A stretch of 64,000 nt of DNA from Mobula hypostoma (taxonomy: Eukaryota): contig NC_086108.1 of the NCBI RefSeq assembly GCF_963921235.1, forward strand, positions 47,990,001-48,054,000. Reading direction: 5' to 3'. Shown one piece after another: positions 1-64,000 of this stretch. The translations under genes were made by a program, and so were the position numbers. Below the pieces are notes generated by a model that searched no databases, was not told the origin of the DNA, and saw only the letters and a list, made by a program, of their open reading frames with translations. Position 1 is the stretch's first letter; each line of letters starts with the position of its first letter.

Positions 1-1042
1 AGCCTTGCGCGGGCACTAGTGCGCATGCGCCTGCGCCTGCTGGTTCTTTCTGGCAAATCGTTTTTGGCGATTCTGTTCCGAGGAGGGGGGGTGATGTTAA
101 TCACGACTGGAATATCGGTGATCAGTGGCTAATACACTCAGTTTCGTTTCTAAAAGGGTTTATCTAACGAATTTAATATTAAACACACAGTGCATATTTT
201 CCTCGCATGTATATAGTGATAAGTCAATTATCAGGGGAGGACAGGGGAGCTTGAAGTAAATATTGAACAAACTTCCAGTAGAAGTGATAGAGGCAGGTTC
301 AAAATTATCATTTAAAGAAAAATTGGATAGGTATATGGACAGGAAAGGAATGGAGGGTTATGGGCTGAGTGCAGGTCGGTGGGACTAGGTGAGACTAGCG
401 TTCGGCACGGACTAGAAGGGCAGAGTTGGCCTGTTTCCGTGCTGTAATTGTTATATGGTTATATAAGTAAGTCAATAGCAGCATAATATTTTAAGTAACG
501 TTTGGATATTAAACACACAGCACATATTTTCCCGTATGAACGTATAAAATCATTGCAACACACCTATATCGCTGAATCAGTGGGAGCCCTGGGCCTGTTT
601 TCCTGCAACAAGACGATCCTATCGAGGGGTGAGGGGAGACAGCGATACTCGAAGGGGGCTCCTTATGTCCAGTCAATTCCACAATTTAGTTTTCGTTGCA
701 TTCATTGCAGAAAACTCTGCTTTGTAGAAATATGTTGTAAGCAACGTTTTCAGTGCTTTTGTGCCTGTCTCAGGATATTTAGCCTTGACTTTGATCCGGA
801 ATGCCAGCAGAGATGTTATGTCAAACATACTTTTCAGCCCGCCGTCATTTGCAAGCTCGAGGAGTTGATCTTCTTCCCGCGCTGACATGGACGACACGTG
901 CGTAATGACCTCACGTGCGTAATGGCTCAACAGTGTGTGACAGGGAATGAGGAAAGGTGCAGCTGACTCATATCACCAAATCATATCATTTCCTCACGGC
1001 CCCGTAGCGCATGCTTTGCGGCCTGGTGGTTGGGGACAGCTG
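1..1042 (-). mobile_element. Non-autonomous hAT (Buster/Charlie-type) DNA transposon, cut by the window start
   Basis: Terminus ggttggggacagctg ends at 1042. ORF 673..930(-) gives a hAT C-terminal dimerisation-like segment (LLELANDGGLKSMF..KYPE..AEFSAMNATKTK). It is the reverse-complement homologue of 61734-62929. It interrupts the adjacent CR1 RT just after IDEGRADVV; the flank cactacat fits nnnTAnnn. Confidence 0.9.
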
Positions 1043-4000
1043 CACTACATCTGCTCTTCCTTCATCAATGTGTTTAGTCACATCCTCAAAAAATTCAATC
1101 AGGCTCGTAAGGCATGCCCTGCTCTTGACAAAGCCATGCTGACTATTCCTAATCATATTATACCTCTCCAAATGTTCATAAATCCTGCTTCTCAGGATCT
1201 TCTCCATCAACTTACCAACCACTGAAGTAAGATTCTCTGGTCTATAATTTCCTGGGCTATCCCTACTCCCTTTCTTGAATAAAAGGAACAACATCCGCAA
1301 CCCTCCAATCCTCCGGAACCTCTCCCGTCCCCATTGATGATGCAAAGATCATCGCCAGAGGCTCAGCAATCTCCCCTCGCTTCCCACAGTAGTCTGGGGT
1401 ATATCCCGTCTGGTCTGATTTATCTAACAATGCTTTTCAAAAGCACCAGCACATCCTCTTTCATAATATCTACATGCTCAAGCTTTTCCATCTGCTGCGA
1501 GTCAGCACTACAATCACCAAGATCCTCTTCCATAGTGAATACTGAGGTAAAGTATTTATTAAGTACTTCTGCTATTTCCTCCGGTTCCATACACGCTTTC
1601 CCATGGTTACATTTGATAGGTCGTATTCGTTCACGTCTTATCCTCTTGCTCTTCACATACTTGTAGAATGCCTTGGGGATTTCCTTAACCCTGTTTGCCA
1701 AGGCCTTCTCATGGCCCCTTTCGGGCTCTCCTAATGTCCTTCTTAAGCTCCTTCCTATTAGCCTTATAATCCTCTAGATCTCTAAAATTACCTAGCTCTC
1801 TAAACCTTTTGTAAGCTTTTCTTTTCTTCTTGACTAGATTTATTACAGCCTTTGTTCCTGTACCCTACCATAGCTTCCCTGTCTCATTGGAACGCACCTA
1901 TGCAGGACTCCAACAAATATCCCCTGAATATTTGCCACATTTCTTCTGTACTTTTCCCTGAGAACATCTGTTTCCAGTTTAAGCCTCCAATTTCCTGCCT
2001 GATAGCCTCATAGTTCCCCTTACTCCAATTAAACGCTTTTCTAACTTGTCTGTTCCTATCTCTCTCCAATGCTATTGTAAAGGAGATAGAATTATAGAAC
2101 ATAGAACATAGAACAGTACAGCACAGTACAGGCCCTTCGGCCCACAATGTTAAACCCTGCCTCCCATGTAACCCCCCACCTTAAACCCCTCCATGTACTT
2201 GTCTAGTAGTCTCTTAATTTCACTAGTGTATCTGCCTCCACCACTGACTCAGGGAGTGCATTCCACGCACCAACCACTCTCTCAGTAAATAACCTTCCTC
2301 TAATATCCCCCTTGAACTTCCCACCCCTTATCTTAAAGCCATGTCCTCTTGTATTGAGCAGTGGTGCCCTGGGGAAGAGGCGCTGGTTGTCCACTCTATC
2401 TATTCCTCTTAATATCTTGTATACCTCTATCTTGTCTCCTCTCATCCTCCTTCTCTCCAGGGAGTAAAGCCTGAGCTCCCTTAATCTCTGATCATAATGC
2501 ATACTCTCTAAACCGGGCAGCATCCTGGTAAATCTCCTCTGTACCTTTTCCAATGCTTCCGCATCCTTCCTATAGTGAGACGACCAGAACTGGACACATG
2601 ACTCCAAGTGTGGCCTACCCAGAGTTTTACAGAGCTGCATCATTACCCCGCAACTCTTAAACTCTAACCCTTGACGTATGAAAGCTAACACTCCATAAGC
2701 TTTCTTAACTACCTTACCTACCTGTGAGGGAACTTACAGGGATCTGTGGACATGTACCTCCAGATCCCTCTGCTCCTCCACACTTCCAAGTATCCTGCCA
2801 TTTACTTTGTACTTTGCCTTGAAGTTTGTCCTTCCAAAGTGTACCAAATCACACTTCTCTGGGTTGAACTCCATCTGCCACTTCTCAGCCCACTTCTGCA
2901 TCCTATCAATGTCTCTCTGCAATCTTCGACAATCTTCTACACTATCCACAACACCATCAACCTTTGTGTTGTCTGCAAACTTGCCAACCCACCCTTCTAC
3001 CCCCACATCCAGGTCGTTAATGAAAATCACGAAAAGTCGAGGTCCCAGAACCAATCCTTGTGGGACACCACTAGTCACAACCTCCAATCCGAATGTACTC
3101 CCTCTACCATGACCCTCTGCTTTCTGCAGGCAAGCCAATTCTGAATCCACCTGGCCAAACTTCCCTGGATCCCATGCCTTCTGACTTTCTGAATAAGCCT
3201 ACCGTGTGGATGGAACCTTATCAAATGCTTTACTAAAATCCATGTAGATCACATCCACTGCACTACCCTCATCTATATGCCTGGTCACCCCCTCAAAGAA
3301 CTCTATCAGGCTTGTTAGATATGATCTGCCCTTCAGAAAGCCATGCTGACTGTCCCTGATCAGACCATGATTTTCTAAATGCCCATAGATCCTATCTCTA
3401 AGAATCTTATCCAAAAGCTTTCCCACCACAGACGTAAGGCTCACTCGTCTATAATTATCCGGACTATCCCTACTACCTTTTTTGAACAAGGGGACAACAT
3501 TCACCTCCCTCCAATCCTCCGGTACCATTCCCGTGGACAACAAGGACATAAAGATCCTAGCCAGAGGCTCAAAAAACTCTTCCCTCACCTCGTGGAGCAG
3601 CCTGGGGAATATTCCATCAGGCCCCGGGGGCTTATCCGTCCTAATGTATTTTAACAACTCCAACACCTCCTCTCCTTAATATCAATATGCTCCAGAATAT
3701 CAACCTCAGTCATATTGTCCTCACCGTCATCAAGTTCCCTCTTATCGGTGAATACTGAAGAGAAGTATTCATTGAGGACCTCACTCACTTCCACAGCCTC
3801 CAGGCACATCTTCCCATCTTTATCTCTAATCGGTCCTATCTTCACTCCTGTCATCCTTTTGTTCTTCACATAATTGAAGAATGTCTTGGGGTTTTCCTTT
3901 ACCCTACTTGCCAAGGTCTTCTCATGCCCCCTTCTTGCTCTCCTCAGCCCCTTCTTAAGCTCCTTTCTTGCTACCCTATATTCCTCAATAAACCCATCTG

Positions 4001-6210
4001 ATCCTTGCTTCCTAAACCTCATGTATACTGCCTTCTTCCACCTGACTAGATTCTCCACCTCACTTGTCACCCATGGTTCCTTCACCGTACCATTCTTTAT
4101 CTTCCTCACCAGGACAAATTTATCCCAAACATCCTGCAAGAGATCCCTAAACATCGACCACATGTCCATAGTACATTTCCCTGCAAAAACATCATCCCAA
4201 TTCACACCCGCAAGTTCTAGCCTTATAGCCTCATAATTTTCCCTTCCCCAATTAAAAATTTTCCTGTCCTCTCTGATTCTATCCTTTTCCATGATAATGC
4301 TAAAGGCCAGGGAGCGGTGGTCACTGTCCCCCAGATGCTCACCCACTGAGAAATCTGTGACATGACCTGGTTCATGGCATTCCCCCAGTCGGCCTGTCAA
4401 CATACTGTGACAGAAATCCATCCTGGACACGCTTAACAAACTCTGCCCCATCTAAACCATTGGAACTAATCAGGTGCCAATCAATATTAGAGAAGTTAAA
4501 GTCACCCATGATAACAACCCTGTTATTTTTGCACCTTTCCGAAATCTGCCTCCCAATCTGCTCCTCGGTATCTCTGCTGCTACCAGGGGGCCAATGGAAT
4601 ACCCCCAATAGAGTAACTGTTCCCTTCCTGTTCCTGACTTCTACCCATATTGACTCAAAAGAGGATCCTGCTACATTACCCACCCCTTCTGTAGCTGTAA
4701 TAGTATCATTGACCAGTAATGCCACACCTCCTCCCCCTTTCCCCCCTCTCTATCCCTTTTAAAACACTGAAATCCAGAATATTGTGAATCCATTCCTGCA
4801 ATGGTGCCAGCCAAGTCTGTGTCATGGCCACTACATCATAATTCCATGTACGTATCCAAGCTCTCAGTTCATCACCTTTGTTTCTGATGCTTCTTGCATT
4901 GAGTACACGCACTTTAGCCCTTCTTCCTTACTACCTTTACACCCTTTATTCTGTTTCTTTTTCCTCACAGCCTCTTCATATGTTAGATCTGGCTTTACTC
5001 CATGCACTATACTTGCAGTTCTCGCATGACCTTTATCCTCCTCCACCTCACTATCTGCTCTAACACTCTGGTTCCCCTTCCCCTGCAAATCTAGTTTAAA
5101 CCCCCCCAGAGCAGCACTAGCAAACCTTCCTGCAAGGATGTTAGTCCCCCTCCAGTTCAGGTGCAACCCGTCCCGTTGGAACAGGTCCCACCTTCCCTGG
5201 AACAAGGCCCAATTGTCCAGAAACATGAAGCCCTCCCTCCTGCACCAACTCCTTAGCCACTATCTCCAAAATGGTCACTATCTCCAAAATGCTCTCCCAC
5301 TGAGAGATCTGACACCTGACTAGGTTCATTTCCCAATACCAAAGCAAGTACAGCCTCTCCTCTTGTAGGCTTATCTACATATTGTATCAAGAAACCTTCC
5401 TGAACACACCTAACAAACTCCACCCCATTTAAACCCCTTGCTCTTGGGAGATGCCAATCGATATTTGGGAAATTAAAATGTCCCATCACAACAACTCATT
5501 ATTCAACCTTTCCAGGATCTGTTTGCCTATCTGTTCCTCGATATCCTTGTTACCATTGGGCGGCCTATAAAAAACACCCAGTAGTTATTGACCCCTTCCT
5601 GTTCCTAACCTCCACCCACAGAGAATCTGCAGACAATCCCTCCATGGCGTCCATCTTTTCTGCAGCCGTGACACTATCTCTGATCAACAGTGCCATGCCC
5701 ACACCTCTTTTGCCTCCCTCCCTGTCCTTTCTGAAACATCTAAAACCTGGCATTTGAAGTAACCATTCCTGTCCCTGAGCCATTCAAGTCTCTGTAATGG
5801 CCACCACATCATATCTCCAAGTACTGTTCCACGCTCTAAGCTCACCTGCTTTGTTCACAACACTCCTTGCGTTAAAATAGACACAACTCAAACCTTCGGT
5901 CTGAGCATGTTCCTTCTCTATCACCTGCCTATCTCCCTCTCGCACTGTCTCTAAGCTTTCTCTATTTGTGAGCCAACCTCTGCTTCCCCAGTCTCTTCAG
6001 TTCAGTTCCCACCCCCGACAATTCTAGTTTAAACTCTTTCCAGTAGCCTTAGCAAACCTCCCCGCCAGGATATTGGTCCCCCTGGGATTCAAGTGCAACC
6101 CGTCCTTTTTGTACAGGTCACCCCTCCCCCAAAAGAGGTCCCAATAATCCAGAAATCTGATTCCCTGCCCCCTGCTCCAATCCCTCAGCACACATTTATT
6201 GTCCACCTCA
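1043..6210 (-). mobile_element. CR1-clade LINE (copy A), decayed, split by a nested CR1
   Basis: SGNH-esterase-like ORF1 end (DLYKKDGLHLN, 6024-6206); APE endonuclease (MGHFNFPNIDW..GEHFGDSDH, 5253-5783); tether and RT N-terminus (NYRPENLTSVVGK..QHGFVKSRACLTSLIEFFE, 1043-2095). The frame DSDH|NSISF joins 5273 to 2095. Confidence 0.9.
2096..5257 (-). mobile_element. Nested CR1-clade LINE (copy B), 5'-truncated in ORF1, frameshifted ORF2
   Basis: (TTCTATG)n-type tail at about 2094-2114 and 3' UTR; RT motifs GVPQGLVLGP and KFADNTK (2734-3150), YMDFSKAFDKV (3199-3666); endonuclease (4372-4912); esterase-like ORF1 (RDGLHLN, 4864-5226). Confidence 0.92.
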
Positions 6211-6339
6211 TTCTATTCATTCTATAAAATTTGTTCAATCTGAATTCCGTTCATGCCTTACTCTGACTATCATTCCAATGTGATGTTATTCCTTCATTTT
6301 CCCACTCAGAATAAAGGTTCATAATTACAAAAAGCCACT

Positions 6340-6560
6340 CATGACCTAAGAATGTCTCAAGTGATTTATAGATAATTAAGTGTTTTTAGTGTAAACTTAC
6401 TGAAGGAATGTAGGAACAATTCTCCTGGAAAACAGTGAAAATCTGCATTAATTTATTGGTTGTGGGATAACAGCTGGCTACGATACCAGGAACCCCATGC
6501 TCCTTGAATGGTGCCATGAAATTTTTGATAACAACCTGAGAGGGCAGACTACACTTTGTT
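6340..6560 (-). mobile_element. Old Deu-domain SINE relic (SacSINE1-like)
   Basis: Degenerate match to the Deu-domain consensus as I recall it (gggataa..ggc..accagg..ccccatgctccttgaatggtgccatg); resembles 15000-15235. Confidence 0.45.
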
Positions 6561-6747
6561 TAATAATTTTTATGAATTGCAGTAGATATATTGTATTTCA
6601 TGAGACTGGTAGCTTCATTTTTATTCTTTTCATTGAGAGGCTAGAATACTACTTGGTGCAAGTAAAACAGGCAATTTTGAAAAGAAAGCTATTTTATCTA
6701 AAGATAGCAAAAATATGAGATTCATATTTTTATTCTATTTGTATATT

Positions 6748-6835
6748 TAGATTAGATTAGATTAGATTATGAGGACACACAGTCCTCTTTTATTGTCATA
6801 TAGTAATGCATGCATTAAGAAAGGATACAATATAT
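6748..6835 (-). mobile_element. Short LINE 3' end with (ATTAG)n tail
   Basis: tagattagattagattagattatg followed by ttttattgtcat (antisense ACAATAAAA), the same 3'-end layout as the Rex1-like LINEs elsewhere in the window. Confidence 0.55.
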
Positions 6836-8289
6836 TTCACTGCCCTTTTGGAAGTTGTTGCAAGATGATTCTTTAATATTTATATATGGTTGCAGTAATG
6901 GCAACAATGCAATGAGTAAAATTTTTTTCCACCTTGAGCCTTGAGGTGGGGTGAGTGGGTATTGGCTTTGCAACTTCTCTTGAGAATGGGATACAATTCC
7001 CAATGCAACATGCAACATGGAGTGTATACCATTTGCATCTTACATTCTGGAGAATATACCAATGGGAATATGATATTCAGATTTTGGGGAATAAATTAGT
7101 GCTCAGTTAACAGTGTGCTTACAAGAGAGGAATTTCTATGTTAATTACGCATTAACTTAACAAGCTGAATGATATGATCATCTTAATTGAAAGCAAGGTC
7201 ATTTTGCCAAGAAGAGGCATGTTATCCACTTTTACGGCTAATTGTTCCCACAGAGATAATTAGAACTTAAAGAGGCTATACAAACGTAAGTTGTTATTAT
7301 TGTCTTACAGCATCTCAAATAAACATCAGCTATAAACTGCAATCCTTTGATGTTTTCTAAAGTCTGCCAAGGTTTTTGCTTGATGTTGTAGCAGTTTTCA
7401 TTCCTCAGCTGAAGTAAATTTTGTAAGGGAAATTATCCTAGATAGATGAGGAACATTTGTTGCTTTATTGACATTATAGCCTTGTATCTCCCTTGTCCTT
7501 TGGACATCAAGGATTCTATGATCATTTTTCCTTAAAACTTCCTGTAACTTTAGAAAGTCACTTAAGTAAAATAGTACTCTTTATTGTCACTTAGCCACAC
7601 ATAAATATAAATAAATCATAAAGACAGAAAATCTCCCTTCAAACAAAATGCTTACAATTTAAGCACATCAGTAATATTTTAATTTTCAGCAGGAGGTCAC
7701 AATCAGTTCATTGAATGATCTGAATTAATGAATCATCTTAACTTAATTCCATGACAAAATGGAGCTTTAATGTTCTTCCCTGCAAAGTCTCTTGATAATA
7801 GTATCATTACTCAACCACCAGACAAAAAAATCTCCACCATCAATTAAAGTTATACTATGGGCAAAATAATTCTGGAAGCTTTCAAAGCACAGAGAAGTCT
7901 ATAAGGATGAACAACTATTGTTGTGATAAGGCCACACTCAGGTTGGAGGAACAACAGCTCATATTCAATTTGGGTAACCTCCAACCTGATGACATGAAAA
8001 TCGATTTCCCAAACTTCCACTAATGTTCCCCCTTCACCATTTTCCATCCCCCTTTCCCCCTTTCATATTATCTCCTTGCCCACCCATCATCTCCCTTTGG
8101 TGCTTCTTCCCCCAACCCCTTCTTCTTTCTTCCATGGCCTTCTGTCTCTTTCACCAATCAACTTCATGCCCCCCACTCCAAGTTTCACCTGTTGCCTTGT
8201 GTTTCTCTCCTCTCCGCTCCCCCCATCTTTCAAATCTACTCCTCAGCTTTTTTCTCCAGTCCTGCCCAAGGGTTTTGGCCAGAAATGTC

Positions 8290-11200
8290 TTCTTCCCAAT
8301 ATTTTTATTAGTTTCTACATAGAAGAATACAGAGTACAAGAAAGTATATATATAAAAGGTCAAAAAAGATTAAAAACTACCAATTACATTATATCTATTC
8401 ATAATAACAATCTCATTTCCTCGTATTCCTGTAAGTTATTCAACAGTTATATTGAAACATAATACTTTCTCATATAATAAAAAATAATAATAGCCAACAT
8501 CTGAATTTAAACAACCAATTGGAGGTTTTGAAAATAATTCAGGAAAGGTCCCCACAATGTTTGAAAGTCTTGACGAGATTCAGAAATTGAACAACAAATC
8601 TTCTCTAAATCTAAGCATGACATAACGTCGCATAACCATTGAGCATGAGTAGGCGGAAAAACATGTTTCCATTTAAACAAAAGCACCCTCCTAGCTATAA
8701 GAGAGCTAAAGGCCAAAATATGTAAATCAGATGTCTTCAGCTTGATATCTTGTCCTGCAACAATACCAAATAGGGCAGTCAGAGGATTAGGCTTAAAATT
8801 GACTTTGAAAAGTAAAGAAAAAGTCTGAGAAACTCCCTTCCTATATTTTTCAAGAGTCGGACAGGTCCAAAACATATGAATTAATGAAGCTTCTCCATTA
8901 TTACATCTGTCACAGTAGGGAGATATATCCGAATAAAAACAAAACAGCTTAACCTTAGTCATTTGAGCTCTATGTACCACCTTAAATTGTATGAGGGAAT
9001 GGCGAGCACATAATGATGAAGTATTAACTGGTTTAAAATTTTTACTCCAAGTTTCCTCAGATACTGATGTCTGTAAATCTTGTTCCCAGAGATTCTTAAT
9101 TTTGTCTAAAGGAACATTCCTTGTCTCCAGTAACATACCATAACTATTAGATGTTGAACCATGATGAAAAGGTGTCAAATTGAAAATTACGTCTAGTAAG
9201 TTTTTATCTGCGCTTAGAGGAAATGTGCATAATTGAGATCTTAGAAAGTCTCTGATTTGTAAATATCTAAAAAAGTGGGTTTTGGTAAGCTATATTTAGC
9301 TGACAATTGCTCAAATGAAAAAAGATTTCCTCCAACATACAGATCCCAAAAACATGTGTTACATACCTCGTGGGTATCTTGTGACTGTCTTATGACCATG
9401 ATGTAATTGAGTGTCTTGTGAGCGTGATGTAATGGTCTTCTGGAGGTCACATGATGTAATTTCCCCGCCAGCGTGAGGTCACATGATGACCTGTTCTCAA
9501 CAGGTATATAACGGGAAACCCCTGTTGTTACGCAGTTTTTTTTAGTTCGTCAGTTACTCCGTTATGCTGCGTATTTGTCTCATGGCGCAGTTTAGCTTTA
9601 AAATGGAGTTTTACTTTCTATTTTAAGGTGCAAAGATTGGTGCTAGCAGTTTTGCCAGTCGCTGCCAGTTTTGTGTGTTGCATCTATAATTTTTCCTTTA
9701 CAGTAGTATTGGAGAGTGAAGGATCGAATAAAGTCGGAGTCGTTCGGCGGTTTTATAAAGAATCGACCTTATTGAGTCTTTGTTCAGAAATAGTGACATG
9801 CATCTGAGATAACTCCTGCAACAGCAGGGAAGTTTGTGCAGTGTTCACTCGCTAGGAAAAGGTCAGTTCCTTTAAGCCATTTTATTTCCTTCGTCGTGAA
9901 TCCTTTGGAGAATTAGCAGTAACGTCACGTTTTCGAAGAAATCCGTTTCCGGAGAAGTCTCTCCTTATTGACTGTGTAAATCACTTGGACTTTTGAATTT
10001 ACCACTTTAAGAACTGTTCCAGAGTTGCCGTATAGCAGTTAACTTCCGGTTAAGTTAGTCGTTTGAATATTTTTTCCGCTATTGTTGAGCAGAGTTTAAT
10101 AAATGTTTGTTTGTTTATAAAACCTGACTCAATTATATATTCATTGTTGCTGATTATGTAACACATTTAATACACAACCTGTCCCATTCTTTAAAAACTA
10201 AAACAGTCATGGAGGGTTTAAAAAAAGTTAGAATAAATGGGATTTGAAAGAAAAAATCTCAATAAACCAAAGTGTTTTCTAAATTGTATCTAGATCCTCA
10301 GGGTATGTTAAACTATTAAATTATCAGTTAGTTTACTTACAAATAAAGGAAGTGAGGATCCAAGAAGAGAAATAATAGAAAATTTATTAACAGAGTTAGC
10401 TCCTAAAGAAACCCATACCGGACAGTCTACATAATTAATATAATATAGCCAAAACGTAAGACATCATATATTAACTGCCCAGTAATAAAACCTAAAATTA
10501 GGTAAGGCTAAACCTCCAGACTTTTTAGATTTTTGAAGATGAACTTTATTTAAATGAATGATGTTTATTTTTCCATATATAAGAGGACAAAATAGAATCA
10601 AGGGAGTCCAAAAAGGATTTAGGAATAAAAACGGGTAAAGCCTGAAAAAGATGTATAAATTTAGCTAGAATATTCATTTTAATAGAATTAATTCATCCAA
10701 TCAATGATATTGACAGAGGTGACCAATTCAATGACATCCTTTTTATATGGTTCAATAAAGTAAGAAAGTTTTCTTTAAACAGGTGTTTGTAACTCTTAAT
10801 GACTGTTACACCCAAATAAGTAAATTGATTCCTTGCAATGTTAAAAGGGAGATTAGTATTAATTGATACCAAATTATTTAAAGGAAATAATCCACTCTTA
10901 TGTAGGATCAATTTATATCCTGAAATCTGGCTAAAACGGGAGAGTAAAGAAAGTACGCAAGGAAATGAGGTCTCAACATAGGAGATAAAAAGCAATATAT
11001 CATCAGTGTAAAGCGAGATTTTGTGAGTAAATCCTCTCCTTAAAATACCACAGATATCACTAGATTCTCCAATGGCTAGGGGTTCTAAAGCTAAATCAAA
11101 GAGCAAAGGACTCAACGGACAACCTTGTCTAGTTCCGCGGTGAAGTTTAAATGGTTTGGAACTTTGAAAGTTAGTAAGAACTTGAGCAGAAGGAGATAGA

Positions 11201-14200
11201 TAAAGTAATTTAATCCATTGAATCAAATCTGGTCCAAAATTAAATTTTTCTAAGGTTTTAAATAAATAATTCCATTCAACCTGATCAAAGGCCTTCTCAG
11301 CATCTAAGGATATCACACATTCTGATATCTCCTGAGAAGGAGAGTAGGTAACATTTAAAACACGGTGTATATTAAAATGGGAATGTCGGTTTTTTAATAA
11401 ATCCAGTCTGATCATCAGAGATAATAGAAGGTAAATTATTTTCAATCCTACGAGCCAGAACTTTAGAAAGGATTTTAGTATCAACATTAAGTAATGAAAT
11501 TGGTCTATATGAAGAGCTTTCAGTTGGGTACTTGTTCTTTTTCACAATAAGTGAAATAGAAGCTTCATAGAAAGATTGAGGCGAGCTACCCAATTTGAAA
11601 GAATCCAAAAAAACTAAGTGTAACTGCGGTATAATTAATGAGGAAAAAGCCTTATAGAATTCTCCAGAAAATCCATCTGAACCCAGAGCCTTCCACGAGT
11701 GTAATGAACGTACAGCCTCAGCAATTTCCTCATAAGAAATGAGTTGATCCATCTGTTTGCAATTATCTGCAGAAAGTGCAGGGATATTTAATTGATCCAG
11801 AAAATTATTCATTACAGTACTATCTTTGGGAGAATCAGAACTATAAAGTTTAGAATAGAATTCTCCAAAGGTATCATTTATTTCAGAGTGATCAGTTGTC
11901 CTATCACCATTAGTTTTACAAATTTCTTTAATTTGTCGTTTAACAACAGAAATTTTTAATTGGTTGGCCAATACTTTGCCTGATTTATCTCCATGAATGT
12001 AAAAATGAGTTTTATCTTTAAGAATTTGAGTTTCAATTGGATATGTTAACAGAAGATCATATTTAGTTTTAACTTCAACACGTCTTTTATATAAAACAGA
12101 ATCTGGAGCTGTAGCATATTTTTGATCTAATTGTTTCAATTGATTGGCGAATTCTTTCTTTATTAGCTTTATTCTTAACACTCACAGTATAAGAAATAAT
12201 TTGTCCTCTAATATAGGCCTTGAAAGTATCCCATACAATAAGATTAGAAGTCACTTCCTTTTTATTCTCTTCAAAAACAAAATAATATGCCTCTCTAGAA
12301 ATTTTAAAAATTCCTTATCAGATAACAAAGTTGTATTAAAACGCAAAAATCTATTTGTTTGGGGAAAACCAAGGAGATTTAAAGATAGAAATACAGGACC
12401 GTGATCTGAGATTGCATTCTCTTTATATTCACAGGAACGAACTGATGAAATCATTTGACTATCGATAAAAAAAATCAATCCTGGAATATGTACGATGGAC
12501 ATGGCAAAAAAAAAACCAAGTACTCCCTATCTAAAGGATGTAAAAAACGCCAAATATCAACAATACCACACTTCAATAAAAAAGATTGAATAAACAAAGC
12601 TGATTTGTTAAGAGACATTGGTTTAGAAGATGATCGGTCTAAAATTGGGTCTAGCCAACTGTTAAAATCTCCTCCCATCACCAGAGAATAAAGACTCAGA
12701 GCTGGTAAAAATGAAAAACAAATGCTCAAAGAATCCTGAATCATTTTGCCTGAAACTATAACAAAACGTCCATTGGTATCAGACACTACTTTATGTTGGA
12801 CAAAGGAAAGTGTATTATCTATAAGAGTTGAAACTCCTCTAGATTTAGCCTGAAAAGAAGAATGAAAACAAAGTCCATTCCAACGGCTAAAAAAACCGTA
12901 AATTATCACATTTGCGTATGTGAGTTTCTTGTAAGAAAATAATAGGAACCTTAAATTTCCTAATAAAAGAAAAAATCTTTCTACATTTAACAGAGTGATT
13001 TAACCCTTTCACATTAAAACTGAGTAAATTAATAGCTTGGTCCATTTTTAATATTATTTAAAGGAAGGGTTAAAATGTAAGTTAAAACCAACCCATAAAT
13101 CTTGAGAAATGGTAACCAAGCAACAAGTTGGCTAAAAATTCGAAAACAGCTTCTGAGAAAAAAAACCATACCCCCGCCCACCTCCCAAAGAAAAAAGGCC
13201 GACCAATAGAAAGCCGGCATCTACAACTACGGACAACCCCCCAAAAAACCTGGTGATCGCTCCAATTAGTTTCAAGGTTATTTATATTCCAACCTAGACA
13301 AAACAATATCCAAACAAGAAATTCAATTCTCATATATCAAAAATACAGTATTAAAAATACAAAAAGAAATTAGTTACAAAGGTTTACCAAAAGTAAAAGA
13401 TGCAATTATTCATACAGAAAGACATTAACCATTAATCTTGTATCTTCATGAAAAACAGACTAAGCAGTTAGCCTTCAAATTTAAAAAATCTTTGTGCTTC
13501 AGCATTCAAACGAAACTATTCGAAGGATCCATCTTTAATGAGTTTCTCAGTCAAACTGGGTAGCCAGGGGATGGCTTGAGACCTTTGTTAAAAAAAATCC
13601 CTCAAAGCTTGTTTACACTTAGCATATTCCTGCATAACCTCAAATGAATAATCTTCGAGGATCTTAATATTCCAACCTATAACCAATCATGCCCCTTCGA
13701 CGAGATCCGCAAATTAAACGTTTCTCATTTAATCTTGTGTCTTCATGTAAAGACAAATTAAACAGCTAGCCTTCGGATTTTAAAAACCTTTGTGCTTCAA
13801 CAGTCGAACAAAACCATTTGGAAGATCCATCTTTAAGTGTGATTCTGAGTCAGGCTGGGTAGCGAAGGGAAGGCTTGAAACCCTTGTTAAAAAACACGGA
13901 CATAACTTCTTTGAATTTAGCATGTTCCTGCATAACCTCAGGAGAGATTCGCGAATTAACAGTTCCTTTGTTTGAAATTCATGAAAACAGATTATTACTG
14001 ATCTTGGTCTATCTCCCTTAGGAGGTCTAAACACAGGAGATCTGTAAACTTGATCAATCATAGGCAAAGATGTCAAAATTTCTGGAAATAATTCTCCCAA
14101 AAAGTTTGCAAAAAATTCCATAGGATGATTACCTTTGATTAATTCTTCGAGACCCAGAACCCGTAGGTTGTTTCTTCTACTACTTTCTAGGTTGATCATC

Positions 14201-14611
14201 TTCTGTCTTAACTTTTCGTTGGACTGAGATTGCTTTTACAAAGCTTTTGCAATTCATCCATTTCCGTTTCCAGAGACGACAAAATTGTTTCATTATTTTT
14301 TATACATTTATCATGTTCGTTAAGAGTTTGTTGAATAGAATCCAATTTACCATCTATTTGTTTAAATTCAGAGCTGAATTGTTGAAACTTCTCAGAGGCT
14401 TCTCATGTATGACTTTGCAGCAGATCCATAATAGAATCCAAAGAAGTAGGGAGATCATCCTTTTTAGTACCTCTGACACTCCTTCCAGTCCTAATGAAAG
14501 AATATCACACTTAAAAAATAAGCTTCAAGACAGGTTGGAAATAGTAAGATAATTAGAGTTGGAGCAACGGCAGATTGCTCTTACTCCATCAGCTACCACC
14601 AGGAAAAACCC
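8290..14611 (-). mobile_element. Near full-length L1-clade LINE, inactivated, with 13-bp TSD
   Basis: TSD ggccagaaatgtc at 8277-8289 and 14612-14624. ORF1 relic (LESSRRNNLRVLGL..RPRSVII, about 13730-14500). ORF2 from ATG 13045 (MDQAINLLSFNVKGLN) with endonuclease (GGDFN, SDH), RT (SLDAEKAFDQV, GTRQGCPLSP, YTDD) and CCHC knuckle (CDRC..HMFWTC), ending near 8507. AATAAA lies just before the 3' end. Confidence 0.95.
9357..10163 (+). mobile_element. Solo LTR (Gypsy-like, 807 bp) inside L1 ORF2
   Basis: TG...CA ends with a perfect 9-bp inverted repeat (tgttacata/tatgtaaca). 4-bp TSD with one mismatch (catg/catt). TATATAA at 9505-9511, AATAAA at 10098-10103. Removing it restores L1 ..IKCFWDL. Confidence 0.88.
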
Positions 14612-14999
14612 GGCCAGAAATGTCAACTGTGCTTTTTTACCATAGATTCTGCCTAGCCTGCTGAGTTGCTCCAGCATTTTGTGTGTGTTGCTTAAGATTA
14701 ATAATTGCTGTTAACTTCCAATAGATTATTGTTTTGAAAATTCCTTTTAACAATGAAATAATTTGGCTTATTTATTTAAATAATTGCAAACAAAGGCTGT
14801 AAGATCCACAACTCATGAAAATAGATACCAAGCATAATTATTTACTATTTATAGGAGTTACAAGAATTTTTTAGGAGAGCTCTTGATTGTATTAAAATTT
14901 TGTATAGGCTTTGTGTTCTGTCTTGTATAATTATATTACAATATTTTTAAAAATTCAAAAGCAATTACTTAAATTATATTATTGGTTAACTGACATATT

Positions 15000-15235
15000 A
15001 ACACCTTTACAGCCAATGAAGTACTTTTATAGTGTGTTTGCTGTTATGAAGTAGGAGGTGCAGCAGCCAATTTGCCCACTGCAAACTATTACCATATTAT
15101 AGACTAATGATCAGATGATCTGTTACTTATATTGACTGAGGGATAAATATTGACCGAGGGATAAATATTGACCGGAACTCTGGAGAGAACTCTGTTGTTC
15201 ATAAAAATGTTGCCATAGAGTCTTTAACATAGATA
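15000..15235 (-). mobile_element. Deu-domain SINE (SacSINE1/AmnSINE-related) relic
   Basis: ctttacagccaatgaagtacttt..gcagcagccaatttg..gagggataaatattgacc matches the antisense Deu-domain consensus as I recall it. Internal 18-bp tandem duplication at 15138-15173. Confidence 0.7.
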
Positions 15236-15599
15236 TTGGTTTATAAGTTCATCTCAGAATACAAGTGCATAGTTAAAAACGCATATATTGTCTACTTGAC
15301 AGTTGGTTTATTTTTCTTAAAAGGTTTAACTCTGAAGTTGTGCTAACAAATGTCTTTTACCAAAAGAAACATCACTTTATAGCAGTTATTCTAGGACAAA
15401 TTTTCTTGAAAATAGTTTGTACCATTGTTGTGTAAAACAAAGATATGCTAACATATGGTGAGGAAAGCCCATGAGTTGTGGATCAACATAAGCTGCTGAC
15501 CGATGGTGTTACATCCTTGTTAACTCCACAAAAGTGGTATCATGTGCATAATTTTACTGTGATTTTTATGAAATTCCTGCTCTTGTGCATGAATTATCA

Positions 15600-17030
15600 C
15601 TTAAAGTGTAGACTCAGCCCAAATGCCATCTATAAATTCACAAATGACACAACTGTTGTTGGCAGAATCTCCGATGGTGACAAGGAGTGCGGTACTCTGG
15701 CTGTTTGGGCAATGCAGCAACAACTTTGCACTCAATGCCCGTAAGACTGAGGAATTGATTATGAACTTCAGGAAGGAGGTAATCAGGAGAACACACAACA
15801 GTTCTCATTGAGGGGTCAGCAGTGGGAAAGGTGAGCAGCTTCAAGTTCCTGTGTCTATCACATATTGATACAATTACGAAGAAGCCATGGCAACATTATA
15901 TTTCATTAGGGGTTTGTAGAAATTTAGTATATCAGCAAAGACTCTTAGCAAATTTTTACAGTTTAAAGTTCAGAGTAAAATTTTTTATCAGAGTACATAC
16001 ATGTTGCCACATACAACCCTGATTCTTTTTCTGTGGGCATACTTAGTAAATCTATAGAACAGTAACTGTAAACAGGATCAATGCTTAACTAACTGTGCAA
16101 ATACAGATATACAGTAAATAAATAACAATAAATAATGAGCATGAAAAAAAGAGTCCTTAAATGAGCGTAGTTATCTCCTTTTGTTCAAGAATCTGATGGT
16201 TGAGGGGTAGTAACTGTTGTTGAACCTGGTGTTGTGAGTCCTGAGGCATCTGTACCTTCCACTTGATGGCAGCAGTGAGAAAAGAGCATGGCCTGGGTGG
16301 TGAGGATCTTTGATGATGGATGTTGCTTTTCTATGACAATGTACGTGTAGATGGACTCAATGGTTGATAGGTTTTACCCCTGATGTGCTGGGCTAAATCC
16401 ACTACCTCTTGTAGGATTTTCTGCTCAAAGGCATTGGTACCAGGCCGTAATGCAGTCAGTCAGCACACTTTGCACCACACCTCTATACAATTTTCCCAAG
16501 ATTTTTGATGACATGCCAAATTTCCGCAGACTCCCGAGGAAGTAGAGGTGCTGTTGCACTTTCTTTGCAATTATATTTATGTGATGGGTCCAGGACAGGT
16601 CCTCTGAGATAGTGATGTACCATGAAGAGCATTCTAACTGGTTGCATCACATCTGGTATGGAATCACCAATGCTCAGGATCCGAAAAAGCTGCAGAGTGT
16701 TGTAAACCCAACTAGCTCACTCATGGGTGCTAGCTTCCCCACCATCAAGCACACGTTGAAAAGGTGATCCTCAAGAAAGCGGCATCCATCATAAGGCACC
16801 CTCACCATCCTCTTCTCATTACTACTATTAGTGAGGAGGTCCAGGAGCCGGAAGATGACCACTCAACATTTTAGGAACAGTTTTTTTTCCCTCCAGATTT
16901 CTGAATTGTCCATGAACCAATGAACACTACTTCAGTATTTTGCTCTCTTTTTGCACTTATTAAATATATTCTTATTGTAATTTATATTAATTTTTTTGTA
17001 TTGCACTGACTTGCTGCTGCAAAACATGCA
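15600..17030 (+). mobile_element. Rex1/Babar-like LINE 3' fragment holding an antisense Rex1-like insertion (about 15962-16615)
   Basis: AIYKFTNDTTVVGRIS and NNFALNARKTEELIMNFRK. The host breaks at tttttacag| and resumes at |atgtaccatgaagagcattct; the insert starts with a gtttaaagttcag tail. Confidence 0.75.
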
Positions 17031-17039
17031 ATCTATTTA

Positions 17040-17392
17040 CCCCTTCTCTTCCCCTCCCTTGCCCTCATGACCTGCCCGTCACCTTCCTTTAGTTCTCCAC
17101 CTCCTTCCCTCTATTCCTTGGTCCACTGTCCTCTCCTATTAGATTCCTTTATCTCTCCCGCCTGTCAACTCCCACCTTCTCACTTCAACTCCCCCCCCAC
17201 CCACCTTGCCCCTCACCTGGTCTCACCTATCACCTGCCAGCTTGTACTCTTTCCCTTCCCCCCACACATCTTATTCTGCCTTCCTTTCCAGTCCTGATGA
17301 TGGGTCTCAGCCCAAAATGCCAACTGTTTATTTCCCCTCTTAGGTGCTGCCTGACCTGCCGAGTTCCTCCAGCATTTTCTGTATGTTGCTGA
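17040..17392 (+). mobile_element. Penelope pLTR remnant with degenerate hammerhead motif
   Basis: Pyrimidine-rich tract, then cagtc-ctgatga-tgggtctcagccc-aaaa-tgcc-aactg (17289-17326) and the gctgcctgacctgccgagttcctccagcatttt tail. Confidence 0.8.
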
Positions 17393-17942
17393 AAACCCAT
17401 AGAATCCCATGCGTGTCTGTGAAGTTATATGGTGAGGCGCTTCTTGATACACCTCAGGCTTATTTGTTTCCTTGTGTCCCTCACTAACTCTTCCTTTGTT
17501 AGACCCAGATGGAAAGGCTTGCTTGGTGAAAGGGGATTGCAGGATCTGCAGTTAGTAAATCTCCCAGAGTTGCAACAAGGGCACTCTTGCTATGGTGTCT
17601 GAAACAGTAAGATTTGGGCTCCCATCTGGTTTAACCAGTGTAACAGTAGGTTTTTCCCACTCATTTACACCTTCCTTCAAATTTCTTTTGAAATGTAAAT
17701 GATAAAAAGCCAATTGCTGTTTGCAAGACCTTGCAGAGTACATTGTGGCCTTGAGGTTTGCCTACAGTTTAGCTGTTCAAACTAATTCCCTAGCTGAGAT
17801 AAGAAAGGTGCTTTGTTTTTGAAAGTTGTCATTGTCCCTACTGTTCTTTTTCTCACCAGAACAGTTTAACATCCTGATCAGAAGAGGGGAGGCCAGCTGA
17901 GAGGAATCGTTAACAGTGATGTGTTATTGTAAAGAAACTAAC

Positions 17943-18982
17943 ATTCAAGATTCAAGATTCAAAAAACGTTATTGTCATTCTAACCGTACATCAGCTCTGC
18001 AGGGCAGAATGAGACAGCGTTTCTCAGGAGCAGTGCAATCATAACATAACAAACGCAACATTAAATAATGAACGTAACAATAAATAGTAAAACACAACAG
18101 CTATATGTCAATTAAAATCAAGTTATAAGTGTCCAGTGCAAGTTAAAAGTGTCCAAAGCAGAGTCAGGTAGAGCAGCTATTTAGCAGTCTGACAGCCTGT
18201 GGGAGGAAGCTGTTTAGTAGCCTTGTGGTTTTAGTTTAAATGCTCCTGTAACGTTTGCCTGATGGCAGAAGAACAAACAGTTCATGGAGAGGGTGTGAGG
18301 GGTCTTTAATGATGTACCTGTCTTCTGGAGGCATCGACTCTGAAAGAGGTCTTGGACAGAAGGTAGGGAGATCCCAATAACCTTCTCTGCTCCCCTAACC
18401 ACCCTCTGCAAGGCTATTTTGTTGACAGCACTGCAGCTGGAGTATCAGGTTGTGATGCAAAAGGTCAGCACACTCTCAACCATGCCTCTGTAGAATGTAG
18501 TTAAGATGTTAGCGGGGAGTGATGCTTGTTTAAGCTTCCTCAGAAAGTGCAATCTCTGCTGGGCCCGTTTCACAATCCCAGTGGTGTTCCTGGACCAGGT
18601 GAGATTGTCCGAAGGAACTTGATGTTTTTCACTCTCTCCATTGTGGAGCCGCTGATGCTGAGGGGTGTGTGCTCATGCTGAGACTGTCTGAAATCGGCGG
18701 TCATCTCCTTGGTTCTGGTGACATTAAGCATCAAGTTGTTATCACTGCACCAGCTCTATAGGTGTTTGACCTCCTCCCTGTACATTGTTTCATCATTTTT
18801 GCTGATGATCCCCACCACTGTGGTATCATCTGCAAATTTAATGATTAGGTTCTCCTTGAATCTGGCTGCACAGTCATGTGTTAGCAGTGTAAACAGCAAT
18901 GGGCTTAGCACACAGCCTTGTGGGGATCCAGTGCTCAGTGTGATGGAGTCAGAGATGTTCCTGCAAACACAGACTGACTGTT
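17943..18982 (-). mobile_element. Rex1/Babar-like LINE, 5'-truncated
   Basis: (attcaag)n tail at 17943. Antisense RT motifs GSPQGCVLSPLLFTLLT and IKFADDTTVVG (about 18815-18935). C-terminal LQRVVRGAEKVIG. Confidence 0.85.
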
Positions 18983-19076
18983 GTGTTTGTAGACAAACTA
19001 GATGTTTGTACTTAACTATATATAAAGGAACTCTATTTCATAATACCTTGCAAAAAGCAGATTATTACTCAGTTTA

Positions 19077-19265
19077 AGCAACACACATAAAAGTTGCTGG
19101 TGAACGCAGCAGGCCAGGCAGCATCTCTAGGAAGAGGTGCAGTCGACGTTTCAAGCCGAGACCCTTCGTCAGGACTGACGGAGCTGCCTGGCCTGCTGCG
19201 TTCACCAGCAACTTTGATGTGTGTTGCTTGAATTTCCAGCATCTGCAGAATTCCTGTTGTTTGTG
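19077..19265. mobile_element. 189-bp fold-back Penelope-derived mini-element with 12-bp TSD
   Basis: TSD ttactcagttta at 19065-19076 and 19266-19277. 47-bp inverted arms at 19076-19122 and 19183-19229 with one mismatch. Sequence is nearly identical to the pLTRs at 28452-28590 and 29960-30059. Confidence 0.9.
19140..19177 (-). ncRNA. Minimal type I hammerhead ribozyme motif (Penelope-associated)
   Basis: Minus strand reads cagtc CTGACGA a gggt-ctcg-gctt GAAA c GTC gactg: 5-bp stem I, intact core, stem II with G-U pairs, loopless palindromic ACGT stem III. Confidence 0.75.
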
Positions 19266-20659
19266 TTACTCAGTTTATTTCTGATGCATTATTCATCTAG
19301 TTGTTTATTGACATCCCCAGATGCTCCATTGTGCCGTAATGTGCAGTCTCCATATGCACTAAAGCACATTGGAGTCATCTAAATCTCTTCTATCGACTTA
19401 GTATTATTTAATTGCAGCCCATCTACCAGTAGGGGGAGACACAGCTCAAGTAATGATCACGGCATTGGTTGTCAGCAGAAGTCCCGATTTTCTACAACTT
19501 GCAATGTGCCATTTGGTACTTCATGGAGAGGACTAATCCAAGAGAAAAGCCTGACAACTTTCCAAAGCAGTCCTCGTTCTATTGACATTTCCGCAAAATA
19601 AATATTCCACAAATTCATTCTGTCTTGACGAAGAGGCTAAACTTGCAATAATTCATTTGCTGTATTTCATAGTTTTTCATTCCATCAGTCAAGGAGAACT
19701 GTACATTCAAATGTAAACATCTGCAGACAGTTATGCCAGTCCATCTGGCAAGATTGGCTATATTGGGTATAAGCCAACCAAACCTGTAGCTAATCAGGTC
19801 TGCCTTTGACAGAGAAACCAACAGTTGTTTTCTGAATGGTATCTGCATGTGTGATTAATCAAAACTGGTTGATATGTTTTGAAATCGTGACAGACCTGGT
19901 GTATGCATCAGTAGTTGTATAATAAACTTCTGGGCCGATTGGCATTGGCGTCGCTCTGCTTATATATTTTCTGCTGTCATTTGTAATCCAACACTGGAAA
20001 TTCAGTGAAAATAATGTTATAAATGCTTTATATGTAGTTTAGTACCTACATGAGGATTTTTCAATTGTCTACTTAAAAGATTAATATTAATAATTTTTGA
20101 TCAGATTTTCTAAAATGCTTCATTTATTTCAATGTATTTTATTCATAGTAAAACAATGGATCTACGTAAATAACCAGCAGTACTCACCCTTTTAAAAAAA
20201 GTTTCAAAAGTATCCTAAATTAATCAAAATTACCAGGGCATGTGAGAGAATACTTTAGATTTTTTGGGCTCACGCTCTCAAAAAGGGTTCACCAGCCCTG
20301 CTTTTGTATTTCCAGCATCTGTGGAATCCCTTGTGTCTGTGCATATGTGGTTTACATTTTTATCAGGTACTTCATTGACAGCATTTGGGTGGGTGAATTC
20401 CAGAAACAACCATCTCAATACTACACACCTTTATAGCACTCGAGCCTATAACTCACTGCTCTTCTTTGTTACAGGTTTAAAGAAATAGCATTATGGAATA
20501 GGTTGCAGGGAATATTTCAACCACCAAAATATAACATTCAGTAGTTTGTGTGCAATTACTTAATGTAACATACTTTCTTATTCCACACACTGCTAATGAC
20601 CAAAGAGATATTAATGCTGATAAGAAAATGATTTCACTTGGAAGAGAAACCGTCTTGGG

Positions 20660-21598
20660 AAGGCAAGGATCGTGACGCTGCAACTCAAATCCGGAATCTG
20701 ACTTTCCCGTTTGTCTCTGTGTTTAATAATAATCTTATTGTAAAACGTTTTCTCTCTTTTCGAGAAGAGGCGCTCATCTAAAGGAAAATGTCTATTCTAT
20801 TAAAAAAGCAACCGATCTTAATGGGCAACACAATTGACACGCAGTTCGCCAAGTCCAGAAGCATGCTGTCAGCAGGTACTACTGAGATTTCTCAATGCCG
20901 ATCTGGTGTGCAGTTTAAGACAGAGATAACGCAGTCTCTTCTATTTTCTCCAGTATTTCTGCTAAGTAGAAGCTTCACGTCCGCGCCTTCATCAATGACC
21001 CAGAGCTAATCTGTTTTCTTGTAATTACGTTGGATCTGCAACTAGTGATGTAATTAAATGCCGGCTCCCAGCCCAACTCCATCAATTTTAATTACAAACA
21101 TACTTATAATTATCGAACTCGCTTTGGAAAAAAAAACTTTAAAAACGTGCTGAACGCGCGGTGCATTTTTCCATTGATCCCTGGAGTCAACAGTACTGAG
21201 GGCTGACCTTTAAACTTAGCACTCGCCCCGAAGCGGGCCCCTAAAATCCGAATGACTCCTGTGTAGTGTGCTCCAATCGGCACACAGCGCTCACCAGGGT
21301 ATCATCTTGCCTTGTTGCGGAGAGGGAAGAGGCTGACCCGAGCAGTAGAGCTTACAGTCTGAACCAATTCTTCTCACAGTCAGGCTATTCCTCAGATCCG
21401 GCCACTTCACCCCAGTCTAACTGTACAACAGGAGGCAAGGGGAGACCGGCGGAGCATCTGCACCTTTGAACAACCTCTGGAGATCAGAACCAGATGTGAG
21501 AAAAGTTCATTTCTATTGCCTTGCAGATCAAATCTTTGCTTTTTAAATGCATCGCCTAGATTTACACGTCGTTTGACTTTTGGAGGACGGAGTTTAAG
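20660..21598 (+). promoter_or_regulatory. Putative HMCN1 promoter and 5' UTR
   Basis: Directly upstream of the first coding exon, visibly CpG-enriched (gaacgcgcggtg, ctcgccccgaagcgggccc) and free of recognisable TEs. The TSS cannot be located from sequence alone. Confidence 0.6.
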
Positions 21599-21878
21599 AT
21601 GATTGTACCAATGAACATGAGATGGGAAATTAAAACTTTCATCGTGTGCCTTGCCCTGCTCTTCTGTCCGACCGTTCAAGATGCTCCTGAGGGCGGGCAG
21701 GAGGCGCAGGATGTCCCGGAGGGAGCCTCCACCCTGGCTTTTGTGTTTGATGTGACCGGGTCCATGTATGATGACTTGGTCCAAGTTATTGAAGGAGCTT
21801 CAAAGATCTTGGAGGCATCCTTAAGCCGACCCAAGAAGCCTCTGTATAACTTCGCTCTTATACCCTTTCACGACCCAG
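21599..21878 (+). CDS. HMCN1: Hemicentin-1 coding exon 1 (signal peptide plus vWA domain N-terminus); partial gene
   Basis: Hydrophobic leader, then [55 protein letters not shown], which matches vertebrate HMCN1 as I recall it better than HMCN2 (SMWDELMQVIDG). MIDAS-like DVTGS. Phase-1 donor CAG|GTAAGG with GT at 21879-21880. Alternative in-frame ATGs at 21611 and 21617. Confidence 0.96.
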
Positions 21879-22859
21879 GTAAGGTTGATGTTGATTTCTG
21901 ACACGGGCCGATTTTATCGTAGTGACGTTTTGGGCGCATTTCTTCGGGTGTTCGAAACACACCCAGATTACTATTTTTTTCATTAAACACATTGCTGTTC
22001 TTACTGTTGAATGAACCGAGAATAGTTCTCCCCACTGTTTCAAAACATTTGCAATTTCTTTGGCAAAATGTAAGTTAGCAAGGACACTTCCCTCACCCCC
22101 AGCACCTCTTTGTCCCGCTGAGTAGACTTAGGGCCCTATTTAACACACCGCTGTCCTCGGAACGAACGCCTGCTGCTTTGAGCGGCGAGCTGTCTGAAAC
22201 ACGCTCAGCTCCTCGGGGAGTGAGGACTTGTGTCAGACTATGAAAGGGCAGGGAAACAGAGTTCAGAATCTGGGACAAATTAAATGCCATTTCTCAGCAG
22301 GATGAAATGAGCAGTTTGTAGTGGGGACTACATGGAATGGACCAACAGCAGGAGAACTGGAATCCATGCCGTTCCCCGGATCATGGGAAATATCGAGTAT
22401 ATTGTACTTGGCAGGCAATTTGTCATTGAGGTGGGTTGAATAAAAGTCAGCTTCATTGATGCTATAATTCCGATTTGAACAAGACCCGGGATTATTCCCC
22501 CCCCCCCCAGCATGAGCTAGAGGTCAACTGCAGAAGCCACATTCTCAGCAATCTCACATTTCCAAACCACAGGGGTCCACAGCAATGTCGAATACTGTAG
22601 ATCCCCTTTTTTGCTGGGAAAAGTTCACATTCCCCGCCGAATTTTTTTGGGGAGGGCGGTGGCAGGGATTTATCTCATTTGGTGAAAGGATGCGACATTG
22701 CACATTGATAGAGGGTGGAATGGGAGGAAGTTGTTTACACATCAATAAAACGTTGCTGGTAAAACTGCGTAAGGGAGTGCGATTTTAGAAGTGCGGTGCA
22801 CTTCGCTAAGACAGTAGAAGTCGCAGGCAGAAATAATTCAGCGACAATAACTTGTTCAT

Positions 22860-23075
22860 CACTCTCTGGTTATTCCTGGTGTCCTGGCCGTTATTTATCC
22901 TTTAATCAGCATGACTCAAAACAATTAGCTCGGCATTATCACGTTGTTCATTTTGTGACCTTATTGCGCACTTATGACTGCAAGTTTTGAATGTGACAAA
23001 GTTAACTGCACTGCAAAACTGTTTAATTGTTAATGTTTCATTGCTCGAGTGTGAAAAGTGCTTACATAAATATAT
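22860..23075 (+). mobile_element. Old Deu-domain SINE relic in proximal intron 1
   Basis: cctggtgtcctggccgttatttatcc..cattatcacgttgttc..gtgaaaagtgcttacataaat resembles the Deu domain and its tail. Confidence 0.65.
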
Positions 23076-23109
23076 AGAAATCGTAATTTTTAAATAGGGC
23101 AGTAATTCC

Positions 23110-23530
23110 TCAGTTCAAGGCTCAAAGTGAGTTTATTATCAAAGTATGTTTCTGTCACCACATTCTACCTTGAGATTCGTTTTCTTGACGGCATTTACAG
23201 GAAAATAAAGAAATACAATAGAATCTACGAAAAACTATAAATGACAAAGACTAACAAACAACCAATGTGCAAAAAAGACAAATCGTGCAAATAATAGAAA
23301 AATAAATAACGAATAGGGAGAACATGAGTTGTGGAGTCCTTGGAATTCAGTCTGCAGGTTGTGGAGTCAGTGCTGAGGTGAGTGAACTGACCCATACAGG
23401 AGCCTAATGGTTGAAGGGTACTAATAACCGTTTCTAATCCGGGCCATGTGGAACCTAAGGCTCCTGTACCTCCTGCCCATTGGTAGCAGCAAGAAGAGAC
23501 CATGGCCTGGATGATGAGGGTCTTTGAGGG
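23110..23530 (-). mobile_element. Rex1-like LINE 3' end
   Basis: gttcaaggctcaaag tail with tttattatc; ggctcctgtacctcctgccc..ggcctggatgatgagggtctttga matches the 3' coding end seen near 16240-16315. Confidence 0.7.
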
Positions 23531-23906
23531 ATAGAACAGACTCTATAAAAAAAATGTTCCATAGTAAAACATTGGAATCCTCTAATGTTCTAATCCAATA
23601 GGATCTGCTTTATCAAGTTGGACCATTTATGCAGAGAGTAGTCCTACAAACTCCAGATTGCATCCCTACAGTTACACTGTGTCTGTGGAGCTCAACTGGG
23701 CTAACATGTACAATATCTTCTGAACAATTAGTGCAGACCACAAGCACTGCAACTATACTGGAGATGCTGTACCATTGATTTGGTTATCACAGCAACATCA
23801 AGTTAATCTGAGAGATTTCTATAGTGCTCACTTGTATCCGACAACGATACCTTATTTTTCTGGTCCTTGCATGTGAGAATCAATAGTGAGAGGCATGTAT
23901 ATATTG

Positions 23907-24188
23907 GGACGGCATGGTAGCAAATGGTTAGCACAACGCTTTACAATACCAGCAACCTGGGTTCAATTCCCACCGGTGCTTGGAAGGAGTTTGTACATTC
24001 TCTCTGTAATCGCATGGGTTTCCTCTGAGTGCGCTGGTTTCCTCCCACAGTCCAAAGTTGGTAGGTTAATTTGTCATTATAAGTAGTCCTGTGATTAGGC
24101 TAAGGTTAAGTTGGGGGTTTTCTGGGCAGCATGGCTCAAGGGGCCGGACAAGCCCACTCCGTGTTGAATCTCGATAAATAAATAAACA
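23907..24188 (+). mobile_element. tRNA-derived V-SINE (HE1-like)
   Basis: A-box-like tggtagcaaatggttagc, B-box gggttcaattccc, V-domain gggtttcctctgagtgcgctggtttcctcccacagtccaaag, (AAAT)n tail. Confidence 0.8.
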
Positions 24189-24479
24189 ATGTATACTTGA
24201 GACTGTAACACTAATTCAGAAACTGAATTAGAACCAAAATTACACCAACTCTTGCTAGCAAATAAACTATCAGAATGAGGCCATCTTGGAACTGTTAAAG
24301 GAATACGTTTAGTAGTAGTCCATTTTAGTTTGATGTATTTAAAATGGATGGAAGATTGGTATAGTCTGACCAATTTTATTTTTGTGGTGTTGGTTAGGCT
24401 ACATTAATTCATAGACCAGCTTATTGACTACTGTTTTCATGACAAGTTCACTGGTAGAATGTGCAGACAAAATTTGTGC

Positions 24480-24900
24480 ATACTCTCCTAGGCTAGTATC
24501 CCCAGAAGCGAGGTCCAAATTTTACTCAGTTAGCCCCATTGTTTGCATGTCTGACACTAAATGCCTGAAATACCGTGAGACATGAAGAGATTTTTAGGTG
24601 GACCGAGGAAAGGATTGAAAGATGTTCACAAAACCCCTTCAAAAAAAACCATGACGTGCCTAGTGATTCCTGGGAATCCATGGCCCAATCCAAATGGGAA
24701 AGGACCGCACAGGAATGGCATTGAGAATCTCGAGTCCATTAAGGGTACAGAGATGCCCAGCATTAACAATGCAAATAACACACCCCTTGCCAAGGTCCCC
24801 ATCCACCTCGCTCAGCACAGCCTTGCGACCAACTGGGGCACAATCTGTGGGTTTCAAATTGATCTTTTCAGTCACCTCAGAAGCCACAACTGGAGTGGTA
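24480..24900 (+). mobile_element. Old RTE-like LINE 3' relic
   Basis: GGPRKGLKDVHK and a terminal ICGFQIDLFSHLRSH resemble RTE ORF C-termini. Confidence 0.5.
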
Positions 24901-26099
24901 ATAAGTTTGCAATACTGATTGCTTGAGGAGAGAAGAAATGGGTTTAGAGACATAATGTATATACTGAATTTTAAAAGAAGGCTAAGATGATTGAAAAGAA
25001 CAAAAGGCAGAGGCAGCAGTCTTGATTAAATTTCACGTGAATTAGGATGGTTAAAGGATCGTTTTATTAGCAAAACAAACTAGACTGGATTTTTAAAGAA
25101 AATTCCTGAAATGTTGTAGTTTGGATTCGAGAGGCTGGAATTCCACATTTTGAAGGTTAAAAAGAAAGAACCACAGTGCAGATTCAAAACTAAAACTAGA
25201 AGTGCTGGAAGTATCCAGCAGGTAATGCAACAACTATGCAAAGATTAATAGAATTAATGTTTCAGGTGAAAGACCTTTAATCAGAATCAGGAAAGAGAGA
25301 AAACAAATTAGATGCAATTCAAATTATTTGGCTTTCATGCCCACATGGACAGAAAACCCTATATATTAACACCTATATCTAAACCATATATATAACCCCT
25401 ATAAAACCCTTAAATATTGTTTGAATAAGGATGGTACACTCCAACATTTTAAGAATAAGCTATTTGTCTAGGCTCTGAATAATCAGCTGGGCAGGATCTT
25501 ACAATGGACAGAAATATTCAGAGAGGTAGTATTTCTACGACCTGTTTTACATCAACACTGAAAATACATTACAGAACTTTGTTAAAATAAGCTTTGGTGC
25601 CTCATTTTTTAAATTCTTTCTATTTCAATGACTACAAATGTTGTATATGATCCTGGTGGCTACTGATGGACAGTACTCAGTGCTGTGCCTGCACCTTCAA
25701 TATAGCATAACTCTAGTTAATGTGCATTTAAGAATTATTGCCAATTTTCCAGTCAATCAATAGGTTTTCCTTTCCAGTTCAACTAAAGTTTTCCAGTTTA
25801 GAATATCACAGGACATCATGGTGGCACTGTTTTACATGAACATATACGTTGCAAATTCTGAAACCTTGTAAGTTTTGTAATTTTACTAAGACTGCTCCAA
25901 TTCCATGACTTTTTTTTATGATGACTTAAGGGGAACTTCTTCACTGAGGATTTAACACAACCCAAATAGTGATCATTGTAGCAGGGTCAAGACTGGTCAG
26001 AATGGCATTTGGGGCTTTCAGTGACGTGGGTAACTTAATTTTACCCCCTTAACAAAGAACAACAATGTTGTTTTCTGCTCAATTTCTCAACTGCATTAT

Positions 26100-28135
26100 C
26101 AATACACCCTTAAGTAGAGTAGGCAATGATAGGAGCAAAGGTTAAAGAATTGTCCAAAATATGTCCCCAAAATGGAGTCAATTATCAGACTAAATCTGAG
26201 GAAGTGATGGAACTGCTTGAACAATGTAGGCTAAAATAATAATTCTACAGGATTGTGATAGAAAACAAGTCTCAAGATCACGGAAAAAGAGATGATCTTA
26301 AGAAAACATAAATATGCCCTACTTTATCCTAGTTATGTGTGATTATTGACAGAGAAGAAAATAAAGTGAACAACAGACAATGGCTAATCGTGCAATGGTC
26401 AGGAGGGAATGTTCTCAAAGCCCTTTGGGAGGAAGAGGTGGAAAATGTCAGAATAACTGTCCAAATCACTTGGCTGGATTTTTCCTAACCAGAAATCTCA
26501 AAGAAGCATCAAGACTTAGCTTGGCTGGTGGTGAAGTGGGCACTCCTTTACAGAACCTTCATGTACAACAGGAGTCTGTCTGTAGCTACAGTGAGAATAA
26601 GACCATCATCCATCTTCTTCTAAATATATTTAACAAGCAGTCTGGAAAGAGATGCAGTGCCCCTTATTAAAATTCATTCTATGCAGTTGTGAAACATGGG
26701 ACACATGGCTCTATTTCCAGGGACACACTCTGAGGAAAACATCAGATGCTGATGAAAAATTACCAACTTGGTGAATGGCGTTCCTTGGTCTGCCCAAAAC
26801 TTGCAGGTCTTCCAGTGCGAAGAGATGCTCACATCTTAGTGTTGTAGTCTGGCACATTCCAAGGCGCAGGGCTATGCATTGCAGCTTCCACACAGGCAAT
26901 ATGAAGAAGGCCACATTAGCAAGTCCTCCTGCCATTACACTGAGTGTCTGGAACATATGCAACAAAAAAAGCCCTTTGCAATTATTATCACTCATGGAAT
27001 GGCGGTGGGGGAAAACTTTACGATATGCTGGTATCATTCCAATTTCTTGCAAGGAAATTACATTGTATGCTTTATTGTCAATTGTGGCAGGTGTACAGTG
27101 TGTCTAAAGAAAAATTTTATGAATAAGGTATATTTTTGAAAATAAAATTTTCTTTGCATTGATGGGCATTTGAGTGGGAGCTATTCCTTTTGCTAGTCTT
27201 GCTTTGATTCTATTTATGATATAAATTCCCCCAAATGTGTATCAATGTATATTCAGTCGTACAGTTCCATTAATTTTAGCACTCCTGGACCTTACACCAA
27301 TGGAAATGTTCTAGTTGTAAATAAAAAGGGAAATGCGGTAGGGGAAGGGTGAAACAAGAGGAGTCCAGTCCAGCTGATTTGCTACTTAATCATTCTGCTG
27401 TTAGTTTGCAGGACATTGATGGAAGGGTCACAGTACTATCAAGCATACTCTAGTTACCTGCTTACTGATGCTCAGTTTGGGTTCTATCAGAATCACTGAG
27501 CTTATCCTGGCTCTGACTGTGGTCCCAAAGAGTGCAAATGTGAAGCTAGGACAGACTGTCCTTGAAATCAAAGCAATGTTTGACTGACTGTGGTATCATC
27601 GGTCAGGGTAAAATTGAAGCCAGTGGGCCTCCAGGGGAAACTGCTTTGCTTTTTGGAGTCACACAGAGGAGGGTGTTTGCAATTGCTGGAAGTCGGTAAA
27701 GTCGGTCTGAGGACTCTGTCCTGAGGAACTCCTGACATGATGCCCAAGATCCAACCATCTTTAGGTACTTCATCATTGACTTTCCTTCCATCATAAAATC
27801 AGATGTAGGACATTTGTATAATGTCTGGATCCATTCACAGCTTCCACCTGCAGTAGGATCTGAACAGCATTCCAGTGGGCGATGATAGGTGGCCAGTAAC
27901 AGTAGTACCACATAAGTGCCAGGCAACTCCCATCTCTAACAGCAGGGTTCAATGACTAGTCTTGGTGCTTAAAGGCATTATTGTCAACACCTTGATTGAT
28001 ACCATTGATCATAAAATCAATTGGAACTATGCAAAAATACTGTGGCTTCCAAGGGCAGGTCAGAGGTTGGATATCCTGTACAAAGTAGCTTAATTTCTAA
28101 ATTCCCAATGCCTTTCCACCACCTCTAGGCATATT
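26100..28135 (+). mobile_element. Highly degraded LINE relics (RTE-like about 26100-26900; CR1/L2-like about 27400-28135)
   Basis: Traces of RT motifs (VRRECSQSPL; cagtttgggttc and cttgaaatcaaagcaatgtttgac, i.e. QFGF and a DIKAAFD-like motif) with many stops. Confidence 0.4.
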
Positions 28136-28550
28136 ACGAGAGCAATACACACAAAATGCTGGAGGAATTCAGCAGGTCGGGCAATATCTATGAAAATGTA
28201 GAGCAGGTTGCATTGGGAGCACCAGATACAGTAGGCCCCAACAGTTTCCCAGGTGAAGTGTTGTCTCACCTGGATGATTGTTTGGTGCACTGAATGGGCA
28301 TGAAGAAGGAGGTAAATGGGCAGGTGTAGTATTTCTGTTGCCTGCAGGCATATGTGCCAGGAGAGAGATTAGTGGGGAGCGACAAATGGACAAGGGAATC
28401 ATGGAGGGAGTGCTCACAGCAGAAAGCGGAGAGTAGGGGAGAAGTAAAAATGCAAACACGAGGAAATCTGCAGATGCTAGAAATACAAGCCACACACATC
28501 AAAGTTGCTGGTGAATGCAGCAGGCCAGGCAGCTTCTCTAGGAAGAGGTA

Positions 28551-28586
28551 ATTCAACGTTTCAGGCCAAGACCCTTCGTCAGGACT
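28551..28586 (-). ncRNA. Hammerhead motif in Penelope 3' pLTR, mildly mutated
   Basis: Minus strand reads agtc CTGACGA a gggtcttggcct GAAA c GTT gaat: core intact, GUU triplet, weakened stem I. Confidence 0.6.
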
Positions 28587-29963
28587 AACTGAAAGAAGAG
28601 CTAGTAAGAGATTTGAAAGTAGGAGGGGGAGGGGGAGATCCAAAATGATAGGAGAAGACAGGAGGGGGAGGGATGTAGCCAAGAGCTGGACAGTTGATTA
28701 GCAAAAGGAATATGAGAGGATCATGGGACAGGAGGCCTAGGGAGAAAGAAAAGGGGGGGGTGAAACCCCAGAGGATGGGCAGGGGGTATAGTGAGAGGGA
28801 CAGAGGGAGAAAAAGGAGAGAGAGAAAAAGAATGTGTGTATATAAATAAATAACGGACGGGGTACAAGGGGGAGGTGGGGCATTAGCGGAAGTTTGAGAA
28901 GTCAATGTTCATGCCATCAGGTTGGAGGCTACCCAGATAGAATATAAGGTGTTGTTCCTCCAACCTGAGTGTGGCTTCATCTTTACAGTAGAGGAGGCCG
29001 TGGATAGACATATCAGAATGGGAATGGGACGTGGAATTAAAATGTGTGGTCACTGGGAGATCCTGCTTTCTCTGGCGGACAGAGCGTAGGTGTTCAGCAA
29101 AACGATCTCCCAGTCTGCATCTGGTCTCGCCAATATATAGAAGGCCACATCGGGAGCACCGGACGCAGTATATCACCCCAGCCGACTCACAGGTGAAGTG
29201 TCGCCTCACCTGGAAGGACTGTCTGGGGCCCTGAATGGTGGTAAGGGAGGAAGTGTAAGGGCATGTGTAGCACTTGTTCCATTTATTAGGATAAGTGCCA
29301 GGAGGAAGATCAGTGGGGAGGGATGGGGGAGACGAATGGACAAGGGAGTCGCGTAGGGAGCAATCCCTGCGGAAAGCAGAGAGGGGGAGGAGGGAAAGAT
29401 GTGCTTAGTGGTGAGATCGCATTGGAGGTGGCAGAAGTTAGGGAGAATAATATGTTGAACCTGGAGGCTGGTGGGGTGGTAGGTGAGGACAAGGGGAATC
29501 CTATTCCTAGTGGGATGGCGGGAGGATGGAGTGAGAGCAGATGTGTGTGAAATGGGAGAGATGCGTTTGAGAGCAGAGTTGATGGTGGAGGAAGGGTAGC
29601 CTCTTTCTTTAAAAAAGGACGACATCTCCCTCGTCCTGGAATGAAAAGCCTTATCCTGAGAGCAGATGCGGTGGACACGGAGGAATTGCGAGAAAGGGAT
29701 GGCATTTTTGCAAGAGACAGGGTGAGAAGAGGAATAGTCCAGATAGCTGTGAGAGTCAGTAGGCTTATAGTAGACATCAGTAGATAAGCTGTCTCCAGAG
29801 ACAGACAGAAAGGTCTAGAAAGGGGAGGGAGGTGTCGGAAATGGACCAGGTAAACTTGAGGGCAGGGTGAAAGTTGAAGGCAAAGTTAATGAAGTCAGCT
29901 ATCATTTTGGATCTCCCCCTCCCCCTCCCACTTTCAAATCTCTTACTAGCTCTTCTTTCAGTT

Positions 29964-29999
29964 AGTCCTGATGAAGGGTCTCGGCCCGAAACGTCGACT
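29964..29999 (+). ncRNA. Intact minimal type I hammerhead ribozyme motif
   Basis: agtc (29964-67) CTGATGA (29968-74) a gggt-ctcg-gccc GAAA (29988-91) c GTC (29993-95) gact (29996-99). Predicted cleavage after C29995. Confidence 0.82.
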
Positions 30000-30359
30000 G
30001 TACCTCTTCCTAGAGATGCTGCCTGGCCTGCTGCGTTCACCATTAACTTTGATGTGTGTGGAGAGGTAAAAATATGTGTGCTGGATGCGGAGGTTCATGG
30101 AGTGGGTAGGTGATGGCAAGAGGAACTCCATCCCTGTTAAGATGGTGGGAATATGCGGTGAGAGCAAATGTCTGCGATGGGTGAGAGCAACATCAATGGT
30201 GGAGGAAGGGAAACCTTGTTCTCACATTCAGAGGCCAAAACAATAAGAACTGAAATTCTTCTCAAAATATGTCCACCTCTCAAATTTCTTTACAGTCTCT
30301 CTGCACGTCCCAAGTTTTTGGCCTAGTTTAAATTGTTATTTGGTAATGCTTCTGTGAAG

Positions 30360-33325
30360 ACCATAACATAACAAGAGTCAGGAGCAGTATTAAGCCATTC
30401 GGCCTGCCAAGTCTACGCCATCATTTAATCATGATTTACTTTCCCCTCTCAATTTCATTCTTCTGCCTTCTCCTCAAACCTTTAATATACTTACCAATAA
30501 AGAACCTATCAACCTCTGCATTAAATGTACCCAGTGATTTGACTCCACAGATTCACCATCCTGTTACAGAAGAAATTCCTCTTTATCTCTGTTCTAAAGG
30601 GCAGTCCTTCTATTCTGAAGACATGCCCAACAGTTCCCAAACTCTCTCACTATCCATGTCCAGTCAATCCAGGCCTTTCAGTTTTCACTAGGATTCAGTG
30701 AGATTTCAGCCTCCCCTGCCCCCCAAATGCCCCTTGTACATTAATCCCGGAATCATTATCGTAACCCTCTTCTGGATACCCTCCAATACCAGCATACCTT
30801 TTCATAGATAAGGACTGAAAACTGCTCATAATACTCCTAGTATGGTCTGACCAATACCTTATGAAGTTATAGTGTTATTCACTTGTGTTTATATTCTAGT
30901 CCTCTCAAAATGAATGCTAACATCGCGTTTGCTTTCCTTGCCACTGACTCAACCTGTTGGTTAACTTTTAGGGAATTTGGCATTGGATTCCCAAGTAATT
31001 TTGTTTCTCTGATTTTTAAATTCACTACCCATTTAGAAAATAGTCAAAGCACTTACTTCTACCAAGGTACATGACCAGGTACTTCCCTGTGCTGTATGCC
31101 TCCTGCCATTTCTTTAGCCATTCTCCTAACGTGTCTAATTCCTCCTGCAGGCTTTCTGCTTACAGTACTCAACACTACCTGCCCTCCACTTATCCTTGTG
31201 TCATCTACAAACTTGGCTAGAAAACCATCAATTCCATCATCCAGACCATTAAGATGTAGCATGAGAAGTAGCGAACCCAACACGTCACCAGCAGCCAACC
31301 AGAGAAAGCCCCCCATATTCCCACTTTGTCTTCTGCCAGCCAGCCAATTTTCTATCCATGCTAGTACCTTTTCGGTAATACCATGAACTCTTATCTTGTT
31401 AAGCAGTCTCATGCGCAGCACCTTGTTGAAGGTCTTTTGAAAATCCAAGTAAACAACAACCTCCGATTCTCCTTTATCTCTCCTGCTTGTTATTTCTTCA
31501 AAGAACTCCAAAAGATTTGTTATCTAAATGGTCTTAAATCTTACCAGCCACTGAAGTCAGACTAACCAGCTTTGAATTTTCTGTCTTTTTTTCTCCTCAC
31601 TCTGCCCCCCTTCTTAGAGTAGAGTGACATCTGTGATTTTCCAGTCCTTTGGAACCATTCCTGACACAAGTAATTCCTAAAAGACCACTACTCGTGCCTC
31701 CTCATCTCTTCAAAGGTTCATTTTATTGTCAAAATATACATATCAAATACAACTCTGATATTCCTCTTCTCCAGATAGCCATGAAATACAAAAAAAATCA
31801 TGGGAGTCATTGAAAGAAAAGACATGAACCTCCTTCCTGCACGAAAAGGAAAAGTAAACAAAACTCACAAATCTCAAACCCCAACCCCCTCCCTCGCACA
31901 AAAGCTGACAGGTAAAAAATCATGTTGAAAATGGCAGATGGAACATCAAACCCAAAACCCCCAACCCCCTCCCTCGCAAAATAAACTGCGACAATAATGT
32001 CAAACCCGCATCCCCCATTGCAAAAAATAGCAACAATAACATCAAACCTCCAAACCCCTCCCTCGCAGAAACACTAACAGATCATTTATACGGAAAATGG
32101 AAGCTGGAATCTCAAACCCCAAACCTGCAACCCCCTCCCTTGCAAAAACAGCAACAAGAGCACCAAGCACCTACCCCCTCCCTCACAGAAAAGTACAGGG
32201 GTAATAGCATCAAACCCCAAACCCTCCCTCGCAGAAAAGAACAACGACAATAACATAAAAGCCCAAGCCCCTCTCTCACATACAGAAAAACACCAGACCC
32301 CAAATCCCCAAATCCTCTCTCTCACAAAAACTAACATATCGTCCACCCGGAACCTCAACCCGCCAATCGGCAACAAGAAAGAAAACACAGAAAACTGAAG
32401 GAGAGCAATATAAACTGCAGCCCAATAATACTTGAATCTTTGAATTTCGAAAACGCCCTCCAGTCAGAATCAAGTTCTGTCCTTCCATGGAGAGCGACTG
32501 CCACACCACTGTCTTACAGCCTTCCAAGTCTCCCCGACCCGGCTACCAGCCCAATGACCTGTGGCCTTTTTGGAGAGCTGGCCTCCTCCACATTCGCTGG
32601 ATGCTTCAATCTTCTTCAACGCTTTGAAATGGAGTCGACCATGGCCCCGCGCCCCATCTCTGGTCTTCTCCACGAGGCAGCCCTCGGTCATCTCTGGGGA
32701 CAGCAGAGTGCAAGATCATTTGATCGAACTCCAAACTGCACGTCAAAGGCTCCAACAGTTTCCGAAACACAATCAAGACAAAAAGGACAAGGAGAAGGCG
32801 TAGAAGAAGTGAAATAATGGAAGAGATTGCTATCCGGAAGATGTCGCCCAAGAAATCGTAGTTCACTGGCACTATCTTGTCTGGATATCTTAGCTATCTC
32901 TCTCAGAACCCTTGGGTGTAGTCCTTCCAGTCCAGTTGACTTATCCATCGTCAGATCTTTCAGCTTCCCAAACATCACCTTCTTAGTAAAAGCAACTATA
33001 TTTACTTCTGCCCCCTGACTGTCTCAAATTTTGTTGCATGTTGCTAGTGTCTTCCACAATAAAGACTGATGCAAAATATTTATTCCGTTTTGTCTGCTGT
33101 TTCTTTCTTCCCTATTACTGTTTTTCCAGCATCATTTTTCAGTGATCCAATGTTCACTCTTGACTGGTGTTTACTCTTTACATACCTGAAAAAAATCAGT
33201 ATCCTCTTTTGTTATTTCTGAGTTTGCCTTCATATTTCCTGTTTTCTCAACTTACTGTTTTCTTAGTTGTTTTCTGTTGGCTTTTAAAAGCTTCCCAGTA
33301 CTTTAGCTTCCTGCTTATTTTTTGC
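30360..33325 (-). mobile_element. Decayed CR1 LINE interrupted by an insertion
   Basis: 3' UTR near 30360; RT segments VYLDFQKTFNKV and AKFVDDT (31059-31511); KSTGLEGLHPRVLRE (32890-32980). Junction atctcttca|...|gctatctctctcagaacc. Confidence 0.8.
31713..32890 (-). mobile_element. Non-autonomous retroposon with LINE-type tail and internal degenerate minisatellite
   Basis: caaaggttcattttattgtc 3' end like Rex1-type tails. About nine caaacccc..ccctccctcgca..aaaa units at 31875-32335. No RT motifs. It interrupts the CR1. Confidence 0.55.
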
Positions 33326-33336
33326 AATATTGTATT

Positions 33337-33512
33337 GGGGTGCCACGGTAGCATGGCGGTTAGCACAACATTATCTCGGGACGTCGGAGTTCAGAGTTGA
33401 ATTGTAACGTCATCTCTAAGAGTCTGTCCACCCTCCCCATTTTCTCCAGGTCCTCCACTTTCCTCCCACAGACCAAAGACGTACCAGTTGGTGTGTTACT
33501 TGGTTATTGTAA
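33337..33512 (+). mobile_element. V-SINE-like relic
   Basis: cacggtagcatggcggttagcac head and tttcctcccacagaccaaagacgtacc V-domain remnant. Confidence 0.6.
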
Positions 33513-33618
33513 TAGGATGTACATTCTAGATGTTTAGAATCCAGCTGTTATCTTCTTTTAGCCACGACTCTGTAATGCCCACAGCATCATACCTGCCAAT
33601 TTCTAACTGCACTATATA

Positions 33619-35185
33619 CAGGTGTCCCCCGCTTTTCGAACGTTCGCTTTACGGAATCTCACTGTTACGAAAGACCTACATTAGTACCCTGTTTTCGCTT
33701 TCAGAAGGTGTTTTCACTGTTACAAAAAAAAAGCAGCGTGCGATAAAAGGCAGCGCGCGCCCCGAGCAGCCGCTCTCCCCGGATTCAGAACTGCATTCTC
33801 GCCGGCATTGCTTTAACACGTGCCCGTGAGCAGCCATTAGCAAGATGAGTCCTAAGGTATCGGAAAAGCCTGAAAGAGCTCGTAAGGGTGTTACACTTAG
33901 CGTAAAACTAGACATAATTAAACGTTTTGATCGTGGTGAACGAGACAAAGTGAGTTTGGCTTGTGGAAACTGATGAACATGATGTTGAAGGGGATTGGAC
34001 ATCCCATGACCAAGAACTGACAGATGAAGAGCTGATGCAGTTGGAAGAAAAAAGTTTAACAATCGAAACCGAATGAGTTATGATAAAGTACGACTTTAAT
34101 TTTGAAAGGGTACGTTAGTTTAGGGGATATTTGCAGGATGGTTTGAGTGCTTACAAAGAACTGTGTGATAGAAAAATGCACGAGGCTCAGCAGTCAAGCA
34201 AGCCTTCCACATCAGCCACAGCAGATGACGAACCGCGACCTTCGACATCGAGGCGAGCTGTCATCGGAGGTGAGCTGCCGGCTCTAATGGAAACAGACGA
34301 CAAGATGACACCCCAGTGTCCCACCACCCCAACCCCCAGGCTACGGACAGATACCAATTCGCAGAGAATGCAACGGTAGCTGGGAGGCACACAGCACATC
34401 TTTAAGAAAAAAGCTGAAATAAACATACTAATTAATTAGGTGCTGCCAGCATGTAAATGTCGGCCCAGATCAGAGATGATGCAATCGGAAATCAGCACTG
34501 ATCTGGGCCGACAATTACGTGCTGGGTGGCACCTAATTAATTAGCATGTTTGTTTCGGCTTTTTTCTTAAAGATGTGCTGGGTGCCTCCCGGCTACCGCT
34601 GCACCCCTGTGTGCTTCGCAGCAATGTATCGGTCGGCAGCCTGGAGGGTGGGGAACACTGCACCACCCAACCTGCGATGACTCAGTCTAACACACCATCA
34701 TCCGTGTGCTCGGCGCTGTCTTCCTGATTCTGGTAAGTGACTACACTGTACATACATTATTTCTACTTTATATCGGCTGTGTATTTTTACGTGTTATTTG
34801 GTATGATTTGGCAGCTTCATGGCTTAAAGGTTACTGGAGAGCGCTGGCGCCGTGTTTTTGCCAACAGCGCTTGCATGAGATTTTCTGCTGATGGCGCTTG
34901 CGTGAGATTTTCGCTCCGGAGAACAGTTCAGTAATGATTGTGGAAAAGTATTTCTACTTTATATAGGCTGTGTATTTATCGTAAAATTCCTGCTTTTATT
35001 ATATGTTACTGTTATTTTAGGTTTTATATGTTATTTGGCATGATTTGGTAGGTTATTTTTGGGTCTGCGAAGCTCACAAAATTTTCCCATATAAATAAAT
35101 GGTAATTGCTTCTTCGTTTTACGACATTTCGGCTTATGAACCGTTTCATAGGAACGCTCTACCTTCGGATGGCAGGGGAAACCTG
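33619..35185 (+). mobile_element. Tigger/pogo DNA transposon, internal-deletion derivative
   Basis: TA|caggtgtcccccgc ... gcaggggaaacctg|TA. ATG 33845 (MSPKVSEKPERARKGVTLSVKLDIIKRFDRGE) is fused directly to the C-terminal SHDQELTDEELMQLEE segment. Confidence 0.92.
34370..34602. repeat. Long imperfect palindrome inside the Tigger element
   Basis: Arms of about 104 bp (gcaacggtagctgggaggcac..cggcccagatcag / ctgatctgggccg..gtgcctcccggctaccgctgc) around a loop of about 24 nt; weaker pairing extends to about 34314/34660. Confidence 0.9.
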
Positions 35186-36984
35186 TACTCATCTACTTTG
35201 TTTTGTATACTGTGTTCATTACACCCTTCATCAGGACTCACTTTAACCCGAAGCATCAATTCCCCTTCATAGGTGTTGCCTGACCCATTGAGTTCCTCCA
35301 GCATTTTCTCCATTGCTCCAAATTTCCAACATCTGTCGTTTCTTCTGTCTTTCGTGTTTCTTCTCATTGACCCTAACATTTAAAGATCATACTGGCCGCT
35401 GAACTGAAAAGGCTATATTTTATGTGACTGGGAATGTTAGCAAATGAGAAGAAGAAGTCTCTTAAAGACTGAAATGAAATACAATCTAGAGTGTAGTTAT
35501 AATAACTTAATTTCTCCAGAACTAGACAGATACCTGTCAGGAACATTAGGAGATGCAGCATTTGTTTGGCCCGGATTCTTGCAATCCTATGTATGTATGT
35601 ATGTATATGCATTTTTATCACATTGGCAATGTGACCCTGGGTGATGAATTTAACTGTGAATATCTTTACTTCTGCATACCCGAATGCTTTGACTGAGTTG
35701 AGCTTTCACAAATGCAATGCCCAAGAGACAAATATATCATTTATTTCCTGAACATTTTGATTTGGAGAACTGCTATAATATCTTTATAATAATGAAAGAC
35801 AAACATAAAACCTCAATACTATTTCCTATTCTGGATATGAATGAAATATTGAGAAAATGAAGAGGTTTAATCATAGAATTGTGAGAATTTTTTAACACAA
35901 CAGAGGGGTGATAACCATTCTAAGTGATAAGTACTTTCAATGGAAAAGATTTATCCATTGTATATTTTCAGAGAGGTATATTCTTACTATTAGGATCACT
36001 TGAGTGTTTAAAGTACATACATGTTCATTGTAATAGCCGAATCAAACTTGCATATGAAACTTCTTTGAAAATTCAAGGCTTTCCTTTCTGCTTTTACTTG
36101 AAGACCACTGTCTAACACCATGTCCTGAAGAAGGACTTCAGCCTAAAACATCAACTATCATTAGTTTCCATAGATGCTGCCTGACCTACTGAGTTCCTCC
36201 AGCATTTTCTGAGTGTTACGATCTCCAGCCTCCTCCAAAAGCCTGGCTGTGGAGTAAATGCCTTTTGGTTTGAGGCATTGAATGTGCAGCTGACTGCTCA
36301 GGATTGGTCTGTCACCCATGTATGCTCAGTAATATTTATCTTTCTCATCTCACAATTGGCTCAATATCTTCAAAATTATTTGAAGAAAAGTCATGGAGCA
36401 AATTTTTCAAAGCTTCACTGAAGTGAATTATATTAAAGTAGGTTCTTTTTAGGTGAGTGACAGAGAGAAGATTGATAATGTGTAAATTACACACCCAAAC
36501 TATCATTTGGATTTATGTTGTGCAACGCTGAAGAAACAGAAAGAGGATTCAAGGGCTCTGGAGATCCCGGGGTTTCAGTGGGGTGTGGGGGAGGGGTGAG
36601 AGACCAGTCACTTCTACTCCAGGCTCAAAGAACACCTGTTGAATTTTGAAGCCTGCTAATTACTTCAGCGCTTTTCTGGCAATTAGTAAAGGTCAATGAT
36701 AACATCTTTCACCTGTGAGACAGAGGATCTCATTGTGAACCACCGTGTGTGGAAATAGGAGAGGGAGACAGAAAAGGGGAAAGTTGGATTTTGAAAACAA
36801 ATGAAGCCTTTTTTTGAGAGGGGGGAGAAGCTCAAAGGGGCTGAGGAACATTGGTGTGGTGGGGGATGGGTCTAATGGCTTCCTGCCACCTGCCCTTTTG
36901 TGAATGAATAAATTCAGGGTAAGTTGAGTGCTGTGGCTTGGTGGTGATGGTGGTGTCAATTTGCAACTAGGGAGTTGTTCATTT

Positions 36985-37805
36985 GTTTTTTATATTTTAT
37001 TTTTATTTGGATAAGGTATTCACAAGTAATACACAAACTTTTTTTTCCATATATAACATTTTCCATTTTTTATGTGAGTAAATCTATATTAATTTGTACA
37101 TTCACAAGTGCACATTGAGATAATATAGAAAATAATTAGGCACTCAGATAGATGTTTCTGTGCAATTGTAATTCCACTCTATTAAACTAAATGATAATAG
37201 TTGTTATAAAAATATTAATAATAGTGGTTGAATACTAATTTCCATGTATCTCTTCTGGTCCAAAATTTCCCCAGATCTTTTCTTTACTTGTGTTAATTCA
37301 ACATTTTCCCAAAAAAAGACCAGTAAACATTCGAGCCAGGGGTGCTTACGTTAACACTATTACTACGTTGGTGAGACAAACAGTATAAACCATTGGGAGA
37401 GTCATCTAAAGTCTGCTCACTCTAGGGTTATAAATTCAATTCATTTATTCCAAGTTTGATAAAATTTGGTCATCTTTTCTATTTTAAATATTTCCAAAAT
37501 GATTTCATGCCAATCTTCTAATGTAGGTGATGTTGGATTTAACCACTTTCTGGTGATTGATTTCTTACTTGCCGCTAAAAGGGCCTGCATCAGCTTTATA
37601 TGTTTCTTCTGTTCCAAAAACAATACATGCCCCAAGTGGAGAGTTTCAAAGTTCAGAGGTATCTGAGTCTTAAATACCTTAACTAATATTCTGTGAATAC
37701 CTTCCCAATATAAACTTAATTTAGGGCAATCCCAAAAAATATGGAAATGATTTGCCTTCTTGGAGCCACACCTTCTCTAACACACCACGTTTGTGTCTTT
37801 ATATT
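36985..37805 (-). mobile_element. 5'-truncated L1 3' end
   Basis: T-rich tail with antisense AATAAA near 36985-37005. ORF2 C-terminus with CGSKKANHFHIFWDCPKL and LLAASKKSITRKW. Confidence 0.85.
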
Positions 37806-37996
37806 TTAGCAGTTGTCCATTTGTGATGGCAGTAAGGTAAACTATTTTTAGAAGTACAGTATTAGAATTAGATTTGTTATCACAGACATGAAATTAGTTG
37901 TTTTACAGATGTAAATTAATAAATTACAGAAATAAATGGTCTGTGAATCTTTGGATATTTCTTCAATTGGTAGTAACAGCAAAGTCTCTGAGAATA

Positions 37997-39899
<1,903 letters not shown>

Positions 39900-40361
39900 T
39901 ATATGCTTAATAAGCAAAGGTGTGAAAGGTTTACTGTGGGTGGATGGGGATGTGGAGCTAAGATTTTCATTGAATCAGCTATGTTCTTAAAACAACCTGT
40001 GGAGTAGTTTTGAGGGCTGGATGGCTGATAATTTTAAAAAGTTGAATGTTTGATGGGACTGATATGGGTAATGACTTTCGTGGACAGAAGTGTTAATCCG
40101 AGTGAGAGAATGGAATGAAGAAAAATGATTGTTTAGGGAGATGTAGATAAGGTACTTGTCCAAATTAATTATGTCCTTACTCAACTAGAAAGACCTGGTT
40201 AATGCCTTCCCTCCAGACACTGCATATCTCACTTATAAGGAAAGCAGTAGAAGAACTTATAAGGACAAGACAAGGGAATGCAGGGAAGGAACTGGAGCAG
40301 GATGCATGAACAATAGAAGTGTGCAAGCAGGTATGAAACCAATATTCAATGACTTTATATG

Positions 40362-40800
40362 TAATAACACACAAAAATGCTGGAAGAACTCAGGTCAGAC
40401 AGTATCTAGGGAAGGGAATGAACGGTCAATATTTCAGGCTGAGGCCCTTCATGAGAACTGGAATGAAAGAGGGAAGAAGCCAGAATGAAAGGGAGGGGGA
40501 GGAGTAGGTGGGTGGGGAGGTAAGACTGATGTGAGGGGCTTGGAAGTGATAACTGGAAGAGGCAAAAGGCTTAAAATGATGAAACAGATAGGAGAGGACA
40601 GTGGACCATGGAATAAAGGGAAGGAGATGGGGAGCCATAGAGGAAGATGGGCAGGTCATGAAGCAGAAGAGGGGAAAGAAGGGGTAAAGGCGCCAGGTGG
40701 ATAAGGAAATCAAAGGGTGGGAGCGAGAGATGGGGTTAGTTAGAAAAATTGATGCTGATACCATCAGGTTGGAGATTACCAAGGCAGAGCATAATATGTA
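40362..40800 (-). mobile_element. Old Penelope 3' remnant with dead hammerhead motif
   Basis: acacacaaaaatgctggaagaactcagg tail. Antisense cagtt CTCATGA a gggcctcagcct GAAA tatt gacc (about 40423-40460). GIY-YIG end ccatcaggttggagattacc. Confidence 0.75.
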
Positions 40801-41239
40801 ATTTTGATGAATAGCATTTGTTAAAGAGTAAACTAAAATCCTAAGGAATAAAGAAAAGATGTGAAATTCATCATTTGCTGTTTCCAGACCTCTGAGAAAA
40901 TCCTGTGCTGAGCTGTGCAATGGGTTCTTGTTAAACCTCTTGGGGCAGCTCTGGAATCTGCAGTGTATACCATATTTCTAGCATCCTGAACTACAGGAAC
41001 TTATTTAGCCTCAAATCAGTAACAGTCAGCAAACCTGGTACTTTCATGTGAATTGCTGGATGTAAATTTTCTTCAGAGTTTTTTTACATGAGTGTAGCCT
41101 GTTACCGGTTTGGGTTCATTACAAGGGACCCAGGGGATGGAGAATGGGTTGTTTTCTGGCAAACTGTCTGCATTGTAACTGCAAAGCTGGGAAAAAAAAT
41201 GTTCTTGCACTATTTTTTGAATCACAATTACTTTTAATA

Positions 41240-42600
41240 TTGCTGATATATGTTGTGAAATTTGTTTTGTGGTAGCAGTACAGTGCGAGACAAATTATCA
41301 TTTACAATAAAGAAATAAATAGTGCTGAAGAGGGACACCGAGGTTGTATTCATGGGCAGATGGCAGGGGGGCAGAAGCTGTTCCTAAAACATTGAGTACG
41401 TGTCATCAGGCTCCCGTACCTTCGACCTGGTGGTAGTTAGAGAAGAGGGCATGTCCCAGATGGTGAAGGTCTTTCATGATGGATGTGGTCTTCTCGACAA
41501 AGTTGTCCACGATGGTGGGGAAGGTCATGCTGATGATGGAACTGGATGAGGCTACAACCCTCTGCAGCCTCTTCTGGTCCTGTGCCTTGGACCCTCCATA
41601 CCAGACGGTGACGTAACCAGTCAGAACGCTCTCCACGTGACATCTGCAAAGTTTTGTAAGAGTCATTGGTGACAGTTGGGGATGTGGACCAGCTGGAAAA
41701 ATGGCAGATGGAATTTAATACAGGCAAGTGTGAGGTGTTGCACTTTGGGAGGACAAACAGGATAAGACTTGCGCAATGAGCTGTTGGGCGCTGATGAGTG
41801 TGGTGGAACAGAGGATTCATAATTCCTTGAAAGTGGTGTCACAGGTAGATAGACTCGCTAAGAGAGCTTTGGGCACATTGGCCTTCATAAATCAATATAT
41901 TGAGAACACCAGTGGGGATGTTATATTGAAGTTGTATGAGATGTTGATAAGGCCTAATTTGGAGTATTATGTGCAGTTTTTGTCACCTACGTGGAGGAAA
42001 AATATCAATAAGATTAAAAGAGTGCAGAGAAAATTTACAAGGATATTGCCAAGACCTGAGGATCTGAGTTATAGGGGAAGGTTTAATAGGTTAGGAATTT
42101 ATTACCAAGAGGGTATGAGAATGAAGGGTGATTTGGTAGATGTACACAAAATTGTGAGGAATAGATAGGGTAAATGCAAGCAGGCTTTTTCTATTGTGGT
42201 TGGGTGCGCCTAGGTCATGGGTTAAGGGTGAATAAAGAAATTTTTAAAGGGAACATGAGGGGGAACTTCTTCACTCTGAAGGAGGTGAGTGTGTGGAATG
42301 TGCAGCCAGTAGAAGTGGTGGATGTGGTTCAATTTCAATTTTTAAGAGAAATTTGGATAGGTACGTGGATTGGAGGGGTATGGTCGATAGGACTAGGTAG
42401 ATTAATAGCTTGGTACAGACTAGATGGGCCAAAGGGCCTGTTTCTGTGCTGTTCTATAACTCTATACCAAATCTGTTCAAATTCCTAATGAGGTATAGCC
42501 AATGGTGTGCCTTCGTCATGAATACATTGATCCAGGATCGATCCTCTGAGATGTTAACACCCATGAACTTCAAGCTGTTCACCCTTTCCACCACTGACCA
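41240..42600 (-). mobile_element. Rex1-like LINE fragment holding a + strand CR1 3' end (about 41673-42464)
   Basis: Rex1-like ESVLTGYVTVWYGG..LQRVV(-). The insert reads KWQMEFN..LIRPNLEYYVQF plus CR1 3' UTR. The host resumes at taccaaatct. Confidence 0.8.
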
Positions 42601-45064
42601 CATTCCACAAGAGTGACTTTTATTCCATGTATCTCAAATTTTTAGCAGTGACTTGTACAGTCTGTGAGGGCAGCTTTCTGTTACCTGAATGGCCGCAATG
42701 CAGGGGTTGTCTGTAGTTGGTCAGCTGATGATCTCTATGGTGTAATGCAACTTTGGCTCAATGAGATGCTAACATCACTATTGGAATAAATCGGAGTCCC
42801 TTTGGAATCAAATTAGGGTGCAGCAGCTGCTTCTACTTAAGTAAATATAGACAACTGGTATGTCATCTTGTGGCCTCACAGTAGAATCCAGAAATGTAAT
42901 GGGAGCTGAGGTCCGAAGGAGAGTATCACCTACAGTTTGCTTTTTCAGACTGAGTTCTAAACTTGAGATGCAATTTGAGTTGAGTTGCCAAGCAGCAGCA
43001 TTGTTCCCTCCTGTGTGGATGTCCATTTATTGGAGCAAGAATGAGTATGTCAAATAAAGTCTTTTTTTTTTGCTGCCGCCGCCCCCCCCCCCCCACTACC
43101 ACCAGCACATGTTCATTGCTCGCAGAAGGAGAAAAACTGCATAAGATAATTTTCTTCTACCTCTTTGCCAGTAGGTGGCATGCACGCAAGGCAAGTTTTG
43201 ATGCTTCAGGCACATTCAATACCTGTTGTTTTTACCCATGTGGGAAACACTTATCGCATGGTTGTGAAAGATGATATTTAAATTTGGGTAGAATTTGTTC
43301 TCCCTCTGAATTACTTGATAAAAGGAAGATTTTGAGGTGCTCTCAATTTAGCTAGGCTGTCCTTGTGTTTTGAAATGGACTTTAGCAGCTCAATCAGAAC
43401 AGCATACGAATTGTCCTTTGGGTTGCATGTTCAGAACCAGAATTTGTTGGCCTTGCCGTCAGGAAACAGCTGAGTGGATGTACGTAATGGATTTGGAATC
43501 TGTTGATGCTCTGTTCTTCCCATCTTCAGAAATCAGTTGTTTATTCTGTAATCAAAACTGCATTCCAGCAGCGTTGTTTAGAATGTTTTGTTGGTGCTGC
43601 TGTTCAATCAATGTAACAATCCCATGTTCAGATTAGACACAACATTTTCCTTTATAATATTTTTTCCTTGGTGCTTTTGAATTGTTGGCTCTAATTAGGA
43701 TTCTAATGGTTGAAGGTGACTTGCCTTTACTCTAGTTTTGAGGGCCAATGTGCAACTTGCAGCCTTTGTCAAAGTTGGATTGGATTGGGAGTAAATATTG
43801 ACTGGTTTATCCTGCTGGTGGGTTTTGGGGAGATGTTGATGCTTCTCAAGTGTTTTGAGATGTATTGTGGGTGTCCCAAGCAAATGAAGGTGGAGATTGT
43901 GCTGCCTGGTTCACCGTGACCATGAGTTTCTTTTTATCAGGTCTAAACCTGCGATCTTCAAACATTAACGTTGGGCAATGGCTGAAGGCTGTGCTGCCAC
44001 TTTGCCTCCTTTGGATGTCAAAACCTTGGAATTTCCTACCCAATAGCATTATGAGATTACCTTTAAAAACTCTGCACTGGTTCATGGTGCTGTCACACAA
44101 AGCCACCTTGAAGATAATTACCAACTGCCTGAATTGCCAGTGATATTAATAAATGGATTAAAAAGAATCAATTTGCTTAGGTGAATAGGAAGGAGTCTTC
44201 TGACTTGTGGGTGATGAGTGAACAGCTTTCGTTCTGAAAGGCTAACTGTATCTTTTCTGAATGTGCTGAAGTGTTGCCTTAGAATTCAATGGCTAGGTTT
44301 CTGGAATCGGACAGGGGCTATGTAACATTTTACTACTTTCACTTATTTGTAATTTCATACAAAGCCCACAATTAGTAGATCACTTGGAGCTTGTGCTACT
44401 GAAGCAGTAGGAATAGCTTTGAAGTCCTACAAGAGCTCCAAATGTCTGTGATTGACATTTTAATGGCGTGTTTTTAGGCTGAGTAAGCGATCTGGTGCTT
44501 TGCTGTCTCTGAGGGAGTGTAGTGAGGTTGGGAGCGGAGTGTGCAGGCTCACAATGAACTCTCTTGCTTCTCTCCAATTGAGACGTCGAGAAGGGTTAGA
44601 GTCGATGGAGACTATACCGGAGGACGGGCAAGTGTTGGATGCTGTCTGCCTGTGCTTGACCAGTCCTTCTCTCACTAGCTGCTGTCAGAGGAAAGTGCAG
44701 GAGACTTGGGATCCACATTGCAAAGATGGATCGGTGAGGCTGTGGGCTTATTTTGGGGCCTTTTGAGGTTCATGTTGCAAGTGCTTCTGGATTTGGGCTA
44801 CATTTATTTTGCTGTTGTTTGAGTGACGATCAATGGGGCACTTTGGCAAAGTCTAGCTCTGTGGTCTGCGTCAGCTAGTGGTGCTGAATTAGACCAAATA
44901 CTCCTTCACCCCTGGCTTGATGTTGATATTTTGTTGTTTGCTTACTTTTTGCCCTTTCAGCAGTTTTTTTTAAGCGTTGAATGTTTGATGTTTTCTTTGA
45001 ACAGGCTTTATGGTGTTTCTTAGTTTTGTGGTTACCTGTGGGAGGACAAATTTCAGTCGTATTC

Positions 45065-45423
45065 CAGACATCCCACCCTGCAAAAGCTCATTTCAGGGAG
45101 GTAGCACCATCAATTTGTGGGAGACTCCCGGAACTTCCGGGAGAGGTGGGATGTCTGCAATAGAGTAGCTCCTTAGCAGCTAGCCAGCTAGTTTAAATAA
45201 CGTTAGCTATGCTAATGAATGAATGACACCCGTTAAACTCACCTCAACATGTCTTTTACAGTCTTAACCCACCATGGGCAAAAGAAAAGTCGCTGTTGCA
45301 AACAGTGCAGTGAGCAGCACTGTCATTATTTTGACCCCTATTAGGCAGGGGTACACTTTAGTGTAGTCTGGGGTGACGTATGTTTTATATTTTCTTTTTT
45401 TTGGAACACTCTGCCATGGCGCG

Positions 45424-45481
<58 letters not shown>

Positions 45482-45489
45482 CAAGTGCA

Positions 45490-45523
<34 letters not shown>

Positions 45524-45678
45524 TGGTTGCTCTCTCGCTGTCTCTCGTGGTCACTCTCATGCTCTCTCGCTCTCAAAAAAATTGATTTCCGGGACATTGT
45601 ATGTAATTTGCGGGCATCAAGGAGCCACTATTAATATGCGGGAGACTCCCGGAACTTCCGGGTGAGGTGGGATGTCTG
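45065..45678 (-). mobile_element. hAT-like MITE with 6-bp TSD and BED-finger remnant
   Basis: 13-bp TIR cagacatcccacc/ggtgggatgtctg. TSD gtattc at 45059-45064 and 45679-45684. Minus strand carries MAECSKKK..YTKVYPCL..HCTVCNSDFSFAHGG..DCKRHVE across frameshifts, followed by GTGAGT. Confidence 0.85.
45423..45575. repeat. (CT)n/(GA)n microsatellite
   Basis: Direct observation; lies inside the MITE. Confidence 0.97.
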
Positions 45679-46463
45679 GTATTCTGTATAATATACTTTG
45701 AATCTTTGAAATGCACTCTTGTCTCTGCACATCACTTGTCTCATTCACCACTCAAGTCTGCTCTTTCAGCAACTGTGCAGAGCCCTCTGAATCTCTTTTC
45801 CATACTCCCTCTTTATTAAAAAATCTTTCTAAATTACTTGGACCTGGCTTGTTTTTTATTCCTTAAGCTCCATTTCCTATTTGGTGCCCAGTGCTTCATG
45901 GCACTCCAGAAAACAGATGTTTTAGGAAATAAAAACACATGCTGCGGAAAGATCTTCAAACTTGAACATTAATTTTCTTTCCACTCAGATGTCCCCTAAC
46001 CGGTATAATTTTAACATTTTACTAGGTTTCCTCCATCTGCAGCTTTTTTTTCTGGTTTTGACGTCATTTCTATATGAGAGTAGTACATGACATCAACAGC
46101 AAATTATGTGTACTGAGGGCATTTTACCATATTTAAATATGTGCAAGGATTGAACTCTGTTTTTGATTAATTTCTTTTCATGTTTACGTTTACAACTCCC
46201 AGAATGAGCCAATGGTTTGCACTTTGACCCCTCAAAATGTATTATTTCCTGCAGTTTAATGTGTATGAACTTTTAAAAAACTATATTGGAGGTTATAAGC
46301 TGGTGAAACTTGCTCCAGCAATGTCTAGTCATCATTCTGAGATCCACCCTTCTAGATATTTACTAAAAGCACCTGAGGAAAAATTCTGAAGTTCCCTTTT
46401 GGCAAGCAACTATTATTTCTATTCTTTCAGTTTGTGTTCATCAAAATATAGTATTCAAGTTAT

Positions 46464-46681
46464 CGCTGGCTGGTGGCGTAGTGGCATCAGTGCCGGACTT
46501 GGGAGAGAAGGCTCCCGAGTTCGAATCCAGCTGGCTCCCTTGTAGGCTTTCCATCTGTGCTGGGTTGAGCGTCAAGCTAGCAATGCAACCTTGTAAAAAT
46601 AAGAAAGCCTGCTAATAAAATGCTGTCATGACAGCGTCCCGATGACTCCACTCGGAGTTAAGGGCTTTCTTCTTCTTCTTC
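46464..46681 (+). mobile_element. tRNA-derived SINE with (TTC)n tail and 11-bp TSD
   Basis: A-box tggcgtagtgg (46474-84), B-box gagttcgaatcc (46517-28), tail ttcttcttcttcttc. TSD attcaagttat at 46453-46463 and 46682-46692. Confidence 0.9.
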
Positions 46682-47284
46682 ATTCAAGTTATAGTTATAG
46701 CTCTAAACTGGACAAAAACCAGGCAGGGAAGATATGCCCATCAATGGAATCTCAAATCGGGTTCTAGTTGCAAACAATGGCAAGCTGTCAAAGGCCACTT
46801 TTAAGTGCCAATGGTGCAACAGATGCCATTACTGGACTTTAAAGCTCAGATATTAGTCTACATGTTGCTACTACTCCTTTGGTACTTCAACTGTAACATC
46901 ACCTAAACATCAATTTAAGAACTCCAAGAATGGAATTAATGGCAAGGAGTGACAATTGATTTTCCATTTATTTATATGCTTTAGGTTCTAAAAGATGGAG
47001 AAGTTTTCCTACTCAAATCAGCCCCCAAGCATCTCTTTTCATACAAATGCCGCAAGAAAAGCAGATCGAGGTCACTATCATGAATTAACAAACACTTTTT
47101 GAACTTCCTTCCCTGTTTGTTGTTTTTTTTTGTTGAACAGAAAACCAGGTTTGTTCCTACAAGAGGTTGAAGTAGATATGTCTTTATTTCTGTACTAGCC
47201 TTGTACTGAGGCACTTTCATGTATTGTTTAAACAAGGCAGTAGAGAGCTTAACGAATGGGCAGTAGAAAGCCATGCATGAGAAA

Positions 47285-49135
47285 ATTGGAGCAGATGTAG
47301 GCCATCAGGCCCATCAAGCCTGACCCAACATTTATATGATCATGGCTGATCTGTGCTGACCTCAACTCCTCTGCAATTTCCCCTTAATGCTCCATCCCTC
47401 AACCTTCAACTGTTTATCCACCTCCACCTTAAACTTCTAATGATCCAGGTTCCACCACTTGCCAGGGCAGTAAATTCCTGGGATTCACCACTCGCTACAA
47501 GAAAAAGTGTCTTATCTTTTCCAGCCTTAAATGATGCTCCACTTGAAATCATGTCTCCTTGTTTGTGACTTTCCCATTGGAGAAAACATTTCAGCATCTA
47601 CCTTCTCAAGCCTGCTAAGGTTCTTGTATCTTATTCTTTTAAATAAAGGAATTTAAAATGGGAGTGGGAGGGGTATGGTCTGGGTGTGCAGGTCAATAGG
47701 ACTAGTTAGAATAATAGCCTAGCACAGACTGGTTGTGCTGAAGTGTCTGTTTCTGTGCTGTAGTGTTTTATAACTCTAATATAGGGAGCAACTATTGAGC
47801 AATGCAGACAATGTACTGGAGGAGCTCAGCGGGTCAGAATCTCAGCCGGAACTGTCGACTGTTAATTCCCATCCTTAGATGCTGCCTGACTGCTGAGGTC
47901 CTCCAGCACATTGCACGTACTGATCTAGATTTCCAGCATCTGCAATACCTCTTGTGTCTATGAGTATCTATTGAATCTTTCTTGATAGAACGATCATTTC
48001 ACTACAGAAATTAGCTAGGTGAATCTACTTTGTATTATCAATAATTTTAGTGTTTTTTTTCAGTTGAGGGGACCAAACAGCACAGTTTTCCACGTGAAGC
48101 CTCTCCAACACCCTGAACAATTGCAACAAAGCTCTCTATTGCAACAAAACTCCAGCCTTTTGCAATAAAGGCCAAAATGTTATTTCCCTCCATTACTACT
48201 TTTTAAACTTTTCATGATAACTTCACCAGAGCACTTGGATCCTTATGCACATCACTCACTCACCTGCACTATCTCTCATTTGGGTAACCTGCCTTTTTGA
48301 TTTCCATTTCCGATGTTCATGACCTTGTACTTCCCTATATTAAACTCCACTTGTCAAGTCTTTTGTCCACTCATTCCATTTATCTATCATTGCAGGATCT
48401 CAGCATCCTTGTAACAACATGCCTTCTATCTATTTTTGTATATTAAACAAATTTGGAAATGGTGCATTCTTTTCATTTCTCGAAGTCACAAATGCAAACA
48501 GTGAACAACTGTGGGGAAAAATTGATCCCTACAGTACTGCACCAGTTGTCTTTTTGTAGTCTGTAAAGGACCTATTTATTCCAGTTGTTTACTGAGATGG
48601 CTGATTTTCAATCCATTCTAAAATCCTTCATCCAATACCGTACACTTTTAATTTATGTGCCAGCCTCTTGTGTGACACTTTATCAGATGCCTTTTGTAAA
48701 TCTAATTACAGTGTCAGGTTTCCCTCAAACAAATCTCCCTGTTCTATCTTCAAAGAATAGAGGCATACAGAAGTGAAGTGGATTGACTGGTTGAGTGCTG
48801 ATACCATACCAACCTTTCTCTGAACATCAGCAAGATCACAAAAATAATTGTTGACCACAAGATGGGGAAGTCAGGAGAACACACACCATTCCTCATTTTT
48901 TGGGATGGGGGTTAAGTCAGTTGGGGAAAGGGTGAGCAGCTTCAAATTCCTTGGCATCAATATTTCTGAGAATCTATCTTGGCCCGAAGACTGCAATCAA
49001 GAAGCAGGCATGCCAGTAGCTCTACCTTTTAAGAGTTTGAGGAGATTTGGTACACTCTTGCAAAATTTTACAGCTGTACAGTGTGGAGCATTTTGACGGT
49101 TTGCATCGTTACCTAGTATGGAGGTCCAATGTGCT
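47285..49135. mobile_element. Cluster of old CR1, Penelope-tail (about 47800-47960) and Rex1 fragments
   Basis: CR1 3' UTRs on both strands, a fold-back pLTR remnant (gtcgactg..gatgctgcctgactgctgagg) and Rex1-like ERVSSFKFLGINI. Confidence 0.6.
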
Positions 49136-50179
49136 GAAACTCTTGCTGTGTGAATGTGCCACTGTCCATCAGCTGACATGTCCCAGTACACTTTAGTAAT
49201 ATGCTGGTCCCAAAATTTTCATGTACTGCACATGGAAAGAAAGTAAAGTAAAAGGAACATTCAGGTCACTTTGTGTATAGGGCCTTGGTTGTCTAGGTGG
49301 TAAATCACTGGTTGCTCCTTGTAAAGCTGTTGTCATCTCTGAGCTTCTTGATCCAACCCCCAGAGCCTCTGTTGCTTTTACTGGTATTCCTTATGAATCT
49401 CACCATCACTTTCTGATATTGGATATTTTTATATTGGGACAGATGTAACCTTAAATGGAGATTTTACCCCCTTTTGCTTTATAAAATCTGTGATCTTTTT
49501 GAAGTATAGTTATTTATAAAGTGAGGTTGAACAACTGTGTACGTTTGGACTGCATTGTCTATATCAGTGGGTTTGCCATGTGGTGGTCTTCACCTCTGAC
49601 CCTGTGAAATCACTGTTAATCATTATTTGACATGCTTGGTGGCCAGCAAACTGTCCACTATTGGATTTTGCTGCTCAGCAGAAGGAGGTTAAAGGTAATA
49701 TTCCTTCTCAGCAAACTGCCCAAGAGGCTGAAATCTTGAGCGGAAAGGGGCAAGGGCCATGTATGGCCTTTCAAATGTAATGCTGCTGTCTGAATGGAGG
49801 TGGCAGGGTGAATCGATGCGCTCTAGTGTGGCAAGAACAGTCCTACAGTGTACTGAGGCTCAGTCGCATCTCGGGTGTGATCAATCTGTGCAATCAAGTC
49901 AGTGGGCTCTCGAAGTAATAGCAGATGTCACTGGTTAATGCTGTTAGGGTCACTTCCCCAAGACCTTCCCAAGTATGTTGGCATGACAGAACTACTTGGT
50001 CAAGCTTTGCTCAACGGTAGTAAATGTGCCCAAAGTACTAGAACATTAAATGTGTAAGTCTCATTCTAGTAGCTTCAACAAATTTAGGAATGAAAACAGC
50101 ACACCAAGCAAAATACTGAAAAAGCTATCATATACTGCACTAAATGAAACAGTGACCAGCATGTATCAGTTCTTCATTC

Positions 50180-52600
50180 AGAGCCAACACCTTGGGCTAC
50201 TACTGGTGCCCGTGCACCCACAGCAGAGCACAGCAGGGAGTCAACTGAGCATTCATTAAATGTAGCTGTTTCTTCATGCCCAGGGGTATGTGGGAAAGAT
50301 TTCCAAGGCAAATCCTGCTGTAAGATGCATCTGGCCGACATCTACCTAAAAGAGCATCCTGAGCCAAAAGAATAAAGGCATATGCGATGTTGGAAGATCA
50401 GAGCAATGTGTCATTCGCAGAATAAACATCCTTTGACACATTCAGTGTTCAAAGTTTTGTTTCCCCGTACACTCTAAAGGCTACTCTGGATCGTCAGAAG
50501 TTCCAGAAAAAAAGCCAGTGGATTTATTGTGGAGTCAATAGGGGGGAAGGTCTGCTTGCCCTCGCTAACACTCATTGAGTGCAGCCTTATTCCTAACTAC
50601 AGGGATGAAATCACAACCCCTGAAGTGGCACACAGTCATTCACATCTCAAGGCCATCGCTGACAAGATTCCCCCACTTGACTCTTCTACTGAGATTCTCC
50701 ATTTGCTTGTCAGAGACGCCATCTGTGCACACAAGGTATGTGATCAGCGCAATGGTTGGCACAATGCACCTTGTGCCCAACAGCTGGACCTGGGTTGGGT
50801 CATAGTGGGCGATGTCTGCCCCGATGGTGCTCAACTGCCCGTTCAGCATATTTCGGACTAAATATCCTGGAGAATGGGTGCCCAAGTCTGTTCTGACCCT
50901 GTGAGTAGAATCTGTCTGAAAGAGAAGATTGTAGGTAAGCAAGCCAAATGCCCTGACGTACTTCCCTCAGCTCAACCAGATTTAGGCAAGCTGGTCTTCT
51001 GTCACTCAGATGATTTTAAGTTGGCCCCTTCCATCAAAGATGAGGTTTTCCTTTGAATCATGAGCAAGTTCAACAAAGACAAACCAAACAGTTGGATAGC
51101 TCCCCTTCCTTTCTGCTCCCCACAATAACAGAAGTAGGCCCTTGGTCAACTCATGTTCCTCAGTCATACTGAGAAAGCAACCAGAAATGAAAGATCATTA
51201 CACCAAGTTCATAGAGAGAGTCTTCAGGAACTATCACATTGAATCGTTGCCTCCACCAGACCCCAATAGTAAAAAAAAACTGGTGTTTTTCCAACATCAG
51301 TGTTTACCACCCCATGAAAGCTGCACAAATGCAGATTGAATTTGATTCAAATGCACAGTTAAAAGTTGAATTACTAAACAATATGCTTTTGTGGGGCCCA
51401 GACCACGATAATCATCTGCTCGGGTTCCTTGTATGCTTCAGAAGAGTCAGTTGCAGTGATGGCAGATATCGAACAAATGTTCCACAGCTTTCTCGTGAGA
51501 TGGTTTCAGGACCACCAACTGGACAATGAGATTCTGGAGTACTGCAGGAGAGTTCATGTATTTGGTAACTGTCTCTTGCCAGCTATGGCAATCTATGGCC
51601 TTGAGAGACAGCTATCGAGGGAGAGAAGGAATTTAGGACTGAAGAATAGGGGTATGTAGAAATGTACTTCCACATGGGTGATGGTCTTCAATCGTTTTCT
51701 GAAGCAGAAGAAGTAGTCAGTGAGCTGCTTTCAGCACAAGACTTGTTGGCTGAGTATAACCTCAGACTGCATTAGGCCACATCCAACAGTGCCGCAGTCA
51801 TGCAACATTTCCCACCTGAAGATCTGGCCAAAGGTCTACAGAATCTTGACCTTGAATAGGACATTTCGCTTCTGCAGCACATTCTAGGCCTCGGATGGGA
51901 CCTCATTACTGACACCTTTACTTTCTATGTTGCTGATACTGAAAGACCCTTTATACGTCATAACATGCTCCTGACTATCAACAGTCTATCTGACCATCTT
52001 GGATTTGCTGCTCCAATCTGTATCAAGGGATGTTTGAAATTAAGACAGTGCTATTGGACACTTTTGTCTGGGATGTCCCACTCTAAAGAGATGCAGCCTT
52101 GAAGATTTCAAGAAACTACCTAACAATTCCGCTGTCTACAGCTCAAAAGAGAGAGGTCTGCTCCTTCTGTGACCCATCAACTAAAGCTATTGCTGTTGCA
52201 TTCCTAAAGGTAACAGATGCTGCTGGATATAGTGAAGTTGGATTCGTCCTGGGCAATGCAAAGCTTGCTCCCGAATCAGATCTTGCCATACCAAGTGTGA
52301 ACTCAGTGCTGCTGCTCTTACAGTTGAGATGCCAGCGATGATAACTGAAGAACTGGACACAACTAAATGATATGAAGTTCTTTACCAACAGCAAGGTTGT
52401 GCTCAGTTACATATTTAATGAAGCAAGAAGATTTTATGCTCCTGTACATAATAGGCTCCAACACATCAAGCGATCAACTCAGAAGAGCCAGTGGAAGTAT
52501 GTCCCGACTGATGTCAACCCAGCTGATCATGCCTCATGGGGGCTCCAAGCTAATTAGCTTATTCTGGCCCCATGGTTACCTGGCTCAGCATTTCTTATCA
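50180..52600 (+). mobile_element. BEL/Pao LTR retrotransposon pol relic
   Basis: Order protease-like region (YAMLEDQSN; LDLGWVIVG), RT (AVMADIEQMFHSF, VHVFGN), Pao RNase H (FCDPSTKAIA, GNAKLAP, FTNSKVVL, WKYVPTDVNPADHAS). Many stops; no LTRs seen. Confidence 0.88.
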
Positions 52601-52719
52601 AGTCTGTTATTTTTGACATGAGAACAGTTAAAGATGATGTAATAAGACTGCTTTTAAGAACTGTCTCTGAGAATTTACCGAATACTTAATGAAATGATTA
52701 TTTGACTTTTAGTTTCAAT

Positions 52720-54560
52720 AGTTGGTATACAACTAGATGCAGTGTGCAGTGAGACTGTGAGGAAGGACAGACAGATGATAGGGCAAAATTGCAATCGCTG
52801 AGATGTTAAAGTGTTACAAGGGGCCAAAATTAAAATGGGCAACGAATACAGCACTGAAGGTGTTGTATTTGAATGCATGTAGTTTATGGAGTAAGGCAAA
52901 TTACCTTGTAGCACATTTAGAGGTTGGCAGGTATATTTCTTGTGGGCATCTGAGTTGTGGTTGAAACAATATCATTGTTGGGAGCTTAAATACAAGGATA
53001 GGCAGCTAGGCGGAGGATTGTTGGTTTAAAAAAAATCAAATCAAGTCCTTAGAAAGAGATGACACAGGATCAGAAGATGTAGAATCCTTGTGGGTAGAGT
53101 TAGGAAATCAAGGGTGAAAAAGATGCTGATGGGAGTTGTATACAATACAGTACAGTAGTCAGACTGTGGGTGACAAATTACTTACAGGAGATAGAAAAGG
53201 CATGTAAAATGGGGAGTTTGAGATATTTATAGGGGATGTCAAAATGTAGGTAGATTGGGGGAAAATAAGATTGGTGCTGGATCCCAAGAGAGGGAGTTTG
53301 CAGAATGCCTAAAAGGTGGCTTTTTTAGAGCAGATTTTGATTGATTCCCTTAGTGGAATGGCAGTTCTGGATTGGCTATAATGTAATGACCCAAATTTGG
53401 TTAGCAAGCTTTAGGTAAAGGAATCCTTGGAGACAGTGATCATAATATAAAGAATTCACCCTGCAGTTTGAGGAGGAGAAGCTAAATTGGATGTATGAGT
53501 ATTACAATGGCGTAAAGAGAGTTATGGAGGCATGAGAGAGGAGCTGGCCAAACTTGATTAGAAGGGAACACAAGCAGGGATAATGTCAGAACAGCATTTG
53601 CTGGTGTTCTGGGGGAAATTTGAAAGGCACGGAAAAGATGTATCCCAAAGGTGAATTATTCTAAAGGGATGATGATGCAGCCGCAGCTGATGAGGGAAGC
53701 CAAAGACAGCATAAAAGCTAAAGCGAGGTCCTATAATACAGCAAAAATTAGTGGAAAAGTAGAGGACTGGGAAGCTTTCTTTTAAAAAAAAAACAACAAG
53801 GCAGCTTAAAATACAAAGAGAAAAGATGAAATGTGAAGGGAAGCTAGCGAATAATATGAAAGAGGATACAAAAAGTATTTTCAGATATATAGGGTAAGAT
53901 AGAGATAAGCGTGGATATCAGACCACTGGTAAATGACACTGGAGAGGTAGTAATGGGGGAAAAGAAATGGCAGAACAACTGAATTTTGCATCAGACTTCA
54001 CTGAAGAAGACACTAGCAGAATGCCAGAAGTGAAAGACTGTCAGGGGACAGAAGTGAATATTATTGCTATTACTAAAGAGAAGGTGCTTGGGAAGCTGAT
54101 AACTTGTTTGGACTAGATGGACTATACACCAGTGTTCTGAAAGAGGCAGCTGAAGAGATTGTGGAATCATTAGTAATGATCTTTTAAGAATTACTAGATT
54201 CTGGAATGGTTTCAGAGGACTGGAGAATTACAAATGTCACTCCACTCTTTAAGGAGGGAGGGAGGCAGAAGAAAGGAAATTAAAGGTCAATTAGCCTGAC
54301 TTCAATGGGTGGAAAGCTGTTGGAATCCATTATTAAAGATGAGGTTTCAGTGTACTTGGAGGCACATGATAAAATAGACTGAAATCAACAGGAGTTCCTC
54401 AAGGATAAGTCAGTTGGAATTCTTTGAGAAAATAACAGGCAGGATAGACAAAGGATTGGCCAACAGGGAGGAGGCTGAGTGGGAATAAAGGGGGGCTTTT
54501 CTGGTTGATGGCTGGTGATTAGTGGTGTACAGCAGGGGTCATTGTTGGGGACTGCTTCTT
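52720..54560 (+). mobile_element. Decayed CR1 ORF2 fragment
   Basis: VESLWVEL, LGDSDHN, GLDGLYTSVLKE, EDWRITNVTPLFKEG and ISLTSMGGKLLES in broken frames. Confidence 0.8.
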
Positions 54561-54842
54561 AATCACTTCCTTTGTGGATTAATTTGAATTTCACTTTGAA
54601 GCTCATGGTGGAAAGACATCTACCTTCATCCTCTGCTTGCCCCTTAAATGTAGTATCTATGAGTCTTATGTTCTGTTAATATTGATAAGCATTTAGTAGA
54701 TACATTTTGAAGGAAATATTATGTTTATTGCTATTAAGATATTGTTGCTCCACGAGTTTAATCTTGTTTACATGGCATAGTTATGGACTGTTATGTACGT
54801 GTATACTTTGGTTAACACTAGTCATAAGAATAATTGACAATA

Positions 54843-55010
54843 CAGGTTGACTACTTCTTAGCTGAAATGCTTGTGACCAGAATTGCTTTGAATTTCAGAT
54901 CTTTTTCACATTTTGGAATTTGAAATGAGATAGCCTGGGATTGTTATCATTTCTGACTCTGAATTTATGTGCTACCGACAAGCAGCTTTTGTCTTACAGT
55001 TGTAAATCTC
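54843..55010 (+). mobile_element. Tigger4/Zombi-like terminal fragment
   Basis: TA|caggttgactacttcttagctgaaatgcttgtgaccagaa resembles the Tigger4/MER46-type terminus as I recall it; no partner end found. Confidence 0.55.
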
Positions 55011-55015
55011 ACATA

Positions 55016-55740
55016 CAGTGATACTAGAAAGTTTGCGCACTCTGTAGAATTTCCTCTTATTTCTGTATAAATATGATCTTAAGTGTGATCAGATCTTCAT
55101 GTAAGTTCTAAAACTAGATAAAGAGAACACAATTAAATAAATAACACAAAAACATTACACTTGTTCATTTACTAATTGAGGGGAAAAATGATCCAATATT
55201 ACATGTACTTGTTGGAAAAAGTAAATTAACCTCTGGGGTAATGCCTTCTACAAAAGCTATTTGGAATCGGGTGTCCCAATCATTGAGATGAGATTGGAGG
55301 TGTTGGTTGTAGAGGTGCCTTGCCCTATTTTTTTTTAAAGATGCACGAAATCATGTTACTGACACAGCCTGCTCTTGAGAAAGGTCTGTTTATGTGCACC
55401 ATGCCTTGTGGACCTTAGAAGAAGAACTGTAGAAATGCATGAAGCTAGGAAAGGGGACAAAAGCATTTCTAAAGACCTGAGTGTTCATCAGTTCTCAGTA
55501 AGAGAAATTGTCTGCGATAGCAGTACTGTTGCTGCTCTCCCAATGAGTGTGGGCATCCTGCAAAGAACACACTAAAATACAATGTGCAGTGCTGAAGAAG
55601 GTGAAAGAGAACCCAAAGGTAACGGTAAAAGACCTGCAGAAATATCTAGAACTTGCTAAAGTCTCTGATCATGTGTCCACGGTAAGAAAAACTGAACAAG
55701 AATGGTGTTCATGGAAGGACATCATGGAGGAAGCCACTGC
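55016..55740 (+). mobile_element. Tc1 transposon 5' half
   Basis: TA|cagtgatactagaaagtttg terminus. Paired-like HTH remnants DLRRRTVEMHEARKGDKSISKDL and VKENPKVTVKDLQ..HVSTVRK. Truncated by the Penelope fragment. Confidence 0.85.
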
Positions 55741-57335
55741 TATCCCTGTGGAAAGCAGAAAGTGGAGGGGAGGAAAAGATGTGCTTTGTGGTGGGATCCT
55801 GTTGGAGATGGTGGAAATTGCGGAGAATTAATGTGCTGGACACGGAGGTTGGTGGGGTGGTCAGTGAGGACAAGAGGAACTCTATCCCTGGTAGGATGGC
55901 GGGAGGATGGGGTGAGAGCAGATGTGTGTGAAATGGAAGAGATACGGTTGAGGGCAGCATTGATAGTGAAGGAAGGGAAGCTCCTTTCTTTGAAGAAGGA
56001 GGACATCTCCTTCGTTCTGGAATGAAGAGCCTCATCTTGAGAGCAGATGTGGCGGAGATGGAGGATTTGGGAGAAGGGGATGGTTTTTGTACAGGTAACA
56101 TGGCGGGAGGAGGTATAGTCCAGCTGGCTGTGGAAGTCTGCAGGTTTGTAATAGACATCAGTAGATAAGCTGTCTCCAGAGACAGATTCAGAGACATTAA
56201 GAGAGGGGAGGGAGGTGTCAGAAATAGACCAGGTAAGTTTGAGGGCAGGGTAGAAGTTGGAGGCAAAGTGGATGAAGTTGACGAGTTCCGCATGGGTGCA
56301 GGAAGCAGCACCAATGTAGTCATTGATGTAGAATAGGAAAAGTAGGGGACGGATGCCAGTGTAGGCTTGGAACATAGACTGTTCCATGTAGCTGATGAAC
56401 AGGCAGGCATAGCTGGGATCCATGCATGTGCCCATGTCTACACCTTTTGTTTGAAGGAAGTGGGCGGAGCCAATGGAGAAATTATTGAGATTGAGGGCAA
56501 GTTCCGCTAGGCTAAAGAGAATAGTGGTGGAGGGGAACTGGTTGGGTCTGGTGTCCAGAAAGAAATGGAGAGCTTTGAGGCCTTTCTTGTGGGGGATGGA
56601 GCTGTATAGGGACTGGGCATCCAGGGAACCAGTAAAAATAAGATTATATGGGCCAGGGAACCTGACACCATTGAAAAGATCCAGAGGGTGTGAAGTGTCA
56701 CAGATGTAGGTAGGAAGGGACTGAACCAGGGGGGAATAAAACAAGAGTCAAGGTATGCAGATATGAGTTCACTGGGGCAGGAACAAGCTGAAACAATGAG
56801 TCTACCTGGACGAGTGGGTTTGTGGATCTTGGGTAGGAGGTAGAAACAGGAGGTGTGGGAACTATGAGATTGGTTGGGAGATCCCCAGAGTTGATAATGT
56901 TGGTGATGGTGTGGCAGACAATGGCCTGGTGCTCCTTAATGGGGTTTTGTTCGAAGCGCAAGTAAGAGGAGGTGTCTGGGAGTTGCTACTGGGCCTCCGC
57001 AAGGTGGAAGTCAGTACACCAGACGGCATCAGTAGCATCTGCGGGGTTGACGGTGAGGGAGTGGAGAGCATTGTGTTCAGAAGGAATGAGGTTGGAGTTG
57101 GAGAGAGGAGTGTTAAAGACCAAATGGTTAATGCAGTTAGCAATGAAAAGCCCCGGAGCAGGCAGAAGACCAGGGTGGGGTGTCCAGGAAGAGGAGAGAA
57201 GGGAGTCATCAGTGCAGGCTGGAGAGTCCTTGCCAAGGAAATAGGCTCTGAGATGGAGGCGGTGGAAGAAGATCCCTTGGAGATGTGTTTGCCCAGATGA
57301 TAGATAGCCTGAGGTATTTTCTCCAGTGCTATTCA
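55741..57335 (-). mobile_element. Penelope-like RT fragment
   Basis: ORF 55740..56744: LDAQSLYSSIP, QTKGVDMGT..PSYACLF, YINDY (YIDD-like), DVYYKP; homologous to 29300-29890. Confidence 0.92.
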
Positions 57336-59065
57336 ACTAATTTGCAAGTATTTAGCTAGTCAATTGGAGTGAGGTTATCATAACGGATCTGGGTCCTGCC
57401 ACATGTACAGGCTTCCCACATGGTATGTTGGATTGAGTTTGAAAGCAAAAATCCTTGTTTTGCAAAATCATACAAAACACAGTGTCAATAACCACAAGTA
57501 TGCAGATGACATGCAGCTTTACCTCAACAATGTTTCTCTTGACTCCTCCACTGATTTGTTCAATATCCTTTTATAATGACCTCTTGTTTTCTCCAGTGAA
57601 ATAACTGGAGTTTTGAATCTATCTCTTTAACTCCATCTGAAAATTCTCTGCAAATGAATTAAATGACTTGCAGTCTTGGCGCACATTTACTGTGTCAAGC
57701 TAAAGATCAAACCTTCTGCACAAATGCTAAGACCATCAATTGTAGGAATCGGTTCTCAGGATTTAAGTTGTGCTCGTAAACAACTAGAGCCTCATTCTTG
57801 TGGTTCATTATATCATCGAAAAGTTATGGGTTCAACACAGTTTTAATTTACCAGATGCATTCTTGAGTGTCTCCCTGTCTATTATTTATACTTAACCATT
57901 ATTTTTAATCCTCTTAACATTTTCCAAGACATTTTACATGGAATTTTGCTTGCTGATAGAAATGGACAGAAACAATTAAATGATTCCTGAGATAAAATTT
58001 AATAGCACAAAGGGAGGGTAGATGGTGCCAAGATCAATTTGAGGAAGTAAGCCTGAGCTGGTTCAAAATTCTAACATCAATAATAAAAAGGGTAATATCA
58101 AGGAGTTGCATCTCAAATTGTCATTTAGAAAGCTAAGACCATTTTTTTGGGGAGCAGGAGATGCAGTTGGGACTGGGGGAATTCTGTGTGTATGCAGGAA
58201 TAGATAATTATACTAAAGCTATCGTATTGTAATATCTTAGTTCTTTAAATACAAAAACTTTTATGGAAAATTTCTGTAATAGAACTGATACAATGGTTAG
58301 TTAACACTTGTAAGTTATTATGGCATAATTTAAAATGATGTAGGAAGATAGTTTTTCTCAATCCCTCTGTCATTCTGAGTTTGGTTTGCTGTGAGGCGTC
58401 TGATATGGTATTTAATACTTTCTGACAGTTTCTTTTGGGTGAAGATACTTTGCTCCACAATTTGGTTACTCATATTCATGTCGGTGTAAATTTGTTCAGA
58501 GGTTGATTTGTGAAGTGAAGCTTCACTGGACAGGACTGCAAATTGGAAACACACTTGTGTTTAGCAAAGTTTCCATATAATGAAGCCTGGTTTAATTTGC
58601 AGGTGACGTAAATGGGGACTGTTCTGCTGCCTGGTAGTAATAGCCTCCTTTTCAACACCACAATGGCAAAAGAAAGAAGAAAATAATAATAACTAATGTA
58701 TGCTGACATTTTTTTCATTTATCTTCAGAATGTAATTTGCTGTCAAAGCTAGTATTTGTTTCACATCCTGTTGCAGCACCTGAGAAGGTGGTGCTGAGCT
58801 GCCACCTTAAACTTCTATAGTCCTTCTGGTAAAGGTACTGCCACGTAGCTGCTGAGTAGAGTTCAAAATCTATGCATGGTGATAATGAAGGCAGAGTAAT
58901 GTCATTCCTTATCATGATGATATCATTTTGGAGGGGAATCTTCAGATAGTGTTCTTGTGTGTTCAATATCCTTCATAATGGAAGACATGGCGCTTGGTGG
59001 TGTTGTCAGACAAGATTACTGGCGTAATTGAATTTCATTTTTGCAGATGAAGCACACTGTAAATT

Positions 59066-59570
59066 GTGTTTTGTAACTCAAAAGCATAAACTAATTGCAA
59101 GAAAAAGATGGGAGCCCAGGAGAACATGTCTTTCTTTCGTTTTTACTTTAAGTGAGGCATGCAGGTATATGACCTGGTGGTGTGATGATGTATCCATTCA
59201 CGCGCTTTTACATATAATTCATAATGAACTATGTAAATGAATGTTCAACCAAACAATATTTACAATATAACTGAAATATTATTTCTTTTCTGTTTTCCCT
59301 TTGGATAATCTCTGTCATAATATGAATATTTTCGATTTGCATTAGGGAAAGTATGGCAAGAGGATTGTCCTCTTTTGGGGAAAAAAATTCGGGTATTTCT
59401 ATTTCCAAGGGAAAACAAGACAGTCTAGCGTTTCCATTATTAGAGGTCATCTTGAATTTGATCTTGTAACTGTGTCCTCCAAGAAACAGAGCCCATCTCT
59501 GCATTTGTGCTGCTGTTGTTAGTGGAACTCTCTTCTGTGCATTGAAAATAGGCACTAGTGTATACAATTC
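59066..59570 (-). mobile_element. Gypsy-like relic (RNase H C-terminus fused to LTR-like sequence)
   Basis: TAAQMQRWALFLGGHSYKIKF..NGNARLSCFP matches the Gypsy RW(A/S)L..NAD.LSR region. The adjacent non-coding piece ends in ..gttacaaaaca on the minus strand. Confidence 0.65.
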
Positions 59571-59589
59571 TCCTTTCAACTTCACTCTT

Positions 59590-60105
59590 GCACCTCAAAT
59601 GTATACTCTCTTGTTTTGTATATTTTGACTCTTGCTCGGGGGTGTGGGCAGATGGTTGGGGAGTGCAAATATCAAATCTGTACCTATGCCTTCTGATTTT
59701 GTAAGTTTTTATCAGATCCCTCCTCAGTCTCCACCTTTCCAAAGAAAGCACCCTATTTCGTCCAACCTAGTTTGTCTTGTATAGCACACTTGCTCTAATT
59801 CAGCTCCTATGTCTTATGGTCTTGTGGCTCAACATTCTTTCTGTAATAGGGCAACCAGTAATGGGGCAACCAGAAATGAATGCATTACTCCTCATGTGGT
59901 CTTTATGAAGCTGCAAAATAATTTCTTGACTCATTAACTCATTGCCTTGTCTAATAAAGACAATTAGGCAATACTTTTTTTTCTCTGCCATTGGCCACTT
60001 TCAGGGAGCTTTGGTCTTGGACCCCAAGATCTGTCTGTACATCAACGCTGTTAAGGGCCCTGCTATTAATTGTGTACAGTCATCTTATATTTCGTCTCCC
60101 AAATA
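59590..60105 (-). mobile_element. Rearranged CR1 3' fragment
   Basis: LSLERWRLRRDLIKTYKI and IVFIRQGNELMSQEIILQLHK. Confidence 0.65.
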
Positions 60106-61733
60106 ATTCAACTGCTTTTTAAAGCTAATAATGCATGTGCTTGAGACTCAGTACGCTGGTAATTCCTCATGATGTTACAGGTAGAGCACTGATTCATTAT
60201 AATGTATTTGATTCTCCAGTCAGTGTTCAATAGATCCACTTGGCTGTATTCTTCTGAAGTCCCAAGCCAAACTACCCTTGACCCAGTATAGCACCAGGAT
60301 GCTGACACTTCGTGCATTTTCCCTTTCCCTTGTATTCTGCACTTTGTAAAGCATATACGGGCTTTTCAATGGTATCCAAAGCTTTGGGTGGTGGTGAATT
60401 CACCATACTCTGCCTACTGCTGAAGTTGTCATGGGGGTATGCCTTGACCCTTCAGCCAGCTCCCAATTGCCAATGAACTTTTAGATCATGGATTGTACGT
60501 CAACAGATCTAATTTGTTTTGTTTCTGTTGTAATCTGTGATATTTGGATTAAGTTGTTTTTGGATTTTTTAAAATCTTGAAGATTAATTAAATTCAGCTT
60601 TTTTTTTAACTGTTTTACATCTGTGGGAAATCTTGTATGGCTTTTTTAATATTTTTGAAGTAATTTCCAGCTGGATGTTGAGAATTCCCATTGCTCTGAC
60701 TCTTGACCATAACAAACCGGTAGAAATAAATATTTTGTTCCTGGAGATTGCTCCATATCAGTGACTCTCAGTAACTGATGTAATGCATCCCTATCTTCCT
60801 TCATGTAACTGAAATGTGTTTTGAAGAAACCCACTGCGAGAGGGCTTTTTTCCCACGTGAGGGGAAAAATACCCATTTGCCCACCTAACCCACTACTTTC
60901 ATCTGACAGAGGATGCAAATTTGTCAACAAATCTCCAAGCATCTATTATTTGTTTGATTTATGAATATCTGGAATATTTTACTATATTACTAATGATACT
61001 TGATGGCTTTATCTCTGATTTAGAAAGTTTATACTTGTAATACGAATAGTACAAAATTCTCAACAAATGAAAGCACTATACCAAATTCACTTTTGTGCAT
61101 TTCAGCCAGTCTTTTTTTCAACAACGTTTTCTAGGACTAGATTGATTTTTCATAAATTAAGTTACTGTCGTAATGAATTTCAAAAACTAGATATTGTTCT
61201 GAACAGTTTCTTCAATGGAACTTTAGTGCTCCATCTCTTGCGTAAAAGGCAGGTGATACAGAGTGCTAAAATTGCCTCTGATGCTGTGTCTTATTAAATT
61301 ACCTATTTGCTCACATGGTCAACTGGGAAATATTCATGAGAGCATTTATTATTGGATAACTGTAAGTGTGCAGTCTCTTTACATGAGTAAAAGAGGAAAT
61401 GAAAGTAGTAGTTGAGCATAATTTTCTATGTGATATTGGTTCAGAAACCTTGGAAGAAAATCATTCAGATGACATTAGTGATGAATTAAAAGTGGACCAT
61501 TTCATGTAAGTGCTACTTGCCATAATTAAAATAAGGTAGAATACCTTCATGTATTCTTTGAGAGGAAGGTTGAAGTTTAAAGGAGGTGTTTGAGGCAAGT
61601 TTTATTTATAGTATGGTAGGTACCTGCAATATTCTGCTGGGGAGGCGTTGGAAGTGGACACAACAATGACATACAAGATGCAATTTTTCATACATGATCA
61701 CTCCGGGCATAGAGGGATATGGGTCACGTACAG

Positions 61734-62929
61734 CAGCAGTCCCCAACCACCGGGCCGCAGAGCATGCGCTACCGGGCCGCGAGCAAGCGATATGATAGGC
61801 GATATGAGTCAGCTGCACCTTTCCTCATTCCCTGTCACGCCCAGTGATCAGCCATTACGCATGCGAGGTCATGACCCGCGCGTCATCCGTGTCAGGGCGG
61901 GAAGGTGATGAACTCCTTGAGCTTGCAAATGATGACGGGCTGAAAAGTATGTTTGACATAACATCTCTGTCGGCATTTTGGATCAAAGTCAAGGCTAAAT
62001 ATCCTGAGATAGCCATGAAAGCACTGAAAACATTGCTTCTATTTCCAACATATCTCTGCGAAGCTGGGTTTTCTGCAATGAATGCAACGAAAACTAAATT
62101 GAGAAATAGACTGGACATAAGGAACCCCCTTCGAGTATCGATGTCTCCCATCACCCCTCGATGGCACCGTGTTGTTGCAGGGAAGCAAGCCCAGGGCTCC
62201 CACTGATTCAGCGATATTGGTGTGTTGCAATGATTTTATATATTCATACGGGGAAAATATGTGCTGTGCGTTTAATATCCAAATGTTACTTAAAATGTTA
62301 TGATGCTATTGACTTACAAGTGACCCTATAACAATTACAGCACGGAAACAGGCGTTCTCTGCCCTTCTAGTCCGTGCCGAACGCTACTCTCACCTAGTCC
62401 CACCGACCTGCACTCAGCCCATAACCCTCCATTCCTTTCCTGTCCATATACCTATCCAATTTTTCCTTAAATGATCATATTGAACCTGCTTCTGCCACTT
62501 CTACTGGAAGTTCATTCAACACTTCAAGCTCCCCTGATAATTGACTTATCATTATATTTATGCGAGGAAAATATGCGCTGTGTGTTTAATATTAAATTCG
62601 TTAGATAAACCCTTTTAGAAACAAAATTAAGTGTATTACCCACTTATCACCTATATTCCGGTCGTGATTAACACCCCAACCCCCATGAACAGAATCGCCG
62701 AAAAGGATTTGCTTGGGGCGGGGTGGGGGGGGGGAGGAAATCGGCAGGTGACGACGCGCATGCGCATTGGTGCCCGCACAAGGCTTCAGGGTCATTGCAG
62801 TCTTTTGGGTAAACAACGCATTTGACTGCTACTCTTGTCCGTTGGCAACCCTACCCCTGGCTGGCCGGTCCGCAAGAATATTGTCAATATTAAACCGCTC
62901 CGCAGTGCAAAAAAGGTTGGGGACCCCTG
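61734..62929 (+). mobile_element. Complete non-autonomous hAT (Buster/Charlie-type) element with 8-bp TSD
   Basis: Termini cagcagtccccaacc / ggttggggacccctg (13/15 match). Perfect TSD acgtacag at 61726-61733 and 62930-62937. Transposase C-terminus FWIKVKAKYPEIAMKALKTLLLFPTYLCEAGFS..KLRNRLDI..AQGSH* ends at 62206. Confidence 0.95.
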
Positions 62930-64000
62930 ACGTACAGTACCAGCAGATAAGGTCTGTTAGATAGGCATTATGATTGTTGGAGACATGGTGTTTATGACTG
63001 TATTGTTCTATATTCGAGTACACATATTATTGGTGGTGTAGATATGAGGATACTCAGGGCAGAAGTGGAGTCAGCCCTGATGTCTTTCAAAGTTAAATCT
63101 ATTTGTATTGATGTCTAAAGAGTTGTAAGGGGTCCAATAAAGAGATGGGTATGTTGAATGGACAGGGATAAACATAAGATAATATAGTAAAATGTATTGC
63201 TTTTTTAAGCTAAAACTCGTTGGATTAATTTCTAAATGCCAAGTTAGAAATGGGTTTCAAAGTTACCACTCTGTGATAACATTATTCAGCTGAACAGCTG
63301 CTTTTGTACAAATTCTTGCAAGCATGATGTGTACTTAGAAATGCAGCAACTTCCTCTATTTTGTGTAAACATATTAGTAATGTCTGTTTTTTCTCAGTAA
63401 ATGATAAATTTTTCCTGACAAACTCAATAAGACTTTGCAAGACATGTTGTTGTAATAGTGGTGCAGACTGTCTCTTTTGCAAGTTGGATCTGTTGCCATG
63501 GATATTTGTCAATAAGATTTTTTCTTCTGTGTGAGCCAGACTGTTCAGCTTGCATGCTGATCTTTGAATGTGAAAATACATATCAAGGAGAAATTTTCAC
63601 AAATAGGAGTTTGCAACCAATTTGCTAAAAATAAACAAATTGAAATATCGTTCACTGCTGTTGAAATGTTATTTCAAAAGAGCACAATCATCCCTGTCTC
63701 TGCCAAAAGGACTGCCTATTGGGGTACAGTTCCATGGATGTAGTATTGTAGAATTTCCTGCTTCCAAATGGCTAGTTCTTGCTGTTCTGTTGAAGAAGGG
63801 ATTTCTTTATGTGATCAACACGGTTCTGCCACAGCAACAAGCAGGAAATATTTGTCGGAATTTTTTTTTCTCTCTGCTCTTCATGCTCTGGTCACGGCTG
63901 CTGGAAATTCTTGATGGCAGCCTCCCTTGCAAGCAGATAGGAAATTATCCAGTAGTGGCCCTCATTTTAAATTAGGTTCCACAAGATGATTCAATGCCTT

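Follow-up and report, generated by a model that had tools for sequence, protein, structure and literature searches.

Host gene and the Penelope-like insertion in its first intron

The window (the whole 64,000-nt stretch of Mobula hypostoma DNA analyzed here) contains the first exon of the hemicentin gene HMCN1 on the forward strand (21306–21878), with in-frame ATGs at 21599–21617 and a donor GT at 21879. Its 5′ limit derives from contigs that start at 21306–21398 and stop at 21878. They come from four sequencing runs, of which three are guessed to be RNA and the fourth is of unknown kind; in three of these runs, contigs extend past 21878 into other sequence. None of the runs is on record as RNA, and contigs are uninformative about RNA ends, strand, and locus-specific expression of repeats. 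The translated exon opens with a signal-peptide-like segment and continues into the beginning of the hemicentin VWA domain (Pfam VWA_4); the best named relatives of its product are hemicentin-1, hemicentin-2 entries score lower, and a hemicentin paralogue is present on another contig. Exon 2 is located at contig position 48105584 (approximately window position 115,600), and the later exons continue on the forward strand to the G2F domain at 48.53 Mb. Intron 1 therefore spans about 94 kb. The region upstream of HMCN1 includes what we take to be a broken L1-like element with pieces of ORF1, endonuclease, and reverse transcriptase (RT) (8510–14235, reverse strand). A 107-bp near-perfect inverted repeat at 34433–34539, which yields sub-threshold matches to miRNA families on both strands, is likely a small transposon-derived palindrome.

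Intron 1 harbors a 5′-truncated Penelope-like element (PLE) of 1,608 bp (28452–30059), flanked on the forward strand by a 14-bp target-site duplication (28438–28451 and 30060–30073) whose copies match at 13 of 14 positions, the best among lengths of 8 to 24. The element comprises a one-sided tail of 40 bp (28452–28491, reverse strand), a 3′ pLTR arm (28492–28651, reverse strand), a broken, 5′-truncated ORF remnant with the end of the RT, a Cys linker, and a GIY-YIG region (28886–29897, reverse strand; stop codon at 28883–28885), and an inverted pLTR arm of 161 bp that lacks the tail (29899–30059, forward strand) and begins at the truncation point of the ORF (29897/29899). The arms are identical in 149 of 161 aligned columns; the 3′ arm is antisense in the HMCN1 pre-mRNA and the inverted arm is sense. 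The insertion split an older PLE remnant (28139–30222, reverse strand; pieces 28139–28444 and 30074–30222) that is about 69% like the young one. A single insertion event, as shown by the duplication and the one-sided tail, left two outward-pointing pLTR arms. The same orientation was found in 38 of 46 inverted pairs in six genes, and lineage markers agree between the arms of one insertion beyond chance (19/21 versus 12.1 expected; 21/21 versus 15.1), as expected for arms made in one event.

The GIY-YIG match of the ORF remnant (E = 2.4e-4, 21.8 bits) falls just below the Pfam cut-off of 22.6; its endonuclease region has 12 longer homologues, and the closest named protein is from Mobula hypostoma (92%). 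A weak RVT_1 match (E = 0.056) was obtained for the RT of an 82%-like copy at 55743–56747. This copy belongs to a further PLE remnant (55696–57332, reverse strand) whose similarity to the young element is 82% across 540 bp and which retains an open RT stretch of 335 codons, with no hammerhead piece beside it. A linker of the CX2-5CXXC form between RT and endonuclease occurs in 22 of 24 family copies, there as CX4CXXC, and in P0121 and P0130; the copy in HMCN1 has lost its first Cys. Together with the inverted pLTR, the one-sided tail, and the target-site duplication, these features identify the insertion, as judged from sequence, as an endonuclease-positive PLE with a linker of the Neptune/Nematis type, where "Neptune-like" denotes a linker trait common to Neptune and Nematis. 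The PLE endonuclease region is also contained in three ray protein models that carry host-gene names (P0123, a kinase-domain protein; P0124, mucin-2; P0131, a chitinase-domain protein), which represent either exonized element pieces or annotation artefacts.

An intact minimal hammerhead motif

The inverted arm carries a minimal type I hammerhead on the forward strand (29964–29999; predicted cut C29995/G29996), 8.1 kb beyond the donor of exon 1. It is sense to HMCN1 because the arm that contains it is inverted, and the mapping of exons 1 and 2 agrees with its initial annotation as a sense-strand motif in intron 1. Stem I is formed by 29964–29967 and 29996–29999, and stem II by 29976–29979 and 29984–29987 with a 4-nt loop. 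The core consists of CUGAUGA (29968–29974) and GAAA (29988–29991), with an unpaired A at 29975, and stem III is reduced to a loopless ACGU palindrome (29991–29994) followed by H17 (C29995). All core positions (C3, U4, G5, A6, N7, G8, A9, G12, A13, A14, the pair A15.1-U16.1, and H17) are present, as are four pairs each in stems I and II, the pair G10.1-C11.1, and the unpaired A between positions 9 and 10.1, which is kept in 85 of 85 young copies of the family. The full core, both stems, and the palindrome are thus as first described, and the anatomy and core features agree with a PLE-type minimal hammerhead in an inverted pLTR arm; a place in the pLTR is characteristic of this class. The motif is a real, intact copy of a motif class already known from PLEs. 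A scan of the window with Rfam models (E up to 10) returned no hammerhead match and 12 sub-threshold matches elsewhere. The motif class is reportedly also in print in Lunse et al. (2017).

A second hammerhead of the same insertion (28551–28586, reverse strand), antisense to HMCN1, has an intact core and three of four pairs in stem I. The initial annotation listed seven related motifs in the window; a profile search recovered 13 family pieces. Among the seven, the cores at 19140, 28551, and 29964 are intact, and those at 8258, 17289, 36121, and 40423 are broken (G12 is lost at 36121). Three of the seven (8258, 17289, and 19140) precede the transcribed exon 1, and two (28551 and 40423) are antisense to HMCN1, which leaves the copy at 29964 as the only intact sense copy in the intron part of the window. 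The region upstream of HMCN1 also contains a short fold-back of the young family (19075–19263) with an intact hammerhead on the reverse strand; its arm reverses at 19182, a few bases ahead of the ribozyme front, leaving a 3′-end stub with a tail.

The proposal of a very high-copy ribozyme family is borne out by the 3.48-Gb genome, which contains 6,478 exact copies with C or T at N7 (3,230 + 3,248) and 59,060 copies with an intact core (29,492 + 29,568). A reversed control pattern had no matches, so that the hammerhead is not a product of chance, and a structure descriptor yielded 41 matches in 1.86 Mb and none in the reversed sequence. A third, rarer subfamily was encountered in three sampled intron segments (L097:257-369, L114:8627-8739, L141:9494-9606); its core and stems are unchanged, and its loop II and downstream flank differ. 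A literature search found no publication on Penelope in the Mobula genome and none on Penelope hammerheads in sharks, the lone match being a review that used "shark" for a shape.

Conservation between families and decay after insertion

The initial annotation had named excess conservation of the core over the flanks among young copies as a check on its reading. Among 85 young copies, selected on markers that lie beyond the ribozyme, the nine non-CpG core sites have accumulated 10 changes, versus 10.7 expected from flank rates, and the whole ribozyme has accumulated 36, versus 35.1 expected; an excess of core conservation is therefore absent. A raw comparison (10/765 core versus 160/4159 flank, p = 0.0001) had suggested such conservation and was discarded, as the signal disappeared after removal of lineage-polymorphic columns and base matching. 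G12 is lost in 9 of the 31 young copies in which it follows a C and forms a CpG.

The majority sequences of the young and old families, by contrast, differ at only 2 of 36 ribozyme columns (N7 and 11.1, both tolerated) but at 22 of 61 flank columns (p = 0.0006). Two-sided compensatory changes did not occur among the 41 descriptor matches, which stem from a single genome. The conservation of the motif between element lineages suggests that it likely matters to the element and not to the host. We infer that selection acts in the source elements and that inserted copies decay neutrally.

It is highly improbable that the motif is non-catalytic even in the source elements and kept as a signal for protein binding, promotion, or RNA start. 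Such a role would accommodate the U at position 11.1 in 53 of 85 young copies, where a G-U pair replaces the conserved G10.1-C11.1, and the unaffected insertion of hammerhead mutants in vitro (PMC11167929); functions besides cleavage are also allowed for in PMC4209133. However, the two family majorities agree throughout the core and in both stems while their flanks diverge, and the related motif of the anole element cleaves and responds to mutation and rescue of C3/G8 (PMC11167929). Position 11.1 (window position 29987) also stands out in other respects: U11.1 is far more frequent among the young copies than loss of G12, which affects just 9, and the arms of one insertion differ at this position in 8 of 21 pairs with other lineage markers agreeing, which suggests either that the site mutates unusually often or that more than one source element contributed.

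Strand distribution in introns

A second test proposed at the outset was depletion of intact motifs from the sense strand of introns. It was applied to 1,835,822 bases within six genes (1.79 Mb plus the intron part of the window), namely HMCN1 as far as the G2F exons, a 120-kb stretch of HMCN2, and parts of three presumably CSMD-like genes and one presumably cubilin-like gene, the names of the last four reflecting our reading of their CUB layout. Strand was assigned from exon matches, and the labels follow the six main genes alone, also where nested or antisense genes may occur within the sampled regions. A profile of the pLTR end matched 450 pieces and none in the reversed sequence. After five pieces upstream of HMCN1 were left out, 211 of 445 were sense (p = 0.30), as were 138 of the 292 pieces that span the ribozyme and 47 of 92 with an intact core. 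Intact copies numbered 26 sense and 18 antisense (24 of 38 sense in a strict set; eight sense copies in HMCN1 alone). A fresh 100-kb sample comprised 16 pieces, 7 sense and 9 antisense.

Depletion of sense copies is therefore not apparent, although a mild purge stays compatible with data from six genes and wide 95% intervals for the sense share (0.43–0.74 for intact copies; 0.36–0.83 for solo intact copies). The idea that sense copies survive only if masked is not supported, because 11 of the 18 intact copies without an inverted partner are sense; among all 26 intact sense copies, 15 have their own antisense arm. Tandem sense pairs gave no signal of depletion: the core-core tandems within 3 kb comprised 8 sense copies and 6 antisense ones. 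Tandem retrozymes are modestly under-represented in the introns of Xenopus (10.64898/2026.07.22.740005).

A difference in decay between sense and antisense copies

Young sense copies have accumulated fewer changes in 35 ribozyme columns than young antisense copies (1.05, n = 40, versus 1.98, n = 44; Mann-Whitney p = 0.0009). The gap persists in a gene-stratified permutation (p = 0.004), has the same direction in six of six genes, appears in both sample batches (p = 0.098 and p = 0.0015), and remains without the three worst copies (p = 0.002). Within pairs from the same insertion, the sense copy is the less changed one in 14 of 17 untied cases (3 opposite, 4 ties; sign test p = 0.013), and unpaired copies behave likewise (0.95 versus 1.91, p = 0.019). 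A control by contig strand revealed no difference (p = 0.64).

The antisense excess consists mostly of CpG decay and extends to loop positions. Across the element as a whole, ribozyme CpGs have an antisense/sense ratio of 1.98 and the remaining ribozyme sites one of 1.75; the ORF remnant has 1.48 (pooled; per copy, p = 0.096), the untranslated parts have approximately 1.2, and CpGs further downstream have 0.77. The gap in the downstream flank is weaker and non-significant (p = 0.15). Its presence in weaker form in the ORF remnant means that the gap is not specific to the core. The old family has no gap (8.25 versus 8.73, p = 0.41), and the fresh 100-kb sample held only two young full copies, which are uninformative and point in the opposite direction (sense 2, antisense 0). 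The gap was found post hoc among about 20 tests. Age is not enough to explain it, because it holds within same-insertion pairs whose lineage markers agree, and the classical transcription-linked A>G asymmetry did not differ (99/10945 versus 76/10573, p = 0.15).

The direction of the gap is the opposite of that predicted from harmful cleavage, and pure neutrality does not predict a gap at all. Chance and an orientation-dependent effect of methylation or repair are the likeliest causes; a literature search not aimed at this question alone found no such strand-dependent force on these repeats. Preservation of sense intronic copies by a host or strand-specific process, which would give them a role in the pre-mRNA and represent a first step toward domesticated hammerheads of the amniote type, is very unlikely. 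The consistency of the gap across genes and insertion pairs and the flat contig-strand control speak for such a process, but the post hoc origin of the gap, its bias toward CpGs, its extension to loops and the ORF remnant, its absence from the old family, the contrary direction in the fresh sample, and the antisense arms that accompany more than half of the intact sense copies all speak against it.

Predicted folding and possible partners

In the pre-mRNA, the antisense arm (28492–28651) is transcribed 1.25 kb ahead of the sense arm, to which it is 93% complementary; with the arms facing outward, the antisense arm would come first in either direction of read-through. The predicted arm-arm duplex (−298.3 kcal/mol) is far more stable than the best monomer fold (−10.1), and a fold of 28440–30110 places C3 to U16.1 in pairs with the antisense arm at a probability of 0.98–1.0, except for the mismatched positions 29982 (loop) and 29987 (11.1). 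These values are equilibrium predictions on naked RNA, and duplex formation across 1.25 kb could be slowed by proteins that bind the intron as it emerges. Among edited Alus, 78.3% had an inverted Alu within 1 kb (PMC4053975); this figure aside, the passages on distance in that source lend no direct backing to a duplex that spans 1.25 kb.

The monomer by itself is also predicted to be inactive. Its best fold is a hairpin that pairs G5-A6-U7-G8 with C15.2 to C17 (probability 0.51), whereas the open three-way fold has a probability of 0.014; stem I reaches only 0.00–0.09 in the local context without the antisense arm. The complementarity of G5-A6-N7-G8 (29970–29973) and C15.2-G16.2-U16.1-C17 (29992–29995), which is perfect in the 65 of 85 young copies with a C at N7, would constitute a self-inhibited monomer fold.

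The initial annotation had envisaged that the copy could cut the HMCN1 pre-mRNA when paired through ACGU with another copy in cis or in trans. This model, most plausibly with element RNA in trans as the partner and with help from the PLE protein, and with an occasional cut after C29995 that affects HMCN1 output little or to some degree, is unlikely. The copy has retained its core, stems, and palindrome, and potential partners are numerous, with tens of thousands of intact cores in the genome. The summed contig depth over the element is high in four of four runs, and the abundance of element RNA in the runs guessed to be RNA implies that partners in trans exist. A single minimal hammerhead did not cleave in vitro, and dimers or trimers cleaved little (PMC4209133), while the hammerhead of the anole PLE was cut only with the protein of the element, with no RNA-seq reads ending at the site (PMC11167929); general background on double hammerheads is given in PMC6466107. 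Against such pairing stand the predicted burial of the core by the antisense arm, the small predicted stability of the four-base palindrome duplex (−1.7 kcal/mol), and that of the modeled double hammerhead (−14.7 kcal/mol), which is lower than that of two inactive monomers (2 × −10.1) or of the best two-strand fold (−28.5). The first sense copy downstream that keeps its palindrome lies 36 kb away, has a G at H17, and is accompanied by its own antisense arm; the closest fully intact sense copy is 85 kb from the motif. A core predicted to be masked, no near partner in cis, and no depletion of sense copies leave the proposed cutting of the pre-mRNA poorly supported.

A probable passenger in an inverted end-repeat

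The hammerhead at 29964 is probably a harmless passenger in the inverted end-repeat of a truncated PLE, with no meaningful cutting of the pre-mRNA; what makes this likely is its predicted binding by the antisense arm that the insertion itself supplies. The two arms would form a duplex of about 160 bp that buries the core, and a lone monomer would prefer the inactive hairpin. In active source elements, selection would keep the motif, and tandem pLTRs together with the protein of the element would let it fold; once inserted, it would decay neutrally. Even a slow hammerhead cut within the intron would not be expected to stop splicing, which reportedly went on despite a slower hammerhead in an intron (Dye 2006; Fong 2009; both cited in PMC2995048).

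The single locus is of little importance. The larger point is that a vertebrate genome tolerates approximately 59,000 hammerheads with an intact core and that sense copies are not in deficit in the six sampled genes. This argues for effective silence of the minimal hammerheads of PLEs outside the RNP of the element and turns this silence into a question that is testable at scale. If the sense-antisense gap were true genome-wide, it would indicate that these repeats are subject to some force that depends on strand. The broader generalization that sense intronic PLE hammerheads are, across the genome, preserved about twice as well as antisense twins of equal age (through host selection or through orientation-dependent methylation or repair), and that the two-arm layout acts as an antisense lock that lets the elements accumulate in genes, is speculative and unlikely.

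Comparison with known systems

The motif class of the copy at 29964, the layout of its insertion, and the idea of dimeric cleavage are all already in print. With the intronic hammerheads of amniotes (RECK etc.; PMC6155905) and the intronic ribozyme of CPEB3, the motif shares its location on the sense strand of an intron. The amniote hammerheads, however, are single-copy and conserved across species, whereas the motif in HMCN1 is minimal and belongs to a family of young, neutrally decaying repeats with tens of thousands of members. Conserved amniote intronic hammerheads have canonical loop-loop contacts. A family of 59,060 copies with neutral decay of the core does not qualify as a domesticated intronic hammerhead.

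Non-LTR retrozymes likewise contain type I hammerheads of PLE origin in vertebrates (10.64898/2026.07.22.740005; PMC7229834), but they are head-to-tail tandem units without an ORF, whereas the insertion at 28452–30059 combines an ORF remnant with hammerheads on opposite strands. Its inverted arms and ORF remnant set it apart from this class, whose survey sampled one chondrichthyan (10.64898/2026.07.22.740005).

The closest resemblance is to the minimal hammerheads described from the pLTRs of metazoan PLEs by Cervera and De la Peña (2014; PMC4209133). Common features are the type I topology with a short stem I, the unpaired base between positions 9 and 10.1, the pair G10.1-C11.1, the palindromic 15.2-16.2 without loop 3, the location in a pLTR, and the occurrence in thousands of solo copies and in pairs on opposite strands. 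Of the four features which those authors give in addition to their descriptor, three are directly readable from sequence (the base between 9 and 10.1, G10.1-C11.1, and the palindrome), and all three are present. By contrast, stem II comprises 4 bp and not 7–8 bp as in Schistosoma, and the 59,060 copies compare, with different search methods, to about 9,000 in Xenopus tropicalis and 4,000 in the coelacanth (PMC4209133). The parts of the main text of this source consulted here name no cartilaginous fish, of which its supplements may hold examples.

Among vertebrate elements, Poseidon PAc of Anolis (Frangieh et al. 2024; PMC11167929) also has a hammerhead in its pLTR and two 3′ ends about 40 nt apart, and the two ends of the arms of 28452–30059 fit the pair of sites at which the anole element is reported to initiate. 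PAc belongs to another clade, and its activity was shown with purified protein. With endonuclease-positive PLEs in general (PMC8557442; PMC3846280), the insertion shares the 5′ truncation, the adjacent inverted pLTR, the one-sided tail of 30–40 bp, the target-site duplication (14 bp here versus 8–10 bp in the rotifer examples), the insertion into an older PLE, and the C-terminal GIY-YIG.
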